From Oikopleura dioica (Eukaryota > Animalia > Chordata), in contig OU015566.1 in assembly GCA_907165135.1 (NCBI GenBank), forward strand, positions 10,726,001 to 10,790,000: a DNA stretch of 64,000 nt. Direction: 5' to 3'. Both the position numbers and the translations under genes were made by a program. The notes beneath the pieces are model-generated. The model was not told the origin of the DNA. It was given only the letters and a program-made list of their open reading frames with translations, and did not search any database. This document shows positions 1 through 64,000 of this stretch, piece after piece. Position 1 is the first letter of the stretch; every line of letters begins with the position of its first letter.

Positions 1-400
1 ATTGGCACTTGAACAGAACTTTTCTTTGTAACTTCGCCACTGCTGCCGGATTCTATCTCAGGCGAAAGAGCCTGACTGTTTTCATCTGCTTGAGAAGGCT
101 CCTGTAATGGCGCATGTGGCGAGAGGGTACTTTTGTCGACTGGCGAGGCAGGGAGATCGACGCGCGAAGGGGGGATGCCGAAATTAGCCGCAGCGTCGCG
201 CGGCTTTTCTAGGGGGGAGTGCGTGTTCTCCTTCTCTCCCGGGTCGGCGATTTCGACGTCTGAATTGAAGGATAAATTTAGAATTTGACAATAATTGCTC
301 ATGATAGTCAGACTATATAAAGGATCCCAAAATAATCATTTGATAAGTTACCTTTTGGAAGGACTAATCGACTTCTTCGCGACCTACGACCGCCGCTCAT
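1..400 (-). CDS. 5' part of a spliced gene running off the window; basic N-terminus plus KEN box (sororin/CDCA5-like N-terminus, tentative)
   Basis: ATG at 400, exon MSGGRRSRRSRLVLPK, GT-AG intron, then an open exon DVEIADPGEKENTHSPLEKP... to position 1. Confidence 0.55.
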
Positions 401-553
401 TGGTCTAAAAATAATCCAACTTTATTCTTCAAAACTTTCTCTTATTGAAAGTGTGAAAAAAGTAACGATTCTAGCCCCAAATTGCCATTATAATCGATGA
501 GTTCACATGGAGATCTTGAGATTTTACGCTTCGTCTGTGAAAAATGCGCCGCG

Positions 554-565
554 CTGATTGGCCGA
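554..565. promoter_or_regulatory. CCAAT (NF-Y-like) box CTGATTGGCCGA upstream of the minus-strand gene
   Basis: Identical 12-mer at 58025-58036 in another divergent intergenic region; flanked by GCG-rich sequence. Confidence 0.45.
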
Positions 566-2023
566 GTACCGATCAGAACGAACCAAGAAATGGGAGGGAA
601 AGAAAAGACTGAAAGCGAACTGATAGCTCTACTCTATCTCTGATACGACATATTTTCGCAGGACAACAGATAACTTCTTCTTGAGAGTTCAAAGCTGTGG
701 GATAAACTTGAGAAAATGAACATGCTTTGAGGAATTCTAGAAATTTGCCCAAGAATCCTTCGAGTAAGCAAGTTCAGCCCTGTAAATCATCTTCTTGAAT
801 TCCCATTTCAAAATTCTAGAGAGGTCTATTCGAGTCGAAGGCTTGAGTAGACAGGAGTTTAAAAAAGTTTCTTCATCAGACCTTTTTATGAACTGTCTAA
901 CGAAGAAACGATTTTAAACTTCTCGCTATCAAAAAATATATTGAAGAATCATTTGATTTCAAATAGGAATAACCAGGAGCCCAAACTTGAATATCTAGAG
1001 AATTATGATGCGGTATTTTACTGTAATAATTCTGGAAATACGAAAGCATGAGGGACCAACTACCGAATCGATTCCGAAACTGTAACTGTCGAACTGACAG
1101 ATTATTCTTCCGCTGCCGGAGATGATCCCTTTAGGGCGTGACTCGGCAGTTTTTGACGTGACTCAGCGACGATCTTTAGAGTGGCGAATCGATTGAACAC
1201 TGTGGAACGTCCCAGTCGAAAACCGAGTAAAAATTAACAGAGAAACCGATTTGAGAATTAAATCATCGCAACTGAGAAAATAAGAAGAGAAACTTAAAGA
1301 AGCTTTTTCTTTTAACTTCCATTGAAACAAAGAGGTAAGATTGATGAAACGATGATGAACGGTAGATAAGGGCCAGCTACTTATAGTACAGTACTTACAG
1401 TACTTTTGATAAGGTAAAGAATAGCATCTGATAGGACCCATAAAATGTTGAAAACAGCTCTTGAAAATAGGGGTGGGGCGAACTTGTAAGGTCACCCTAG
1501 GTTAAAAACGGATTTCACTCTTCCTCCAGGCACAGCGTTTTTATTTTTATTATCCTCATTTTTTCGCTGCAAATTCATCTGAAAAGAAAGAGCTCAGTCG
1601 CTGCAAGAAAGCGTCAGGTATTTCTCCTGTCCGTTTTTCTGTTGACCTTTGTAAAGAATCGCTTCTTTCCCGGGTCTTTAAAAATTTATGTTTCCTCATA
1701 AAAAATTCCCTCTTCAGTTTTTTTTCTTTTCTAGAATTAAGAATCGTAATTATACTTTACGCTATGCGCAGTTTTCAAATATAATTTTTCTCTGAACATC
1801 AACGGTAACTTCTAAGAATTTATTCGTTACAATCACGAGACAGACCTTTCCTGTCCAAACTCCTGACGCTTTTTCTGTCTGAGTCACTGCGCAAATCTAA
1901 AATTTGAAATAGCACCATTTTTCGATCATTCGATTTTTCAAGAGATCTACTAATTGATTTTGACAGAGGGACACCTATTACCAAACGAATCAGAAGAAAA
2001 CAATTTAGTATTATTCAGAGAGG

Positions 2024-3884
2024 ATGGCAGACCTCTCGGACGATATTCGCCATCTTGTGGGGTAGTTATCGATTTTTTGCTTTTGTATTATTTCTAATTG
2101 TCCAATTTTCACTCAGTTTTTCAAAGAGAAAAATCGGCGGAAATATACTTAACCGTAAGAGAATTTTTTAATAAAGGCTTACTCTTGGCATCCTGTTTCT
2201 TATCTTGTTAATAACGAAAAACTTCAGATATACAATGGGCGATCCAACGATATCAAAGCTACAATCATTCGGTTTCAGTTTTTGGATATGCAACACGGCC
2301 ATTTGGTTTATTCTTTTCCTATCTTTTACCTATAAATTCCAGCCTTGGTTTCTTCAAAAAGCAGGTTAATATCCAACTGCTATTTATTCAATCATTTGAA
2401 TCTTATTTTCAGAAAGTCGCCTTGGAAAGTGGTACAGAACAGAGTGCACGGCGAATCAAATCAACTGCGCATCGTTAGTTTCATCGACAGTCCACGCGAT
2501 CCTGACATTCTTTGCCGGACTGTACATTGTCTGTATCGACCCAAATGTGACGTGGGAAACGCCCGAGTCGACGTCTAATATTTTAAAATGGGAAAGTGGT
2601 CCGATATTCTATTCTAGCCCACTTGACCTTTTTGAAAAGTTTTATTTTTACGATTGAATAGAAAAACTGTCACATGACCTCTTGAAAAGACGCAAAGTAT
2701 GTCGCTTGGCTATTTTTTGGCGGACTACATCGTCTTGATCCACACACGTGAGCTCGGCGGCACCGTTCCTATCTTGGCTCATCATACTACCGCCACGATC
2801 GCGTATTTGGTGTCACTTTGGTACAATAAAATGGGCTGGTACAGTTGCTTCCGGCTGTTGTCCGAGTTTTCTACCCCTTTTGTCAATCTTAGGTTTGTAA
2901 AACTCTCTTTCTGTCATCCATTTAAAATGGACCATTTTCTTTTTAGATGGATTCTGGTTTCCATCGGATTGAAAAACACCCGTCGCTACAAGATCAACGG
3001 CGTCCTCATGACCGCTTCTTTCTTCCTCTGCCGAATTTGCACCTTTCCGATTTACTGGTATTACGTCGCGCGTGTTTGGAACACGGAATCCTTCAACAAG
3101 TAAGAGACTTATCACGTGCTCGCTCTGGTGCTCATGCTCATTTTTACCATCGCTTAAAGTTGTTAATCCTCATCCCATTTCATAAAAATAGACTATCATT
3201 CTGGGCTCGGAAACCTGTTTAAAAAACCTGGGTCAGGGTCCGAAAGAAAACCTTTTTTTTTTTTGAGAATCTTTCAGAACCTGACTCAGTTTCTCTACAA
3301 GGACTGCAGAGCTCAGTTTTCACTTCAGTAGATTTGCATGCTTGTTTGTTAAATGTCTGTTTTTAGCGCTTTTAGCGAAAAAGTCACAAGGTCTGTTGGA
3401 AACCAATATCAATTTAAAATTTCGCTTTTAAATTGCGAGTTTGAGATCGCGCCTCACTCTTCGTAAATTAAAAATTTAATAATTAAAATATGCTTGATGC
3501 AAAAAATGATTGTCAAACCGAATTGATCAAATTTCTCAGCATTCCAAATGTGCTCTTCTTCTTTTGGATCGTTGGACCGCTGGCCTTGGACATTTTGAAT
3601 ACTTTCTGGTTCTACAAGATGTTCAGAGGAATGCTCAAAGCCCTACAGGTACACCCTTAAGTTTGATAAAAAGATCGTTTGATGAACTCTTTTTTTCCCC
3701 GTCTATATCGACGAATCTCTTAAAACTGCCCTAGAAATCGGACTTAACGGACGAACAAGCCTCGAAAACACACGAAGAACGCCGCCGAAAACGAGACCAA
3801 GTGAAAGACTTCATGAAGAACCGCTACGCCAGTCTAAAATCCATCGTTTTGCGAAGAAAAGCGATCCCAAAACGGAACGAATAG
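2024..3884 (+). CDS. TLC-domain membrane protein (TMEM56/TLCD4-like), multi-exon
   Basis: Spliced translation contains VSSTVHA, GYFLAD, AHH, LLSEFSTPFVNLRW, FFLCRI and LNTFWFYKM, typical TLC motifs; stop TAG 3882-3884; one GA-AG intron 2592-2689. Confidence 0.85.
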
Positions 3885-4140
3885 CGCTTTGTCAGATTAG
3901 TGCAAATCTTCATTCATTTACTTTTCAATTGTGTACCTATCTTGAGCTTCAAGACATGTTTCAACTTTCTTTTTCAAAAAACAAGAACCACCTGAAAATA
4001 ATTTAAAATAAAGTTAACTCACGTTCATATTTAAAAAATGAAAACCACTTGTGTGAATTCTTGCAGGAATAAATTTATCTTCTACGGATTAACGATCCGG
4101 GATTATCTGTTGAAATATCTGGGTAGAGAAACCTGTGTAC

Positions 4141-4454
4141 CAGGGTTCGGTAATTTGAGCTCACGCTAAAACTCAAGGAAACAAAGCTTGAGACTCACGT
4201 TTTTTAATTTGAGTTTTGAGAACTCAGAGATGAGAGCTCGCGTGAGGAATCAATTCTGGCGATCCATAAGCCAATCAAGGAAGCGCTCGCTTAATTTGAG
4301 TTTTGAAAACTCAAAACTCTCAAATCTCCCAAAAACTCAAAACTCTCAAATCTTCTCAAAATGATTTCTCAAGTCACTTTGAGTTCTCAATTTGAGGAAA
4401 TTTGAGCGTCTAGCCAAAATGAGTTTTAGCTTGAGCTCAAATTACCGAACCCTG
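4141..4454. mobile_element. hAT-type MITE
   Basis: TIRs CAGGGTTCGGTAATTTGAGCTCA...TGAGCTCAAATTACCGAACCCTG; perfect 8-bp TSD CTGTGTAC (4133-4140, 4455-4462); internal AACTCA/TGAGTT repeats. Confidence 0.92.
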
Positions 4455-4923
4455 CTGTGTACGCACTTGCGTCCGGGTCCTGATTCAGGACTCCTGAAAT
4501 AGCCTCGATAAAAGCCGCGTAGTAAATGCGCGTAGTTAATGATACGCGATCTGCTAAAGACCTTGACTCAGGTTTTTACACAGTATGATAAACCCAACCA
4601 AAGGATCCAAAAATAACATTTACATTCCTGAAGTCGAGGGGAACCCTCTTTTTCGAGATAGTCTGAAGCTACTCTAGAATAGACCCATCGACGGTGGGCC
4701 ATCGCCAAAACATCAAAAATAATCCCTTAGTAAGGGAGATGTCCAAGGTGGCTAAAACTCGGCAAGAGACCGAATTCGAAGACAATAGATTTTTTCGAAT
4801 CTCCCGCTTGGAAACTCGAAGTCGCCGTCGATTGGGGCCCGCCAGATTTGGCGCCATCCCCTATTCCGCGCGCTGATTTTTGTTGAATTCGAATTGAAAT
4901 TTTGAAATCTCGACGATTACAGA

Positions 4924-7900
4924 ATGCTACAGAGATTGTCTAGGACAGCACGAGCAACACGAATTCAAATAGCAAAAAGAGGAAATGCAACGCTGAGCTT
5001 CGAGGGAAAGGTTGCAGTTGTAACAGGTTTGGAAAAGTTCCTTTTCTATCTATTTTTCAAAAATAAGGTTCATTAGTAAAGTTGTTACTTATCAGGGGCT
5101 GGGAATGGACTTGGTAGAGAATACGCCCTTGAACTTGGAAAACGAGGAGCAAGCGTCTTTGTCAATGACTTTGGCGGTTCCGTTCACGGTGCAGGTATTC
5201 GTCATTTCCGCTTCGTTTGGGCGATATTAAAAATTTTATCGTCAGGTGCAGGCATATAAATTCGCTTGGCGATTTTCGCCGAAAGCGAAAGCGAAGCGAA
5301 AGCGAATCGAAAATTTCGCTTTCGCCCCCCCGAAAATGACACTCCTGATTTTCGCTTCGCTTTCGCTTTTTGTCCCCGATTTTCGCCAAAAATTCGCTTT
5401 CGCCGAGGCCTCGCTTTCGCCAAATTTTCGCTTATGGCGAATCTTCGCCAAAATTTCGCTTTCGCCAAGGCCTCGCTTTTGCCAGGAGTTTGCTTTCGCC
5501 AAAATTTCGCCAAATTCTCGCTTTCGCCAAGAGTTCGCTTTCGCCAATATTTGGCCGAATCTTACTTTTTTTTCTTTCAAAGCGGTATAAATAGGGGAAT
5601 CACTTAAAATTGAGCTCTTTTTCTAGCTTAGTAGGGTTTAATACAGTTTTAGGACACCTAGAAGCTGGGGATCATTTGGCTACTGATAGAGGGGGTGATC
5701 TGAGGGCATTTAGATACCTCCGAAGCTGGGGTCGGCAAGCCACCAAGCGATGGTTGGTCACCAACCGTTGGTGGAGGTGGGTGGGTTGACAAGAAAATCA
5801 AATTTTCACTGTTGGGGGTGGGTGGTGTTTGGTGGGTTATGGATTCTTTCGTAAGCGTTTTTCTGACCCCAAAATTTATAGACTAGAAGTTGATTACACC
5901 GATTCTTTGGTCATTTTTAACCAACAGAAGGAAAACGAAGTAGAGGTAAAGTCATTTCAGATAGAGAACTGATCTTTTTGAAAGATTTCGCCAAAAAAAT
6001 TTGGCCGAAAAATCTTTCCCACCACTTCCCACCATTTCAGATTTTTTAGGCTTGAGGGTGGGGTGGGTGGGTTGCCCACCACCACTCACCCACCATCCAC
6101 CGACCCACCATTTCCACCATTTTTTGCAGACCCCAGCTCCGAAGTCCCATAATCTGGCCAACTTCGTAAATGGGAATTTTTGAAAGACTAAGACTTTTAG
6201 GGGCTGCCACCTATACTCGATGTTAGCCCAGGCTCTGGCTGTCATTTTGAGCTCTAGAAAAGTAGGGAGGAGATGGGGTATCTTGGGAGCTAGGGGCTCT
6301 TGAAGTCGGAGAACTCGGCAAAAATTGAGTACTTTTTCCAAAAAGTCTTTTTGTCGATTTCAATTCATTTAAAAATGTTGAAGTTGTCATTTGGGGTCAT
6401 CTGAGGTCAGGTCGGGTCAGTTATCAGAGTTTTCTGAATTTTCAATTATTTTTGACCAAGAGTGACCTCAGTTGACCCTAAACGACATCTTAAACACTTA
6501 TGAATGAATAAACGTCGATTGAAAGAATTCAAATCGTGTACTTTTTGGGAAAAAGTACTCAATTTTGGTCGAGTTCCCTAACTTGAAGAGCCCCTAGCTC
6601 CGCAGATACCCCACCCCCGCCCTACATTTCTAGAGCTCAAAATGACTGCCAGAGCCTGGGCCTTCAAAAATTCTCGGTTTTAGAAAGCCCAGAAGCTGAG
6701 CTTTCATTTGGACGGGTATCCCATATCAAGGGGTCAAGGCATTCATGGGACCGGAAGTTCCGAAATCGGAACTAGATCTCTTCAATCGAATTTTCGAGTA
6801 GAGGAAAACGGCTCAAATGAAAGCTCAGTTTCTGGGTGTTCCAAAACTGTGTCATAATTATTATACTTAAGGACCCCCCCGTCAACAATTTTCGAAAAAT
6901 CTTTTTTCGGAATTTCAAAATTTTGACCCCGGAAATGGATTCTACAGGTCAAAAAACGATTTAGAGGCTTAATTTTTTGGGGGTCTATCTCGACTCTAAG
7001 ACTCTCAAAATCGCGTTTGAAAATCGGACTTTTGACGAAAAATGATGAAAGTCCAACTTTTGCTAAAATTTTGGATTTTTATTTGTCAAATATTGGTCCG
7101 AACAAGTTTTACTGATGAATTGAACTTCCAGGCACACTAAGAAGCCAAAATATGGCTATTTTGAAATTTTCGATTTTTGAAGAAAATTGTTGACGGGGGT
7201 CCTTAATTAGAGAAATGGGTCGAAGTTTAATCTTATTAGATCGCTTTCAATTTCGGCGAAATTTCGCTTTCGGCGAATTTTCGCTTTTGGTAAATTTTCG
7301 CTTTCGGCGAATTTTCGCTTTGGCGAAATTTCGCTTTTGGCGAATTTTCGCTTTTGGCGAATTTTCGCTTTTGGCGAATTTTTCGCTTGGCGAATTCGCT
7401 TTCGCTTCGCTGTGCAAGATAGGCGTTCGCTTCGCTTTCGCTTCGCTTTTTGGTTGGAAGAATTTTTCGCTTTCGCTTCGCGTTCGCTTTGGGTTTTCGA
7501 ACGAAATTTATATGCCTGCTGCCACCTATACTCGATGTTAGCCCAGGCTCTGGCTGTCATTTTGAGCTCTAGAAAAGTAGGGAGGAGATGGGGTATCTTG
7601 GGAGCTAGGGGCTCTTGAAGTCGGAGAACTCGGCAAAAATTGAGTACTTTTTCCAAAAAGTCTTTTTGTCGATTTCAATTCATTTAAAAATGTTGAAGTT
7701 GTCATTTGGGGTCATCTGAGGTCAGGTCGGGTCAGTTATCAGAGTTTTCTGAATTTTCAATTATTTTTGACCAAGAGTGACCTCAGTTGACCCTAAACGA
7801 CATCTTAAACACTTATGAATGAATAAACGTCGATTGAAAGAATTCAAATCGTGTACTTTTGGGAAAAAGTACTCAATTTTGGTCGAGTTCCCTAACTTGA

Positions 7901-10900
7901 AGAGCCCCTAGCTCCGCAGATACCCCACCCCCGCCCTACATTTCTAGAGCTCAAAATGACTGCCAGAGCCTGGGCCTTCAAAAATTCTCGGTTTTAGAAA
8001 GCCCAGAAGCTGAGCTTTCATTTGGACGGGTATCCCATATCAAGGGGTCAAGGCATTCATGGGACCGGAAGTTCCGAAATCGGAACTAGATCTCTTCAAT
8101 CGAATTTTCGAGTAGAGGAAAACGGCTCAAATGAAAGCTCAGTTTCTGGGTGTTCCAAAACTGTGTCATAATTATTATACTTAAGGACCCCCCCGTCAAC
8201 AATTTTCGAAAAATCTTTTTTCGGAATTTCAAAATTTTGACCCCGGAAATGGATTCTACAGGTCAAAAAACGATTTAGAGGCTTAATTTTTTGGGGGTCT
8301 ATCTCGACTCTAAGACTCTCAAAATCGCGTTTGAAAATCGGACTTTTTGACGAAAAATGATGAAAGTCCAACTTTTGCTAAAATTTTGGATTTTTATTTG
8401 TCAAATATTGGTCCGAACAAGTTTTACTGATGAATTGAACTTCCAGGCACACTAAGAAGCCAAAATATGGCTATTTTGAAATTTTCGATTTTTTGAAGAA
8501 AATTGTTGACGGGGGGGTCCTTAATTAGAGAAATGGGTCGAAGTTTAATCTTATTAGATCGCTTTCAATTTCGGCGAAATTTCGCTTTCGGCGAATTTTC
8601 GCTTTTGGTAAATTTTCGCTTTCGGCGAATTTTCGCTTTTGGCGAAATTTCGCTTTTGGCGAATTTTCGCTTTTGGCGAATTTTCGCTTTTGGCGAATTT
8701 TTCGCTTGGCGAATTCGCTTTCGCTTCGCTGTGCAAGATAGGCGTTCGCTTCGCTTTCGCTTCGCTTTTTGGTTGGAAGAATTTTTCGCTTTCGCTTCGC
8801 GTTCGCTTTGGGTTTTCGAACGAAATTTATATGCCTGGTCAGGTGGATCAACATCGGCAGCAGACGCGGTGGTCGCCGAGATCATCGCAGCTGGCGGCTC
8901 AGCCAAGGCAAACTATGCTAGCGTCGAACAGCCCAGCGAAATCATTGATCCAGTCTTGGAGGAGTTTGGGAAAGTCGATATTCTCATCAACAATGCGGGC
9001 ATTTTGAGAGACAAGAATATCCTCCGGATTAGTCAAGAGTGAGTATCTTTATTTGAGACCGAATTTACTACTGAACTGCTTGCGGTTTTCTGCTATTATT
9101 AAATTTGATTGAAGATGTTGATTTTCTGGAGACAACAACGATTTTTTCGTCATAAAAATTTATTAAACAAAGCGCAAGGATAAATCAACTTCTGCGTACC
9201 TAAAAATGACTTGGTCTATTTGAGGGAACAAAGAACTATGCTGACTGTTCTCTAGAGACTGGGACGACATAATCTCCATCCACCTGACTTCCGCCTTCAA
9301 GCTCTCGCAGCAAGTCTTCCCAGTGATGAAGCAGAACAAATTCGGCAAGATTATCAACACTACATCCGCATCAGGCCTCTACGGCAACTTCGGGCAAGTA
9401 AACTACTCCGCCGCCAAGATGGGCCTCGTTGGATTGACAAAAACACTGTTTTTTTTAGGTTGGCCCATCATTTGTCCTTTATAGGCTCTTAACTGGTAAG
9501 AGATAGGACCATATGAACAATAGAAAACTTGTAGAGGAGGGTTTGGAGGTGGTGCAGAGGGGGTTGAGAATTTCAAGAGGTCACGTGGTTATGACGTAAT
9601 AGGGGCCCAAAGTTGGGAAAGTCGAAAATTGAGAATTTAAGGTCATGGGGCCATTATAATTTAACATTTTAAATGAAAAATAAGTCATGTGACATCGATG
9701 ACTCATTGATGGTCCTCCGGAGGATACAGCTGGTGGAAGAACTTTGCTGGAAGACCAACACAAATTTTAATTTTCTAAAAAATAATATTCATTCATATGA
9801 TAGATTTTATCATGTGACTAAAGCTAACATTCCAGAGGTCCTCCGGAGGACTCAACTACTGGAAGAAATTTGCTGGAAGAACAAAAAATTCTTTTTCTTT
9901 TTTTAAATTTAAGGGGCTTGACGGCCCTTCGGGCCGTTTCAGCCCCGTTCCTTGATTTTTAAATTTAAGGGGCTTGACGGCCCTTCGGGCCGTTTCAGCC
10001 CCGTTCCTTGATTTTTAAATTTAAGGGGCTTGACGGCCCTTCGGGCCGTTTCAGCCCCGTTCCTTGATTTTTAAATTTAAGGGGCTTGACGGCCCTTCGG
10101 GCCGTTTCAGCCCCGTTCCTTGATTTTTAAATTTAAGGGGCTTGACGGCCCTTCGGGCCGTTTCAGCCCCGTTCCTTGATTTTTAAATTTAAGGGGCTTG
10201 ACGGCCCTTCGGGCCGTTTCAGCCCCGTTCCTTGATTTTTAAATTTAAGGGGCTTGACGGCCCTTCGGGCCGTTTCAGCCCCGTTCCTTGATTTTTAAAT
10301 TTAAGGGGCTTGACGGCCCTTCGGGCCGTTTCAGCCCCGTTCCTTGATTTTTAAATTTAAGGGGCTTGACGGCCCTTCGGGCCGTTTCAGCCCCGTTCCT
10401 TGATTTTTAAATTTAAGGGCTTGACGGCCCTTCGGGCCGTTTCAGCCCCGTTCCTTGATTTTTAAATTTAAGGGGCTTGACGGCCCTTCGGGCCGTTTCA
10501 GCCCCGTTCCTTGATTTTTAAATTTAAGGGGCTTGACGGCCCTTCGGGCCGTTTCAGCCCCGTTCCTTGATTTTTAAATTTAAGGGGCTTGACGGCCCTT
10601 CGGGCCGTTTCAGCCCCGTTCCTTGATTTTTAAATTTAAGGGCTTGACGGCCCTTCGGGCCGTTTCAGCCCCGTTCCTTGATTTTTAAATTTAAGGGGCT
10701 TGACGGCCCTTCGGGCCGTTTCAGCCCCGTTCCTTGATTTTTAAATTTAAGGGGCTTGACGGCCCTTCGGGCCGTTTCAGCCCCGTTCCTTGATTTTTAA
10801 ATTTAAGGGGCTTGACGGCCCTTCGGGCCGTTTCAGCCCCGTTCCTTGATTTTTAAATTTAAGGGGCTTGACGGCCCTTCGGGCCGTTTCAGCCCCGTTC

Positions 10901-13900
10901 CTTGATTTTTAAATTTAAGGGGCTTGACGGCCCTTCGGGCCGTTTCAGCCCCGTTCCTTGATTTTTAAATTTAAGGGGCTTGACGGCCCTTCGGGCCGTT
11001 TCAGCCCCGTTCCTTGATTTTTAAATTTAAGGGGCTTGACGGCCCTTCGGGCCGTTTCAGCCCCGTTCCTTGATTTTTAAATTTAAGGGGCTTGACGGCC
11101 CTTCGGGCCGTTTCAGCCCCGTTCCTTGATTTTTAAATTTAAGGGCTTGACGGCCCTTCGGGCCGTTTCAGCCCCGTTCCTTGATTTTTAAATTTAAGGG
11201 GCTTGACGGCCCTTCGGGCCGTTTCAGCCCCGTTCCTTGATTTTTAAATTTAAGGGGCTTGACGGCCCTTCGGGCCGTTTCAGCCCCGTTCCTTGATTTT
11301 TAAATTTAAGGGGCTTGACGGCCCTTCGGGCCGTTTCAGCCCCGTTCCTTGATTTTTAAATTTAAGGGGCTTGACGGCCCTTCGGGCCGTTTCAGCCCCG
11401 TTCCTTGATTTTTAAATTTAAGGGCTTGACGGCCCTTCGGGCCGTTTCAGCCCCGTTCCTTGATTTTTAAATTTAAGGGGCTTGACGGCCCTTCGGGCCG
11501 TTTCAGCCCCGTTCCTTGATTTTTAAATTTAAGGGCTTGACGGCCCTTCGGGCCGTTTCAGCCCCGTTCCTTGATTTTTAAATTTAAGGGGCTTGACGGC
11601 CCTTCGGGCCGTTTCAGCCCCGTTCCTTGATTTTTAAATTTAAGGGGCTTGACGGCCCTTCGGGCCGTTTCAGCCCCGTTCCTTGATTTTTAAATTTAAG
11701 GGGCTTGACGGCCCTTCGGGCCGTTTCAGCCCCGTTCCTTGATTTTTAAATTTAAGGGGCTTGACGGCCCTTCGGGCCGTTTCAGCCCCGTTCCTTGATT
11801 TTTAAATTTAAGGGGCTTGACGGCCCTTCGGGCCGTTTCAGCCCCGTTCCTTGATTTTTAAATTTAAGGGGCTTGACGGCCCTTCGGGCCGTTTCAGCCC
11901 CGTTCCTTGATTTTTAAATTTAAGGGGCTTGACGGCCCTTCGGGCCGTTTCAGCCCCGTTCCTTGATTTTTAAATTTAAGGGGCTTGACGGCCCTTCGGG
12001 CCGTTTCAGCCCCGTTCCTTGATTTTTAAATTTAAGGGGCTTGACAAAGGCTGGGAAATCTGAGTTGATCATTCTCAGTTTCGTCCCCAACCCCACCCAC
12101 ACCCATGGATATAAAAATTCAGGTTATCCCTTGTTTCTTGCTTAATTATGGTTTTCATTTTTCATATTTTTTTAGTCTTCCACCATTTGTTTTCAAGGAA
12201 AAAGTCCTCCGGAGGACCTCTGTGACGTCAGATTAAGTCACATGACAAAAATTCTAATTTTTGCAATTGTTAATTGTTATACAAAAGAAAATTTTTTTTG
12301 TCTTCCAGGAACGGTCTTCCACCAGGTGAGTCCTCCGGAAGAGCTATGATGATTCATCTAAGTCACATGATTAATAATTATTAAAAAAACTATAAATAAA
12401 AGGTTCATATGGCCTAAAATTCTCCAATTCCGACTTTACCAACTTTACCCCCTTATTACGTAATAACCACTTGACCTCTAGAATTTCTAAACCCCTCTGC
12501 ACCACCTCCAAACCCTCCTCTACAAGTTTACTATTGATCATATGGTCCTATCTCTTACCAGTTAAGAGCCTATAAAGGACAAATGATGGGCCAACCTAAA
12601 AAAAACAGTGTTAAAGTCAATCGCCATCGAAGGGAGAAAAAACAACGTCCATGCGAACGCCATTGCCCCACTTGCGGCGAGCAGGATGACCGAGAAAGTC
12701 TTCCCAAGCGTCATGCTCGAGAAGATGGATCCCAAATTCGTCATGCCCCTTGTTTTGCCACGAACAGGTCAAATAGAACATACAAACAATGACAAAGTAA
12801 CGGATTCACAATTTTTTTTATGGAAAGCAATTTTATGGACAAAGTAAATCAAGACCATAAATCAAAATTTTGTTTATCTTCATAATTTCAGGGTTGATTT
12901 CTGTCTCAAAGATTTGTCAAACTGATCCTTCTTTCTAAGCTTGCGGCTTTTTCTGTGCCCCCCATTCTTCTATGATTTTTCTAATATCACCTTTTTAAGG
13001 GACCCGGGCGAGTAACGTGAAGTCCAACTTCACGCGCCCGCCATTGATCTTTTTGAAAAGCTTTTTCGAAATTTCTTTTTGCTAAACATATCTTCATTCT
13101 CTCAGCTTTCACCTCCCATTTTCAGATTTTTTATATCATTATTAATTCTTGAGCTAGGATGAATAAAAGAAGCGCAACTTCAAAAGGATTCAACTCCTGC
13201 AAACTTCATTTTATTTTTATGAAACCAGCACCATTGAAAAGCCCATTAAATTCTGAACAGATTCCACTTAATGCGCTAAGCTGAAACTGTACTTATTGCC
13301 CTTAACGCGCTGATAAACAAAAGAAGTTAGCGCTCGAGGCTCGGCAGGACGCTCCGATCGGGCTATTTTGGGGTATTTTGGGCTCCCGGGACATGATTCC
13401 CGCTTGGCGCGCGCTAAGTTATCTTGTTTATCTAACCTTTATCGCAAATGAGTACAGTTTCAGCTTAGCGCATTAAGTGGAATCTGTTCAGAATTTAATG
13501 GGCTTTTCAATGGTGCTGGTTTCATAAAAATAAAATGAAGTTTGCAGGAGTTGAATCCTTTTGAAGTTGCGCTTCTTTTATTCATCCTAGCTCAAGAATT
13601 AATAATGATATAAAAAATCTGAAAATGGGAGGTGAAAGCTGAGAGAATGAAGATATGTTTAGCAAAAAGAAATTTCGAAAAAGCTATTCTAAAAGATCAA
13701 TGGCGAGCGCGTGTAGTTGGACTTCTCGTCACTCGCCCGGGTCCCTTAATGAAAAAGGGATCCTTAGGTGGCTAAATTGGACTATTCTTAAATATTCTTT
13801 GACCATCGAAAAGTACCTCTGCCACGAGTCCTGTTCAGAAACTGGCTCCGTCTTCGAAGTAGCCGCTGGCTGGGCTGCGAAGATTCAAACCGAGAGCGCT

Positions 13901-14159
13901 GCCGGCGCCGTTTTCGCAAAATCCAAAGGCGCGGGTTAATTCAAACTCTTGCAAAGAAACTAAAAATCGATGCATGAGACCGGAAAGGGACGACTTTGCC
14001 AAGTGAGGCGTAAAATCTGAAACCCATCGAAAAGAGGAAGCGACGCTGGAAAGTGTGCAGCAACATTTTGAGGCAATGTGCGATTTTGAAAGAGATACAG
14101 TCAAGCTGGACTCGTTACAGGAGGCGACGATTCGGGTTATGGACGCGATAATGAAATAG
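4924..14159 (+). CDS. Stand-alone 3-hydroxyacyl-CoA dehydrogenase (SDR, HSD17B4/MFE-2 N-terminal domain type), interrupted by large TE insertions; functional status uncertain
   Basis: Segments about 4924-5026, 5096-5194, 8843-9038, 9256-9441, 12616-12757, 13814-13930, 14034-14159 give VAVVTGAGNGLGREYA, VNDFGG, DILINNAGILRD, SASGLYGNFGQVNYSAAK, EGRKNNVHANAIAP, YLCHESC..FEVAAGW; ends DAIMK-stop. Confidence 0.9.
5721..6141. mobile_element. Nested inverted-repeat element with GGTGG/CCACC-rich interior
   Basis: CGAAGCTGGGGTC ... GACCCCAGCTCCG imperfect TIR; no clear TSD. Confidence 0.5.
6226..6661. mobile_element. Palindromic MITE nested in the hAT element (second copy 7541-7975)
   Basis: GCCCAGGCTCTGGC.GTCATTTTGAGCTCTAGAAA ... 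TTTCTAGAGCTCAAAATGACTGCCAGAGCCTGGGC; arms complementary over more than 150 bp. Confidence 0.8.
6871..7202. mobile_element. TTAA-TSD MITE with GG termini (Kolobok-like); second copy 8185-8520
   Basis: TTAA|GGACCCCCCCGTCAACAATTTTC ... GAAAATTGTTGACGGGGGTCC|TTAA. Confidence 0.85.
9442..12612. mobile_element. 3.2-kb foldback/TIR element inserted in a coding exon, carrying a satellite array
   Basis: About 73-bp perfect TIR AACACTGTTTTTTTTAGGTTGGCCCATC..., degenerate arms to about 450 bp; 3-bp TSD AAA; removal restores TTG ACA AAG TCA (LTKS). Confidence 0.93.
9900..12045. repeat. Tandem array of about 38 copies of a 56-bp hairpin-containing unit
   Basis: Unit TTTTTAAATTTAAGGGGCTTGACGGCCCTTCGGGCCGTTTCAGCCCCGTTCCTTGA; the only variation seen is GGG vs GGGG. 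Confidence 0.98.
12999..13745. mobile_element. TTAA-TSD foldback MITE with GGG termini (Kolobok-like), intronic
   Basis: TTAA|GGGACCCGGGCGAGT ... ACTCGCCCGGGTCCC|TTAA; about 300-bp near-perfect inverted arms. Confidence 0.92.
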
Positions 14160-14834
14160 GGTCCCTTAATTTATGCGCTAATAAAAACGTTTATACGACC
14201 TTGACTCTCCAAAAGATTAAAATTAAGAGTTTGACTTTTCAAAGATAATGTCCACTAACCCCCTAAATTTTGTACAAATATAAGAAGTAGATTTCGTGGT
14301 GTAAAAACCAGTGTTTCAGGTGACATTTTTGTGGGTCACATTTTGATAATTTCTGATTGTTGATTTATGGTGTTTTCTTTTTGTGACCCTTATTTTTTGA
14401 AAGAAGAGTCCTTCATCGCCCGGACAAAAACGAAGGCCCTCAAATTGGGGATGAAGCATTTTATGAAGTAGTTTACTCCTCCCCCGCTGTGAGCGAGCTC
14501 TGATCTCACGCTGAGCTAGAATTTCAATTTTTCGATGATTCTTCAAAATTCTTCAAACAATCTGTTCTTCATCCGTTTTTTCGAAGTTTCAATTTTGATT
14601 GAAGCCTGAAATTGTTTTTGTTTTAGAATGGATTCGGCTCAGTGATCACCGGGATCTGAAAATATCGGTTTAGCGGATCGCCTCTTTTCGCGGCTGGCTT
14701 AGCGATATTTGCGTGGGTGCCACTGGCCATCTTAGAGAGTGATTTTTCGAAAATTTCAAAGTTGTACCTAAAACAGGTAAGTCGAAAACTCATTCAGCGG
14801 CGTTCAAATCGATTTCTAGAGCATATCAGAGACG

Positions 14835-17290
14835 ATGTCCGATTCCAGTCTCAGAAACAGATGGAAGAGATTACGAAGGAAAGGTTTTCCGAGCTCTAGA
14901 ACCCTTAAGTCCTTGAGATAAAGCGCTTTTTATGCGCTCGAACAACTACCAAATCAAAGATTTTGATGGGGATTTCTAGAGCTCTTTGAAACCTAGCAAA
15001 AGGCGTAGAACAACCGATGGAGTGACCAACCGAGTTCCTCCAGTCGAGCGAAAGTCTTCCGAATCAGAGAACCTGCCCCGGCTAATCGAAGAACAGGCAG
15101 TCATAACAGCGCAAATAACTTCAACCCTCAACGAAAAAGACACCTCAAAACAACAAAAATCAGTTCAAGATGTTCTCACGGAAAGCAGGACGAGAAACAC
15201 GAGGAGGAGGTCCGTCAAGCGACAGAACTCCGACGACGAATCTTCTGTTCAACAAACTAGCAAGGTATTTTTTAATTCAAGCTACAGTCAATTAGTAAAC
15301 TCCATTCTAGCGCAGGTCGATGGGACCCGAAAACACATCCTCAGTGAAAATCGTCCGCGACGAAGATGTCCGAAAAATGATAGCTCTCGAAACTGCCTCT
15401 GATGATAGAATCGAACCTCTCCCCGAATTCACCAACGAAAAAGAAAGAAAGAAGTTAAAAGCGAAGAGGAGGCGGTCCATAGCAACTCCAACTGTAAATT
15501 CGATACAGGAAAAATCAGGTGAGGATAAAAAATGAGACAGGATAGAACTTCGTTTTTAGAGACGCCTGTAAAGGACGAAATAAAGCTTCCGAACTTGGAA
15601 AACTTACTGACGCCCGAAACAGACGAAGAAAACTCGACAGAAGGAGCTCTTCCGATCAAAGAATCCGCCAAGCGTTGTTTTCCATACCAGGTAGACTTCA
15701 ATTTCAAAACTAATTGATATTTAAAACTTTCGGTCTTTGATCGTTCAATCGTCAGTTTGATTGATTTTTTGCTAATTGAGTATTTGTGTTTCAGGAGCTG
15801 TACAGGGGGATGGTGACGGATATCAAAGACAAGGCCGTCCCGTGTTCGATTTACAATCCTCAAGATCCAGAAACAGAAGGCAAGGTAATGGAGCGACACA
15901 GGTGTGTTCTGATAGAATGGCTACTGGAAGTCGCTACTGAAGAAAAATATAGAAGGTCTGCTAAACCCGAAAAGTTTTTTTTTCATTAAAATTTTTTTCA
16001 GAACAACCTTTCACCTGGCAATAAGCTTACTGGACCGATACATGTTCCACCGAGAAATCATTCCGAAAAGCCAGCTGCAGACTTTGGGCACTTCCTGCCT
16101 CTACCTCGCCGCCAAGATGGAAGAAGTCACGCCTCCGGACATCTATCGACTTGTAGAATACTCAGATGGGGCAGTTACAATTGACGATCTTGTCAAAATC
16201 GTAAGAACAGCTGTTTTCGTCTTTCTAAAATTCAATTTATAAAGCCTATCTTCGGGGCAGTGTCCAGTGGGGATATAGCTCAGTGGTAGAGCATTCGACT
16301 GCAGATCGAGAGGTCCCCGGTTCAAACCCGGGTGTCCCCTTAATTTTTTCTCATAACAAAATCTTGTTTTCACTCAAAATAATGGAACATTTTCAGGAAT
16401 TCGACATGCTGAGACATCTAAAATGGAGAGTAGAAGCTCTTACACCACTTTCTTTCATCCTTCTCTTTTGCCAAGCACCAGAGTTTTGGACAGAAGATTC
16501 AGGTAATAGTTAAAAACCGACCAATCAGAAAATGAAAACTTATTTTTATCTTTGGAGCTAGAACTTAGATAAAATTTTTGTTATTCAGTAATGCCCCGCT
16601 TCAACGAGAAACTACTGTGTTTCTGCGCAACGATCCTGGATCTAATGAAGCTGGATCCTGAATCGTACCAGTGGACTGCGGCGGTTCTCGGCGGCTCAAT
16701 TTTCATCCGAGTTCTTGAATTCGTCGAGGTGCACCGAGAAATCCGGCAAGAAATGAACAACGATTGCAGTATGGAACTTACGGACAGCAAGATCACCGAG
16801 TTGATTAGCTCTACTCTCGCTTGCCATGATTCAGACCTCCAGAACAATTGGTGAGCAATTTTTCTTGCTTCTCTTTCAAATCGTCTTTCTAGCTGCGACG
16901 AATACGTAACGCCCTTCGTTGCGTATTTCATGAAAGATATCCTGAATAAAATCAAGTCTGGCGAAAACGCAAGACTACCACCTCCGAAACAAGTTGCCTC
17001 AAAAGGATGCACAGTAGAAGCCTCAAGACTACAGACGAATTTCTACGGAGAACAGGGCGTTTTTATTACGATGCGTGATATTCGCTCACTCAAGGACAAA
17101 TTCATACTTGGTAAGTTTAATTCGATGAAAAAAGCGTCCAAACAAATCTATTTTTCTTCTAACTCCGATTTTAGTCTCCTCAAAAGGCGACGCAGAGCTC
17201 AAAAAATTCGCCGAGAAACTGAACATCCCTTTCGAATTCCTCCGCTGCAAGAAGTACCGCAAACGCCTATCAAAATCGACGACATCCTGA
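14835..17290 (+). CDS. Cyclin, most similar to cyclin E; start codon approximate
   Basis: Cyclin box HRCVLIEWLLEV...TFHLAISLLDRYM...LQTLGTSCLYLAAKMEEVTPP...SDGA...MLRHLKWR; long low-complexity N-terminus; stop TGA 17288-17290. Confidence 0.85.
16269..16340 (+). tRNA. tRNA-Cys(GCA), within a cyclin intron
   Basis: GGGGATATAGCTCAGTGGTAGAGCATTCGACTGCAGATCGAGAGGTCCCCGGTTCAAACCCGGGTGTCCCCT folds as a cloverleaf; A/B boxes; T6 terminator just downstream. Confidence 0.97.
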
Positions 17291-17583
17291 CCAATAATCA
17301 ATCGAAGAAACTGTTGGACATTCCTTACTCAACATTCTTAATTTCAAAAACAGCGTATCAGTTCACTCAATTTCACAACGCGACGATCACATGTAAAAAA
17401 ACTGTTCCTAACAGAAAAGAAAACCAAAAACACTCACGAAACTACTATACTTATCTGCTTCCACGAAAAGCCCACGAAAAATATGCACTTATTTATATTA
17501 CCAACTGCCAAGCATTCCGAAGCTCATTTTGGGGCTACAATAAACGATTACATACTGAAATTTCAACCCTCTTTCCTTATCAG

Positions 17584-19335
17584 AATGAGCGCGAAAGACG
17601 AATCTAAAAAAGGCGAAATCGACTGGAGCAAAATCGGCTTTCAAGTAGCCATTTGCTCCGTTTCACATCCCGTAACACAGGCTAGAGTCAGTTAGACCCG
17701 ATTATGCACAGTTTGTGACAATTTTTTTTTCTAGCATTTGATCCAGCTTGGTCACGAACCGGCGAGTCCGTTCTACAAGGCTCCAAGTGCATTGAAAATT
17801 TTCAACCCAGGAGGCCATTTTTACAACGGTGTTTTTACTGGATATCTTTTGTAAGTCATCCATATTTGAAGCAAATGAATTCATTTTCCTCGCTAGCGAT
17901 GCAGGACTTTTATCTCGGGAAGTCATCTACGCAGGACTTTCAGCGAAAATGGCCGAGACGATGGTCAGTTCGATCACTCAGACTGTTGCAGAACCGCAAA
18001 TCGACGATTTGTTTTTGAACAAGAACTACGAGAATCCAAAAAGCTTCGATGAAGTTATCTCCAAGTCTGTAAAACAGTTCTCGATCCAAGCTACTGGAAT
18101 CATTTGTTCAAGGCCTTTTTGCGTCATTGCTATCAGGTAAGATTAGAGCAAAGCTGTCTTGTTTATTGTTGAAGACAAATTGCATCAATTGCTGATGGCA
18201 AGAATCAATCAAGCCTGCTCGAGGGACTGAAAGAAATTGCAAGTGAAAATGCTTGGTTCTCTGGACTTCTGCCACGTCTCTTTCATGAAGGTACGATTTA
18301 TTTAAATAGAAACAGCATGAAAAAGAGCATGAAAAACGGTGCCATCGTCAAATGAGCTGATTCGGAGCTGGATCGACAGGGCTCAAGAAGTGATGCGTTG
18401 AATTGATCGCAGCCTCCGTAGTTTTCTAAACTCAGGATAGAAAAGCTTGTCTGTTTCGAAGCATTACCTAGGATCTTAGCTTTGATCTGTCCCTCTTCTT
18501 CCGCAGTAGCGTTAAAGCAATCGTCTTGGAAGTGCAGTGAAAGATATTCTTGAAGCGGCGAAGTCGAGTTAGGACACTCTTTAAAAGGTTTTAATAAAAA
18601 CCTGCTATTTTTATTGATAACTTCACTCACTAGAAGATTGGCCGCAGAGAAACAGGGGCTCGACGCATTCCATTTTAAAGTAATCTTCCCTTTTCTTCTC
18701 GCTCAATTTATCGCAGCTAATCGTAAGAAAAGTCTCCTGCCATTTCTTAAAATGGATTGAGTTCCGTTAGAAGCCTTATGAAAAAGTTTACCTCGCATTG
18801 CTCTTTGGTTAATTTTGCACTATCGTCGTTCATCGTTGATCCTCTTTTGAGCTCACGAAATCGCAAATGTGCGAAGGAAATCAACCTCCCGCGGTGTCTC
18901 CATGACGAGCCTCTTTATTGACATCTTTTATTTTAGCGATCACCGTCTTTGGCATGAATACGCTCGTGTATTTGTATGAGCAGAACATGAAATCAAAAGC
19001 AGATGAAGTTGTGGACAAAACCATGCCGCTCATTCTAAGCCTCGCTGTTTCTAGCGGTAAGTTTTCTTTTGCAAAAGCTTGTGATCAATCGAAATTAGTT
19101 GCGTATCCTCTTCACTTGGTATCTAACATCCAGTGCATCCAGGGAACAAGTTCCATCCTCAACACTCATCCTGAACTGACCTGGCTTCAAATTCTTTCAA
19201 AACTTTACTCCTCAAAGGTACTCATTACACTATTCTTGTATTCTCAACCCATTTTCAAAGGAACACAGCCGAGGTAGCAGCATCTTCTTCTCTCGAAAAG
19301 CTCGAAGCATCAAATCTCAGGAGTCCGCTGTTTGA
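17584..19335 (+). CDS. MTCH2: Mitochondrial carrier homolog (MTCH2-like)
   Basis: SHPVTQARHLIQLGHEP, SRPFCVIAIR, FSGLLPRL, AYPLHLVSN and SRGSSIFFSRK match MTCH-family segments; about 640-bp intron from 18291. Confidence 0.75.
18298..18924 (-). CDS. Orphan Cys-containing protein with hydrophobic C-terminal tail, nested antisense in an MTCH2 intron
   Basis: Minus-strand exon-like blocks with GT/AG borders: LKRGSTMNDDSAKLTKEQCE, CDKLSEKKREDYFKMECVEPLFLCGQSS, ECPNSTSP...APFFMLFFMLFLFK-stop; 5' end uncertain. Confidence 0.6.
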
Positions 19336-19535
19336 GTTAGAATTAGATCGACTGTATATCTTATTTATAATTCCAATTTTCCTCTGATAATTCAAAATTT
19401 TTACATGTTCAAACGCCCTATTTACTTCATCATGACTTCTCTATCTGATCATGGGAGATTTTTGCTCTGACAACTGAAATTGAAATAAAACGTCTCTTGA
19501 TTGAAATCTTTAATGACAAGCATTCTTGTTAGAAA

Positions 19536-21680
<2,145 letters not shown>

Positions 21681-21760
21681 CTTTCACTTTTAACTTGTTT
21701 ATTTCAAACTGCCTTCTTTCTTGCAATAAAGTTCCACAAAACAATTTTTTACATGTATTT

Positions 21761-23096
21761 TCAGGAATTAAAGTTTCGCGGTCGCAATTTGATACTTGAA
21801 AACATGAGACTTGTCTGCTTCTGCCAAGTAGCCCAAATCATTCCCGCGGGAAGAGCCTTCTGTCTTTCACGCTCTGGATTTGTTCTATAGATCGGCCCAT
21901 TCAGATTAACAGCGGAGCAAGAATTGAACCAGAAGCCTGATTGTTCCTAAAAAACTAAAAATTCGCACTGAAAGGACTTTTACCTCAATCGCACAGTTAG
22001 TATTAGAATGAGTCATCTCACAAGCCTTGTCTTCTTCCTTATACTCGGGCGATCCGTCGCGTTTGATGGCTGTTGGTCTGAAATAAATCTTTCTTCAATT
22101 CTGTCAGTCTTACATTTAGATACCTGCAGTAATTGTCGTTATCCCTATCCTTCGTTGTGAACATTTGCCCATTCTGCTTTGAGTTTTGTCTGTTCTCCCT
22201 TCTGTTTGGACAGTTTCTTCCTCTGCAAAGGAAATTTTCCGTCACTCCAGAAAATGCATCGTGAACAGGGAGGTCCTTGTTGTCTTCGAAATTCTTCACA
22301 GTCAGTCGATATCCAAAATCGATATCAGAGACCCTTAAAAATACCATGGTTGTACCAGTAGAATAGATCATACATGAAAGTTCCGTATTTTGCCCAGCTT
22401 CGCTCCCCTCCCCAGTTATAGAGTTCAATTCTAGCTTCAGTCCCTCTCCCTGCATTGCTCAACTCGAAGATATTATCCAAACCAAGCCAGAAATCATTTC
22501 TTCCTTCTGCACTTGGGATCTCTCCAAAGCCGATAATGTACTCTTCCCAGGTCGAGTTCCAATTTGCTTGTCCAACTGCCCGACGACATTTTCTCCCTTC
22601 GAAAGTCGGGGAATCTACCGAAGTTTCTTTGTAGCATCTTTAACAGATTCGAAAACGCTTTTTCTATCATTCCTTTTATCATTTTCTGAACCTTTCCTAA
22701 ATTCTTCTGGATGTCTAACACCGTGTGAATGAACAACAGTCCAACCACCTCCATCTGTGTCCATGTCACAAAGTACCGGTATTCTTCTTCTATTGCCGAC
22801 TCTGATATAATATCTACCAGTTGTCATACAACCTGATTGATAAATCTCCCCACACGACGTTGCCATTTTATGTAACGAGCGGGATTTTTCTCTAACGATA
22901 AACTGGGTTAAGTTCTTCTTTTGCGGCCGTACCTGAAGAATGAACAATTCCTGTGGTTACTTGTGCTCTGTTGAGGATTTGCCCCGATGTTCTCTTGCGT
23001 AAAATTACTCAATTTTTTGTCTAACCCTAATCCCTTTCGACGATCTCTATTTCCCTCACTAAAGTCCAGTACGAATAAAAACAGTAATAGCAGCAT
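21761..23096 (-). CDS. Secreted fibrinogen C-terminal domain protein (FReD)
   Basis: Signal peptide MLLLLFLFVL; SCGEIY, VLCDMDTDGGGWTV, FWLGLDN, FTTKDRDND, GFWFNSC, NLNG motifs. Confidence 0.9.
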
Positions 23097-23428
23097 CCTG
23101 GAAAAGACAAGGATTCCAATAAACAGTAGCCGAGAATCTGGATTTTCAAATGTGATATCTGGGACATGTAAATAGGGTGAAATTTGTATTTACTCAATAA
23201 ACACGCAAACCGGGCCCAACCGAATGTGGTTCAAAGGTGGCTTATTCCCGGACTGGTGCAGACACGTAATCTTCGATAGAATCAACATCGACTATAAATT
23301 AAATTTGGGCGTATATGGTGTGTTTATTACCTAGCAGCATGACAAGCGGTATAATGAGGAAACATACTCTATAATATATTACTGACTCTTTAGCTCTACA
23401 ATGAGCAAAAGTCATTTTGAAGTAACAG

Positions 23429-26166
23429 TCATTCAGTTGATCTTTCTATTTTGTGTTTCTGTCGCGCTCTTCTTGGATTCTTCTTACTGCGTCTCAGACT
23501 AAATACTTGGTTTACTCAAGAAGGTTAGAAATCAATTACCTTCTTCGATTATTATTTCGAGATCGTCTATTGGAAAAGGCTCTATTTCCATATTCTATCT
23601 CTTCCTTGCATTTCGTTCCTTGGCAATTGAAAAGCTTATCTTTTAATCCCGGCAGTCGTTCCTTGAGCTTGTTGAACTTTCCCGGTCTGCTTTTGAGGGG
23701 ACTGTCGGGAATCGTCTCTTCATCCTGATTGATATACGTCACTTCTCAAGGTCTTATGTTTACGACTTACAAGATTCCAAAGGTTTAACTCTGCGTTCTT
23801 ATCTGTCTCAAGGTCGTAAAACTCTTGTTCGCCAGTTATAAACTCGCAATACAGGTAGTTTTCCCTCTCGTTTTCCTCTTGTGACAGATGACGAAGGCAG
23901 AAAAATGTTCCGTTGGAAGCATTGATACAGTAGCATTGCTCGTCGCGATCCCATTTCGGGTGGGTCTGGAAGGTCTGATCATCAACACTAAGGGATGAAT
24001 TTTATATCTATTTCGCATTGTCAAGTTTTACGTAAAACAAGCCATTCCTCGTTGTTTGCAGTCGCCACCTTTTCGTTTTCCACGCTTATTATGCTGATTC
24101 CGAATGCTCTTGTGGAAATCTCTCATATCTTTGTACTGTGATCTTTCCTTGTCAAGCTCGTTTTTCATCTGATTTACAGGATTTTTTCTTCGCTGTGGTG
24201 AAGAGATATGCTTTGAAGATGTTGTTTTCTGACGCTTTTCACAGGTGCAACTTTTTTGGGGAACATCACAAAAATTTGACTTGAAGGTCATTGGAAAGTG
24301 CTAAATGGAAAATTGATAGACTGATTGATGGTCTGTTCTTACTCTACCGCTGGGCTAAATATAGCTCTTCGCGAGCGCGCTCTGCGAGCACAATGAGCTT
24401 GATGTCTTTTGTAGCATTCGTAGCAACAGCAGAACTCCTTTCCATCGGCAGACAAGGTAATTCCCAATTTTGGTGGGTTTTTGCACTTTGAGATTTTCCA
24501 CTCGTCGCCTTCTTTTGTACAGTAATGGGTTTGTTTTGGCTGGCAAGATTGACCATCGATGGGTGTTTGCATCTTTTTCCTCCTGCAAAGCTGAGAAAGG
24601 TACTCTTGCTTGTTTGGTTTGCTGAAAAGCATGTTGTTGGGGAATTTGCCTCGCTCAATAAGGAAGTATTTTCGCCATTTTCTTGGATCCTGTGTGCCTT
24701 TAGCAACTTTGAGAATCGATGTTCCATCAAGATCTCGTTCTGCCTCTTTCTTGAATCCAGCAATATCAAGAATAGTAGGCATCAAATCGATGTTGAGAAC
24801 GATTTCTTCTCTTAACTCTCCTCGGGGAATAGACGGTCCTCTCATGTAGAATGGAATACGACTATCGAAATCGTACGGAAGTGCTTTTCCTTTGACTACT
24901 CCGAATTGGCCAAGATGATAGCCGTGGTCGGATGTGTACATAAAGTAAGTATTGTCCATCTGATTTCTTGCTTCGACGGCCTTCATGATACTTTCGATGC
25001 CATTGTCAACGGAAAAAAGGGTTTGAAGTCGTCTTCGTTGTAGCAAGTCTGTGAAATGACCATCGTCCTGAGATAACAATTGTTATGAAAACCCGTAACT
25101 ATGATCTTACTTCATTCATTTCTTTCTGCGACGCTATGAACCAATGTTTTTCGCCGGGCTGCCAGCTGGTTTTGTTGAAAACCAGATCCCTGTGGGCGCC
25201 GAGAATTCCCTGCTGAAATTCATTTGGCTGGTCGTAAACATGACGATAGTCAGGGTGCGCATCTTCCGGCCCATGAGGAGCTGGAAAGTTCAAAACCATC
25301 AATAAAGGCTCGGCATCATCGGCGTGTGTCTCGAAGTACTCAAGCGCTAGACAAATATATTATATAATCTGAAAGGAAACCTTACCATTATCAACGATGA
25401 CATCTGTGAAATATTCTTCGGGCTTGTCACCGAAGCTGTGCAGTTGCAGTCCACTTCTTTTCTCTTTATCAAAATCTGCGACCTAAATCACCTGTAAAAG
25501 TCCAGAGGAATCTAAGATCGTTGAGCTAACCTAATATTGGCTAAATAATGCAAATACAATATTGATCATTTTGAGTATTATATAGCCAACTTGTAATTGT
25601 AGTATCGCGAGTTTCCTCTCAGCGCAAACCATTTGCTCCAACCCTTTGGCACGTACGTTCCATTGTATTCATTGAGATACTTGCCAAAGAAAGCAGTCTT
25701 GTAGTCTTTTTCTTGAAGTTTAGCACCGTATGTCCGAGGCTCAAACTTTTCAATCCACTCAGCTCCTGTGCAGTTTTCATTGTTCGTCATCACATGATGA
25801 TTGTGAGCGTAAAGTCCTTTGGGGTAATTTTACATTTCATAAAAAAATTTTTACGAACCGGTTAACATGCTGCTACGCGAAGGACAGCAGGTTGGTGTTG
25901 TTGTGAATGCATTGTTGAATTTAACACCCTTATCAATCAGATGCTCTTGAGTCTTCACCATGACATCTGAAGAAGCATAACAGATGTTTTTATCATAGAC
26001 AACCGATAGAACTACCTTGAGATCTGAGTTGAACATCTTGATCATCAAGCACGAAAATGATAATATTTGGTCGTTTTCCATTTTGAAAACGACTATTGCC
26101 ATTGTGACCTGAATTTCTGGTTCTCTTTGCAGTCACCAAACTGACCAAAAGAAGCAAATTTTTCAT
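23429..26166 (-). CDS. SULF1: Extracellular heparan-sulfate 6-O-endosulfatase (SULF1/2 family)
   Basis: Signal peptide, RPNIIIFVLDDQD, TTPTCCPSRSSMLTG, FFGKYLNEYNG, APHGPED, RRRLQTL, YTSDHGYHLGQFG..KGK, basic hydrophilic domain. Confidence 0.92.
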
Positions 26167-27328
26167 ATCTTCAGTGTTCGTTCAATTAGCTCTCATGTCT
26201 GAGCGTTCCGGTCGGTCCTTTTTTTCTCGACTGCCTTTTGAAACTAATTGAAAAGGAGCAAAATGAGGTTCGATCAGCTTCGATCAATTTTCGCCATCTT
26301 CTCTGGGGCGATTCAGTAAATTAGCTCAGGGCAAACAAACCTAGAGCACCGTCTTAATTATTCATCCTCTGAGAGTCATATGCCGTGCCCAAACCGATGA
26401 CGCGACTTTTTTTTTCAGTTTTGGCAAGTCTCAGTGGGTCAAATGTAAATCTTCTTTGAAAAGATTTCATCTTAGATAGTTTCATCTTCGAAGTAGAAAT
26501 TGGTCGTTTCTCTGAGACGTAATCCTCGACGAGATTTTCATGGAACCAGAATAATATAAGCAAATCGCATAGGAAATTTGGCTAAGGAGTCGTTTATCAG
26601 ATAATCAATCAGTCCGGTCACCGGAACTGAAACCAACCACGGTGGCTGGGCCGACGCGTGTCTGACAAAATAATCGGCGCTAGGTCTTAATTTACCGTTG
26701 CTTCCAAAGATGAAGCTTATTAGTGAAGAGGGAATATAAACTGCTAAATCAAGGGCAAGTGTTTGAACGGAAGGATCTGTTCAGAACAGGCCGGAAGACA
26801 AAAGGAGACTTGACTCTTCTTTTCAAGAAAATTGTGAAGCATGCTACCGTACCGCCCCTAAATAGATCATTTTTTCGACAGATTTCGTTCCCATCGCAAA
26901 GATACTCAAAATTTATAAAGACTTTATTCTTTATTGAAGACTTTTTAATTTGGAAATAATCGTAGATGGCTTGAAATTGAAGTTTTTCGAGTCAGCGGAA
27001 AATTTCGGGGTCTCTGAATTCGATAACTGCTGGATAATCAGCCAGATCAAATAAAAAAGAGCAAAATGTCCATTTGTCTTCGCAAACAAAAATGTGTGAC
27101 TTTCAGAGTTCCACTAGAACTCGCAGTATCTACCACCCTATCTTCCCGGGCCGTGGGACAGAGCGACAGTACAGTACGGTTGTTCAGCTTTGTCTCAAAG
27201 TGGATACACAGAGAGAAAGCAATTCAGAGATAATGGTTGTCAAATAACAGAGTTGCTTATAACGATCGCCAGATTTTTAGATTGAGAAGTATTAAAAGGT
27301 CAACGAGGCAAATTGAAACCAAGAGAAT

Positions 27329-29239
27329 ATGACTTCTTCACTGAAAGCTTTTGCCCCAGGAAAGTTCTTTCTGATCCTTAGAAAAAAAATTCTTCGCGAA
27401 ATAATTAAGAACTTATAAGACCCTTACTTCGTTCCCGGCTATGGAGGATACGTCCCACAACAAGCCTTTCGATACTCGAAATCCTATGGACGAACCACCC
27501 ATGATATCCTCAATGACAAAGGAGTAAGAAGAAGCAAGACCTCTGTTTTAGACAATCTCCAGGCTCCATCTACTGAGCCGGTACGTTCCTTGAAGTGATG
27601 TTTCATTGTCGCCAAAATAGAGAAAACTCCCTGATAACGGAAATAATTCGAAAAATCATAGCGCGACTCCGGAAAGATTTCGGGTTACACCGGACACGTT
27701 CCCGTTTCTCGGCAGTATTTTGGACGGAGCTTTGTGCCCAAGGTGAACTTGTCAACATCCGTCTTTATTCAGCGTCGCCATAACGAGGAAGACCTTAGGT
27801 AAGTGATTCTATCAAATTATAGCGCTCCTGTTTGTCTATTCCTCCAAAAAACTGATTGTCTGATGGGTCTTAAAATTGATTGTTATCAGAAAACGGCAAT
27901 TCGAAGCTCCCCTACATCGGCTAGAACGATCCCAGTCGACGATTCTGCCCCAACTTGAACCAAAAACGTAAGTAAAAAATTTTAAAGGAACAAACACACG
28001 TCGCTAGATAAAAGCTATCTTATGTTTCCTAAAGTACTTCATCTGTTTCTGTTCCCGATCTTGGAGTCATATCTGGCTACACTGGCTTCGTCCCGCGAAT
28101 TCAACATCGTTTTGCGAAGTCTTATCTCAACAGGTACGTTCACAATAAACGACCACGCCCTGTTTTTGTTAGTATTCGCTTTATTCTGGTTGAATTTTTA
28201 CAGTAAGAACCTTACATCGCTAAATTTACTCGGCACACGGTGAGGCGGAATAATTTGCTCTCGAGGATTTCTTTCTCGTCGAGAAGTTTTCGGAGCTTGT
28301 CTTCGTCCGCTTCGCGTTTCGGGGTTGAAGCTCGGTCCGAATTCTTGATCATCGATTCAGTAAGGGCGTCTGCTTCTTTTGTCACTTCAAAAAGTCAAAA
28401 AAGATTTTTGGAAAAAGTGTTTCTTTTCTCGAAAAATTTCTGACTCGTTCCTGTCTCGAGCTTGCTTTCAAGCTCCTCGATTTCTTTCTTTTTCTCTGGC
28501 GATGGATTCATTTTGTCCTTCATCCAGGCGCTAAAATCAGCCGGATCCATTGATTTTTCTGTTGTAGTTTTCCTTGCTTTCTTATTTTCTGGCGGGGATC
28601 CGGCATTTTTCTCGCCATTTTCGTCAAGTTTGACCATCATAAAAAATCTCGACATTTTGCACTGCTGGTGACTGGTTGTTATACTCCTCGTTTGGGACAC
28701 CTGGACTGAGGAGAGGGGGTGAGACGGCGATTTATACAGATTTTTGCCTGAATCAAACCATTTTGTTTGTTGAAAATGGTTCAGTTCCGACAAAAGTAGA
28801 GCACGTTATTGATGGTAAACAAACAGCATAAACCTGAATAGATTCTCTCTTACTTTGGGTACGCCGAACGAGGATTATTTTCGCTATTATCGTATTTTTT
28901 TTTTATAATTTTTGAGTATCTAATCGTTGACAACGATTCGTGGGTGAGTCATCTTGTAGACATCATCAACGTTTTACACATAGCCTTATTACTTTTAAAT
29001 TGAATGTTTTTAGAGTGGATGAAGCACGAAATCTGCCGCGAAAGATTGTCCTCTCCGACGTAAAATTGAACGGTCACAATTTCAGAATTTACAAAGAGTA
29101 AATGATTAGCGAGCGATAGAAGATCCACTGATTGACATTTAGAGACGGTCTGATCCCAAAGTACACAGGATTCGTGCCCGGGAAGCGATTTGAACACGCG
29201 AGGACTTATGGAAACACAACAAGAAGTCTTGCGGCATAA
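27329..29239 (+). CDS. FAM166/CIMIP2-like ciliary microtubule inner protein
   Basis: Repeated motifs PGYGGYVP..YGRTTH, ISGYTGHVP, ISGYTGFVPR, IPKYTGFVPG..TYG; first intron GA-AG 27360-27419. Confidence 0.85.
28140..28654 (-). CDS. Orphan charged/coiled-coil protein nested antisense in a FAM166-like intron
   Basis: Three GT-AG-joined exons: ...MDPADFSAWMKDKMNPSPEKKKEIEELESKLETGT / MTKEADALTESM...KLFRLTVCRVNLA / IKRILTKTGRGRLL-stop; start uncertain. Confidence 0.6.
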
Positions 29240-29522
29240 TTTTCTTGCTATACATATTTTTGTAAACTCGAGTTCTAAATATATTATATTTTCCTAACTC
29301 AGAAGCTTCTTGGATTTCAGTCGGAATTGTGGATTATTTATTTTAGTCAAAAAATGTATCAAAATTATGAAACAAAATCAGCGCATTCAGATACAATAGG
29401 TGTAGTTAAGTTAAATGATGATTTACAGTGAAATTTTTGCACGGACTGCACTGTCATTAAATATTATAAGCAAATCTTCAAGATACAGTCTCAATTCGAT
29501 GGGCTCACAAAAGCAATGGCGA

Positions 29523-30540
29523 TTAGTTGAAGAGTTTCAAAAGAACTGTTGCGATAAAAAGTGTGTTGCAAATTTGCAACTGCGCTCCAGAGTTCCATTC
29601 TGGATCAACGACCTTCTCTCCTTTGACGACGGAGTCAGCCACAACTTCTTGATCCGGGACGAAAACGGATCCTCCATCAAGGTTTTCCGAGGCCAATGTT
29701 TGAGTGAGAGCGTCCTTCACTTCTTTTTCAACTGTCGCCTGAACGCTGGATTGCAAATCGTCGCTGAGAACTTCGGTTCTTTTGGAAACAAAGGGAACCA
29801 AGAAAGTCACATCTGTCGTCGATGAGCCTGTTTGTCGGCGAGTTCGGCTAAATTCTTGATTATTAGTTGAACTTTTGAAAACCACATTTTGACAGCTTCG
29901 CACGGTTTAAACCATAAAAGGAAGTCTTCGAAATAACAATCAAAGAATCAATTGAAGCGCTTATCTATTGAGAATATACTATTGTCCTGCATAAATTTAC
30001 GAGTAGTAATCCCGTAATGACGCTTTTGGCAGAGATCGGGGACTTGAAACCGTGGGAAGATTGTCGGCTTTTGTCGGATTTCGTCTACGTCAATGTCCGA
30101 TAAATGCCATTTTTTACCTTGCTTCAGAAAACGTAACATCAATTTCTTCTTGATTGTATTCTGAGTCAGTCGTTTCAGCAACATCGTCGAAAACTGATGT
30201 TATTTCGGAAAGAACAGCTTCTTTCTTCTCCGCGTATGCACTGGAGGTTTTGTTTTCAAGGGCGGAATCGAACTCGATTTCTGTTTTCAGTGTCGTTTCG
30301 ACGGTTGTTGTGATCTGATTTGGTTTGAGCTCTGTTTTTTCAAATTAAGTGTACCTTAGATTGGAAATCATCAACCGGCCCCGAACCCTCAACATCATCT
30401 GCTTGTCGTTCAATTCTTGATCTTCTACCAATAGCTGTAACACTGTTGTCAAAGATTGGCCCTCCAAGAGACTCCTCCAGGACTTCGACTGCATGAACTA
30501 TCCCAACAAAAAGGAGGAAAATATTTGATAACATTCTCAT
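29523..30540 (-). CDS. Ser-Gly + SEA-like + GPI-signal protein, paralogue A (3 exons)
   Basis: Signal peptide, DDVEGSG, FDSALENKTSSAY, RTRRQ, EWNSG plus hydrophobic tail. Confidence 0.8.
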
Positions 30541-30797
30541 CTCTTGGCTTTATAAATAGTTCTTTAAAAGTAAAGAAATGGTAAGTATACGAAGCAACAT
30601 CAGCTTTATAAAAATGAAATTTTATGAGGAGGTCGCCAAGGCGCTCTTATTTTTCAGTAGTCCTTGCGTTTTGAGACTTTTGAGACTTATATATAATGAT
30701 ATGAGTTGCTAGGAAAAACTCCATTTTATGAAGGAATAAAAAAATGGAATGCATTATTGATTAAAATTTTGATTTCATTTTTATTTCGATTTTCTAT

Positions 30798-31606
30798 TTA
30801 GACGGAGATCAACAGCAAAACAAAGGCCAGTAATGAAAAAGTAAGCTGAATGTTGACATCCGAGTTCCATACAGTGAGATCATAAGATTCGGTTGTTGTT
30901 GCAAAAGTAACATTCTGTGGATCGAAGCATAAGTTTTCGGTGCCTTGAAGCTTTTCCTCCAGTTCTTCTTTGAAGGTATTAACGATATTGTTTTTAACTG
31001 TTGACTTCAATTCATCAGATAGAGACTCAGTAGATTCATGAAGAAAGGTCATGGAAAGGCAGGCTTGATAAAAATTCTCGAAGTGTGGATGACGTTTTGT
31101 GCGTAAAGGACTACAATTATATTACTCAATTTGAATTATTCTTGATTCACCTGATCACGGTGAAATAGACGTCAAAATCATCTTGCTCATATGAAGAATC
31201 TGTGATGACCGCAGTTTGCTCGAAGCAAGATTTAAATTGTTCAAGGATTTGTAAACTTTGACGGATGTATTCGTCCGAGCTTTTGTTCAGCAGATCTCCT
31301 TCGAGCTCACAGCTCAACTCAAGGCAGGTCGATATTGTCACTTTAATCTACGAGGATAGATAATGAAAATTCTTAAGGGTATAGCACCTCCGAAACAATT
31401 TCACCATCTGATCCATCTCCACATCCATCTCCAGAGATTTCTTCCACCTCATGCCGTAGATCACTCTCAATTCTTTCTATATTTCTTTCATAGGCTCTCT
31501 CGACTCTTTTATCTTGAGGATTCTCAATGCCCAGATGGTCCTCGAGAATCGTTGTTTCTCCGGCTGAAGACCCAAAAATTAAGAGAAATCTGTAGATCCA
31601 GCTCAT
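30798..31606 (-). CDS. Ser-Gly + SEA-like + GPI-signal protein, paralogue B (3 exons)
   Basis: Signal peptide, EISGDGCGDGS, LEGDLLNKSSDEY, RTKR, YDLTVWNS plus hydrophobic tail. Confidence 0.8.
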
Positions 31607-31875
31607 AATTTTCCTCTGAGTTTGAGTTGAAATGGATATTTTCTTTCTAGCGAGTACCTCTCTATTTCATTATTGAAACGAAATTAGATAGACCTCATTT
31701 GAATGAAATCTTTTTCGAGTTTATTCAAACTCGTGAGATGCTATTAAATAATTTACTCACTGCTAACAGTGATAACCAAAAGCGCTGATCTTTAGAAAAA
31801 TAGTAGAAAATTTATTACATATCGTCATTAGCAGAAACCTCGGACAAGTGTTCAATGTACAGTAGTCGATTTAAA

Positions 31876-33544
31876 TTAGTTGAGAAGCCCTAGAGCGAGA
31901 AGAGCGGCAAAGATCGTGCTGCACATCTTCAACTGTGCACCAGCATTCCACTCGGTCAAGTCGTAACCAGTAGATGTTTCTGTAGCAGTGATTTGCTGAC
32001 CAGCGGTAAGCAAAGAGCCGGTGTTAGGAGCATCGGTGTAGTCTTGAACTGTCGATTCGGTTTGAGCACGGACTTGCTCACTGACTTGATCCTGGAGTGC
32101 AGGAGTGAATGCTTCTGTTCGCTTGCTTATGAACTTTTGCGAAACTGTTCCCTTCATTTTTCGGACCTCGTCTTGTCGTCTTTTCCGTCTGAGATTATTA
32201 TTAGTACACAATAAAAATGTTTCAACGACGAAGATTCTGATTTAACTACCGGCTGTCTATTATTTATCAGCCCAATCGTAATATTTATGAGATTATTTAG
32301 CCCAATATCTCTAGCTTTTTGGTTAACAAATTAGTATTATAGTTAGGCTTACCGGACTGAAATTCGGCCAATTTTTCTAGGGTAGTCGGGGGGTCCTATG
32401 ACACATATTTGGAATTCTCAAACGCTGGGCTTTCATTTGAGCCCAAAATCAAGGGGTCTGGGCATGCCTGAAAGCCGAATTTTGGGACCGGAAGTTCCCA
32501 AATAGGCACTAGAACTCTTCGATCGATATTTTCGATGGGTTTGGGATCTCAAGAGCAATGGAAAGTAGATAAATAGAAAGTGTAGACTCTGAACTTTCTT
32601 TAGAGCCATTAAAATCTTGCCGCCCTTGGGTTTAACGCCCTCTAGTGGCCAGAGAACTTGGAAATATGGGTATTTTTCGACAGAAACTCGGAAAAAATGA
32701 GAAAAAAACCTCCAAGATCAACCGTGATTCAATTTTCTAAGACTTATTTATTGTTTATAGTTAGTTAAAAAACGAAATAAGTAGGTTTAGAATTCGAAAA
32801 TTTTGAGTCGAAACCTGAAGTTTCCAGACTAAAACACTGCCAAGGTCAACTTCTAGGGCCACTAGAGGGCGCTAGACCAACGGGCGGCAAAATTTTATTG
32901 GCTCTAAAGAAAGCTCAGAGTCTAAGCTTTCTATTTCACCTATTTTTCAAAGCTCTTGATATCCCAAACCCATCGTAAAAACCGGAAGAAGAGTTCTTGT
33001 CCCGAATTTGGAACTTCCGGTCCCATAATTTGCCTTCCGGGCATGACCCAAACCCCTTGATATGGTGCCCAAATGAAAGCCCAGCTTCTGGGCTCTCTAA
33101 CACTGTATCATATGACCCCCCAACTAAGCTAGAAATATGGGCCGAAATTTAGTCCGGTAAGCCTAATTATAGTACTATATTAATTCTTTTGACGTTTACC
33201 TTGCGCTATCAACCTCGGCGAAAGTGACATCGAAGCTGTTTGGTTCGAGCTCCGAGTCGGTAACTTCTGCGGCCTCTAAGAATGAAGGTTCAAGCTCTTC
33301 GTAAAGAAGTCCCTTCTTGGTTGCATAAGCAGCTGACTCTTTGTCCTCAAGATCTGCGTCGTAGTCGATCTCGGTTTGAAGTTCCATTTCTACCGTTGTG
33401 ACGATCTAAGTCTTTGAATAGCCTGGCCATGATGGAGAGTCTTACCTCGGATTGAATGTCATCGACATCACCAGAGCCAGATCCTTCCCCACTCTGGGCA
33501 AAGACAGCGGCAAAAAAGAAAGACAAAAACTTGAAGAGCTTCAT
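31876..33544 (-). CDS. Ser-Gly + SEA-like + GPI-signal protein, paralogue C (3 exons; MITE in intron 2)
   Basis: Signal peptide, QSGEGSGSGDVDD, YDADLEDKESAAY, RRKRRQ, YDLTEWNAG plus hydrophobic tail. Confidence 0.82.
32332..33177. mobile_element. Palindromic foldback MITE in an intron
   Basis: TTAGGCTTACCGGACT.AAATT ... AAATTTAGTCCGGTAAGCCTAA; arms complementary for about 330 bp; shares internal sequence with 6690-6790. Confidence 0.88.
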
Positions 33545-33805
33545 TCTATCTCTTAGGATTCTTCAGAATGCTCGTCTTGTCATCAATTTGGGTACTCGAT
33601 AAAAGTGCCAAGAGGTCGCTGTTTTAGGTGATACTCGTAATTTGATAAATTTGATCGATACATGCCGGGATTTATGACCTACCAAAGTACCTAGTGCATT
33701 TTTGTACATTGTTTTGTTCTTCCCAGACTTTTAAGCGTTGAAATTGAACAAAGACTTTATTTAAATTATAAAAAGTTGCAGCCATATTTACAAAGTTGTC
33801 TAGTC

Positions 33806-34589
33806 TCAGAAAACAAAATTAATATTAATTAGACAGATAAAACTCAGAGAAATTTGCAAGGGGCTTGCCCCATTCCACCTCGTTAGGTCAAAGCTCTGAC
33901 GAGAAGAGGAAAATCTGAAGTCTGGATCGGACGATAACAGACTACCTTCTGGTAGACCATCTTCAACCATGTCGTTAAGAGTAGTTATGGTTGTTTCACG
34001 CAACTGATCTTCAAGTTGTTGTTCCATTTCGTCGCTGAGCATTTCTGTGGAGTCGACCTTGAAGGGGATTGTAATGATGGCTTTCATCGAAGGCGAGGTT
34101 GATTGTCGGAGCTCTCCACTAGAAATGGATGTTAATCAAAGTTTTTATGTTTTTTCTTCTAACCTGGTTTCTTCAAAATCAACATCGATAGAAGCGAATA
34201 AGAGATCAGCAGCTTCTATGCTCGCGACATTTTCGAGTTTGATTCGGAGCTCTTCAAGAAGTTCAGCCTTTTTGAGAAGATATTCTTCAGATTCCTTGTT
34301 TTTGAGTCCTTGACTGAATGGAATTCTTGTGTTCATCTCGACCCGGACGAATACGTCAAGCTAAAAGGAAAAATAAGGATTCGAAGAAAAATTGAACGCT
34401 TACTCTTTCAACTGGAGGAGGAATATCAGGACTTCCAGAGCCCTCTTCGTCGTCGAACTCAGCTTGTCTTACTCTTCTCTTTAGAACTCTTCTGCCGTCC
34501 CAGGTTTCTTCTATCTCAATATATTGGCGAGTATCTTCGGCTGCTGCGCAAAATTGAAATAGGGCGAAAAATATTAATAAAGTGTTCAT
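33806..34589 (-). CDS. Ser-Gly + SEA-like + GPI-signal protein, paralogue D (3 exons)
   Basis: Signal peptide, KRRVRQ, DDEEGSGS, FSQGLKNKESEEY, FDLTRWNG plus hydrophobic tail. Confidence 0.8.
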
Positions 34590-37500
34590 TTTTTTTGATA
34601 GTGATGAAAAGGTTTGGCAATATGGGAAAAGTTGCTTGTATTTATGTGCGATGTGTCGTCAGGAGGTCGCTCCATGGGAGGGATTCTAGTCCAAATCAGC
34701 ACTCTTTTATGAGCAGGATGATTTGAAAGGGCATTTATCGCTACGTAACAAGGGAGCTATCAGCGGAATACATACGTATCATAACTACGGTGATTGAGTG
34801 AGCCGTGATGCAAATAAGCTCTTAAGTTTACGGGGTCAACTGACCGACAATTGCTAGCGTTAGTAATCGTCTAAAATTATGAAAATAGAGTGAAGCTTAT
34901 AAATTGACGAAAGGATATCTTATGTTGGAAAGAGTTTGTTCCTATGAATTTAAAATAGTGTACTACGGAAACAGTGTACCGGTATTTATGAAACAAACCA
35001 AAAAGAATGCTCTAATGCTGATCAATGATTTGTTGTATTGATAGTTACTCTTTTGGAACATATGATTTGTTAAATATGTTAGCGCTAGCTTTTTATTCTC
35101 AATACCAGCGATGATCCGTGACATCAACAATACAACATTGCTATCTTGCCTTATTTAGAAATACCACGGGTGACATTTTCTATCCTACAACGGGGATCAA
35201 CTAGACGCCAGGAAGCTCAACTCGTCGAGAGCAAACTATTCGAAGTTCTCATCTTTTACTATTCCCAGATGACCAAGTGACGTCTCAGGAAATCGTCACG
35301 GACGGACGATTAACGATGTTTGTGGACTCGAATAAAATTTTTTTTCCGACGTCATCATGGGCTATAAAATGTTTCGTTGATTTCTACGTCAGAAAGTATA
35401 CGTCTTTTATTTTTCTAAGCCGATGCAGCAGATCATTCAAGCTAATCGTAAAATGGTCAGAATAGGAAGTAATAAATTTAAGTATTTTTATCCCCTGCCA
35501 AGTAGGTTTTTATCGGATAAATTAAAGACAATTTCTTATCATTCAATCTTGGTTTAACTTCTGAGAATTTTGGTTATGCGAATCAATAGAACGAAACCAA
35601 GCAAAAACAAATTATAACCTCAGAAGATGCTCATGGCTAGTAAAGCGTGTGAACTTCTTATTGTTTTAAGTAAATACCCTTATGGTCATAAAAATCTCGT
35701 TTTTCTGAACCTCACTTCTGTAAAGACTCAAATTTAGGAAACCATCGTAATTTCTTGAAGGAACGTACTTTTTGTGGGAAAGATATTTCGCACCTTGATA
35801 TGGGAAGAATTTTCCTAATGTAAGATTTCATTGCCCAGTGACGCGGTCGACTTTCGTTAGCAGATATGATAAATTTTGGAAGAACGGAACTGGTCGATAT
35901 TTAATCATTATTGAGAAAAAAAGCATCAAAACTGAAAGAAACAAAGGTTTATATTTCAGCGCAAGATAGATAGGCCCGACAAGAATAAAGCTGACAGAAG
36001 AGGACTTTTGATTACTTTGTATAACTCTAGTCACTTTGCAGCGGCGCACAGCTGATCATCGGCAGCTCTCACTACGTCTCTGGAATCTCTTCGTAACTTG
36101 AAGCGCTGAAATAATAATTTTTAACTTGCTCAAGAGAGATCGTTGTAATCAATCCCCTTTGATTTGGGCGATGGGTTCTGCAATCTTGGATTTTTAGTTG
36201 ACGTCTTTTACCGGACATTTTATATAAAGAAGGGTTAACATAAATGAGGGCTTACCTGATTGAGTCTCCAATATCAATTGACATCCTCTAAACGAACTCG
36301 TTAGCTATCTCCGCAATCGCGAAAATTTGGGCTAATGCGCGCTTAAAAACTTGAGGAAAATCAGGCTTCTGGCCACGTTGCCCTTCGTGGAGCCAAAACT
36401 TCCTGGCGTATATCGCGCCTCGGATAAGTCAACTGGACCCAGCTGGGAGTCTAGCTCTTGGCTGGGCTTAGACTTCCTGGAAGTCCGATTCCGTTTCTAC
36501 GGCACTTACCTCGTTACATATTAAGACGGTCGCTCTTCGTTGATTTTCGGTCTTTTGACGGATGATGGTTTTTTTGTAAGATCAAGTTTACGACTGTTTC
36601 TAAGAAGGCGACAAACTAGTTGGCTGATTAGGAAGGACGCAAATATTTTCTATGGGATGCAAATTAATAGCGGCAGCAGTGATTTACATGTTAGGCGCCG
36701 GGTGACACTCGACAATGATCGATTATTTTGATACCAGGACATTTCTTGTTTCATTAAACGCTCCACTCTTGTCAAACCTTAAGCTTTCTTCAACACAAGG
36801 TCATGATTGTTCTTTCTTCTCTGACCTACTTGATCAATCATTCGTGTCAAAGAAAATCTTTTTTGATGAGAAATGATTTATTATAATTTTTAATAAAGAT
36901 GGTTTTCGAGTCAGATTATAATCGACTCCGACCGGTCGCATAAGAAAAAGAAAGCGGGTCAGGGCGACGTGTTTCGAGGTAATCATGATTTCAAGGGCAG
37001 CCCTTAAAATTCGATTTGAAACAGTATTTGCTCCGCAAAAAAAACGTTTAATTTTAATTGAAACGGAGCCCTGCTCCATCACTTTTTACCCGTCGGAAAT
37101 GAGAGCGCCCCTGACACGTTGTTACGTATCAGAATACCGCTAGAATTTTCTGAAGACACCATCCGTTGTTAAGTTGGCTACTTTTTCGCTTAGCCTGAGC
37201 ATTTTTCGCGCTTCGACGAGGTTTTCTTGCTTCTTCTTGTTTGCTGTTTGGAGTTGATACCTAGCTTTAAAAACAAAAGCAACTTGGGGATAAGGGCTAT
37301 CAAAGGATAGAAAAGGCTCCCTATCTTAGTTCTAGGGGCGAAACCAAAACTGGGAAAGTTGGGATTGATAAACGTGCTCTCGAGAAAACGCCGAATAGTA
37401 GTATCTTAGAAGGATGAGCGGAGACAGGGTTCTTTTCACATAGAAATTGCTTTTTAGTCTGGAGAAAATGAACTATAAACTCCTCCCTTTGATGGCTTCT

Positions 37501-39538
37501 TTGATAGACGTGTGGACAAAAATCGCTAAAATAAGCTTTTAGTGAGCAAAATAGACATTGAAAGAAGCAAGATGAAGGTATATCATATATGCATGTATTT
37601 TTCCATATGCACAAATTCATCAGGAATTAGCTCTGTCTGTCAGCGCTCGCGACAGTGTTCAAAGTCGTTCATTCTGCTCCCTGATGAATTAACAACACTG
37701 AAAGAAGATCGAGCAATATTAATCGCATTTTGCATCGCGCAAAATTATTTTCCGCGGATAAAACTCAACTACTACTACCGCAAAAAAGCGAACTGGTCCA
37801 AATCCGGCCACGGTCTTTTCTGAGTATTATTGCAAAATGTGAAATTTCCTGTTGAAGCTCGCGCAAGAATAATATCGTTGCAGGGGCAATGATGATTGTT
37901 TTAAAAATCAGCGTCTTCGCGGAAGCTTCTTGTAAAAAGAGAAAGGGGCTTTAGTTTCTTAGATTCATGCTTTGCAAGTTTTCAAATAATGACTACTTCA
38001 GATCAAGACCAAAAATCAAACCCAGAAAATCAATTATCAAGCAGACCTAGTCGCTTAGTTTTGAATCTACTGTATATAAATACAGTCTTTAGAAAGTTCA
38101 GAAAAGTCTGCTATGGAAATAGGCTGTTGCAAATGGAATGTCTTCGCATTAGTACGAAAATTGGCTTACAGCGCAAACTGGACCCGAATGGAGCTGAAGA
38201 TTTCAGCCTAGAGATTCGCCACCTTTTAAGTGGCGGAAGAGGATTTAGATTAAACTCGCCCATGATGTTACAATAAGAACTCCCCACGTACTTGTACTTG
38301 AGTAGAATTTTCAATCGATTGTATTTGAAAAATTCTTTTAAGATTCCGCTTCCTGACTCATTTGAACGTCGAAAAATATTATAATTTATAATGATTTGCC
38401 TATTTTTAGAGTGATCAGCTCGTGTCATAGCGCTGAAAATGTTATCAACTAAAAAACTAAACCCTTTCGGGTGAAATAATAACGTGAAGTTAAATCCATC
38501 AAGTGAGCGTTGAGCGTCAATTAAAATTGATAAAACAGAAATGATGAACCTCTAATTTGCGATTTCTTCTTACCTAAAAGCGCCAAGCCAAATCCCCAAA
38601 TAAGATAGTTTGAAAAAATTCCGCTCTCTTTGATTTGGCTTCAAAATTGTTCAGTTTTGAATTTTCGATACGGTCATTTTTTCAAGCCACAGTCCTTTCT
38701 CTACAGGGTACTCATAAGAGCTATCATTCATAACACTCACTGGTGGATTTCCATTTTCAACCTGCGTGCCTAACCGTGCCACTCCCCGCGGCGATTCGTG
38801 GCACGCTCTGGCGCCATCTGCATTTGTTGCATTACAGTACATTTAATCATGATTTGGTGCTGATGGACAATTGGAGAATGGAACAATACAAATGGGATAA
38901 ATACAGTGATGCGACAGGGCTATTTGCATTTTAATCCTTTTATTACTTTTTAAATAAGCGCGTGTATGATATACACTCGGTTAATTATCACCTGACAGTC
39001 ATAAATTGAAAATTCGATATTATTTACTCCAGGTCATCGGGCCACGAACTCGTTTTTTTTATAGAAATTGAGGCTTTTAAAAACTTGATTTTTAATTGCT
39101 ATCCATTGAACTGGATAATGAGAAAGCTTACATTTAGACAGCCAAAGCTACCTAGTAGCTTGATCTAAATGACTCAAAGCCGATCTACTAAAAGTGCATT
39201 AAAAGTTCGCCAAGTATAAATCTACCATGATCGAATGATATTGAAATTGCTAAAATTTTACGCACACGTCAGTGCGAACATTTTTTCTGCTCGTGTAATC
39301 GGGATTTTGCCGCTTTTGTCAAAGAGAGGATTTTTTTAATCGAGCACGTTCTCAGGCAACATTTGCGGAAGTCACTTTTCGTTCCGCGAAATACAGTAAT
39401 AATTCGCTTTCTGGAGGATGGAATGATGCTTTTATTGTTTCAAGGTTGAGGGTTTATTTGTTGAAAATAAATATATATGGCGAATGTTTTGGACAAGATT
39501 CTCTCTCTTTCTGTTTTTCTTCTTCTGATCTTTGAACC

Positions 39539-40987
39539 TCAGCAGGACGTGATAGTACCAGAGGTTGTAATTCGACAGGGACTATCAGTCGTTGATGATG
39601 ACTGAGCGATTGTTGTTGTTAATGATGATGATGTCGACGATGATGATGTCGATGAAAATGTATATAGTGTTGTTGTTGATGCATTAACCCATGTTGTTGC
39701 TGTTGTTGTTGTTTGAGTGGCTGTTGTAAGGTAGATGCTTGTTGGAATCTTGCAGGTAAATTTACACGTCAAAATGACATCTTCTCGGAATCCCTTTGCA
39801 CAGTCATCATTGAAAATTTCTAGTTCATATGAAGTCGCAAGGCTAAAAAAATCATGAATTCGACCAGAGGCTGAAATTCTTACTTGACTGTCTTTGTGTA
39901 TCTACAGGCTTCGTCTTCGTGGACAGGATCATGAATCGTGACTTCTTCATCAGAATCGAAAACCTCATTTCGAAGAAAAAGGAGAGAGTTATACATTATG
40001 TCATCAAGAGGATTCGCCGGTTGGTAGTAGGTAAAATTTGCACATTGATTCGCAAGGTCTTCAAAAAGGTTAATTTTAGATTGAAATAAAGACTAACCTG
40101 GGTAATCTGTTAGATTTTCGTTCCCATAATGTTCCAATAATGTTAGATTATAAAAATGATCTTCCCACTGATTTTGAAAATTCAAGCATGTTTTGTCCAC
40201 GTCGTTTTGGCTCATTCTTGTGAGGCCATAAATTTGACCAGTTAAATTCCCCGGGTTATAAAAATCGTCTTGCATAAAGATGTAATAATTCTCTGGGTGA
40301 GCTTTGTTTGGATGAATAATGATCGAAATTAATGCCGAAATGATGAGTCCCATAATAAGGATTGAGTACCAACAGCGCTCGAATTTTGTGAATGTGTCGA
40401 GTGTTTTTACTTGAAAAATTATCAAAAGAAATAAGAAGAATTCTACCTGGAATATATTCGGTAATCAACGGTGGCATTTCAATGAGTGGTTCAATAATTG
40501 GTTCAGGCTCTGGTTCCGGCGCTGGTTCCGGATCAGGTTCTGGTTCAGGCTCTGGCTCAGGCTCTGGTTCAGCAAGAATCTCGGTAACTGGAATATTTCT
40601 TCTGAGATCAACTTCGACCATATTTGCAAGCTCATATCCTCCAATAAACGGATCGGGATATGGTTCCATTGGTTCACACATCTTTTTCGTCCGCACCACC
40701 GGCGCTGGTTTTTCCTTCGGTCGTCTCAGCGGCTTCCAGTCCCCTTGTTTGTAAGACGATTGATATTCTTTTGGCTTTGGCTTAGGTTTGGGTCGATATT
40801 TACGCTAGGAAGGAGTAAGTATCATTCACGTGCGATTAATAATTGAAGTGATATTAAGCGGCGGGAGAAGATGTAAACGAAAGTTAAATAAATGAGCAAA
40901 TTACTTATTTACCATGGCTGGGGTCATCCCCGAGGGGAAAAGGCCCTTCTCAGGGTCAGTTACTGGCTTTATCACTGTATTTCCCAT
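39539..40987 (-). CDS. Orphan type II membrane protein with (PE)n cytoplasmic repeat and Thr/Ser-rich C-terminus
   Basis: ATG 40987; exons with KPKPKP, EPEPEPEP, TM segment WYSILIMGLIISALISIII, Cys-containing ectodomain, T/S run, TGA at 39539. Confidence 0.7.
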
Positions 40988-43900
40988 GTCTATCTATCTC
41001 TCTCTTCTGTTCGATCTTGACTGCAATTTTTAAAGGCAAACTGGCAATATTCAAGTTCTAGAAGATTTCTAGCTACAATTGTCTGGATTATAAAATGACG
41101 CATTTCTACTTATTACAATCATTTTTCGCACTTTCGCTGACGATGAAAGTAATTATACAACCATAAGTTTCCTAGCGCCACGTTTTGACATTTTTGTTGT
41201 TGACAGAAGCTTCATCGGAAGGCCTTATTTTTCGCTAAAGAGCGATTAGTGTCGCCAAATCGGATAAACTTACTAAATTGTGACTTAATCTCCATCGGTC
41301 CGTTGAAAAATCATCTCACAGGCACTTGTGAGAAGGATTTCTTGTACTTGATCACAAATAACAGACTCTGATTCTCTAAGACTTTATTTGGAACGAACTA
41401 TTAGTCAAAAGTCAATGTGTAAAAAAGTAAACGATACAGAAAGGCAAGTTTTGCTCTCCTTTTCAGTCAGCAAAATGGGGTCATTTTTTCATGACCCCGG
41501 ACAAGTGTGAACTTATGTGATTAAAATCGAGCAAAATTAGCATGTTTATTTTCTCAAATCTTGAAAATTAGGGGAAAACACTTATTTATTTATTACCTTT
41601 TCATGCTAAAAGGCCTGTTCACACTTGGAAGGGAACTCGTATCGAAACTTAGGAGTTTGCCTTCTTTTTGTCCGGCGCGCATATTCAATTAATTTTTCAA
41701 GCATCACATAAGGCCTTTGGCGCTCATTTTTAATAATATGCTCTGGCGCAAAATTTGATCTGCCCCTACAGATCACGGACAAACCCTTATTTTATCATAA
41801 GGGGAGCTCTTTTTAGCTCAACTGGGCTTGACTTACTGAGGAGAACGAGTTTCGACAGTGTAGGTAAATAGGTAAAAGTGTTTAAAATCCATGAAGAATA
41901 ATAGCTTTTGCTATTATTTCGTAATAAAATTGCTCATCTCTGCGTCCGTCCTCTTTTCTAATTTTAGAAGATTTTTGACAACGCCGCGTCAGATCTAAAT
42001 TTATTTAGGCGAGAGAAAAAACTAGTTTACTTACCGATAATTAACTTATCGAGGGCTAGCAGTTCCTTATTGTACTGTGAAGAAGGTAGATTGCATCTTC
42101 TTCTTCATAAGGAGCCAAAATCTGGCTCAAGTGAAGTCTTGTTTCCTTCGTGCATCCAATATTGGATTGATGCTGACATTTATTATCGTTGTTGTTGCTG
42201 TTGTCATTTCTGTTGTTCGGCAACACTAGAATAAGCTTTATAGACCCCGATTTAATGACTTAGTTTGACTTACTTTTAGCTAATTAACTTTTCTCTTTCT
42301 CTGGAACTGAAGTCTTCTTGTTGAACGTGGCTTTAAAAGAGCGCCGGAATGATGAAAAGCAAACAACATGCAAGTCAAAAAAGGGAAAATGACAAATTTT
42401 CAAAACATAAAAATGTTACCTACTCCCACGAAACAAAATTCAGTATTTGCTTGTTTTTTAATTGAATCGAGGAACGCGTAAAATTTATACTTTCGCGGCT
42501 TCATCATCCGACCATAAATCGACGTTTCTTTATTTTCGCCTCCAATCCAACAGAAACGTGTTAGCCAAATTCTTTCGCGTAAAAGCACGCGATTAGGTAC
42601 ATACAGAAACGTGAATTATTGTTTCTCACACTTAGGCACTTCGAAGACGCTCGAATCGCGGTTTTCTTGAGTCCAAGTTTTTGCCAGTCTCCGTGGCGTC
42701 CACTGTTAGAAACTTTCACCAAAAATTGAAATTTTCAAAAATAAACGGAAAAGGAAACTGTTCAAAGAAGACGAAAATCGACTCTTTTTTGGTCATTTCT
42801 TTTGTGCGAAAAAAACTTCTAAAACAACAAAAGTTAGAAAGCAGGGTTACACTTAGATTGACAATGTTATCATCCGGAAAAAAAATGAGCTCCTCAACAG
42901 TTCGTCACGTTATCAACCCCTGCCTTACATTTCTAGCCCTCGTGGAGGCCAAATATTTTCGCGCTTCAAAGTGAGAGAAAATTTCTTATCACTCGTTTGC
43001 TGAGGATAATTCGACGCCTCTTTTTGGAATTAACGTTTCAAGACAGCAATTTTGTCTCCATAAAAAACCAGTTGAGTCGACTTTTTCAAGTCAATCGAAA
43101 ATGCACTTTTCAGGATTCTTTGGATACCGTTGTGAAGGCTAAGTGCCATTATCGTTATCATAGGTCAACCAGCTTTCTCGACACCTTTGCTTGGATAACT
43201 CTAATGGCCAACTTAACCCGTGGACAGATCTCCGCCTATACTTTGGTACTTCTTAGGGGCTGGGATAATTTTTTTGATAGAAACAGAAAGAAAATAACCT
43301 AGTTAGCAAGAGCTAATTCAGCAGTTAATAAAAAAAAGTACTCCATCCTCGATGTTTGCTTATTTTCTCTCTTGTTTCGTCGCTTTGGATCTACATCTGC
43401 GGTGAACAGAATGTTTTCTTGGCGAAATTTATTTTTCCACGAAAGTGATTCCTCCTTCCAGCAAGCTCAAGCAACCGGTTCTAGTCCCATTAGCTTACTG
43501 CAGGTGCGCACCTTAAAGTTACTATCAGTTAATTAAACCCAATCGTCTTTTCGTCACTTTCTTGAAAGCTCGGTTCATCTTTTTCACAACAAGAAGTTGC
43601 TCCCCCAAATCTGTCAAATTCGTATGTAATCTTTTTAGCGAAACCGGTTTTTATCTTGTTTTTATTCAAATATTCCATAAAATTAAAAACTCTTCGCTTA
43701 CGATCTTCTTGGCTCACTTTAGTCGTCATCGTAACTAATCCTCTGTCACCTGAACTCTCTGAAAAACATCTGGAGCGTGATTTCAAGTACATATCAAATC
43801 ATCCTTACGTTCTAATGCCCATGCTTTTTTCTATTGCCACTTGAATTATTTATAAATAAGATCTTCTAAAGATAGAGGACCGAAAAGCTGCTGCTTTCTG

Positions 43901-45002
43901 TTAAATTTCTTACCGGGCTTGCGAATTTGTTGAAATCAGTCAACAACACAAGCGGAAAAAGAATTTCCGTAATGAAACTTTGCCTTCCTAATCGTAATTT
44001 TTCGTTAGTCCTTTTATGCGCTGAGCCAGAAAAAGTTGTACGAAAACGTGAACTGTCTGACAGTCAGACAGGCAGATAGTAATCAGTCAGGAAGGAAGTT
44101 CCAATCAAATTGATCGTGGCCACCACCGAATGTATCTGTACATAGAATTTTGTTCATATTAAACTCCGCAACAAGTTAAACTTTCGAAGGATGCCAGACC
44201 GAGTCGGAAATAAAAGACGCGCTGGAATTTCCTCCCTTGAGCTGTCGAAATTAGCAAAAAAAAACTAGAAAGATGCATTTGCATTACTTTAGTAATAGGT
44301 ATCACTATTGAAGAGCACTACGAAAAGAACACCGTGGTGCTAGAAACAAGCAGTTCCGACTTCCGAGAGTATTCTTGACCGTGTACTTTAGAGATTTGAA
44401 GGGGCGCAATTATTTCGTTCAAGCGCGCCTTTTATTTACAAATTCTATGTATCTGTTATGCTCGGTATATTCCTCGCTCGTGTCCCGCTCATAACCTCGT
44501 TTCCGTATCTGCACTTCTAAGGGCTTGCTCTTGCAAAAGAAAAGATCGAGGAGACTTGATTTTTGATTTTTTAGAAAGAATTATGGTCTTTATTATACAG
44601 TTTCAAATAGATTCAGCTTATTTTTCGAAAAGTTTTCTTCATACTGCATCTTCAAAGACAGCTCATGCATGAAATAAGAAACTCGCAAAAAGTCAGGCCT
44701 GATTTTTGCGAGCTCACTCATGAGTTGCCTCTTTATTTTCTTAGCTTTTTGTTCAAAGCATTTTCGTTGATTTCTTCTTTCCGCATTTCGCTGAATCGAT
44801 TTCTACCGTTACTTACTTGGCTTTTTTTGTACAACAAGGGAGATGATACTATTTACAGAGTGTTTTTATATAATTTCAATTTGATATGATTTCGTCGTTG
44901 CTGAAATTTGCTATATCGTAAAATTTTTGAAAAATTAAGGGTCAAAAGTCAAAGTAATTATCGACCCGGTTTCTATGTACAAAAGATAAGAATGAGAATA
45001 AA

Positions 45003-46836
45003 TTAACAAGTTCCAAGTGGTTTGATCTCCTCCGTGGCTTCGCCGGCCGAGCAGCACTCGTGCGTTGAGCTCTTGTACGGAAATCGTTGTGGGTACACGC
45101 CGCAGCACTGTTGAGGAACGTCAGCTCCAGTATCTGGCTCGCTTAGGAAAGTGACTTGGTTTTCGAAGTCGAAAGCGCCAGCGTCATCGTTGAAGACACC
45201 TTGAGGTGAGGGATCCAATCGGGCGGCTTGTGGTCCGGAGCATTTCGCTGGGTCGTAGTTTCTTGACTTTTATTAGACAAGTGTCTCTCTTTGTTTGGTA
45301 TTACCTGTAGTCCTTAGAAGCAAGTGTGCCTTTCATCGCAAGATTTCCAAGCTCGTCCGCAAGTGCCTAAATAGAAGTGTTGCATTACTGGGCAGACACT
45401 AGAAACTGTCCAACCTTGTCGCACATGCAAGTGGCATAAGCGCACGTATCTGGAGAGTTGAGACACTCGATCTTGATGTTGCCGTCGTCGTTTGTTGTGA
45501 TAGTATATCGATAACTATAATTAACCTGTTAAAAGGTTAAAGAACTAAGGAGGGAGTACCCCATTTGCTTCGGATTGCATTCTCGTCGAGCGTCGGAAAA
45601 GTCAGAGTATGCGCACTGGTAGCACATGTTGTGTCGTTTGCAAGCACTTAGAGGGATACCCATCTGTAATTCAACGTAATGATTCCAGCGTAAGTTCCAA
45701 CCGGAGTCCTAGATAGCCCTAAGTTCCTAAGTCTTTATCAAAAGAGCGACAGTTCTCGGCGCCGGAATCATTTCGAGAGCTAATCCGCTTATGCCCCTTA
45801 TCAGAATTAGACTGAGTTAGACAGAGTTATGTAACCCTCTCCTGTCGATAGCGTCTACTGGTTTGCCACGGTTCTTTTTCGGGTCAGAAGGGGCGACGCA
45901 ATAGCAGCCGTAGTCGTGGTAGTGGAAGTACCAGGCCGCTCCGTTTGATTTAGCAGTAACCTAAAGCCAGGTAGGGCGGTTAATTGGAGGTCAAAATACC
46001 TGAGAGTTGATAAGTCGTTTTCTATGGAAGATTTGTCTTGTGTCCAAAGTGCCAGTTCTTCGACCAGAAAGAGTGTTCTGAAGATTGCGACCTTCTAATG
46101 GATAGTCGGAGTAGTCTGGGTAGTAGAACTCATCGGCGATGGCTAAAAAAGCTTTGTAAGCATATTGTATATTCCGAGATAATGCTACGTATTGAATAAA
46201 TAAACCAGCGGGCTGGTAACTTGGTAAGTTGCGTGTTTGGGAAGAGGAAGTGTATTCTAATTTAATTGGATAAGGTCAGTAATTATATTCTGCGGCAGAT
46301 GAATAAGCGCGCTCGACGGCCGCACCTTGCACCAGCCGCGAAAATAACCAACCGGCGGAGAACAAACGTCTCCAAGACGCGAAAAGCTCGAGGTTGGAAT
46401 AATCTAATGCAGGTTGGAAAAAATGAAAATGATGAATTTCTTCTTTGCAAATCACATTTTTATGGGTCAAATTTTCAGATCAGATTTACATGTGCATATT
46501 TATTTTCATAAGTTTGTATGAGCGATGAACGATATAATATTCGATCCGTGGCTAAATTATCAGCGCAAGGTCTAATGCGATGATAACGAGTTACCGTATG
46601 CGTGAACTCAAACGAGGATCGGGGCTCATGATTATAATGAAAAATACAGTTATTATCGCTGCACGAAACTGAAATTCTTGCGATTGTTATATGATGGTTA
46701 AAAGAAAGCCAGAAAGCCTTGAAAGTATTTTTTGGCTTTCCACGCGAAAAAACCCTTTATGACTATTTTTAAATACAAAACTAAACCAAACTTTACCTTT
46801 TTGAAGAAAAGCGATCGACAGGGCTGTGAATTTCAT
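45003..46836 (-). CDS. Secreted phospholipase A2-like protein (group I/II fold) with altered catalytic motif
   Basis: Signal MKFTALSIAFLQKAIA; DYGCYC, GKPVDAIDSACKRHNMCYQC, CAYATCMCDKALA; C-terminal CCGVYPQRFPY..ECC; GA-AG intron 45647-45841. Confidence 0.88.
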
Positions 46837-47230
46837 CGTTGGACTTTTTGACTTAGCTTCTTCTCTAGTACTTCGACGATAATGTACTGAATGACTTGCT
46901 CGATGACGATCGCGAACGCTCATTCCGCGCGCGTGCGCCTTGCTCCTTGCGGCTTACTGGCGCCACCGCGCGCAGCGGCGAAGCGCCATCTCGTATCATT
47001 CAGATTTGAGGATTCGGAAGTGTTATGAAATCTTTGAAAGGCGTAAAAAATGGAGTCAAACAAGAGTAATGGACGAACAAAATGCTCAAAAAATCATTTA
47101 ATCTCATCTTGAAGATCAGCGGAGAACTTGTTGTTCTCTCCAGAATCTCTAGAAGGAATGCTGTTATTGGGAATTTTGGCATTTTTCTTGCACTCATTCT
47201 TAGTTAGAGAGAACAACAAGGATCGTCAAC

Positions 47231-48260
47231 ATGGGCCAACTCTTTTCGCAATGCAAAAAGTCTGACCCCAGTTTGGGTAAGTAATTGATTAGTACCCCTG
47301 ACAGACGACTAACTGTATTTCAGATGAAACTATCGAAGAAAACAAAGGTGAAGAAAACCGAGTTCTTTTCTCTGAACAATTCGTCTCCTCTAAAAAGAAA
47401 GACAAAATTATGCGTCGAGGTATTAGCCTCTCATAGCTTTACTGAAGTCATTTTACTTTTTAGAAAGACATCAAATTTTAAGAATTTCTGCTCACGTATC
47501 GAAGCACCTGAAATTTCAGCTTATCAATTTTCGATAAAGGCGGAAGACCTATTTTTGATGAAAAGGACATTCCGGATTAATTTTGCTTTAGGTTGCACAA
47601 AGAAAAAAGTAAAATTAAAAGAAATTTTCAGCGACTGGAGCTGGCGGACTTTTGGGAAAGACCCCACAGGTTGAAGATACAACTGATGAACTACCACTTG
47701 AAGAGAACCTTGCTGAAGGTAAGCTCCTTTTTTGATACAGTTACTATTTGAACTTTCAGCCGAGAAAAACGCGAATGAAAATATCAATCCTCAAGAAGAA
47801 CCACGAGCTCTCTCGCCAACTCCCGCTGGTGGCAAGGTCTCTGCTGAAGAAATCGCCGCTTCAGAGGAACAACAGGTCGAAGCTGCTACTGAAGAACAAC
47901 AGGCTGAAGCCGCTACTGAAGAGCAGCAGACTGAAGCTGCTTCCTCTGAGGAAACTCAAGGTAGCGAGATCCGGACTTGTTTCTGTCTCAAAAACAATTA
48001 TTCTAGAAGCTGCTGAAGAAGCCGCCGTTGAGGAAGCAACTGAACAAGCGGCCGAGGAGGAAACCGCTGCTGAAGCTGTCGCTGAAGAAGCCGCTCCCGC
48101 CGAGGAAGCTGCCACCGAAGAGACTGCTCAGGAAGCTGAAACCGACGCCCCAGCTGAGGTCACCGAAGCCGCCGCTGAGGAAGCTGCTGAAGAGGCCGCC
48201 GTTGAAGAAACCGCTGCCGAAGCTGAAACCGCTGTCGAGCCAGCTGAGTCCCAGGATTAA
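47231..48260 (+). CDS. Acidic Ala/Glu-rich disordered protein with N-myristoylation motif
   Basis: MGQLFSQCKK start; several short exons; EAATEEQQ and AAEE repeats; stop TAA 48258-48260. Confidence 0.7.
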
Positions 48261-48873
48261 AAAAACTACAACCTGTCCTGCTTTCGCTAATGTATTCAAT
48301 AATTTATTGACAATAAATCTAACTCAACCAAACAAAGGCACACAATTTTAATTTTGCTTTCACTCGAGGTGGGAACAAGATTGCATTATGTCTTGTCGAA
48401 ACTTTTTATATTTTTTTATTGGCAAAGTATCATTATAAAGCAAAATTTTCATTTTTATTCTCTTCCATGTTATCGCTGTAAGATAACATCTACCATGACA
48501 GGTACCATGGAAATCATTATGAGCAGGGGATAGTATTAGCTTCAATTTATCTACGCTTTGCCGAAAGGATAGATATATTTTTTTGTTTCTGTCAAAGTTG
48601 AGCTTTTATTGGCAAAATTGGCACTTAGAGAACAAAAAGCAAAGAGTGAAATAATATGAATTGGTAAATACAGATATTGATGAAGAAATGCTTTGGAATC
48701 AAAATAAAATAGAACTTATTTGTCACGGCAAAAATATAAATCAAAGCAAAAGAAATAAAACTTTAGGTAACTTGTTCTCTAAAAAATGGATAAATACTTG
48801 AACTACACGCTTTTGGGTAAAGATTGTTTAAATGCAAGTGAGTTATTATTTGCGGAATATTTTTTGTCTCTTT

Positions 48874-50847
48874 TCATAAATCATTTGAATAGCCATCAGG
48901 GAGAAAGATATTCGGCGAGTTATTCTCTTCCTGGGCGAGTTCAGCTCGGAAGTATTCGATCGTTTTCGTCAAGCCTTAAAAAACCATAAGATTTAAAACC
49001 ACTGGAATAAACGGATATAAATTTTGTGTAGTCAGAGTTAACGTTCAAACGTCTCAAGGAAGAAACACACATGTTCCGCATCGCAATGAATTTCATTGAT
49101 TAGAAAGCATGTTCAAAAAACTGAGAGCGTTCTCCTCAAGAGGGAAGTGCGTCAAACAGAACAAGGAGTTATCAAACCAATAGAAAAAAATCATAACAGA
49201 TGTTAGCCTAGGGCCTAGGCTACCACCAAGAAATTCATGATCACTGATCAAAACTAGAAAATACCTCATTAAATTAACCTCCAATTATGATTTAGTCAAC
49301 CACTGATTGACAATCAGACAAATTTGTAATTTTTATTCACGCAGATTATTTCACACGCACGAAACATGGGGCGTTTTCCTTCAAATTTCTCGTGACATAA
49401 TTAACAATTACTGACATGTTCATCTCCTACCTTCTTTGAGTGGCATCTTAGGCCGCCAGCCAAAGCCCTTGAAGGCCTTCTCGATGTCTGGTTTTCTCCT
49501 TTGTGGATCATCCTCTGTCGCTGGATGGTGGACAATCTTGGAGCTCGTTGGACCGACCATGTCTTTAATGATAGTTGCGAATTCTTCGATCGTATGCTCG
49601 TCCGGATTGCCAACATTGACAGGTGACGTGATATCTGCACGGGAAGTACTGATTAATCACTGTAAGACGTGGTGGAACATACCTGAGTTCATAAGACCGA
49701 TGAGCCCGTCAACTAGGTCATCGACGTATTGAAAGCTTCGCGTCTGTTTCCCGTCCCCGTAAATTGTAATGTCTAGATTTTGAAGCGCTTGAAGAATGAA
49801 ATTGGAAACTACTCGACCATCTTCCATGTGCATCCGTGGTCTAAATGATTGCAAAGCAAAATCGATCAATACAGTCGAGCTACCCGTAAGTATTGAAAAT
49901 TCTAGCAACTCTGACGTCCACGCCCTCTTGTTTTTTATATGCATAGCACATCGTTTCAGCCACTCGTTTTCCCTCGTCGTAGCATGCTCTGGGCCCGATC
50001 GGATTAACATGGCCCCAGTAGTTTTCGTTCTGCGGGTGCTCTTCCGGGTCGCCATAAATCTCAGAAGTCGACGCTATTAATTTAGATTATTAGTTTCGTC
50101 AGTGCTATTAAACGTTGGTAATTGCCGAATATGCACCTAACAATAGCCGCCCGTCAACTCGTTTCGCCAGGCCAAGCATATTTAGCGTCCCAATCGAGCT
50201 CGTTTTGATCGTCTTTATCGGATTGAACATATAGTGAGGAGGTGAAGCGGGACAGGCTACAAAAGACAGTCTTTTTAAGAAAGGAAGCCACCATTACCGA
50301 GGTGATAAATCTGGTCTACTTCGATGTAAAGCGGCTCCACGACATCGTGGTGGATCAGCTCGAAATTTTCATGCGTCAGCCAATGCTCAACGTTTCTTTT
50401 TCGTCCCGTAAAGAAATTATCCACAACGATGACTTCATGTCCCTGGATCATCAGTTTGTCAACGAGATGGGATCCTACAAAGCCAGCGCCTCCAGTAACG
50501 AGGATTCGTTTGCGCTTTCCCTCTGGAAGGAACTAAAACCGGCCGTCAAGAAAGCAGAAGAAATGGGTCAGAGGTACCTTGACAGCTGGGTGCTGAATTT
50601 TCGCCTTTTTCTCAAGCGCCTGGAGCCGTTTCTTGAGCTCGGAAACCTCATCCCTTCCAGTCATAAGAATGCCATCGACCTATAAAACACCCATATGATT
50701 GTTTCTCTCCTTGGATTCTTTACCAATAATTACATTTTTTGTGTTTTCTCGTGCTATCGAGGCGATTTCTCTACAAGTGACCATGGCGATCAGAGCCAGG
50801 CCTCCGAAGAGGATCAGATTTCGCAAGGACCAGTAGTAGTTTCTCAT
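48874..50847 (-). CDS. UXS1: UDP-glucuronate decarboxylase (UDP-xylose synthase)
   Basis: N-terminal TM; [94 protein letters not shown]; last exon [10 protein letters not shown]. Confidence 0.96.
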
Positions 50848-51210
50848 CTCAGCTTAGTGATCAAGATATAGGGATGATCAGAAGCAGCATGGACTACTAA
50901 ACCGGGTCTCTCTGAATCAATGCTTTAACGATAGGACCCGCATTTAACGCCGCGGGCAAGATCGATTCATTATTTCTAAGCGTAAAATTAAGCTTATAGT
51001 AAATCGCTTACAACATTTGCGTAGTTTCTCGCGTTCAAATTTAACCTGCAGAATCAACGAAACAAATTAACTACACTTGAAGCTGAAATCACGCAGCGCA
51101 AGAGCATAACAGATGGTTTTTTGAATAAGATTTTATTCTTAGAAAAATAAGAAAATCGAAAAAAGTAGAAAAATAAAAAGATCGAAATTAATTGTACAGA
51201 AAATGGTTGC

Positions 51211-53988
51211 TCAGAATTGAACAGGCTTGAGAAGATCAGCGTTTTGTGCTAGAATCGTCTTCATGGGATCGTCGAGTAAGAGGTCGTTGACCCGTAGTGA
51301 TTCGTTGAAGTTGATTCCTGGCTCGTGGAAGTTGAAAGCTGCTGGGGGTGGAGCAGTTTCGCGGTGAAGGGTTTCGATTGCTCGACGCTCCTGAAAAAGG
51401 TCTAAAAGAAGATTTGGGATGAAGATTGTTGAACCTGTTGAAGAAGAACGCGCTCGCTATGGAGATTTTGCAACGCTTGTTCCGCTTGTCGCATTTTATC
51501 GTTCGCCCTCGCTTCGATTCGTTTCGCTGCTTCTAGTGCGGTTCTGCCCTCGGCAGTGTCCGAAATAAAGTCCGAGTAGCGTTTCTGATCAGAACTTATC
51601 AAGATTTCTCTAATGAAGATTTCTTACTTTGATTTCATCTTCCTCTCGTCGGATAGAAGCCTTTAGTCTCGTGATTTCCTCGCGTTCCAGCTTCAGCGAG
51701 CGCTTTTCATGCGTGACTTCCTCTTTTGCTTCTACGAGTTGTTTCTCTCGCAGCTCGATCTCCCGTAATCCGGCTTTCGTTGAAGCCGCGGCGGCTAAAA
51801 ATGAGTAAATTGAAGACAACGAGGAAGTAGCCTACCAGCAGCCTGCCTTAGATTCTCTTCATATTTCATAAAAGCATCCGGCTTGAGCGAATTGAAAATG
51901 GAGTTCTTGGCGTTTTGAAGCTCGGCCCACTCTTCGTGGACTTTTTGCTTCATTTCTGCCACTTTGTGGATTTGCTTTTGATGATCGTCCAGCAGCGTGT
52001 TTCTGTATTTGATGTTTTCGTGAGTCTTCTGTTGGATTTCTTGCTCGAGTTGAATTTTATTCTGAAATGGTTAAAAATGCTCTTGAAGGAATATTTTACC
52101 TCTTCTAATATTCTACGTTCAGTTTCGATTCTTTGAATTTCTGCTTCAAGCCTGAGTCGCTCATTGGAACTCATCTCTTTTTGCTCTCGATTGTATTTCA
52201 TCATTTCTTGCACCATTACAGTAAACCTCTCTCGTTCTGCGGCAAAGTTTTTCCTCTCCGCAGCAATAACTGCCTTGAGCGCGCTCATCTCGTGAATGAT
52301 TCCGGAATGGTCTGATGCTTTTGTAGTTTCTTCTTCGACTCGAATCGCGATTTCTTTGAGGGACTGAGTCGCTACTGTGACAGAGGCTAAAAGGTCTTTG
52401 ACATCACGGGTAGTTTCCGTGGCAGTTTTGTAAGCTTGGAGCTCTTCGTCATGCATTTTTCGTATTCTTGCAATTTGTGATTCCTACCAAAGAAAATCAG
52501 CAAAAGAATAGAATAAAAAAAGCCTACCTGTTCATCTCTCATCATACTCGACGCCTCCATATGCGCTTGTTTCATCCTATTTACATGTGCCTGGTGATCA
52601 ACAAATGCTTCATCTAGCCTCTTCTGACATCTCTGCGCCTCATTCAACTTTTCCTGCTGAGCGAAGTTCGCTTCTTGTCGTGCCAAATTAAGCTCCTTCG
52701 AAAGCCGGTCATTGTTTCCGACATTATTCGAGGAAAGCTCATGCAGCTGGGCGTCTTTGACGCTGAGTGCGCTTTTCAGTTGTTGAATTTCGATGCGAAG
52801 GGAGTTAAGCTCTTCGAGGTGGGATTCTGAGACTTGTTGAGCGGCAGAGGTAGTTTGGACGGCGGGATAGTTTGACACAGGAGTTGGAATGAAAGATGGC
52901 TTTTGACTGGGCGACTTCTCCGGCGGCGGGGATGGAGGATTGGAAACTTGAGGCGATGCTTCGATTATCGGCGTGGGTCTTTTCGTCTCTTGAGATGAAG
53001 CCTTCTTTTTCGGCTTTATGAACATATTGAACGTATCGTCGTCAGTATCACCGTCTCCGTTTTCGCTCCTGCCAAGACTCACGGGCTCGGAAACCGCTCT
53101 TTTAGGCCTTTCGGCGGTTGTTTCTTCAGGCTTTTTGGTTCCAAGCAAATCGGCTAAAAACGATTCATCATGTGACTCCTGTGGTGGAGACGCTGCTCTG
53201 GTTGACGATTTCTTTGCTGGTGGCTTTTGAATTGAAATTGAAGATTCAGAAATATCGATGTCAGAGAAGCCTGGTACAGAAGTGGCGCTAGCGAAGATAT
53301 CTTCATTTGATTTCGAGGAATTAACTTTTTCTGGCTTCTTCACCGATGTGTCTGACATCTTTCCTGTAGAAGAAACGGAGCTTTTGGAGGCGACTGGCTG
53401 CATTTTTCGGGGCTCAGGTGGGGCTTCTGATGGCTCAGACTTTAACAAGTCGTCATCGTCGGTAAACTCGAATTCAGGCATGGAAGTTGACGGTTTCTCA
53501 ATTTTTTTCGCAGAAGATGCTGCATGAAAATTTGGAGCCGAGACGCTGTCAGAAAACTCGAACTCTTTTTCCGTTGATGGTGATTTGGCCTTTTCCTGCT
53601 TTTTCGAGACTGCAGATGTATTGCTCGATTTAGTAAATGGTGCTAGCAACTCATCCAAGTTATCGTCGCTTTCGTCGAGATTAAAGTCAAATTTTGGCTT
53701 CTCGGCAACTGTTGGTTTTTCTTGCTCTGGCGCTGGAATATGCTGAGCCGATGTTGTCTTTAAAATGCCGCCAGTTTTTGTTGTAGACGAAGTGGGCCCT
53801 TCTTGACCTGTGAAAGAAACTTTCTTCCCTGGAGCAGGCGCGCTAGTTGTTTGTGTCAATTTTTTATCACTAGCTCCCAGGCCACCGAAAAGAGCATCGT
53901 CCATCTCATCTACTCCTCCCGTAACGACGGGCAATGCATCGGAACTATGCCAAGATGAATCATCATTATCAGAATCGGAAAAGTCCAT
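51211..53988 (-). CDS. Protein with long acidic/Ser-rich disordered N-terminus and coiled-coil C-terminus (FBF1-like architecture, tentative)
   Basis: 533-aa ORF followed by several in-phase E/K/R/Q-rich exons; stop at 51211; family call from architecture only. Confidence 0.7.
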
Positions 53989-54366
53989 TCCTAGAAAAAA
54001 AATTTTAGTTACGAAAGTTCATAAAATCCTATACATGTATTCAATTTTAATTTGAGGACAGTGACAAAGCGTTAATTGTTAAATGAGGTACAGAATGGAA
54101 TCAAAAAATATTTCATCGGTTAGAGACAATGTTGAACTTGAAAAGGCATAAAAATGTTTAAAATTCTATAATTCTTCTTTTGCATAGTTGAAATTCAATA
54201 ATTGAACAATAAGTTGACATGTATGAGTTGAACATAATGAAAATAAAAACGAGGCTAATTAGGAAAAAATTTTGCGATTGGAATAAATGGAGGTGAGGAG
54301 GATGTTTGAATAAAAAATGACTGCTCGGCAGTATAGCAAGTTCGGAAGTTGAGTATTTTTATGCTT

Positions 54367-57085
54367 CTAAGCGATGATGGTGGTCTTTCTGGCACTATTT
54401 TTGAAGCGGCGATGATAGACATCAAGCTTGACGTATTTTATTTGAATGAGCTGTCGTTTGTACCAGTAGGCTCGGATTCGATCGTATACTGAAAAATATT
54501 GTTGACATGTTCAAAATTGAAGGTGTACCTTCTCCAGCTTTCTCAGTGCTGGAGCACTTGACATAGACAGTTCCATCGCTTGGAACCATGTCAATGTCGA
54601 CCACTCCGTTGATACCGTCGCACCACTTGATCAGGGTCTCCTTTATTTCTTCATGCTCTTTAGGGTTGAAGTCTTTCTGAGCTAGCATGTTTCGAATCTT
54701 CAGACATTCCGCTAAAAATAAGGCTTGAATAAACTTTTTTTTTGTCAAATAACCGAGAGGAGCAGCTCGCGAAGTGGTCTCATCGTGCGCTTTGATTGAT
54801 TGATCAATCCACGCCCAGTATTCTCCCTCTTCGCCGTTGACAACTTTCTGCTCCGTTCGGAGCCGACTATCCCGCTTGATGGAATTCACAGCCTGTGGCC
54901 AAAGCTTTCCGAGAGTTACGTCTCCCATGGGGATGATTTGGTCGCGGATGCGCTCGACTGACATTCCTGTACTTCCATGACTATAAAGAGAGAGTTTTAC
55001 TTTCATCAAGAAAAGAAAGCGTTACCGAGCAGAATGATTCTGAAGACAGTCGATAATCTCTCGCACAACTTGCTGGATCTCTATTTCGTTCTTTCTCCTC
55101 TTAGCTGCCACCTTAGGAAGATAGTGATTGCGATTGAATTTCAGGACATACCATGTTCATGAAATAGGACAAAATCATCGATAGCACGCAGATGACAGTA
55201 GCGACTCGGATTTTGAAATAGTTCTCTGAGAGAAATTTAACACCCCCACAGGAGAAACCAAGATCGATCTTGGCATCATCGTTGAGGCTCACAAATCCAT
55301 CTTCGCTTCTGATACAAATGTTAGCTGTGTTTAGCATCAAAGTCTTTGTCTTACATTTTGAGGTAGTTAGCGATGTTTTCATTTGTCATTATTTCATTAG
55401 TTATTTCCTTGTTGATTTCATCGCCAAAATTGAGCGAGGCGAGTGGGGTCAACTTGGAGACATCACGCGGGCCTAGAATTGTGAATAAATCTTGTATCTT
55501 TTTTTAAGAATTTACCAGTGACGATATTCGTAAAATCGCAGACGGCTGTTCGAGTATCGTACTCGACTTGATTGAAAAGATCAACGAGCTTGGACTTGAT
55601 GCTTTCGCCGATTTCGGTCGTTTCCATGGGGGTTTGATCGACAAAATCAACCTCGTCTGAAACACTGGGGAGAATGGTGATACCAGCCTTGAAGCAATAG
55701 ATGCCGACGATAAAGCAGAAGCCTCCAAGGGCTAGAATAAAAGCTCATCATTGAAACCACGTTGCGTTATTTACCGATAAAGGGGAGATATTGCGAGAAG
55801 CGGATCGCAAATGTATCCTCAACGGGTTCATTTGGCTGAGGGAGACGAGATTTTTCAGTTCGTTGACGCTTCTCAGGAGGCTGAGGTGTCGCTTGCGTGA
55901 GGATTGAGGCATGTCGATTAGGTGGAGGAGGGCTTCGGTGACTGCTTGGCTGAGGAACAGGAAGGACTCCTTCGTCGCTGCGCCGTTTGACGGAAGAAAC
56001 TGGACGGGGAGGAGTTCTGGAAAAAGGATCAAATAATGAAGATTATTCTTGAAATACCTTTTTACATTTCTAGGTCGGACAACGGGCGACACGTAGTTAG
56101 AGGTTGACTCAGTCGCTATTCAAAGTTTTACTGATCATCCAAACGGATAAAGCAAACTTACCAAGAGGTGAAATTTTAGAGGTAGTTTGTTTGAGAGGTG
56201 ATTCGGAATAGTCCACCACTGGCTTTGTATTTCGCTCTCTAAGAGGAGTTCTACAACTTGGTCAAAGAACACCAACATCGATTTATTACTCACCTTGATG
56301 GAGCTTTTTCTGGCGTCTCAAGCAACGTAGATGATTCGAGACAAGATGTGCCCATATCGACCATGGGCGGAAGTGGCTCCTCATCTTCAGAAGATGAAAA
56401 GTGTTCGATGACCTGCGGTTCTGGCCGGTAAACCTCTTGAACTGCATTTTTCTTTGGAGATTTTTTGGGAGATTTTCGCACGAGCACTTTTTGCGCCTGG
56501 CGCTCCTGTCTGTAGTCACTTCGAGCCTCGAGAAAATGTCAGGATAAAAATCTCTTAGAGAGAACTTACAGGTTCGTCGTCAGTACTAAACTCAAGCAAG
56601 GATGAAGATTGAGTGGATTCTCCCTGCGCCTCGCGGATCTTCTTGTGGTAGACCTTTCTCGTCTGTGGATTGACCGGGCCATGACGAATTCCGTAGAAGC
56701 GGAGAACTTTGATGATTTCTAAAGAATCTGATCAAAACAGGTACTGTGACCAAATACAACCTTCATTCGAAAGACTGGCCGGATCAGCCATGTTGATGTC
56801 CTCGTTTTCGGTCATAGTCTTCGGCTTTTTAAATATGGTCTCAGGTTCTGCCTCTGGCTCATCATCTTCATCTCCGCTAGAGTCTTCGACCACGAACTGC
56901 TGCTGACTTCGCGTTTTGGAAGTCGTTTTTTCAAAGAACGATTTTTGTGGCGCGCTCTTTGGAGTGCCTCTCGCAGCTCTGAGCTTCTCAATCTTTTTAA
57001 TGTAGATCTTTCGCGTAGTAGCAGTAAGAGGTCCGCATTTTTCGCCTAACTCCTTCAGCTGCGCTCGGATTTCCGCATCATCCAT
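54367..57085 (-). CDS. LEMD3: Inner nuclear membrane protein MAN1
   Basis: N-terminal LEM (EIRAQLKELGEKCGPLTATTRKIYIKKI), TM segment, MSC/winged helix (VERIRDQII..LWPQAV), C-terminal UHM/RRM CLKIRNM...GTVYVKC...YHRRF. Confidence 0.9.
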
Positions 57086-57326
57086 TTTTCTGAACGCAAA
57101 GATGCTACTTTCTATACTAAAGTTGCGAAATTTGCTCTGATTGAATCTGACTTGCCGATAGAGAAGAATCAGGAAGGGAAAAGTTTCTCCGAAATGGGGC
57201 GAATTTATTGTTTATTGTGAGCAATTATACAGTAAAATAGCTAAACTGCAGTTGCTCAATAAATAGAGAGTTGAACTTATGTTCAGGCTTCTTATGAAAA
57301 CAGGGAATTTGAGGAGAATGTTCTTT

Positions 57327-57676
57327 TTAGTCTTCGAATCGGTGGATACCGTAGGATTTCCATGCCTTCTGGTGTCGCCAGATCTTAAATTCGGTTTGTT
57401 ACTTGACGGCCTCAAAAGCTCTTCTGTTACCTGGAAGTTCTGACCGCAAGTGGTCATGGGGATCTTGTAGACCATGAATGGGGCGATCATCATCATGGCG
57501 ACCTGACCGTACCAGCCGAAGTTCTTGACTCGCATGGCTCCTCGGTCTGAAAGGGGGCATTCAAAGGGATTAAAGGTAATGAAGATCTTACTGGTGGCAA
57601 CATTGTAGTTGGATTGCCAGGAGAACTCCATGAGAGATCGTCGAGCGAGGGTGGGGCGGGCGAGTTTCGACAACAT
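57327..57676 (-). CDS. Small predicted mitochondrial membrane protein (2 exons)
   Basis: Presequence-like MLSKLARPTLARRS, hydrophobic segment GQVAMMMIAPFMVY, second exon IWRHQKAWKSYGIHRFED-stop. Confidence 0.7.
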
Positions 57677-58006
57677 TCTATCACAGAGAAACGTTAAAGT
57701 TGAATTCCTGAAAAACATTTAAAGAAAGAAAAGAAAGACGGGATATTACAGATACGCTAAAGAAAAATCTTCAAATTCCTGAAGATTCGATAAATATAAT
57801 TTTAAAATTTTGATGTTTTAGGAAACTAAAGCTCTCACTATCGATCGAAAATCGATAAAACTTGAAGGAAAAGCCAAAATTTCCAATTTTTTCGCCGAAG
57901 AGTTTCTCCAAAAACATTCTCTTCCCTTCGTTTTTCAAAAATACACACCATAAATGAATCTAGAGACACTCTAAAACAGTGAAATAATTGCGATCGAAAA
58001 GCGCGA

Positions 58007-58036
58007 GCGCAGCGGCGCAGAATTCTGATTGGCCGA
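58007..58036. promoter_or_regulatory. GCGCAGCGGCG motif plus CCAAT box in a bidirectional promoter
   Basis: Lies between divergent genes; both motifs recur at other divergent intergenic regions (46970-46980; 554-565). Confidence 0.45.
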
Positions 58037-58212
58037 TCCCCAAATAGCCTCGAAAATTCGTCAATCGCGCAGAAAGTGATTTTTTCCTCTCGAATTCTAG
58101 AAATTCCATGGCGTATTCTGTAAAATAACCACGTCGATTAATTTTACGTTCATAATTATTTTAACTAAAATGCTAATTATCTTAGATCGGAAAAATTGGT
58201 AATGAAAAATAA

Positions 58213-61200
58213 ATGGAACCGACCGGGGAAATAACCTTGGTACACATACAAGCAGCCCTCGAGTCACTGTACAATGATCCGAATCCACAGAACAAGGATG
58301 CTGCCCAGAAATGGTTGATCAAAGCGCAACGAGATAAATCCGCCTGGAATTGGTGCTTCCAGGACATGTTCACCGAAAACCCGATGTCACGAAATAGACG
58401 ATCTTTTTCTGATCGAATTTATAGACGAAAGTGATTACTCGAGATATCGAGAAGCCGCTTGCGGTTCCACGCGGCTAATAAATTTAGTCCCTCAAAGCCG
58501 CAAGCGGCTTCTCGATCCCAAATCAGGATTCCCAACAGACTAAATCTTTATATATCACGGTTTTATGAACCTATGACAGCTTTTAAACAGTGCATATTCC
58601 GTAGAAGTACAGTATTTTGGCGCAAATGTGCTTCATTACAAAATTGCCAACTGCTGGAATGAAATTCCACAGGAACAAATTGCTGATCTTCGCCAGACTC
58701 TCATGGAAACAGGTCCTTTTCACCGGAGAAATACACTTTCTAATCGAAACTCTAGTGTTTCGCTATGCAACAGGCCCGAAAATCGTGCTCACAAGAACAT
58801 GCGTTGCTCTTGCTGCTCTCGTCCTCCATCTAGTTACTGGATATTGGGATACAGCTGTCAATGATATTATCCATACACTGAAGAACGTCGATGTAAAACT
58901 CTCAATTTCAAGACAAGAAAAATCAACCTCAGTTTAGTTTGCCGGAGCTACAATGGTTCAAAAGTTCATCGCCTTGCTAGAAATTCTCACCGTCTTGCCA
59001 GAAGAATTACAAACCTCCCGACTTGACAAAGCAACTCGACGAGATGTTCGGGTCGGTTTAACGAAGGGTGCAGAACAAGTTCTTGCCCTTCTGCTGCAGA
59101 TTTTAACAGATGCTTCCAGTGATAATTGTGCGAAGGTAGGAGATTCTTAGGGTTGAAATAAGAGATGAAACAAAATTTTTTTCAGGAAAAAGCGCTAAAA
59201 TGCCTGGCCAGCTGGCTAGTTCTCGAGCTACCTCCCGATTTGACTACCAACCACGTTTCCTTATGTTTTGATTTTATCCGTCAACGAGAATTGTTTGAAG
59301 TAAGTAACTTTGAAAATTGAGTATTTATTGTTGACTTATCGATGGATCCTCCGTCCCGCGAGGCGCCTGAGCAGTTTAACAAACAGTCAAACAGTACCAT
59401 AATGTTTCAGGTATCAGTCGAGGGAATTCTAGCTGCTCTCAATTCAGCCCACACTCATGCTTATCCCGCGTCGATAGAGGCGATTTTCCCCAAGGTTCTT
59501 GCTCTTGGTAAGTCACAGAGATAAGTTTCCTTCAGAAAAACAAAAAAGACTTCTTGTTTTTTTAATATTTTGTTATGCGATGAGTCTCCCCAGAATAATA
59601 TTTGCTTTAGATCCATTGCTAAATGAAGCCATAAAAAATCAAGACCAAGAAAGCCTCCTCGGCATATCGAAAATTGTGTGCGCTCTGTGCGAGCATCATA
59701 CTCGTTTGTTACTGGCGAAGATTGAACCCTTCGGCGCGCAGCTCATCCAAATGGTCCTCAAAATTACCTCATTTCCTTTGCAGTATCCCACTGAAGAAGC
59801 GGCAAGTCCAATTTCGTTCTCCTTTTGGTACTCGTTGCAGGACGAGTTTGATGCCATGGACCAGCAGAGACAGCAGAATTGGGGAAGGTTTCGTGTGCTT
59901 TTGAAGCGCCTTTCTAACCGATTTCTAGGTTTATCCATACGCTGTTTTTCACGCTTGTAGACAAACTAGTCGTGAAATGCAAACATCCCGACATGTCGAA
60001 ATGGTCAGCTGAAGAAAAAGAGCAGTATCGAGTCTATCGGATTGACGTTTCCGACACTCTTATGTACATTTTTAATTTACTCGGCCCCGGAATGCTTCAA
60101 TTTCTCGTCGACATTCTCGTTCGTCAGTGTAGTCAAATGCCCAACTACGATTGGGGCATTGTGGAGAGTCTGCTTTTCTGCTTCTATTCGATTGTCGAGT
60201 CGTGCGATGCAGAGGGCGACTTTATGACTCCAGTAGTCAACATTTTACCTAAGCTTGATATGACTAATCAGTATCTTGGTAAGCCTAACTAGTCCATTTC
60301 CCCTTTTTATCTCTTTTTTAAGCTGAAACTTGCATGTACACGGTCGGCGCTTTAGCCGAGTGGCTGACCTACCGCACCGAGTATCTGCCCGTGCTGTTAC
60401 CTATCGTCATTCCTGGCCTGCGCGATCCTTCCCTCGCGCTTACTGCTGTATTAACCCTCAAGCGCATCACGCGCGAGTGTCGATTCTGCGAATGCTTCAC
60501 CAAGGGCACACTCTCAATTGAACTCGTTGTTGCCATGCGCGATGCTCTTCATGTTGGGCATCTCAAAGGACAAGAGTCCGGCTGGCTCGTCCAATCTATA
60601 GGTAAATCCTTCTTCTTTGAATAAAGTTAACCCTCGCGTGCAGGTCACGTACTTTCCGCTTTGCAAGAAGATGAATGCTTGAAGCAACTTGAACTCGTTA
60701 TTGCACGATATGTGGTGCGCGTTGAGCAACTCTGCCAACAACAACCGACACAACAAAACAGAGCAGCTCTTATCGAAGGTACTTCGTACCATAAAAAAGC
60801 GATAGCTCAAATTCTTGTTCAGACATTTCACTACTATCACACTTACAATCGACGCTCGACAGAGCGAAACAAGACGATGCTGGAAATATCATCGTCGTAA
60901 ATCAGCGTCCCGCCGCGCTGGTGCTCGAAAAAATGATTCCTCTTTTAAAAGAAGTTGTTAAACGATACTTCGAAGATGCAGAAACTATACACGTGAGTCT
61001 CGAATTGATTTTCTTTTCTCAACATTGCTCAGGTTGTCACCCAGTTCTTCGACAAATCCATCAAAACGATGATGGACCACGCCACTGTTTTCGTCACGCC
61101 AATCACTGAACTCCTAGTTCAAATCACTCCCAACTCATCTGCATTAGTTGAAATAATTCAGCAAATCATTTCTGTCTATTCTGATGTCAAGCAGGTACAG

Positions 61201-62054
61201 AAAAATTGTATCATTCATATCCTCTATCATCGCTTTTAGCCTGAATGCCATAAACTCCTTCAATGTATATCCTGTCACTTACAGCATCTCACCAAAGCCG
61301 GAGGTCTTCCTCACAATCCTGATATAGTTTCATCCTCACTAGGTACAGTTACTCACTTCCAACAACAGTTTATTTACTCTTCAGATTTATACGCTAATCT
61401 GATCCGCAAAAAGACGCCATTTATACTCGCCGCGCTTCCTCCAATCGAAGGCATGTCCATGATGGAACATGCCGGAAAACTGAGCCACAGTGGACTCTAC
61501 TTCTGCGAGCCGCCAGTCGTCAAAGCGGCCATTTCACTCATTACAGAGGCTTCAAGGCAAGCATCTTTGCAAGAGATGATCACTCACTTTGGCCAGGCGT
61601 GGCTTCTGGCGCTGATGGACGTAAGTTCTTTATTAAAAGTCGTGTTTTTCTGACTCATCGGAGTCCCGACAAAAAACTCAAAAGCACCATTGTTTTCATT
61701 AAGCCCGCTTATTTACTCTTTTCCGCTTTAGAACATCACGGGCAACGCTGGACGGCAGTTATTGGACTTTATAGCCGATGGACTATTTGCACTGTCGAAG
61801 CCAAACGTGACCGTTTTCTCGCAGTGGATGAATTTTTGGAAAAACGAGCGCATTAAAAAATTTGAAGCCGCAAATGGCAAAGAGACGGAAGCCCAGCGAA
61901 ATCATTTTATACAGCAATTAATACGGTAATTTGCCTAAAAAATGCGTTTCTTTATAAAAATTTTCGCATCAGAGAAAGAACGAACAAGCGAAAAGTTCGC
62001 GAGATTTGCACGCAATTCTCCATGCTCGCCCGTGGCCTCCATGGAGTCAGTTAG
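58213..62054 (+). CDS. IPO13: Importin-13
   Basis: ALESLYNDPNPQNKDAAQKWL, EVQYFGA, GPKIVLTRTCVALA, LEILTVLPEE, FWYSLQD, YRIDVSDTLMY, ERTNKRKVRE..RGLHG; first intron GA-AG 58363-58579. Confidence 0.92.
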
Positions 62055-62678
62055 AAACTTCCTGCCAAGTTCACCCATCCATACTCTCTCAACTACATCC
62101 GCTAACTCCGAGACGCTGCCATACACAGTTTTACCCAACTTTACTTACTACTTCTGTAATAAAAAAACAAAGACCAGCTTTGTCAAGACGAGACACAAAA
62201 ACACTGCTCTAATAATAAAAGAAAAAAGTCCGATAAATAAAATAAAAAAGTCATCATCAATTAAATCAAAAATTGAATTAATTAGTTCCAGTTATGTTCT
62301 GTAAAACAAGAATCACACTATTATCTAGCTAGAATTCTACTGTACTCTTTTCATTGAAAAGATAATCAACCAAACTTACACTCGTTTATGTTTGATGCAC
62401 CAATTTGTATCAGTCTTCGATTCGTAGAAATTTAGCATCTTTGCATCAAAACAAGTTTCTTTCTAGTTCGTAGAGAATTACGCATATTTAGTTATTATTA
62501 TTCTTCCAGTTGCCAGAAGACGATCTTTTCATTCTACTCTAAATTATTGTTCCTTTTTAAAAACGATTAGCTCTCTACTAAATCCACTGTTTCAAGAATC
62601 TGAAAGTAACTGTGTGAAACAATGAAGAAAAAGCGAAAACTGATAGATTTATCTAATTAGATTCTGATTATTTCAGAA

Positions 62679-63151
62679 ATGGATGGTGAGATTCCTTCCG
62701 CACCGAGGCTGTGCATATTCTGCAGGCAGCCTGGCCCGCAGTATTCCATCATCAATCACAAGAAAGACAAGAACAGATCAGAAGCACATATCAGCAAAGC
62801 ATGGCTCTGTGACGCCTGTTTAGGTACGAACATTATTTTATTGATAACCACGGTATCAGAATAACAAAAATGTCTCAGAGACTTCCCACGAGTCTGAGGT
62901 TGATCGAGTTCTTTCAATTTGAATTTTTTGTTCTTCATAAAAAAGATCTTTTCCTATACTCCAAAGTATACTTATCCTTATCTATAAGATCATAGCATCA
63001 AAAAGAAGCAATACTTGGAGGTATTGCGACTTTAACCGAAAAGCAAGTGAACAAAAAGCAACATGAAATATTGTGGAGATCGACGGCAGATATGGGTCTC
63101 GAAAGAACTCCATCTTACAAGTGGAAAGATAAATTCAAGGGCTTCTGTTAA
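62679..63151 (+). CDS. Small orphan protein with CxxC...CxxC putative zinc finger (3 exons)
   Basis: MDGEIPSAPRLCIFC...WLCDACL / ETSHESE / HQKEAILGG...KFKGFC-stop joined by phase-compatible GT-AG introns. Confidence 0.55.
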
Positions 63152-63448
63152 TTTTTACGGTAGCGATATCGGCGCTCCATCTCAACAACATTTTCATGTT
63201 GCCTTTTCTTCACTTACTTTTCTGTGAAAGTGACAAAAACTCAGGGTATTATACTTTTGCTTTTTGGGAAATCGGTTTCCAGATACCGGAGGACGTTATA
63301 TAATAATTCTAAAGAGAAGAATGTATCCTTAGATATAATTACGTTCAATTAGATGAACGAATTCAGCATCGCAATATTAATCCTCTCCGCTTCAGTTAGT
63401 TTTACTTTACTCAGTTCCTACTTGCTCTTCTCCGCCAAATTACTGAAA

Positions 63449-64000
63449 ATGAGTTTAGAAAACAACAATTTCGACGGGATTGGAAATCTAACTGCGGACG
63501 GAGAAACGGACGAGCACGGCAGACTCATGCCAAAGCCACTCTATCTTCCTAACGACAAGAGCCACATCAAATCCTGCTGGACGAGGCTCAAACTCGCCTT
63601 GGACAGTTTATATCAGGTAAGAATATCCATCGTTCTATGGTTGTTTACAAGACCTTCAGAGAATATACGAAGACAGCGAAGATGGCCTCGTAGATGCGAT
63701 CGAAAATCTTGTTGTCAGTCAAGCCGAGCTTGTTAATTGCGCTCATATATGTGCGGATGAGGATTCTGTCCAGGTAATTTTCAATTCAAAATACCAAAAA
63801 ATAACGGTTTCTTCAGCTTCTGCAAAGAATCGACGCACAAGCTCAGAAATACGTTCTTCAATGTAAACAACGTCTCATAGGTTGGTTCCAAACTTCGTTT
63901 CCTCATTTATCAACCTTCATTTATTCCATTATATTTTGTAGTTTACCGTATACATATACTGTATACGTTAGGTAGCTAGATTATTATTTGAAATTTAATA
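63449..64000 (+). CDS. Unknown spliced gene, probably continuing beyond the window
   Basis: In-phase exons ...RLKLALDSLYQ / RIYEDSEDGLVDAIENL...DSVQ / LLQRIDAQAQKYVLQCKQRLI; start uncertain. Confidence 0.55.

Follow-up and report, generated by a model that had tools for sequence, protein, structure and literature searches.

A recent, polymorphic hAT-like insertion across a pre-existing splice acceptor in a dehydrogenase gene of Oikopleura dioica

Transposon-associated splicing in described systems and at the O. dioica locus

Splicing of transposons from mutant pre-mRNAs is known from maize Ds/dSpm alleles and from C. elegans Tc1; such alleles are usually leaky, and removal of the element mostly relies on cryptic sites that give imperfect products. 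Long introns in Drosophila (Ubx and others) contain zero-nucleotide recursive splice sites, which are conserved and RNA-supported and combine a strong pyrimidine tract with a near-consensus GTAAGT. Introner elements, i.e., introns born from DNA transposons, were reportedly described in Micromonas and Aureococcus by Huff, Zilberman and Roy in 2016. As far as they are outlined in two surveys (PMC9860276 and PMC11282704), introners are spliced introns that are present in hundreds to thousands of intronic copies and that split an exon, thereby creating an intron. In the larvacean Fritillaria borealis, non-canonical introns have been derived from miniature transposons (Henriet et al. 2019, as related in PMC11282704 and PMC13326754); in these accounts, the introns are fixed, species-wide, mostly non-GT/AG and located at new positions, and duplicated U2AF subunits assist in their removal.

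The locus considered here lies in the window, i.e., the whole 64,000-nt stretch of O. dioica DNA that was analysed, in which a non-autonomous hAT-like element has struck the acceptor of a dehydrogenase gene. As in Ds/dSpm and Tc1 alleles, the effect of the allele hinges on nearby or element-borne splice sites that could remove the element; in contrast to the cryptic sites used there, the O. dioica allele offers a perfect wild-type junction because the target-site duplication copies the acceptor. The abutting acceptor and donor (AG|GT) in a would-be long intron resemble the Drosophila recursive sites, but the O. dioica site, a candidate read from genomic sequence, is confined to one allele and would regenerate a weak GTGCAG. 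With introners, as far as the two surveys describe them, the element shares its non-autonomous nature, its terminal repeats, a duplication that sets a splice dinucleotide at the element edge, and the possibility of precise removal from RNA. However, an existing acceptor was struck and the intron count stayed constant, the family comprises only about 13-19 copies in unrelated targets, and, whereas introners are spliced introns, the copy in the dehydrogenase gene is so far a feature of genomic sequence. The parallel with F. borealis, within what is related of it, includes the same animal class (larvaceans), elements with repeats and duplications at intron-exon boundaries, and a spliceosome that tolerates odd introns; unlike those introns, the O. 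dioica case is a single GT-AG site on a private allele. As established, the insertion is an ordinary polymorphic transposon insertion, unusually well documented by exact empty sites from wild plankton. It nonetheless provides a clean natural test case for acceptor choice and for duplication-based gene rescue: one pre-mRNA contains the same acceptor twice, at 51 nt and at 3.6 kb from the donor, and the species combines extremely short introns with a spliceosome of unusual tolerance.

The element, its family and the empty sites

Elements of the hAT type are recognised by an 8-bp target-site duplication and by short terminal inverted repeats that typically start with C/TAG, and their transposases, which contain a hAT dimerisation domain, recognise the same ends and favour a weak target consensus, nTnnnnAn. 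The element at 5249-8837 (+ strand, as are the gene features below) has perfect 14-nt terminal inverted repeats: CAGGCATATAAATT occupies 5249-5262 and recurs, exactly reverse-complemented, at 8824-8837. This CAG-initial repeat is conserved in all family copies. The hAT insertion and its 8-bp duplication across an acceptor, proposed in the initial annotation, can be read directly in the sequence: GTCAGGTG is found on both sides (5241-5248 and 8838-8845) and in a single copy at empty sites, and it straddles the acceptor of the 51-nt intron 2. In the first copy, the native AG is directly followed by GT (..gtcAG|GTgcag, 5244-5247), as had also been pointed out; splicing to the AG of the second copy (8841-8842) would bring back the frame. 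Together, the family-wide 8-bp duplication, the CAG-initial terminal repeats and the 17-nt, TTTCGC-type subterminal repeats support assignment of the element to the hAT type. No transposase match was found in the reading frames of the element or of the longest family copies (L064 and L069). The hAT dimerisation domain (PF05699) is encoded at nine places in the genome, in elements that begin with CAGGGTGTCAAATCG and lack the CAGGCATATAAATT repeat; an autonomous partner among them was therefore rejected.

The family comprises at least 13 complete copies, the closest of which (L067) is 97% identical, and a further 6 single ends were found. Among the other complete copies, 12 of 13 are flanked by perfect 8-bp duplications and the remaining one by a 7/8 match. 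These duplications and the exact empty sites in wild contigs argue that the insertion with its duplicated acceptor is not a chance arrangement. Distant right-end matches (L040-L051) were excluded from the duplication table because they have only the 17-nt internal repeats in common and lack the terminal repeat. AGGT occurs at 1 of 19 family ends, that of the dehydrogenase insertion, and at no other site; this equals chance expectation, and thus the bias towards AGGT for which a tabulation had been suggested does not emerge. The nTnnnnAn consensus is likewise not apparent (T at position 2 in 4/12 and A at position 7 in 2/12 clean duplications), although the sample is small and the feature soft.

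The empty site, with one GTCAGGTG and an intact, uninterrupted 51-nt intron, is present in nine sequences, environmental or reference, that represent three or more O. dioica lineages (L071-L076, L081, which is the Bergen reference, L124 and L171). In four wild contigs (L071-L074), whose identity to the flanks of the element is 97-99%, the site runs ...gcag|gtaatcgtc...ttttatcgtcag|gtggatcaac, and their alignment skips from window position 5248 to 8838 with an overlap of 8 bp. A metagenome scan with a 16-base pattern contributed at least two empty sites; no occupied site was seen among the matches listed, which are mostly chance matches, and this absence carries little weight. Both flanks are single-copy in the assembly, and no empty-site haplotig was found within it. 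The OKI2018_I69 assembly combines approx. 3.6% heterozygosity with merged haplotypes (PMC8008620). The insertion is thus recent and polymorphic and resides in the reference haplotype of O. dioica OKI2018_I69. Because every empty-site sequence has the intron and lacks the element, the intron predates the insertion, by which it was lengthened at most from 51 to 3,648 nt while the number of introns remained unchanged.

The dehydrogenase gene and possible RNA outcomes

To judge from its domain and exon matches, the host gene is related to peroxisomal multifunctional enzyme 2 (MFE-2, HSD17B4) and encodes the dehydrogenase only: PF00106 (adh_short) is found on exons 3 and 4, in agreement with a short-chain dehydrogenase of the MFE-2 N-terminal type, and the gene matches O. 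dioica CBY22098.1 (P0144) and the spliced P0143 exon by exon. Exons were searched singly, and full-length comparisons were made via natural database proteins. Two paralogues lie at C1:7381159 and C5:10193761. Exon 1 (4924-5026, ATG at 4924), whose codons were compared with those of the wild contig L071, encodes a presequence-like N-terminus. Exon 2 (5096-5194), to which cDNA contig L082 aligns over 5093-5196, ends with ..GAGNGLGREYALELGKRGASVFVNDFGGSVHGA plus G (...GGT GCA G) at 5194 and is followed by the donor GT at 5195-5196. The native intron 2 (5195-5245) ends at the acceptor AG at 5244-5245 (..ttatcgtcAG); its donor reads GTATTC in the inserted allele and GTAATC in wild alleles. The inserted allele also has GGT at 5188-5190, where the alternative is GGC, and TTT at 5158-5160, where position 5158 is T or G; positions 9355 and 12626 vary between alleles as well. 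Exon 3 (8843-9038; GSTSAADAVV...LRISQ), which begins with GT GGA TCA and equals L071 over 64 codons, encodes part of the short-chain dehydrogenase domain. The first part of exon 4 (9256-9441) extends to ..GLT and the AA of a Lys codon (PF00106, 64 bits), and the second part (12616-12757) encodes ..SIAIEGRKNN...PLVL. A GC-AG intron lies between the final two exons, 13814-13928 and 14035-14159, the second of which closes with the stop codon (14157-14159); both exons are backed by the L082 alignment. One non-GT/AG intron of the gene has cDNA support. Over 317 codons, the exons differ from the wild allele by three synonymous and three non-synonymous changes, and no stop or frameshift is found.

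Three further private insertions are located on the same allele. A hAT-like miniature element (4141-4454) lies upstream of the gene and is absent from L071-L074; its terminal repeat is CAGGGTTCGGTAATT, and CTGTGTAC flanks it as an 8-bp duplication (4133-4140 and 4455-4462). A 3.17-kb foldback element (9442-12612) with termini AACACTGT8AGG.., a 56-bp satellite core and a 3-bp duplication (AAA) interrupts coding exon 4, where the empty site in L071 reads GGA TTG ACA AAG TCA and natural proteins contain GLTKSIAIEG. The third, a TTAA-flanked foldback miniature element (12999-13745), lies in the intron after exon 4; L071 lacks it and has one TTAA. The exon-4 insertion, which was overlooked in the initial annotation, is as important for the protein as the one at the acceptor. 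Because genes in a haplotype-merged reference can carry such private, possibly disabling insertions, gene models derived from it are no safe guide to the species norm.

We consider it quite probable, taking the evidence as a whole, that a non-autonomous hAT-like element inserted recently across a pre-existing acceptor and that the resulting polymorphic allele is likely weakened or null. The staggered 8-bp cut fell across the acceptor, and repair therefore left a second gtcAG|GTG beyond the element. The first AG and the native branch region are unaltered, at the 51-nt distance from the donor that the species prefers (the median O. dioica intron is 49 nt; PMC8008620), and most transcripts are therefore expected to splice 5194 to 5246 and enter the element. 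There, translation would end at a stop (5257-5259) that follows the fourth codon, and transcripts might be polyadenylated early at one of the two sense-strand AATAAA hexamers (6507 and 7822). A minority may splice to the copied AG at 8842, which would remove a 3,648-nt intron. The claim that this second AG would join exon 2 to exon 3 in frame holds: joining 5194 to 8843 gives exactly the wild-type junction seen in natural spliced sequences (...GAG|GSTSAAD... in P0143, its cDNA contig L082 and P0025). The supposed loss of the T-rich tract, in turn, is of no practical consequence: pyrimidines at -40..-3 amount to 58% before the copied acceptor vs. 60% before the native one, and the right element end provides an AG-free zone of 61 nt (49 nt at the native acceptor). 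Splicing to the copied acceptor is plausible given this match in pyrimidine content. Moreover, the predicted end-to-end pairing of the element (-75 kcal/mol vs. -40 +/- 5 for shuffles) would bring the two acceptor copies together. Recursive splicing through the AG|GT at 5244-5247 appears possible on paper; the regenerated donor (CAG|GTGCAG) departs from the consensus and is present in the inserted allele only, although by eye it is no weaker than the allele's own CAG|GTATTC.

As to the dominant route, use of the proximal AG with a truncated product is somewhat favoured, a substantial share of distal AG usage would be the less expected outcome, and two-step recursive removal appears unlikely. 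The inserted allele is probably weakened or null, and it may be tolerated owing to heterozygosity, to the two paralogues, or to both. The compositional equality of the copied and native acceptors and the by-eye strength of the regenerated donor speak against such an impairment, and the intact exons are expected equally of an allele that still functions and of a null of very recent origin.

Alternative readings of the inserted allele

It is conceivable, with some reservation, that the element is fully spliced out and the protein unchanged, as read in the initial annotation, either directly, with the first AG skipped in favour of its copy, or stepwise via a zero-length exon, in which case the insertion would be effectively neutral and intron 2 would simply be approx. 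70-fold longer. The exact wild-type junction, the composition of the distal acceptor, the intact exons and the strong pairing of the element ends, which could juxtapose the acceptor copies, all speak for this. In addition, O. dioica splices many odd introns (non-canonical introns account for 11%; PMC8008620), one of which, non-GT/AG, lies in this very gene. However, the unchanged native AG and its own branch region come first, an intron of 3,648 nt is far from the 49-nt median, the element contains two sense-strand polyadenylation hexamers, the allele occurs in none of the nine other sequences of the locus, and the insertion in exon 4 would remain to be dealt with. A broader idea, that O. dioica routinely neutralises transposon hits in genes by splicing (the hAT-like element via the copied acceptor, the exon-4 element via GT..AG pairs in its terminal repeats, the third element being intronic already), appears doubtful. 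If true, the allele would show, while still polymorphic, how transposons enlarge introns and give rise to new ones in a chordate, perhaps by way of a zero-length-exon intermediate.

The preferred reading, truncation after proximal splicing of an older intron, also has to be set against intron gain, according to which the insertion, by duplicating AGGT, made a new intron in the manner of introners. Such gain, put forward in the initial annotation, would be in line with the AG|GT within the duplication and with transposon-born introns on record whose splice site stems from a duplication (PMC11282704 and PMC9860276). Nonetheless, it is refuted for the dehydrogenase site by sequences of at least three lineages, the Bergen reference included, in which the 51-nt intron occupies the same position and the element is lacking. 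The AG of AGGT is intronic and its GT exonic, and thus no exon was split. The family, with AGGT at only one of its 19 ends, shows no AGGT target preference, and its approx. 13-19 copies are few for an introner family. We therefore regard intron gain as extremely improbable. That the insertion is wholly or partly misassembled in the Nanopore-based, haplotype-merged reference is very unlikely as well, since a misjoin would not yield the outer boundaries seen, where the terminal repeats and the 8-bp duplication are perfect and the overlap with the empty sites is exactly 8 bp. Doubt is thus confined to the internal 1.3-kb tandem duplication (6204-7518 and 7519-8837), which may be an assembly artefact: its units differ at six homopolymer lengths and by no substitution, as is typical of residual Nanopore error, and it is present in no other family copy. 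Accordingly, of the 3.6-kb length reported earlier, the span 5249-8837 stands, although it includes this possibly artefactual unit. With the duplication, a right terminal repeat has come to lie inside the element, at 7505-7518. A nested miniature element (6871-7202), flanked by a TTAA duplication (6867-6870 and 7203-7206) and absent from all other family copies, recurs within the tandem duplication at approx. 8185-8521.

An acceptor-copying insertion at the 3' end of intron 2

Exon 2 (5096-5194) of the host gene ends in ...GGT GCA G, and the 51-nt intron 2 runs from a donor GT at 5195 to its native acceptor AG at 5244-5245. The octamer GTCAGGTG is found twice, at 5241-5248 and 8838-8845, one copy on either side of an element whose 14-nt terminal inverted repeats are perfect (CAGGCATATAAATT at 5249-5262, its complement at 8824-8837) and which also has arrays of 17-nt TTTCGC-type subterminal repeats; exon 3 starts with GT GGA TCA at 8843. 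The initial annotation described a hAT insertion whose target duplication copies the acceptor, and this is right; its coordinates for the site, the duplication and the exon ends were all correct on direct reading, which confirms its observation at 5195-8845. The exon 2-exon 3 junction was set by natural spliced sequences rather than by a predicted model, with exons searched one by one. The natural protein P0143, encoded by the metatranscriptome cDNA contig L082 (aligned to the window at 5093-5196, then 8840-9038), reads ...VNDFGGSVLGAG|GSTSAADAVV..., and P0025 reads ...HGQG|GSSTAAD... across the same junction. The short-chain dehydrogenase family match lies in exons 3 and 4, and CBY22098.1 (O. 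dioica) is the nearest named protein.

Empty sites were reached by using exon 3 alone as a word-search query, which led to short ORFs in marine metagenome assemblies and from these to their contigs. Around the gene, four wild contigs from ENA and Tara Oceans samples (L071-L074) share 97-99% identity with the window and read ...cacggcgcag|gtaatcgtcatttccgcttcgtttgggcgatattaaaaattttatcgtcag|gtggatcaacatcgg..., with a single GTCAGGTG; their alignment to the window ends at 5248 and restarts at 8838, with an overlap of 8 bp. Intron 2 is also uninterrupted in L076, from a lineage ~85% identical, and in the Bergen-type lineage (L075, L124, L171 and the Bergen reference locus L081), and among the matches listed (L071-L076, L081, L124, L171) the element was not found at this locus outside the window. 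The proposal of intron gain is therefore wrong, as the empty alleles already hold the intact intron. DNA transposons are an established source of introns that use a splice site provided by the duplication (PMC11282704, PMC9860276), and transposon-derived introns are known from Fritillaria borealis, also a larvacean (PMC11282704, PMC13326754). The window case differs from these in the defining respect: it falls outside the class because no new intron has been made. Chance alone should also produce such insertions: if acceptors are spaced several hundred bases apart in the genome, of the order of 1 in 100 random 8-bp duplications should include an acceptor AG.

The canonical element is ~2.0 kb long, and the nearest copy, L067, shows 97% identity over 5249-6870 and the right end. 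In comparison with the canonical element, the window copy carries an extra nested TTAA-flanked miniature element (6871-7202); it also carries a 1.3-kb tandem duplication, in which 6204-7518 recurs as 7519-8837, so that one right end now lies internally, at 7505-7518. The duplicated units differ by no substitutions and six homopolymer lengths; the duplication either arose very recently or is an artefact of Nanopore assembly, and the splice-site argument is unaffected by either origin.

Predicted splicing of the occupied allele

Splicing to the first AG would give G|GT GCA GGC ATA TAA, with a stop at 5257-5259, and splicing to the second AG (8842) would, on paper, give the wild-type message. The second AG had been thought to have lost its T-rich tract; measurement shows the two acceptors to be equivalent, with 58% pyrimidine and 40% T at -40..-3 of the copied acceptor (8842) vs. 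60% and 42% at the native one (5245), and AG-free zones upstream of 61 and 49 nt, respectively (pyrimidine content in the gene's other introns is 42-55%). The tract at the copied acceptor comes from the element's (TTTCGC)n right end. Moreover, pairing of the element's two ends is computed at -75 kcal/mol (-40 +/- 5 in shuffles), and paired ends would bring both acceptor copies within a few nucleotides of each other in the folded transcript. It is conceivable, if somewhat doubtful, that the distal AG serves a substantial share of transcripts. However, neither the native branch region nor the first AG has changed, the median intron of O. dioica is 49 nt (PMC8008620), and two AATAAA hexamers lie on the sense strand within the element. 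Judged from the sequence, splicing mostly to the proximal AG is the mildly favoured prediction. Two-step recursive splicing appears unlikely, although the donor regenerated by the first splice, CAG|GTGCAG, is by eye no worse than the window allele's own CAG|GTATTC (GTATTC at the intron-2 donor in the window allele vs. GTAATC in wild alleles, differing at 5198).

Other insertions and the state of the allele

Three further window elements are missing from the wild contigs: a 314-bp hAT-like miniature element upstream of the gene (4141-4454), a 3,171-bp foldback element with a 56-bp satellite core within coding exon 4 (9442-12612), and a TTAA-flanked element in the intron following exon 4 (12999-13745). 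The four private insertions thus lie in ~2.2 kb of wild-type sequence (window 4141-14159), with none in the adjoining 2.5 kb of the same contig. The window gene is 9,236 bp long and its Bergen reference counterpart 1,524 bp, a sixfold difference; the median O. dioica gene length is ~1.5 kb (PMC8008620). The empty site of the exon-4 foldback reads GGA TTG ACA AAG TCA (GLTKSIAIEG in natural proteins), and comparison with it sets a 3-bp duplication, AAA. If the foldback were spliced from GT 9459 to AG 12608, in its terminal repeats, a 24-nt in-frame insert would remain, directly following the catalytic YSAAK motif.

The window exons are intact, with no stops or frameshifts over 317 codons vs. L071 and with three synonymous and three non-synonymous differences. 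Codon 5158-5160 encodes Phe in the window allele (..GASVFVND) and Val or Ile in all other lineages (..GASVVVND). Two paralogous dehydrogenase regions were found, at C1:7381159 (782-codon open frame) and C5:10193761. The OKI2018_I69 assembly (64.3 Mbp, 19 scaffolds, longest 17.1 Mbp, N50 16.2 Mbp), in which the window is C4:10726001-10790000, derives from one male with ~3.6% heterozygosity, its haplotypes merged with HaploMerger2 (PMC8008620). Most simply, this would be a young allele, weakened or null, caught in the merged reference haplotype. Alternatively, all elements may be removed by splicing.

Element family and other introns of the host gene

A genome-wide search of the 64,281,565-bp, 19-piece assembly, with each element end as a separate query, revealed at least 13 complete copies, with 12 perfect 8-bp duplications and one matching at 7/8. 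The duplications comprise AAGTAAAT, CGTGCGCC, TCTGTGGC, CTTCTATA, GATCCAGA, GATAAACT, GTCTCGGC, TCTATACC, ATTCGCCC, CATTGAGC and GGGGTGAC; six single ends have the targets CTTCGGGC, CCTAGGCC, CCCAAGAG, ATCACTCT, TCGGGAAG and CCCTGTTT. The tabulation suggested in the initial annotation reveals no AGGT bias, since among 19 family sites the window copy alone has AGGT, vs. ~0.3 expected from base composition. Terminal repeats that begin with CAG, subterminal repeats and an 8-bp duplication all fit hAT; the assignment is a call from structure only, because no family copy examined encodes a transposase and the hAT-domain elements of the genome have ends of their own, CAGGGTGTCAAATCG, unlike those of the family. 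Another copy, L011 (G000:C5:5007356; left flank ..ggcttgacggcccttcgggc), is inserted in a copy of the 56-bp satellite that also makes up the core of the exon-4 foldback.

In the host gene, the intron after ..PLVL (window 12757-13813, L081 3502-3688, L071 1570-1877) is non-canonical yet has cDNA support from PLVL|YLCH in L082 and P0143. In the Okinawa type its ends are CC..AG, or GC..AA with a one-base shift; the Bergen type has TC..AG or GT..AA, and the Bergen annotation CBY22098.1 is without 'VL', apparently forcing a GT donor. The 8-mer TG(C/T)CACGA at its 5' edge is repeated 8 nt inside the next exon, the variant base of both copies being identical within each lineage. The last intron (13929-14034) is GC-AG, as supported by cDNA alignment (..AKSK|EEATLESV).
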